The notes beneath the pieces were generated by a model. The model had not been told where the DNA came from and did no database searches. It saw nothing but the letters and a program-made list of their open reading frames with translations. Of a stretch of 15,819 nt of DNA, positions 1 to 15,819 are shown piece by piece. The DNA lies in the IMG/VR virus record IMGVR_UViG_2737471850_000001, positions 1-15,819 of that record, one strand, 5' to 3'. Position numbers and translations under genes: made by a program. Positions within the stretch are counted from its first letter, which is position 1. Each line of letters begins with the position of its first letter. The DNA is from a virus. Taxonomy: Duplodnaviria; Heunggongvirae; Uroviricota; Caudoviricetes.

Positions 1-680
1 TTACTGAATCATCAACTCAAGATGAAGTAAATAAATTTGATACATTTGTATATATTGATGATGTGTCGTTTTCAGGAGAAAAGGCCATCAAATCGATAAG
101 TAATTTTGTTTTAAAATTTAATTTAAGAGATATTAAATTCAATGTATATTTTTTTTCATCTCATACGTTATCTGACTATAATATAAAAAGACGATTAGAA
201 TATATTTTTAAGGATAGAAACATTTTTGTACACGTGAAGAATGGTGGTATGCGTGAGGTTGAAAACCGAAAAAGTCGTTCTGCTCAATCAGGTGTTTTCT
301 GGCCAAGGAAATATAGTGTAGATACTCCCGAGAAATTCGAGGAGTGTGAGCTTTACAAAGGCGTATTCAGAGATGGATATGCCTCTTCTGATAGTTTTAG
401 AAATGAAGCCTCAAGGGATCGTTTCGAATCTATCCTTACTAAAGTCGGCTTTAATATCTTGCTGCACAGGAAAACCCCTAGTGAGGTGCTCAAACCTCTA
501 GGTTTTTCTACTTTTGACGGTTTGGGTTTTGGGGGAACAACATTTACTTATCGAAATTGCCCGAATAATGTGCCGCTGGCTTTTTGGTGGGGAGATTATG
601 AACCAACAGGTGCTCCCGCATTGGACTGCTGGTATCCACTAATGAAGCGGAATGGGTATAATGAGTGGTATGAGCTATAG
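1..680 (+). CDS. Hypothetical protein, 5'-partial (frame open to the window edge); likely co-operonic with the downstream NADAR gene
   Basis: Frame 3 is open from nt 3 to the TAG at 678-680; the ORF-track start at 63 is only the first in-window GTG, so the true start lies upstream of the window. Strongly AT-rich, unlike the neighbouring phage genes. Codons 45-83 encode FVYIDDVSFSGEK, which resembles a type I phosphoribosyltransferase PRPP-binding signature (inference only). No family recognised with confidence. Confidence 0.5.
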   Translation, partial: TESSTQDEVNKFDTFVYIDDVSFSGEKAIKSISNFVLKFNLRDIKFNVYFFSSHTLSDYNIKRRLEYIFKDRNIFVHVKNGGMREVENRKSRSAQSGVFWPRKYSVDTPEKFEECELYKGVFRDGYASSDSFRNEASRDRFESILTKVGFNILLHRKTPSEVLKPLGFSTFDGLGFGGTTFTYRNCPNNVPLAFWWGDYEPTGAPALDCWYPLMKRNGYNEWYEL

Positions 681-1281
681 ATTATATCCGCTACAGAACA
701 CAGTTTCCTTCAGGAAAACCACCGAAAAATGGGGGGGGCTTTCCAACATGGCTAAAGGATATCCATTGTTAATCAATGGGTTGCCTATTCAATCAAGTGA
801 AATCCTTTACCAAGCATGCCGATATCCAGACTATCCGGATATACAAAAGGCCATCATTACTCAAGGAAACCCCTATGAAGCCAAGCAGACCGCAAGATCG
901 TTTGAATCCAAAACTCGCGCAGGATGGGATAAGAATCGAGTTTCGATTATGAAGTGGTGTGTATGCGTAAAATTATGCCAGAACTGGGATACGTTCTTTG
1001 CGCTGTTAGACAGTACAGGCGACCATTTCATCGTGGAACACTCAGAGAAGGACCAATTCTGGGGTGCCAGTAAAGACCCAGAAGGTAACTATTATGGTAT
1101 GAACGTATTAGGGCGAATTCTCATGGACGTGAGAGGGGTTGCTAGGAAAAAGGGGGCTGATGGGTTTGCAACAATACCATCGCTATCTTTGGACAAATTT
1201 TTTCTCCTAGGCGAAAGAATTAAAGATGTAACATTTGTAGAGCCAACGCCTGGAGCAGGGCAAAGTTTATCCTTGTTTTAG
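652..1281 (+). CDS. NADAR-domain protein (YbiA-like, DUF1768/COG3236 N-glycosidase family)
   Basis: Translation aligns by eye to E. coli YbiA across the whole domain: GGLSNM vs GDFSNF; SSEILYQACRY vs TSEHYFQAQKF; PYEAKQTARS vs PMVAARMGRD; W-x3-R-x3-M; LLDSTGDHFIVEHSEKDQFWGA...GxNxLGRILMDVR vs LL-T...LVEHTENDAYWGDG...GKNRLGYLLMELR. Start is ambiguous (ATG at 652, 661 or 670); 670 fits the domain boundary and overlaps the upstream stop. Confidence 0.75.
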   Translation: MGIMSGMSYRLYPLQNTVSFRKTTEKWGGLSNMAKGYPLLINGLPIQSSEILYQACRYPDYPDIQKAIITQGNPYEAKQTARSFESKTRAGWDKNRVSIMKWCVCVKLCQNWDTFFALLDSTGDHFIVEHSEKDQFWGASKDPEGNYYGMNVLGRILMDVRGVARKKGADGFATIPSLSLDKFFLLGERIKDVTFVEPTPGAGQSLSLF

Positions 1282-1391
1282 CGTTCCATCTGGGGCATTT
1301 TCTTCCATAAATTAACTGGCGTACCTCCCTCGGCGTTTTTTTGTTGCCATAAAAGGTTTTTGATTTTCTATAATCAACCAGCCATAATCAT

Positions 1392-1420
1392 GTCACCGGA
1401 GCCTGAACAACTCCGGTGAC
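1392..1420. repeat. Perfect 10-bp inverted repeat (gtcaccggag / ctccggtgac) with a 9-nt spacer, upstream of ybcN
   Basis: Read directly: gtcaccggag cctgaacaa ctccggtgac. It lies between a TATAAT hexamer (1369-1374) and the ybcN RBS. No T-run follows, so it is more likely an operator or RNA structure than a classical terminator. Confidence 0.4.
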
Positions 1421-1541
1421 TTCTGCGCTAAACGGGGACGTTTATGCGCACATACAATCTAAACTCTCTTCTCCCGCCACAGATGCAGAAATGCACCTGC
1501 GATTTTTTGCATCCAGCGTTTGACCTCTGCGGAGGTGAAGC

Positions 1542-1997
1542 GTGAACCTCCCACAAGACGGCATCAAACTTCATCGCGGTAACTTCACCGCTATCGGTCA
1601 GCAGCTCCAGCCTTATCTGGAGGACGGCAAGTGCTTCCGCATGGTACTGAAGCCATGGCGCGATAAGCGCAGCCTGTCTCAAAATAGCTTAAGCCACATG
1701 TGGTACACCGAAATCAGCGAATACCTCATCAGCCGGGGTAAGACTTTCGCTACGCCAGAGTGGGTGAAGGATGCTCTGAAACACACTTATCTCGGTTATG
1801 AAACCAAAGAACTGGTTGATGTCGTAACCGGTGATATCACCACTATCCAGTCGTTACGCCATACCTCCGATCTTGATACCGGAGAGATGTATGTCTTCCT
1901 GTGTAAGGTTGAAGCCTGGGCGATGAATATTGGTTGCCACCTGACTATTCCGCAGCGCTGCGAGTTCCAGCTGCTGCGCGACAAGCAGGAGGCGTAA
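1542..1997 (+). CDS. ybcN: NinB-family recombination protein (YbcN-like, DNA base-flipping protein)
   Basis: 151 aa with GTG start and GGAGG RBS at 1531-1535. Matches K-12 DLP12 YbcN along its length from memory and shares the NinB core (RSLSQN...W) with lambda NinB. Stop overlaps the ninE start (TAATG). Confidence 0.88.
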
Positions 1998-2167
1998 TGG
2001 CTACACCGCTTATTCGTGTCATGAACGGACACATCTACAAAGTACCAAATCGTCGTAAGCGTAAACCTGAGCTGAAGCCATCCGAAATACCAACTCTGCT
2101 CGGATATACCGCCAGCCTGGTTGATAAAAAATGGTTGCGACTGGCAGCAAGGAGGAATCATGGCTGA
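1997..2167 (+). CDS. ninE: NinE-family protein
   Basis: 56-aa ORF from the ATG at 1997, overlapping the ybcN stop. Basic RRKRKP patch and WLR...RR C-terminus resemble lambda NinE; position in the nin cluster is conserved. The ORF-track start at 1934 is an upstream in-frame extension. Confidence 0.8.
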   Translation: MATPLIRVMNGHIYKVPNRRKRKPELKPSEIPTLLGYTASLVDKKWLRLAARRNHG

Positions 2168-2450
2168 TTTGAGAAAAGCAGCGCGTGGTCGGGAATGCCA
2201 GGTAAGAATCCCTGGCGTATGTAATGGCAATTCTGAAACGTCTGTACTGGCACATATCCGGCTGGCTGGATTGTGCGGTACCGGTATCAAACCGCCAGAC
2301 CTGATTGCCACCATTGCATGTTCTGCCTGCCACGACGAAATCGACCGCCGCACACATTTTGTCGATGCTGCATATGCAAAAGAATGCGCGCTGGAAGGTA
2401 TGGCGAGAACACAGGTTATCTGGCTGAAAGAGGGGGTTATTAAGGCGTGA
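2160..2450 (+). CDS. ybcO: YbcO-like putative nuclease (DUF1364, Cys-rich)
   Basis: 96 aa from the ATG at 2160, with AGGAGG RBS at 2150-2155. Cys-rich segment [12 protein letters not shown]...[11 protein letters not shown]. Overlaps the ninE stop by 8 nt and the rusA start by 4 nt. Matches K-12 YbcO from memory. Confidence 0.85.
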
Positions 2451-2809
2451 ATACCTACAGCATCACATTACCCTGGCCTCCGAGCAATAATCGCTATTAC
2501 CGCCATAATCGCGGGCGCACGCACATCAGCGCAGAAGGGCAGGCATACCGCGATAACGTCACCCGAATCATTAAAAACGCAATGCTGGATATCGGCCTGG
2601 CTATGCCAGTGAAAATCCGTATTGAGTGCCACATGCCGGATCGCCGTCGCCGTGACCTGGATAATCTGCAAAAAGCCGCTTTTGACGCACTCACCAAAGC
2701 AGGTTTCTGGCTGGATGATGCTCAGGTCGTTGATTACCGCGTTGTGAAGATGCCTGTTACCAAAGGTGGGAGGCTGGAACTGACCATCACCGAAATGGGG
2801 AATGAATGA
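2447..2809 (+). CDS. rusA: Holliday junction resolvase RusA
   Basis: 120 aa with GTG start overlapping the ybcO stop (GTGA). Sequence [23 protein letters not shown]... matches K-12 RusA nearly residue for residue from memory. Confidence 0.92.
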
Positions 2810-2946
2810 TGTTTGAGTTTTATATGGCAGAACTTCTTCGCCACCGCTGGGGGCATCTGCGCTTATATCGTTTCCCCGGTTCTGTTTTGACCGATTACCG
2901 AATACTGAAGAATTACGCCAAAACCCTGACAGGAGCAGGAGTATGA
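2806..2946 (+). CDS. ylcG: Small protein YlcG (46 aa)
   Basis: Hand-translated; absent from the ORF track because it is under 60 aa. ATGATG start overlaps the rusA stop; product [46 protein letters not shown]. Position matches K-12 ylcG. Confidence 0.6.
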
Positions 2947-3031
2947 AGTCAGAGATAACAATCAACTAATACTGTTTTGTTGATTTTTGCTTGTAATTGG
3001 CGTTCTGGTCTGATTTTTGTGGAGTAAGTTG

Positions 3032-3415
3032 ATGCGTGATATTCAGATGGTTCTTGAGCGTTGGGGAGCGTGGGCGGCTAATAATCATGAAGATGTGACC
3101 TGGTCGTCCATTGCCGCCGGTTTTAAGGGATTAATTACTTCAAAAGTAAAATCTCGCCCGCAATGTTGTGACGATGACGCGATGATTATTTGCGGGTGCA
3201 TGGCCCGTCTGAAAAAGAACAACAGCGATTTGCACGATTTATTAGTAGATTATTATGTAGTCGGTATGACATTCATGTCACTGGCAGGTAAGCATTGCTG
3301 CTCTGATGGTTATATCGGGAAAAGGTTACAGAAGGCTGAGGGCATAATTGAAGGGATGTTAATGGCATTAGATATCCGGTTAGAGATGGATATCGTTGTT
3401 AATAACTCTAATTAA
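3032..3415 (+). CDS. quuD: Late-gene antiterminator Q (phage 21/82-type)
   Basis: 127 aa from the ATG at 3032 with GGAG 7 nt upstream. [22 protein letters not shown]... matches K-12 QuuD from memory. The ORF-track start at 3017 (TTG) is an upstream extension. Confidence 0.9.
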
Positions 3416-3448
3416 TATGCCAATTGTTTACTAAAAATTATTAAAAAT

Positions 3449-3466
3449 GGGGCGTTGCAACGCCCC
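3449..3466. repeat. Perfect 18-bp GC-rich palindrome GGGGCGTTGCAACGCCCC downstream of Q
   Basis: Read directly; it is its own reverse complement. Lies in the expected late promoter / qut / early-transcribed region, flanked by AT-rich sequence. Confidence 0.6.
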
Positions 3467-3532
3467 CAAAAATAAAGGGTAATATATAACAGAAGGTTTA
3501 TATAGTTAGAAGCAAGGTTGTGCTCCTAAAGG

Positions 3533-3595
3533 AAGTGGCTTGAGGGAGCCACTTATATGTTGGGGAGGCAAAGCCTCCCGCAACATATCTTTTAG
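3533..3595 (+). terminator. Tandem hairpins ending in a short T-run; candidate tR'-like late terminator, shared as 3' terminator of the convergent porin gene
   Basis: Hairpin A: aagtggct / tgaggg / agccactt (3533-3554). Hairpin B: atatgttggggaggc / aaa / gcctcccgcaacatat (3555-3588) followed by cttttag. Lies between the Q stop and the minus-strand porin stop at 3604. Confidence 0.5.
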
Positions 3596-3603
3596 TAATC
3601 AAA

Positions 3604-4686
3604 TTAGAACTGGTAAACCATACCTACAGCAACGATATCATCGGTAGCAACGCCAGATGCTTTCGTGAAATCGCTCTTATCAATCAGGTTGATTTTGTAA
3701 TCAACAAAAGTGGACATATTTTTGTTGAAGTAATAGGTTGCACCTACATCAATATATTCAACCAGGTCCTGATCACCCCACGCACCCAAGTCTTTTCCTT
3801 TAGATTGCAGGTAAGCAACGGACGGACGCAGACCGAAGTCGAACTGATATTGTGCAACTACTTCGAAGTTTTGTGCTTTGTTGGCAATATGGTTATTACC
3901 AAAAACAGTCATGTTCTGGGTTTCAGAATAGGTGGTAGCCAGATAGATGTTGTTCGCATCATATTTCAGACCAGCTGCCCATACTTCAGCATTTTGACCA
4001 GATGCATTCAGGCTGTTGTTACCGTAGATAACCTGATTATTAGTGCGGTCAGATTTAGCATAGGTTGCACCTACACCGAATCCTTCATACTCATAAGTAG
4101 TGGAGAAACCGAAACCATCACCATTAGCTTCAGTTACGTCAGTGCGGTCATTTTTACCCTGATACTGAGCAGCAAAGTTCAGACCATCAACCAGACCAAA
4201 GAAGTCGTTGTTACGATAAGTTGCAACACCAGTGGTGCGACCAGTCATGAACACATCTGTTTGGGTCCAGGTATCGCCACCGAATTCTGGCAGAACGTCA
4301 GTCCACGCACCGATGTCATATGCTACACCGTAGTTACGGCTGTAATCGATTGAGCCGTAGTCCCCGAATTTCAGGCCTGCAAATGCAAGACGGGTTTTGT
4401 CTTTGGAGGAGCCTTGAGATTCAGCGCGGTTGCCTTTGAATTCATATTCCCACTGACCGAAACCAGTCAGTTGATCGTTGATTTGGGTTTCACCTTTGAA
4501 GCCAAGACGGGCATAAGTAGTATCACCATCATCTGCATCATTAGAGGAGAAGTAGTGCTTGGCATTAACTTTCCCATATAGATCCAGCTTGTTACTGTCT
4601 TTATTATAAATTTCAGCTGCCTGAGCAGACATCGCCATCAGTACTGATGCAGCTACAGCAGAAATTGCCACTGTTAATTTTTTCAT
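3604..4686 (-). CDS. nmpC: Outer-membrane general porin, NmpC/OmpD/Lc family (phage moron)
   Basis: Start at [23 protein letters not shown] (signal peptide, ATG at 4684-4686); the ORF track extends to 4746. Ends in the porin-typical ...VGMVYQF. Same minus-strand position between Q and the lysis genes as DLP12 nmpC, but uninterrupted in this window. Confidence 0.88.
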
Positions 4687-5273
4687 CGTGAGCCCTTTTT
4701 TTGAACTATTATTAAAAAATGATGTCACTGCGCGATAAATATTCATCTAATCAATGTGATTATTTCAAGATGTAAGTTTTAGTTTCTCATTTAATTTGTG
4801 AAGTAGATCTCTATTTTTATCTGAACTTTTTCTATCGAAACCTATTTGTGGCTCTTATTTGAACAAAAATAAACCTATTAGCTAATTTATATTAATGGTT
4901 GTTATTTATGGAGGTTCTATAATTCGGCAGTTTAATTTAAATCAACTAAAAATAACGTCTGAAATTATTTATTGGTTATTTGTTGAGGTTTTCTTATGTA
5001 TTTGTGGTGGTGTTTTGAACACTCGGTAGCATTCTCATAAATATCATTCAGTGGTTTACGTACGTAAAAAATTGGTTATGCTGTTAAGAGTGGTTACTTC
5101 GTCACACAGCTTAAACCCGCCGTCGAGCTGGTTTTTCCATTTTCTGAGTCTCGATATTAGCTGATAACTCAATACCTGAGTTATTCACTGACTCCGAGTC
5201 TGTTACGTTTCTGCTTTTTTGCGATACGTTGTATTCCCTCAATTTACACCCGCTTTGTCTGCGAGGTGGGGTT

Positions 5274-5489
5274 ATGAAATCCATGGATAAGTTAACAACG
5301 GGTGTCGCCTATGGCACCTCAGCAGGTAGTGCCGGTTACTGGTTTTTACAGCTGCTCGATAAAGTCACGCCCTCACAGTGGGCAGCAATAGGTGTGCTGG
5401 GTAGCCTGGTATTTGGCCTGCTGACGTACCTGACAAACCTTTATTTCAAGATTAAAGAAGATAAGCGCAAGGCTGCGAGAGGTGAATAA
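5274..5489 (+). CDS. essD: Pinholin (phage 21 S21-like class II holin) with dual-start motif
   Basis: 71 aa from MKSMDK (M1/M4 dual start). [18 protein letters not shown]...[22 protein letters not shown] gives two TMDs and a charged C-terminus, matching K-12 EssD / S21 from memory. Stop overlaps the rrrD start (TAATG). Confidence 0.88.
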
Positions 5490-5986
5490 TGCCTCCATCA
5501 TTACGAAAAGCCGTTGCTGCTGCTATTGGTGGCGGAGCAATTGCTATAGCATCAGTGTTAATCACTGGCCCAAGTGGTAACGATGGTCTGGAAGGTGTCA
5601 GCTACATACCATACAAAGATATTGTTGGTGTATGGACTGTATGTCACGGGCATACAGGAAAAGACATCATGCTCGGTAAAACGTATACCAAAGCAGAATG
5701 CAAAGCCCTCCTGAATAAAGACCTTGCCACGGTCGCCAGACAAATTAACCCGTACATAAAAGTTGATATACCGGAAACAACGCGCGGCGCTCTTTACTCG
5801 TTCGTTTACAACGTGGGCGCTGGCAATTTCAGAACATCGACGCTTCTTCGCAAAATAAACCAGGGCGATATCAAAGGCGCATGTGATCAGCTACGTCGCT
5901 GGACATATGCTGGCGGTAAGCAATGGAAAGGTCTCATGACTCGTCGTGAGATTGAGCGTGAAATCTGTTTGTGGGGTCAGCAATGA
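5489..5986 (+). CDS. rrrD: SAR endolysin (signal-anchor-release lysozyme, R21-like)
   Basis: 165 aa with an N-terminal weakly hydrophobic Gly/Ala-rich SAR segment ([18 protein letters not shown]), then a T4-lysozyme-like catalytic region ([12 protein letters not shown]...T). Matches K-12 RrrD from memory. Confidence 0.9.
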
Positions 5987-6444
5987 ACAGAGTAACCGCG
6001 ATTATCTCCGCTCTGGTTATCTGCATCATCGTCTGCCTGTCATGGGCTGTTAATCATTACCGTGATAACGCCATTACCTACAAAGCCCAGCGCGACAAAA
6101 ATGCCAGAGAACTGAAGCTGGCGAACGCGGCAATTACTGACATGCAGATGCGCCAGCGTGATGTTGCTGCACTGGATGAAAAATACACGAAGGAGTTAGC
6201 TAATGCGAAAGCTGAAAATGATGCTCTGCGTGATGATGTTGCCGCTGGTCGTCGTCGGTTGCACATCAAAGCAGTCTGTCAGTCAGTGCGTGAAGCCACC
6301 ACCGCCTCCGGCGTGGATAATGCAGCCTCCCCCCGACTGGCAGACACCGCTGAACGGGATTATTTCACCCTCAGAGAGAGGCTGATCACTATGCAAAAAC
6401 AACTGGAAGGAACCCAGAAGTATATTAATGAGCAGTGCAGATAG
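5983..6444 (+). CDS. rzpD: i-spanin (Rz-like)
   Basis: Start at MNRV (ATG 5983, overlapping the rrrD stop). N-terminal [16 protein letters not shown] followed by a coiled-coil-like charged region. Position immediately after the endolysin. Confidence 0.85.
6203..6385 (+). CDS. rzoD: o-spanin lipoprotein (Rz1-like), nested in the +1 frame of rzpD
   Basis: 60 aa; signal peptide with lipobox VVGC; proline-rich [16 protein letters not shown]. Entirely embedded in rzpD in a different frame, the canonical Rz/Rz1 arrangement. Confidence 0.85.
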
Positions 6445-6468
6445 AGTTGCCCATATCGATGGGCAACT
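6445..6468. terminator. Hairpin between convergent rzpD and borD (possible bidirectional terminator)
   Basis: agttgccca / tatcga / tgggcaact: 9-bp perfect stem, 6-nt loop, starting right after the rzpD stop and ending 8 nt before the borD stop on the other strand. Confidence 0.5.
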
Positions 6469-6475
6469 CATGCAA

Positions 6476-6769
6476 TTATTGTGAGCAATACACACGCGCT
6501 TCCAGCGGAGTATAAATGCCTAAAGTAATAAAACCGAGCAATCCATTTACGAATGTTTGCTGGGTTTCTGTTTTAACAACATTTTCTGCGCCGCCACAAA
6601 TTTTGGCTGCATCGACAGTTTTCTTCTGCCCAATTCCAGAAACGAAGAAATGATGGGTGATGGTTTCCTTTGGTGCTACTGCTGCCGGTTTGTTTTGAAC
6701 AGTAAACGTCTGTTGAGCACATCCTGTAATAAGCAGGGCCAGCGCAGTAGCGAGTAGCATTTTTTTCAT
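6476..6769 (-). CDS. borD: Bor lipoprotein (lambda Bor family, serum-resistance associated)
   Basis: 97 aa; signal peptide with lipobox LITGC; sequence matches lambda Bor / K-12 BorD from memory. Minus strand, as in lambda. Confidence 0.9.
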   Translation of the reverse strand: MKKMLLATALALLITGCAQQTFTVQNKPAAVAPKETITHHFFVSGIGQKKTVDAAKICGGAENVVKTETQQTFVNGLLGFITLGIYTPLEARVYCSQ

Positions 6770-7059
6770 GGTGTTATTCCCGATGCTTTTTGAAGTTCGC
6801 AGAATCGTATGTGTAGAAAATTAAACAAACCCTAAACAATGAGTTGAAATTTCATATTGTTAATATTTATTAATGTATGTCAGGTGCGATGAATCGTCAT
6901 TGTATTCCCGGATTAACTATGTCCACAGCCCTGACGGGGAACTTCTCTGCGGGAGTGTCCGGGAATAATTAAAAACGATGCACACAGGGTTTAGCGCGTA
7001 CACGTATTGCATTATGCCAACGCCCCGGTGCTGACACGGAAGAAACCGGACGTTATGAT

Positions 7060-7512
7060 TTAGCGTGGAAAGATTTGTGTAGTGTTCTGAATGCTCTCAG
7101 TAAATAGTAATGAATTATCAAAGGTATAGTAATATCTTTTATGTTCATGGATATTTGTAACCCATCGGAAAACTCCTGCTTTAGCAAGATTTTCCCTGTA
7201 TTGCTGAAATGTGATTTCTCTTGATTTCAACCTATCATAGGACGTTTCTATAAGATGCGTGTTTCTTGAGAATTTAACATTTACAACCTTTTTAAGTCCT
7301 TTTATTAACACGGTGTTATCGTTTTCTAACACGATGTGAATATTATCTGTGGCTAGATAGTAAATATAATGTGAGACGTTGTGACGTTTTAGTTCAGAAT
7401 AAAACAATTCACAGTTTAAATCTTTTCGCACTTGATCGAATATTTCTTTAAAAATGGCAACCTGAGCCATTGGTAAAACCTTCCATGTGATACGAGGGCG
7501 CGTAGTTTGCAT
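7060..7512 (-). CDS. ybcV: YbcV-like protein (DUF1398 family)
   Basis: ORF with the same stop runs up to a GTG at 7593 (177 aa). The internal ATG at 7510-7512 ([17 protein letters not shown]..., 150 aa) is my preferred start by recalled homologue length; neither start has a strong SD. Position between bor and ybcW as in DLP12. Confidence 0.7.
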
Positions 7513-7755
7513 TATCGTTTTTATCGTTTCAATCTGGTCTGACCTCTTTGTGTTTTGTTGATGATTTATGTCAAATATTAGGAATGTTTTCACTTAATAG
7601 TATTGGTTGCGTAACAAAGTGCGGTCCTGCTGGCATTCTGGAGGGAAATACAACCGACAGATGTATGTAAGGCCAACGTGCTCAAATCTTCATACAGAAA
7701 GATTTGAAGTAATATTTTAACCGCTAGATGAAGAGCAAGCGCATGGAGCGACAAA

Positions 7756-7962
7756 ATGAATAAAGAACAATCTGCTGATGATCCCTCCGTGGATCTGATT
7801 CGTGTAAAAAATATGCTTAATAGCACCATTTCTATGAGTTACCCTGATGTTGTAATTGCATGTATAGAACATAAGGTGTCTCTGGAAGCATTCAGAGCAA
7901 TTGAGGCAGCGTTGGTGAAGCACGATAATAATATGAAGGATTATTCCCTGGTGGTTGACTGA
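7756..7962 (+). CDS. ybcW: YbcW-like small protein
   Basis: 68 aa, [21 protein letters not shown]...; matches K-12 YbcW in length and position from memory. Confidence 0.75.
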
Positions 7963-8126
7963 TCACCATAACTGCTAATCATTCAAACTATTTAGCCTGT
8001 GACAGAGCCAACACGCAGTCTGTCACTGTCAGGAAAGTGGTAAAACTGCAACTCAATTACTGCAATGCCCTCGTAATTAAGTGAATTTACAATATCGTCC
8101 TGTTCGGAGGGAAGAACGCGGGATGT

Positions 8127-8321
8127 TCATTCTTCATCACTTTTAATTGATGTATATGCTCTCTTTTCTGACGTTAGTCTCCGACGGCAGGCTTCAATGA
8201 CCCAGGCTGAGAAATTCCCGGACCCTTTTTGCTCAAGAGCGATGTTAATTTGTTCAATCATTTGGTTAGGAAAGCGGATGTTGCGGGTTGTTGTTCTGCG
8301 GGTTCTGTTCTTCGTTGACAT
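8127..8321 (-). CDS. ylcI: YlcI-like small protein (DUF3950)
   Basis: 64 aa, MSTKNRTRRTTTRNIRFPNQMIEQINIALEQKG...; basic N-terminus; minus strand just upstream of cos, as in DLP12. Confidence 0.75.
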   Translation of the reverse strand: MSTKNRTRRTTTRNIRFPNQMIEQINIALEQKGSGNFSAWVIEACRRRLTSEKRAYTSIKSDEE

Positions 8322-8489
8322 GAGGTTGCCCCGTATTCAGTGTCGCTGATTTGTATTGTCTGAAGTTGTTTTTACGTTAAGTTGATGCAGATCAATTAAT
8401 ACGATACCTGCGTCATAATTGATTATTTGACGTGGTTTGATGGCGTAGATGCACGTTGTGACATGTAGATGATAATTATTATCATTTTG

Positions 8490-8700
8490 CGGGTCCTTTC
8501 CGGCGATCCGACAGGTTACGGGGCGGCGACCTCGCGGGTTTTCGCTATTTATGAAAATTTTCCGGTTTAAGGCGTTTCCGTTCTTCTTCGTCGTAACTTA
8601 ATGTTTTTATTTAAAATACCCCCTGAAAAGAAAGGAAACGACAGGTGCTGAAAACGAACTTTTGGGCCTTTGTCGTTTCCTTTCTCTGTTTTTGGCCGTG
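8490..8700 (+). other. Lambda-type cos site (cosQ-cosN-cosB); cohesive-end sequence GGGCGGCGACCT at 8521-8532
   Basis: 8499-8640 is almost identical to the lambda genome termini as I recall them: ...tccgacaggttacg | gggcggcgacctcgcgggttttcgctatttatgaaaattttccggtttaaggcgtttccgttcttcttcgtc...; it is followed by a Nu1 homologue starting at 8710. Confidence 0.85.
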
Positions 8701-8709
8701 GAATGAACA

Positions 8710-9231
8710 ATGGAAGTCAACAAAAAGCAGCTGGCTGACATTTTCGGTGCGAGTATCCGTACCATTCAGAACTGGCAGGAACAGGGAATGCCCGTTCTGC
8801 GAGGCGGTGGCAAGGGTAATGAGGTGCTTTATGACTCTGCCGCCGTTATAAAATGGTATGCCGAAAGGGATGCTGAAATTGAGAACGAAAAGCTGCGCCG
8901 GGAGGTTGAAGAACTGCGGCAGTCCAGCGAGGCAGATCTCCAGCCAGGGACTATTGAGTACGAACGCCATCGACTTACGCGTGCGCAGGCCGACGCACAG
9001 GAACTGAAGAATGCCAGAGACTCCGCTGAAGTGGTGGAAACCGCATTCTGTACTTTCGTGTTGTCGCGGATCGCAGGTGAAATTGCCAGTATTCTCGACG
9101 GGATCCCCCTGTCGGTGCAGCGGCGTTTTCCGGAACTGGAAAACCGACATGTTGATTTCCTGAAACGGGATATCATCAAAGCCATGAACAAAGCAGCCGC
9201 GCTGGATGAACTGATAAGGGACGCTTCCTGA
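8710..9231 (+). CDS. nohD: Terminase small subunit Nu1, C-terminally altered (about 169 lambda-like residues, then a divergent IRDAS tail)
   Basis: [54 protein letters not shown]... is near-identical to lambda Nu1 from memory up to ...AALDELI, after which lambda continues PGLLSEYIEQSG but this ORF ends RDAS. No terminase large-subunit gene follows. Confidence 0.88.
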
Positions 9232-9278
9232 ACAACATTAACGCGGTCAGTAAAACAGACTTTGCTGATAAGCGTGGT

Positions 9279-11084
9279 ATGCGTTATGTGCGGGTTAACG
9301 CTCCTGCAGGTGCAACATCTGGAAAATATTACCCTGTTGTTGTTATGCGTTCTGCTGGCTCAGTAAGCGAACTGGCATCAAGGGTCATTATCACCACGGC
9401 AACGCGAACCGCAGGCGATCCGATGAATAACTGCGAGTTTAACGGATTTGTTATGCCTGGTGGCTGGACTGACAGGGGGCGTTATGCTTATGGAATGTTC
9501 TGGCAATATCAAAACAATGAACGAGCCATCCACTCAATAATGATGAGTAATAAGGGCGATGATTTGCGCTCTGTGTTCTATGTTGATGGCGCTGCTTTCC
9601 CTGTTTTTGCGTTTATCGAAGATGGCCTGTCAATATCCGCACCTGGTGCTGATCTCGTTGTTAATGATACGACCTATAAGTTTGGGGCAACAAATCCGGC
9701 GACTGAATGTATCGCGGCGGACGTTATCCTTGATTTTAAGAGTGGGCGTGGTTTTTATGAGTCTCATTCGTTAATCGTTAACGATAACTTGTCGTGCAAA
9801 AAACTTTTTGCCACAGACGAAATTGTAGCGCGTGGTGGTAATCAGATTCGAATGATAGGTGGGGAGTATGGTGCATTATGGCGTAATGATGGCGCTAAAA
9901 CTTACCTGCTGCTTACCAATCAAGGTGATGTTTATGGTGGCTGGAATACATTAAGACCGTTTGCTATTGATAACGCAACCGGCGAACTGATTATTGGAAC
10001 CAAACTGTCCGCAAGTCTGAATGGTAATGCATTAACAGCAACAAAGCTGCAAACGCCAAGACTGGTTTCTGGTGTTGAGTTTGATGGTTCCAAAGATATT
10101 ACTTTAACCGCCGCGCATGTGGCTGCTTTTGCCAGAAGGGCAACGGATACATATGCCGATGCGGATGGGGGCGTTCCATGGAATGCCGAATCAGGCGCTT
10201 ACAATGTCACCCGCTCTGGCGACAGCTATATTCTGGTTAACTTCTATACCGGAGTCGGAAGTTGCCGGACCCTGCAGATGAAGGCACATTACAGAAATGG
10301 AGGTCTGTTCTACCGTTCCTCAAGAGATGGCTATGGTTTTGAGGAAGACTGGGCAGAAGTTTATACCTCGAAAAATCTTCCACCAGAAAGCTACCCAGTC
10401 GGCGCACCAATCCCGTGGCCATCAGATACCGTTCCGTCTGGTTATGCCCTGATGCAGGGGCAGACTTTTGACAAATCTGCATACCCGAAACTTGCAGCCG
10501 CTTATCCGTCAGGCGTGATCCCTGATATGCGTGGCTGGACGATTAAGGGCAAACCTGCCAGTGGTCGCGCCGTATTGTCTCAGGAACAGGACGGCATTAA
10601 ATCGCACACCCACAGCGCCAGCGCATCCAGTACGGATTTGGGGACGAAAACCACATCGTCGTTTGATTACGGAACCAAATCCACGAATAACACCGGGGCG
10701 CATACCCATAGTATTAGCGGGACCGCAAATAGTGCCGGCGCGCACCAACACAAGAGTTCCGGTGCATTTGGTGGCACGAACACGAGCATTTTCCCTAATG
10801 GTTATACCGCGATTTCAAATCCAAGCGCGGGGATTATGAGCACAACAAGCGGTAGTGGCCAGACTCGTAATGCAGGGAAGACATCATCAGATGGTGCTCA
10901 TACCCACTCGCTGTCCGGCACTGCTGCAAGCGCAGGCGCACATGCACATACTGTCGGTATTGGTGCTCATACGCACTCCGTTGCGATTGGCTCACATGGA
11001 CACACCATCACCGTTAACGCTGCGGGTAACGCGGAAAACACCGTCAAAAACATCGCATTTAACTATATTGTGAGGCTTGCATAA
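9279..11084 (+). CDS. Phage side tail fibre protein, probably a 5'-truncated remnant, with His-rich C-terminal repeats
   Basis: 601-aa ORF ending ...[11 protein letters not shown], as lambda Stf-family fibres do. Repeated G-A-H-T/A-H-S/T motifs in the C-terminal third. Its frame is open upstream to 9219, directly abutting the Nu1 divergence point, so the ATG at 9279 may not be the original start. Confidence 0.8.
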
Positions 11085-11668
11085 TGGCATTCAGAATGAG
11101 TGAACAAGCACGGACCATAAAAATTTATAATCTGCTGGCCGGAACTAATGAATTTATTGGTGAAGGTGACGCATATATTCCGCCTCATACAGGTCTGCCA
11201 GCAAACAGTACCGATATTGCACCACCAGATATTCCGGCAGGCTTCGTGGCTGTTTTCAACAGTGATGAGGCATCGTGGCATCTCGTTGAAGACCATCGGG
11301 GTAAAACGGTTTATGACGTGGCTTCCGGCGACGCGTTATTTATTTCTGAACTCGGTCCGTTACCGGAAAATGTTACCTGGTTATCCCCGGAAGGGGAGTT
11401 TCAGAAGTGGAACGGCACAGCCTGGGTGAAGGATACGGAAGCAGAAAAACTGTTCCGGATCCGGGAGGCGGAAGAAACAAAAAACAGCCTGATGCAGGTA
11501 GCCAGTGAGCATATTGCGCCGCTTCAGGATGCTGCAGATCTGGAAATCGCAACGGAGGAAGAAACCTCGTTGCTTGAAGCCTGGAAGAAGTATCGGGTGT
11601 TGCTGAATCGTGTTGATACATCAACTGCACCTGATATTGAGTGGCCCGCAATCCCTGTTATGGAATAA
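11084..11668 (+). CDS. tfa: Tail fibre assembly protein Tfa
   Basis: 194 aa, the same length as lambda Tfa; start overlaps the tail-fibre stop (TAATG); acidic C-terminal half typical of the Tfa family. Confidence 0.85.
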
Positions 11669-11683
11669 TAGTTTTGTGATATG

Positions 11684-11717
11684 CCGCAGAAACGTTATAT
11701 GCAATAACGTGCTGCGG
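11684..11717 (+). terminator. Interrupted hairpin just after the tfa stop (candidate terminator)
   Basis: ccgcag-aa-acgttat-atgca-ataacgt-g-ctgcgg: 13 paired positions in two stem segments. No strong T-run follows, so it is weak as an intrinsic terminator. Confidence 0.3.
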
Positions 11718-12001
11718 TTGGCTGATGTACTTTCGAGAGTGTATTGAATAATTTCCAACCGTCATTAATTTTATTTATTTTTTGTATGAGAGGATTTGAA
11801 CCTCCGAGCCTCGACACCTTATGACAAAGCGATATTGCCTTGATGACCGCCATGTGCCAAAATAACCAATTGATAAATAAGTTGATTTTAATTGGTTGGA
11901 AGCAAGTCAGGTCAAATTCAGCATTCCGCTCTCTGTATCGGATAGTTAAATTTTTCTATAACTGATAGTAATATGTTAAAACTCACACAGATAAATTATC
12001 A

Positions 12002-13984
12002 TTGCTCAACAAGTATAATGGAGTTCCCGTGGATACAGCAGAACATGATGGCAAGTTTGCTTGGGCTAGTTTTTATGAGGCTTTTGCCAACGCGTTACTG
12101 ACTTGGCGAAATCGTAGAGATGAATTAGTCAAAGGTATTCATCTAATTGCCTCGGGTGTGGAAGGAATGTCCCATCTGCAGGACAAATCTATTATGGGAG
12201 AGATCTTTCCCTTAAAAGACATTTGTCCGTTTACTACTATGGGCTTGTTCAATCGTAACTTGACCGACAGCAATCGCAAAATTATTGCTGCCAAGCTAGC
12301 GAATTTGTTGGGCGTGAACGAACCGATTCCTGACTCCTTTGCCGGAATCCCTCTGTTGAATAACCAAAAATCTTGGTTCTTTGGTTATGAAAAGTCACGC
12401 GACCCTAATGACATTGAATGCTTGTGGGAAATGTTCTCACAGGCAATGACCTTTGCGGATAACCAGAATACTAACTCTGCAGACTTCACTGCCGCATATG
12501 ACATCGCTTCTACAGTAATGAATGTCGGTTGGAATCTCACCATGGGGTTGTACTGGACCCGTCCTTGGTTCTACCCCACTTTAGATAGCCAGTCGCAGTA
12601 TTACATTCAGACAGTGTTAAACATTAAGATCATTAAAAACGGGGCAAAAGGTCGCTGTAGTGGACAAAGTTACCTGAGTCTTATGCGGGCGCTGAACGAG
12701 GTCTTTACCCAACCAAACTATCCGGTTCATTCTTTCCCAGAACTTTCCTTATCAGCGTGGAATACAGATCTTAGCCAGTCTAAAGATGAGGTGGCAAATA
12801 GAACGTGGAAAGCCTCTTTACTGAATAAAATTAAGGCGTTATGCCTGAAAAAAAATGGCCCTTATTTCACTGCTTCGGAGTTGGAAGAAAACTACTTGGA
12901 CGTTTTCAAGGTAGAGCATCCTGAGAGCAAAACTGTTACAAGCTCAATCTACTTTTATCTACAGAAACTATGCAATGATGATGAGTTAAAGTCCCTCGAG
13001 TCCGGAAATTATGAATACCTGAATTTTGAGAAAAACGAATCCCAGACGATAACTGAGGAAACTGTCGAAGAGAGTGCGCTGTCGCCAAAACTCACCCACG
13101 TTCCTTATGACATCAGTCATCTGGTGCAGGATGGCTGTTTCTTGGAAGAGGCTAAGATCCAACTCACACTTCAGCGCCTGATCGACAAGAAAAACCTGAT
13201 ATTACAAGGACCACCCGGAACTGGAAAAACTTGGTTAGCGCGACGTCTGGCGTACTGCTTGATGGGAGAAAAAGCACCTGAGCGTATTAGCGCGGTGCAA
13301 TTTCACCCGAACCTCTCTTACGAAGACTTTATTCGCGGCTGGCGTCCAGGTAAAGAAGGGCAATTGACGCTAATTGATGGACCTTTTGTAAATGCAATCA
13401 AAACTGCAGTCAATAATCCTACCTCGAAATATGTGGTGATAATTGAAGAGATTAATCGTGGCAATCCGGCGCAAATCTTCGGTGAAACACTCACGTTGAT
13501 GGAAGCAGATAAACGCACGCCGACTGAGGCATTATCTCTTTCCTATCCTAAAAATGCTGATGAAAAAATATACATTCCTGAGAATCTATATATCATCGGT
13601 ACGATGAATATTGCAGACCGCTCACTCGCACTACTTGACCTAGCGCTGCGCCGTCGTTTCGCGTTTATCGATCTAAAGCCAGCTTTTAATGACGCGTGGA
13701 GAAACTGGGTAAATTATAATTACGCAATTGATTTTGACATGTTAGCATTCATCAAATCTCGACTGACGGTATTAAACGATATGCTGGCAAAAGATGTTAC
13801 CTTAGGACCACAGTTTTGTATCGGTCACAGCTATGTCACCCCAGCTATCGGCCAAAAAATCAACGATGCCCAGGCTTGGTATGAACAAGTCGTTGATACA
13901 GAGATCTGCCCTTTGCTCGCCGAATATTGGTTCGATGCTCCAAATAAAGTCGATGAAGCCAGAAAAGTGTTATTAGCAAAATGA
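12002..13984 (+). CDS. mcrB: McrB-family GTPase (AAA+) subunit of a type IV (modification-dependent) restriction system, with an unusually long uncharacterised N-terminal region
   Basis: C-terminal ~265 aa align by eye to EcoK McrB: LILQGPPGTGKTWLARRLAY (Walker A), FHPNLSYEDFIRGWRP (McrB signature), VVIIEEINRGNP (Walker B), IIGTMNIADRSL, RRRFAFIDL, FCIGHSY, ICPLLAEYWFD. About 390 aa precede the GTPase (EcoK McrB has about 160). Start is uncertain: TTG at 12002 without an SD, or GTG at 12029 with GGAG 5 nt upstream. Confidence 0.85.
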   Translation: MLNKYNGVPVDTAEHDGKFAWASFYEAFANALLTWRNRRDELVKGIHLIASGVEGMSHLQDKSIMGEIFPLKDICPFTTMGLFNRNLTDSNRKIIAAKLANLLGVNEPIPDSFAGIPLLNNQKSWFFGYEKSRDPNDIECLWEMFSQAMTFADNQNTNSADFTAAYDIASTVMNVGWNLTMGLYWTRPWFYPTLDSQSQYYIQTVLNIKIIKNGAKGRCSGQSYLSLMRALNEVFTQPNYPVHSFPELSLSAWNTDLSQSKDEVANRTWKASLLNKIKALCLKKNGPYFTASELEENYLDVFKVEHPESKTVTSSIYFYLQKLCNDDELKSLESGNYEYLNFEKNESQTITEETVEESALSPKLTHVPYDISHLVQDGCFLEEAKIQLTLQRLIDKKNLILQGPPGTGKTWLARRLAYCLMGEKAPERISAVQFHPNLSYEDFIRGWRPGKEGQLTLIDGPFVNAIKTAVNNPTSKYVVIIEEINRGNPAQIFGETLTLMEADKRTPTEALSLSYPKNADEKIYIPENLYIIGTMNIADRSLALLDLALRRRFAFIDLKPAFNDAWRNWVNYNYAIDFDMLAFIKSRLTVLNDMLAKDVTLGPQFCIGHSYVTPAIGQKINDAQAWYEQVVDTEICPLLAEYWFDAPNKVDEARKVLLAK

Positions 13985-15102
13985 CGACAATAACCGGGAG
14001 TGAGCAACATACAGCATCACGTATTCCCATGCGAAATATCTGGATGCTGATGCTGTACGCTTCAGATCTGTTTCGCCAGTTAGGGCGCAATCAGATCGCA
14101 GTAGAAGATAACCCAGCAGAAATCCCCGACCTGGTGGCGACAATCCTCCTTCATGAGATTACGCTGCGCCGACGTCGCAATTTAAATATGGGATACCAAA
14201 CTTGTCATGCGGCCCTGAACCGGGTGAGAGGGCGCATTGACATACTGTATACTGCCAGTCATCAACTGCTGGAACGGGGACAGGTTGCCTGCCATTTTCA
14301 AGACATAACCCTCAACACCCCCCGAAATCGCTATGTTCGCTGTGCGTTAGAACGTCTGGCCTCAATCATAGTGAAACCGTCTTTGGCGGCAGATTGCCAT
14401 TTTATGGCAATATCACTTCGCCGTGAGGGGATAAATGGAGGATATCCTGCCCCCCACGAATTACCCTCAGTGTGGCGTTTTGGACGCCATGATGCCGCAG
14501 ATAAACCGATGGTCGATGCCGCACGATTAGCTTTTGAACTGCTGATGCCGACCGAAGATCAAGGCCAATATCTTTTACCTGCGCCCTCAAATAACCTTTA
14601 CTGGATGAGAAGACTATTTGAAAAAGGTATCGCTGGCTTATATCGTGTACACCTTGACAAAACAACTTGGCAGGTCTCTGCAGGGAAAGAGCTGAAATGG
14701 GCGTTGAGCGATCAAAGTGCAGGTAGTGCAGAGATTTTCCCGACAATGAAGTCAGACATTATTCTGGAACACAAGACTGCCCAGCGGCGTATTATTATCG
14801 ATACCAAATTTAATTCGATTCTGACAAAGGGTTGGCATCGGGAGCAATCACTACGTAATGGCTATATTTATCAGCTATATACCTACCTTAGAACACAGGA
14901 GAACAAGACGGATCCGCTTTCGCTCAATGCCGCTGGTCTTCTACTTCATCCAGCTGTTGGCTATATGCTTAATGAGTATGTTGTCACTCAGGGACATAAG
15001 ATCCATTTTGCTACAGTAGATATGACGGTAGATGCTAAAGCAATTAAAAAACAATTGCTGGCAATAGCCCATGATTGTGCAGGAGTCGCGGTTGATGACT
15101 AA
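13981..15102 (+). CDS. mcrC: McrC-family nuclease subunit (PD-(D/E)xK) partner of the McrB-like GTPase
   Basis: Start ATG overlaps the mcrB stop (ATGA). N-terminal IPMRNIWMLMLYA matches EcoK McrC IPVRNIYYMLTYA; C-terminal FPTMKSDIILEHKTAQRRIIIDTKFNSIL...GYIYQLYTYL...GLLLHPAV matches the EcoK LPRMETDITIRSSEKILIVDAKYYKSIF...NLYQLMNYL...GLLIYPHV nuclease core. Confidence 0.85.
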   Translation: MTTITGSEQHTASRIPMRNIWMLMLYASDLFRQLGRNQIAVEDNPAEIPDLVATILLHEITLRRRRNLNMGYQTCHAALNRVRGRIDILYTASHQLLERGQVACHFQDITLNTPRNRYVRCALERLASIIVKPSLAADCHFMAISLRREGINGGYPAPHELPSVWRFGRHDAADKPMVDAARLAFELLMPTEDQGQYLLPAPSNNLYWMRRLFEKGIAGLYRVHLDKTTWQVSAGKELKWALSDQSAGSAEIFPTMKSDIILEHKTAQRRIIIDTKFNSILTKGWHREQSLRNGYIYQLYTYLRTQENKTDPLSLNAAGLLLHPAVGYMLNEYVVTQGHKIHFATVDMTVDAKAIKKQLLAIAHDCAGVAVDD

Positions 15103-15819
15103 CCATCCTATAGGGCACTGGCTGTAATATAATCAATAGTTTCAATTAAGTAGCTGTTATCCGTGCTTAGTCATCATATGACGCACCACGGTCTAATTTT
15201 CCTGCTCATACATTGATATATCCTTGTCGTGCCCGGAAAGTCGCAGTCCACTATGAGGTATACCGATTGCCAGCACCAAAAGCTTCTTTGTGATTATTAT
15301 ATCGGGGAATGCCTATTTTTTTAGTGACAATATCAGATAGCAATTAATAAGCGGTGCCGGTAATGGATGTTATGTTTAATGTATAGACACAGCCATCATA
15401 AACTAAACGTCTGTTGTTCGCTCATAACCGACATTTATCTCAGTTATGGAGGATAATTATGTATGCAGATAATGGGGCAGACAGTCGTGGAGTAAACAAG
15501 GTTTTGCACTGCTTGGCGGCATCGTTATCTTATTTTTAATTATGTGCCTCTTAACATAAGTTGGGACAAAACAGAGACACATAAGGTCTCACAAAGGTCT
15601 GCAAGGCCTCACATGTATTGAGATGTTAATAAAATGTAGACTTGTAATTTGGATATAAATGGTAGAGAAAACCTTTCCCCAAAATAAAAACGAACGTCAA
15701 TGAAATCAAACGGTTGAATAAAGTTAATTTTGGCTAATAAAAAGACAATAAAATAATTTTTATCATTAAATATCAATGACTTGAATTCATGGTTTTTATA
15801 TACTGCTGCGCCATATGGG

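Follow-up and report, generated by a model that had tools for sequence, protein, structure and literature searches.

A PRTase-NADAR gene pair upstream of ninB in a lambdoid prophage is assigned to the anti-phage system DS-32 and may combine a PRPP-dependent writer with an N-glycosidic eraser

The window, by which we mean the whole stretch of 15,819 nucleotides that was analysed, opens with two adjacent and co-oriented genes, the first for a phosphoribosyltransferase-like protein (PRTase) and the second for a NADAR protein. This is the gene order of the defence system DS-32, to which the pair is assigned below, and the two genes are referred to as DS-32A and DS-32B throughout. The features are:

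1..680 (codons 3-677, frame 3; TAG 678-680), plus strand: 3' two-thirds of DS-32A, residues 119-343 of a 343-aa PRTase-CE protein
45..77, plus strand: PRPP-binding loop FVYIDDVSFSG, residues 133-143 of DS-32A
525..575, plus strand: C-terminal motif GFGGTTFTYRNCPNNVP, residues 293-309 of DS-32A, with the PNNxP signature common to retron type III-A PRTase effectors
670..680, plus strand: 11 nt in which the 3' end of DS-32A overlaps the 5' end of DS-32B (a start at ATG 652 would make it 29 nt)
670..1281, plus strand: DS-32B, YbiA-type NADAR N-glycohydrolase, 203 aa
799-801, plus strand: codon of the catalytic glutamate E44 of DS-32B
1030..1065, plus strand: NADAR catalytic motif IVEHSEKDQFWG, residues 121-132 of DS-32B
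1282..1357, plus strand: downstream flank of the module, reaching its junction with the conserved lambdoid backbone, lambdoid phage matches starting at 1358/1359
1283-1296 (L001:13283-13296), plus strand: weak terminator-like hairpin, a consensus match only

DS-32A is open from the window edge with no start inside the window; its first 354 nt fall off the window and 225 amino acids can be read. The open reading frame of DS-32B spans 652-1281 and contains further in-frame ATG codons at 652 and 661, the start at ATG 670 (MSYRLYP...) being favoured by RefSeq and by homologues. The 11-nt overlap suggests translational coupling. An earlier reading of the letters alone (the sequence-only reading) had described a truncated gene overlapping a NADAR gene, and both ORFs are present, co-oriented, at the coordinates that it gave. 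The AT-rich, atypical composition that it remarked on was also found, with a GC content of 35.5% for DS-32A (32.3% over its first 765 nt) and 43.6% for DS-32B against 51-52% for the flanking replication and nin genes. The next gene, at 1542-1997, is ybcN, which occupies the NinB position and scores 20.7 against Pfam NinB, slightly under the threshold of 23.8. The slot upstream of ninB is variable, as had been proposed: the query was matched by 2824 E. coli records, those among the matches listed that lack DS-32 (20 phage records) start near 1358, and a DS-32-like pair occurs in only 62 of 5426 complete genomes. A promoter scan around the module returned promoter-like sites no more numerous than in shuffled sequence, and TTGAAA-16-TATTTT, 30 nt 5' of the start codon, is a promoter candidate only.

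We regard it as practically certain that the pair is DS-32, consisting of the PRTase-CE protein DS-32A and the YbiA-type NADAR DS-32B and carried as cargo in a defective lambdoid prophage (DLP12/e14-like), with the replication genes on one side and ybcN/ninB on the other. DS-32, with the working id 'NADR', was reported in the DefensePredictor study (DeWeirdt et al., bioRxiv 2025 / Science 2026, PMC13092281), and the published clone has the same gene order, the same overlap and the same species of origin, E. coli. The visible DS-32A fragment is identical to the cloned WP_000097610.1 over 225/225 residues, and DS-32B matches the cloned WP_032260665.1 at 202 of 203 positions, the sole change being E191 here for K191 in the clone. 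The full-length upstream protein (343 aa) could be taken from a genome that matches bases 1-1500 of the window with 99.9% identity; it scores 312.7 bits against the NCBIfam equivalog NF053875 (DS32_1_antiphage; cut-off 250), and DS-32B scores 257.5 bits against NF053876 (DS32_2_antiphage; cut-off 240). In RefSeq DS-32A is entered as 'phosphoribosyltransferase-like anti-phage protein' and DS-32B as 'NADAR family anti-phage protein'. DS-32 is thus already known, published and experimentally validated as anti-phage: the source clone, from an ECOR strain of E. coli, was scored defensive = TRUE (PMC13092281 Table S6), with plating reductions (-log EOP) of 3.7 for Bas26 and 1.6 for RB69, and no phenotype was recorded for T4 on the same phage panel (PMC13092281 Table S7). 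Neither a mechanism nor mutants were reported there. The proposal of a toxin-antitoxin, defence or anti-defence cargo module upstream of ninB is therefore supported, as to defence, by a near-identical clone, and raw sequence had been enough to spot a genuine defence system whose experimental validation is recent. Our literature searches found no papers on 'PRTase-CE', and those joining NADAR with PRTase returned only the DefensePredictor papers together with two surveys from the Aravind lab in which the pair is not described. New here are the wide synteny of PRTase and downstream NADAR, the conservation of the NADAR, its fusions, the orphan copies in phages and the contrast between RB69 and T4, all taken up below.

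DS-32B is a NADAR protein of the YbiA-like kind first proposed for it. It scores 82.5 bits against Pfam NADAR PF08719 (cut-off 35.1), matches the E. coli YbiA structure 2b3w with E=2e-11 and gives a confident model with a NADAR fold (pLDDT 92.8), the top Foldseek matches of which are 2b3w and 8bau. The motif IVEHSEKDQFWG aligns residue by residue with YbiA VEHTENDAYWG, the acidic residues being at the same positions, and E44, Y47, Q48, R51, W86, K101, E123, D128, W131 and G132 are invariant in 27 members of the DS-32B subfamily; catalytic roles have been described for the equivalent residues (PMC11125620, PMC12945103, PMC11257639). By the published division of NADARs into a YbiA (Glu) and a DarT1-linked BC4488 (Asp) type (PMC11125620, PMC12945103), DS-32B is of the former and not the latter type. 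YbiA-type NADARs cleave 5-phosphoribosylamino riboflavin intermediates as N-glycosidases (TIGR02464 description; PMC11125620) and also strip ADP-ribose off guanine and cytosine in DNA (PMC11125620, PMC12945103). Against the riboflavin N-glycosidase model TIGR02464 itself DS-32B scores 70.6 bits, under the cut-off of 73.7.

This near match would fit a NADAR that forms no functional unit with its neighbour but is a solitary riboflavin damage-control or anti-DarT enzyme lying beside an unrelated prophage gene, and more distant NADARs of the same clade are indeed found in ICE-like and phage contexts that have no PRTase. We consider this explanation extremely improbable. A NADAR lies directly downstream of the PRTase in all 18 loci of the genome scan, which range from Enterobacterales to Campylobacterota, Bacteroidota and Acidobacteriota, and likewise in every further context that holds a DS-32A-like PRTase-CE. 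The junction between the genes measures -29 to +5 nt in all measured genome-scan loci except one (+65 nt), and both genes are together in 62 of the 62 E. coli genomes that carry either one. Because the synteny is invariant across phyla and E. coli carries the two jointly, PRTase and NADAR form an obligate unit. Each protein moreover has its own curated equivalog model and the two-gene clone defends (PMC13092281), so that the solitary enzyme, which the sequence-only reading had named as an outcome that would count against it, is effectively refuted by synteny and published phenotype.

The sequence-only reading had left the upstream protein unassigned to DarT or any other family from what is visible; it can be assigned, and not to DarT. 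Even the fragment identifies a PRTase-CE protein (Pfam PF24390, above the gathering score) with a type I phosphoribosyltransferase fold. DarT was considered for this gene and is ruled out by the PRTase fold and family and by the absence of an ART signal; the DefensePredictor authors also found no DarT similarity for the partner, and the NADAR is of the Glu type. The loop at residues 133-143 has the pattern of a hydrophobic strand, two acidic residues and a small-residue turn, and among 26 homologues with identity down to 28% its Y135, D137, D138 and F141 never vary and S142 hardly does. An equivalent PRPP motif is needed for defence by the PRTase effector of retron-Eco11 (PMC12746101). In the C-terminal motif G293, F294, G295, R302, N303, C304, P305, N306, N307 and P309 are invariant among the same number of homologues (26). 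For retron PRTases this motif is given as Gx14PNNxP (PMC12746101), whereas the conserved glycine of DS-32A (G291) sits 13, not 14, residues before PNN. Mean pairwise identity is 65% over residues 256-343 and 33-39% over the remainder, and the N-terminal helical domain is variable. Homology to retron III-A PRTase effectors extends over the full length (PADLOC 7.5e-11) and was also noted in the published HHblits annotation (PMC13092281 Table S8); activation of the retron-Eco11 effector lowers PRPP by ~50% (PMC12746101). From the fold, the motifs and this fall in PRPP with a homologue we infer that DS-32A would carry out a PRPP-dependent transfer. A PDB sequence search with the DS-32A profile found no relative. 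None of 50,697 phage genomes contained DS-32A; hence the module is known only from prophages and chromosomes, plus seven records from a plasmid collection.

We propose, tentatively and with doubts that somewhat outweigh our confidence, that DS-32 acts like a DarT-NADAR pair with another donor chemistry, DS-32A being a PRPP-dependent writer and the NADAR an eraser of N-phosphoribosyl adducts, probably on DNA. DS-32A would join ribose-5-phosphate from PRPP by an N-glycosidic bond to a nucleobase nitrogen, its target lying most probably within DNA, and the adducts would block replication while PRPP would also be drained. DS-32B, co-translated with it, would cleave this type of bond so that cells without phage would be kept clear of adducts. 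Once a phage infects, a cue from it might be sensed by the N-terminal and core parts of DS-32A, which evolve fast, or the eraser might be outrun on rapidly replicating phage DNA, and the build-up of adducts would then lead to a collapse in phage yield, small plaques and a lower EOP. What stands on observation is which system this is, how its proteins fold, which motifs are conserved, the synteny, the fusions and the defence reported in print; the elements that we infer are the use of PRPP, the acceptor, the trigger and the part of the NADAR as an eraser or antitoxin. The writer role is suggested by the type I PRTase fold, the invariant PRPP loop and PNNxP motif and the homology to retron III-A effectors, and the eraser role by the way in which NADAR chemistry complements a PRTase product and by the invariance of all catalytic residues in the subfamily. 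What the eraser acts on is, to judge from the sequences, apparently a product and not one particular partner protein: the NADAR is far better conserved than the PRTase (87 vs 49, 83 vs 50, 66 vs 42 and ~46 vs ~32% identity), and one intact orphan PRTase lies ~2 kb upstream of the NADAR of a second pair.

A close parallel is DarTG1 (DarT1-NADAR), which like DS-32 is a two-gene operon in which a NADAR hydrolase follows a modifying enzyme, and which also restricts RB69. Its NADAR removes N-glycosidic ribosyl adducts from guanine in DNA (PMC11125620). That DS-32A would likewise be toxic by itself and DS-32B its antitoxin is suggested only indirectly, by the gene order, the coupling, the orphan NADARs of phages and an orphan PRTase close to a second pair. 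The partner in DarTG1 is however an NAD+-dependent ADP-ribosyltransferase, whereas that of DS-32 has the fold of a PRPP-type phosphoribosyltransferase, and the NADARs differ in type (Asp of BC4488, Glu of YbiA). In the YarT-YbiA pair of myxobacteria a Glu-type YbiA-family NADAR is the enzymatic antitoxin of a neighbouring non-DarT transferase, although YarT is an ADP-ribosyltransferase and the NADAR lies upstream, the reverse of the DS-32 order (PMC11125620).

Another possibility starts from the type III-A retrons, whose effectors (e.g. that of Retron-Eco11) share with DS-32A an N-terminal helical domain, a PRTase core, the PRPP loop and PNNxP. That DS-32 is itself such a retron was considered and rejected: the annotation of four genomes shows no RT within 10 kb, no msr/msd adjoins the pair, a search of the window for retron RNA families found none, and the PRTase neighbours in other taxa are NADARs and not RTs. 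DS-32A also stops 34 residues past the motif, without the winged-HTH domain and the tail that the retron effector has at its C-terminus, and the place of RT-msDNA is filled by the NADAR. The PRTase could nevertheless be the sole effector, acting by metabolite depletion as in retron-Eco11, with the NADAR as regulator or sensor rather than eraser. DS-32B would replace RT-msDNA and keep DS-32A inactive, either by binding to its conserved C-terminus or by acting on a small ligand with a ribosyl group; infection would free DS-32A, PRPP would be consumed and phage nucleotide synthesis starved. A truncated homologue of effectors whose activation depletes PRPP would fit this role, as would the host range of T-even-like and T5-like phages in which DS-32 and these retrons overlap. 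The best-conserved parts, the PRTase C-terminus and the NADAR, are those that an interaction interface would predict, and 'TA partner swapping' was suggested in the DefensePredictor preprint. The reading is in our view rather unlikely, as invariant catalytic residues would be needless in a pure binding partner, the DNA-binding fusions and phage orphan copies of the NADAR are left unexplained, and a halving of PRPP is a modest basis for the mechanism.

Both enzymes could instead be effectors. DS-32A would condense PRPP with an abundant base or amine and DS-32B would split the product to base and ribose-5-phosphate, so that the net reaction would be PRPP + H2O -> R5P + PPi with the acceptor catalytic, and PRPP would be emptied faster than with a stoichiometric acceptor. 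The chemical complementarity of the two activities, the strict co-translation from overlapping genes and the conserved active sites of both proteins would all agree with such a cycle, as would the loss of PRPP with the related retron effector (PMC12746101). It would however require full silence before infection, for which the variable N-terminal helical domain of DS-32A is the only evident regulatory candidate; it also leaves the DNA-binding fusions and the lone phage NADARs without explanation, since a phage NADAR would aid rather than counter the system. We regard it as distinctly improbable.

The writer and eraser reading that we favour has difficulties of its own. The retron-Eco11 PRTase by itself is not toxic (PMC12746101), which counts against it. 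ShosTA and PsyrTA are two-gene defence systems in which a PRPP-binding PRTase serves as the toxin; ShosT bound PRPP, yet none of the purines assayed. To our knowledge no acceptor substrate has been described for the defence-associated PRTases (retron III-A, ShosT, PsyrT, Ophion, DS-32). The likeness to ShosTA is limited, as ShosT is a pyrophosphatase-PRTase fusion resembling APRT that has no Pfam family in common with DS-32, and its antitoxin ShosA is a DprA-like DNA-repair protein whereas DS-32B is a glycohydrolase. Continuous writing and erasing would also burn PRPP, so that a pure balance between the two would need extra regulation. With two small enzymes and no RNA component DS-32 is the simplest defence PRTase to study, and the chemistry of its NADAR partner, hydrolysis of ribosyl N-glycosidic bonds, indicates the type of product to seek.

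A DNA substrate is suggested by fusions of the pair's NADAR to DNA-binding modules, which were found three independent times, with HsdS, a DUF1156 DNA methylase and an HhH_3 domain; one of them (L020) is known from one MAG contig only and may stem from misassembly. The HsdS fusion sits within a type I R-M operon, hsdM-PRTase-NADAR::hsdS-hsdR. PrrC-EcoprrI is a case of the guarding of an R-M complex, and by analogy the HsdS and DUF1156 fusions could reflect such guarding instead of a DNA substrate. We considered whether the fusion with HsdS proves a DNA substrate and retain it as supporting evidence only, as a guard like PrrC-EcoprrI fits it too. A logic of counter-defence is suggested by orphan DS-32B-like NADARs in two large phages, Dfl-JY45 and LR745208, where no PRTase lies close to the gene; they parallel the orphan phage NADAR AdfN (gp30.3 of T4) that acts against DarTG1 (PMC11257639). 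RB69, in which AdfN is truncated, is restricted by DS-32, and T4, in which it is intact (PMC11257639), has no recorded phenotype. Against this argument the two phages differ in many other ways and a missing row in Table S7 is an indirect sign; the phage NADARs may also simply be aimed at DarT-type ADP-ribosylation. The fusions and the RB69/T4 contrast open concrete and quick experiments. The fullest form of the proposal, which we think unlikely, is that DS-32 writes an undescribed PRPP-dependent N-(5-phosphoribosyl)ation of DNA bases, that the NADAR is its dedicated eraser, sometimes tethered to DNA-recognition machinery, and that phages reply with orphan erasers. If DNA phosphoribosylation were true, the effectors of type III-A retrons would have the same chemistry.

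Two overlapping open reading frames in the same orientation fill window 1-1281 (+), as the sequence-only reading had described, and are followed by ybcN:

1-680 (+): DS-32A fragment, the upstream gene; 225 codons in frame 3 (3-677), stop at 678-680, open at the window edge
670-1281 (+): DS-32B, the second gene; 203 aa from ATG 670 (MSYRLYP...), the ORF itself being 652-1281
1542-1997: ybcN, the next gene after DS-32B, in the NinB position; its Pfam NinB score, 20.7 bits, falls just under threshold

With the DS-32B start at ATG 670, taken from RefSeq and homologues, the overlap is 11 nt, and the two genes are probably co-translated. The first 300 nt of the window have a GC content of 27.7%; over whole genes it is 35.5% in DS-32A and 43.6% in DS-32B against 51-52% in the neighbouring replication and nin genes, in agreement with the atypical composition noticed earlier. 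Window 1-1500 is found at ≥99.7% identity in 19 complete E. coli genomes, where the truncated frame is complete as a 343-aa gene (WP_000097610.1) with residues 119-343 identical to the window fragment; this is the full upstream gene, whose recovery had been suggested. Upstream of it lie the O and P replication genes of the lambdoid prophage, together with a pseudogene for an MT-A70 methylase.

Both proteins exceed the cut-offs of NCBIfam equivalog models made for exactly the DS-32 pair: NF053875 'DS32_1_antiphage' for DS-32A (312.7 bits, cut-off 250) and NF053876 'DS32_2_antiphage' for DS-32B (257.5 bits, cut-off 240). The pair is already known, since DS-32 is among the systems validated by the DefensePredictor study (bioRxiv 10.1101/2025.01.08.631726; Science 2026, PMC13092281), in which Table S6 gives it under the working id 'NADR' (WP_000097610.1 and WP_032260665.1, ECOR assembly GCF_003333945.1, defensive = TRUE). 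Relative to the Table S8 sequences, the DS-32A fragment is identical at 225/225 positions and DS-32B at 202/203, the sole difference being K191E. The 'Systems' sheet of Table S7 holds five DS-32 rows, with small plaques in each (PMC13092281):

Bas26: -log EOP 3.7, small plaques
RB69: -log EOP 1.6, small plaques
SECphi18: -log EOP 0.88, small plaques
T5: -log EOP 0.62, small plaques
Bas67: -log EOP 0, small plaques

Bas26 is a T5-like phage of the Markadamsvirinae (PMC8594841). On this literature evidence the pair defends E. coli, which bears out the earlier suggestion of a defence or toxin-antitoxin-like cargo module; DS-32 is published and curated and is not new. The DefensePredictor preprint likens DS-32B to the DarG1 NADAR, finds DS-32A unrelated to DarT and raises toxin-antitoxin partner swapping as a possibility. 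It proposes no mechanism, and mutants of DS-32 were not found in the text of PMC13092281 or the table sections examined.

The upstream protein, which the sequence-only reading had called unassignable, matches Pfam PRTase-CE (PF24390, E=6e-39), and DarT was rejected as the partner on this family assignment. PADLOC 2023 gave weak matches only, to the retron type III-A PRTase effector (7.5e-11) and PDC-M42C, and no sequence relatives were found in the PDB. Conservation was read from 26 aligned homologues with identity down to 28%:

Window 45-77: PRPP loop FVYIDDVSFSG, with Y135, D137, D138 and F141 invariant in the 26 homologues
Window 525-575: C-terminal block, with G293, F294, G295 ... R302, N303, C304, P305, N306, N307, x, P309 invariant in the 26 homologues

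N206, R256, E260 and PLGF at 283-286 are likewise invariant in this set. The PNNxP core is the signature of retron-associated PRTase effectors (Gx14PNNxP; PMC12746101), and DS-32A, which has the type I PRTase fold and an intact PRPP loop, belongs to the retron-effector clade. Defence by Retron-Eco11 needs the PRPP motif, and its activation lowers PRPP by ~50% (PMC12746101). Mean pairwise identity is 65% over DS-32A residues 256-343 and 33-39% in the N-terminal helical domain, PRTase core and loop 216-255. A second allele from E. coli, found in this same prophage slot (L021), follows this pattern: its PRTase shares 42-46% identity with DS-32A over residues 1-255 and 71% in the C-terminus, and its NADAR is 85% identical to DS-32B.

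The identification of the second gene as a NADAR stands: DS-32B matches Pfam NADAR, and its predicted structure (pLDDT 92.8) matches E. coli YbiA (2b3w) and also 8bau, a Phytophthora NADAR-ADP-ribose complex. Invariant in 27 members of its subfamily are E44, Y47, Q48, R51, W86, K101, E123, D128, W131 and G132. NADAR types are told apart by one residue that is essential to catalysis, which is Glu in YbiA-family proteins, Asp in the BC4488 family linked to DarT1 and His in the NADARs of phages (PMC11125620, PMC12945103). The acidic residues of the DS-32B motif IVEHSEKDQFWG are identical in kind and position to those of YbiA VEHTENDAYWG and, because they match under this definition, DS-32B is assigned from its sequence to the YbiA type, with residues predicted to be catalytically competent. 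Only this subfamily carries the well-predicted C-terminal extension of ~35 residues (157-192), in which F177 is invariant. The housekeeping NADAR of E. coli K-12, ybiA, is reported to share a LexA-controlled cluster with dinG and ybiB, the last coding for a nucleic-acid-binding, PRTase-like protein of the TrpD2 type (PMC11125620); ybiA-ybiB would be another case, independent of the first, in which a NADAR is associated with a PRTase fold, here with a link to DNA damage.

When a single genome was scanned for each species, 18 DS-32-type loci came to light, in Enterobacter, Citrobacter, Serratia, Rahnella, Psychromonas, Pseudoalteromonas, Vibrio, Nitrincola, Marinobacter, Thalassotalea, Oxalobacteraceae, Neisseria, a Bacteroidales MAG, Sulfurovum and Bryobacteraceae. 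In all 18 a DS-32B-subfamily NADAR lies directly downstream of the PRTase on the same strand, and the junction is -29 to +5 nt in every measured locus except one. NADAR homologues of 45-55% identity are also preceded by PRTase-CE, in some cases too diverged for the word search yet present upstream, and the order is repeated in Klebsiella, Smithellaceae and metagenomic examples. In a profile search, DS-32A-like proteins fell into at least 276 clusters. DS-32-like loci occur in 62 of 5426 complete E. coli genomes (the window allele in 19), all 62 chromosomal and with both genes; no DS-32A was found among 50,697 sequenced phage genomes searched. The NADAR is far better conserved than its partner in every locus (87% vs 49%, 83% vs 50%, 66% vs 42% and about 46% vs about 32%). 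PRTase and NADAR form an obligate, co-inherited unit, and it is most improbable that these are adjoining genes without a functional link.

The NADAR of the pair has been fused to DNA-binding modules three independent times, and orphan and duplicated copies also occur:

L032:1707-9047, Smithellaceae MAG JBASVH010000153.1: pair embedded in a type I restriction-modification (R-M) operon
L033, JGI 3300029255: pair embedded in a type I R-M operon
L020:7026-9806, Bryobacteraceae MAG: NADAR read through into a DUF1156 DNA methyltransferase, PRTase-CE directly upstream
L035:134-1084, Tara metagenome contig: NADAR with HhH_3 DNA-binding domain
L037:2983-3621, Dolichospermum phage Dfl-JY45: orphan DS-32B-like NADAR
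L038:about 2950-3588, uncultured 485-kb phage LR745208.1: orphan DS-32B-like NADAR
L003:6001-9671, Enterobacter mori LMG 25706: tandem DS-32A paralogues

The R-M operon reads hsdM - PRTase-CE - NADAR::HsdS - hsdR in both the MAG and the JGI metagenome, with all gene ends overlapping; its 703-aa NADAR::HsdS fusion carries two target-recognition domains and probably explains the JGI name 'type I restriction enzyme S subunit' on several short NADAR homologues. The methyltransferase fusion, from a single MAG contig, could be an assembly artefact. On the Tara contig the 133 nt upstream of the NADAR encode the end of a PRTase-CE (...TYRNCPNNCPL...WYPLLQRKPYQ*). Both phage NADARs are full-length, 42-46% identical to DS-32B, and retain the catalytic motifs and C-terminal extension; no PRTase-CE was found within 3 kb of either, and they are candidates for counter-defence against DS-32 or DarT. 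A more distant NADAR set is located in ICE-like clusters. E. mori has an intact PRTase that is an orphan, without its own NADAR, and shares 76% identity with DS-32A; it is followed by MT-A70-like remnants and, 1 kb downstream, by a second, complete pair (PRTase 50%, NADAR 83%).

PRTases use PRPP to form a C1'-N glycosidic bond, joining ribose-5-phosphate to a nitrogen nucleophile. YbiA-type NADARs hydrolyse N-glycosidic bonds in 5-phosphoribosylamino-pyrimidines (TIGR02464 description; PMC11125620) and in ADP-ribosyl-guanine and -cytosine in DNA (PMC11125620, PMC12945103). By analogy with DarT-NADAR, we tentatively propose that DS-32 may be a writer/eraser pair with PRPP as donor. DS-32A would phosphoribosylate nucleobases, most probably in DNA, and DS-32B would strip the adducts from the host; during infection, writing would outpace erasing or the variable part of the PRTase would be activated, and phage replication would then be blocked and PRPP drained. 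This model would account for the invariance of the catalytic sites of both proteins, the conserved eraser beside a diversifying writer, the DNA-binding fusions and the orphan erasers in phages, although a guard arrangement, and not a DNA substrate, could lie behind the R-M fusions. It would also account for the contrast between RB69 and T4, the T4 side of which is an absent table row: T4 was on the DS-32 panel and has no DS-32 row in the Table S7 'Systems' sheet (PMC13092281). Among T-even phages RB69 alone has a truncated, inactive form of its own NADAR, AdfN (gp30.3), and for this reason it is uniquely sensitive to DarTG1 (PMC11257639); DarTG1 and DS-32 both affect RB69. Counting against the writer/eraser model, the retron-Eco11 PRTase alone is not toxic (PMC12746101), and no defence PRTase has an established acceptor. 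Another explanation, which we consider unlikely, is that the NADAR is a regulator replacing RT-msDNA and that the PRTase kills through PRPP depletion alone. A cooperative futile cycle, in which the two enzymes together hydrolyse PRPP, is less probable still, and mechanisms other than those listed take up the remaining probability.

Beyond the pair, the window contains the following:

1391-1417: perfect 9-bp inverted repeat, tcaccggag...ctccggtga
1444-1545 (+): 33-codon ORF WP_072160280.1, phage 82 'orf33' position
3017-3415: antiterminator quuD
3604-4746 (-): OmpC/NmpC-type porin gene, 380 aa
8710-9231 (+): Nu1-like small terminase gene
9279-11084 (+): tail-fibre gene
11084-11668 (+): tail-fibre assembly gene
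11427-11625 (+): Rfam IS009 (RF02111) match, 220.9 bits
12002-13984 (+): AAA_5 GTPase/ATPase, 660 aa, of a McrBC-like restriction pair
13981-15102 (+): McrC-family protein, 373 aa, of the same pair

In 8710-11668 the tail-fibre gene follows the small terminase gene almost directly. Genes for the large terminase, portal, head and tail are missing, so the prophage is defective and DS-32 has been kept in a decayed element. The McrBC-like pair (12002-15102) lies at the distal end of the remnant, with an icd pseudogene fragment next in related genomes. Other E. coli strains with the same prophage type show a further variable slot, flanked by the cI-like repressor and kil (L001:5837-7438, L021:1019-2592); it holds a SIR2-family gene in one strain and, in another, a DUF3037 and HipA-like kinase pair (WP_000210934.1/WP_000389051.1) that is DS-6 of PMC13092281. 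At least two hot spots for defence genes are therefore present in these DLP12-like prophages. The porin gene lies between quuD and the lysis genes, the usual DLP12 arrangement. The IS009 match falls wholly inside the tail-fibre assembly gene, and this family was probably built on conserved prophage coding sequence and is not an independent RNA. We note that the 33-codon ORF, which overlaps the ybcN start, and the inverted repeat just upstream of it both belong to the conserved lambdoid backbone, similarity to lambdoid phages running from 1358 on.
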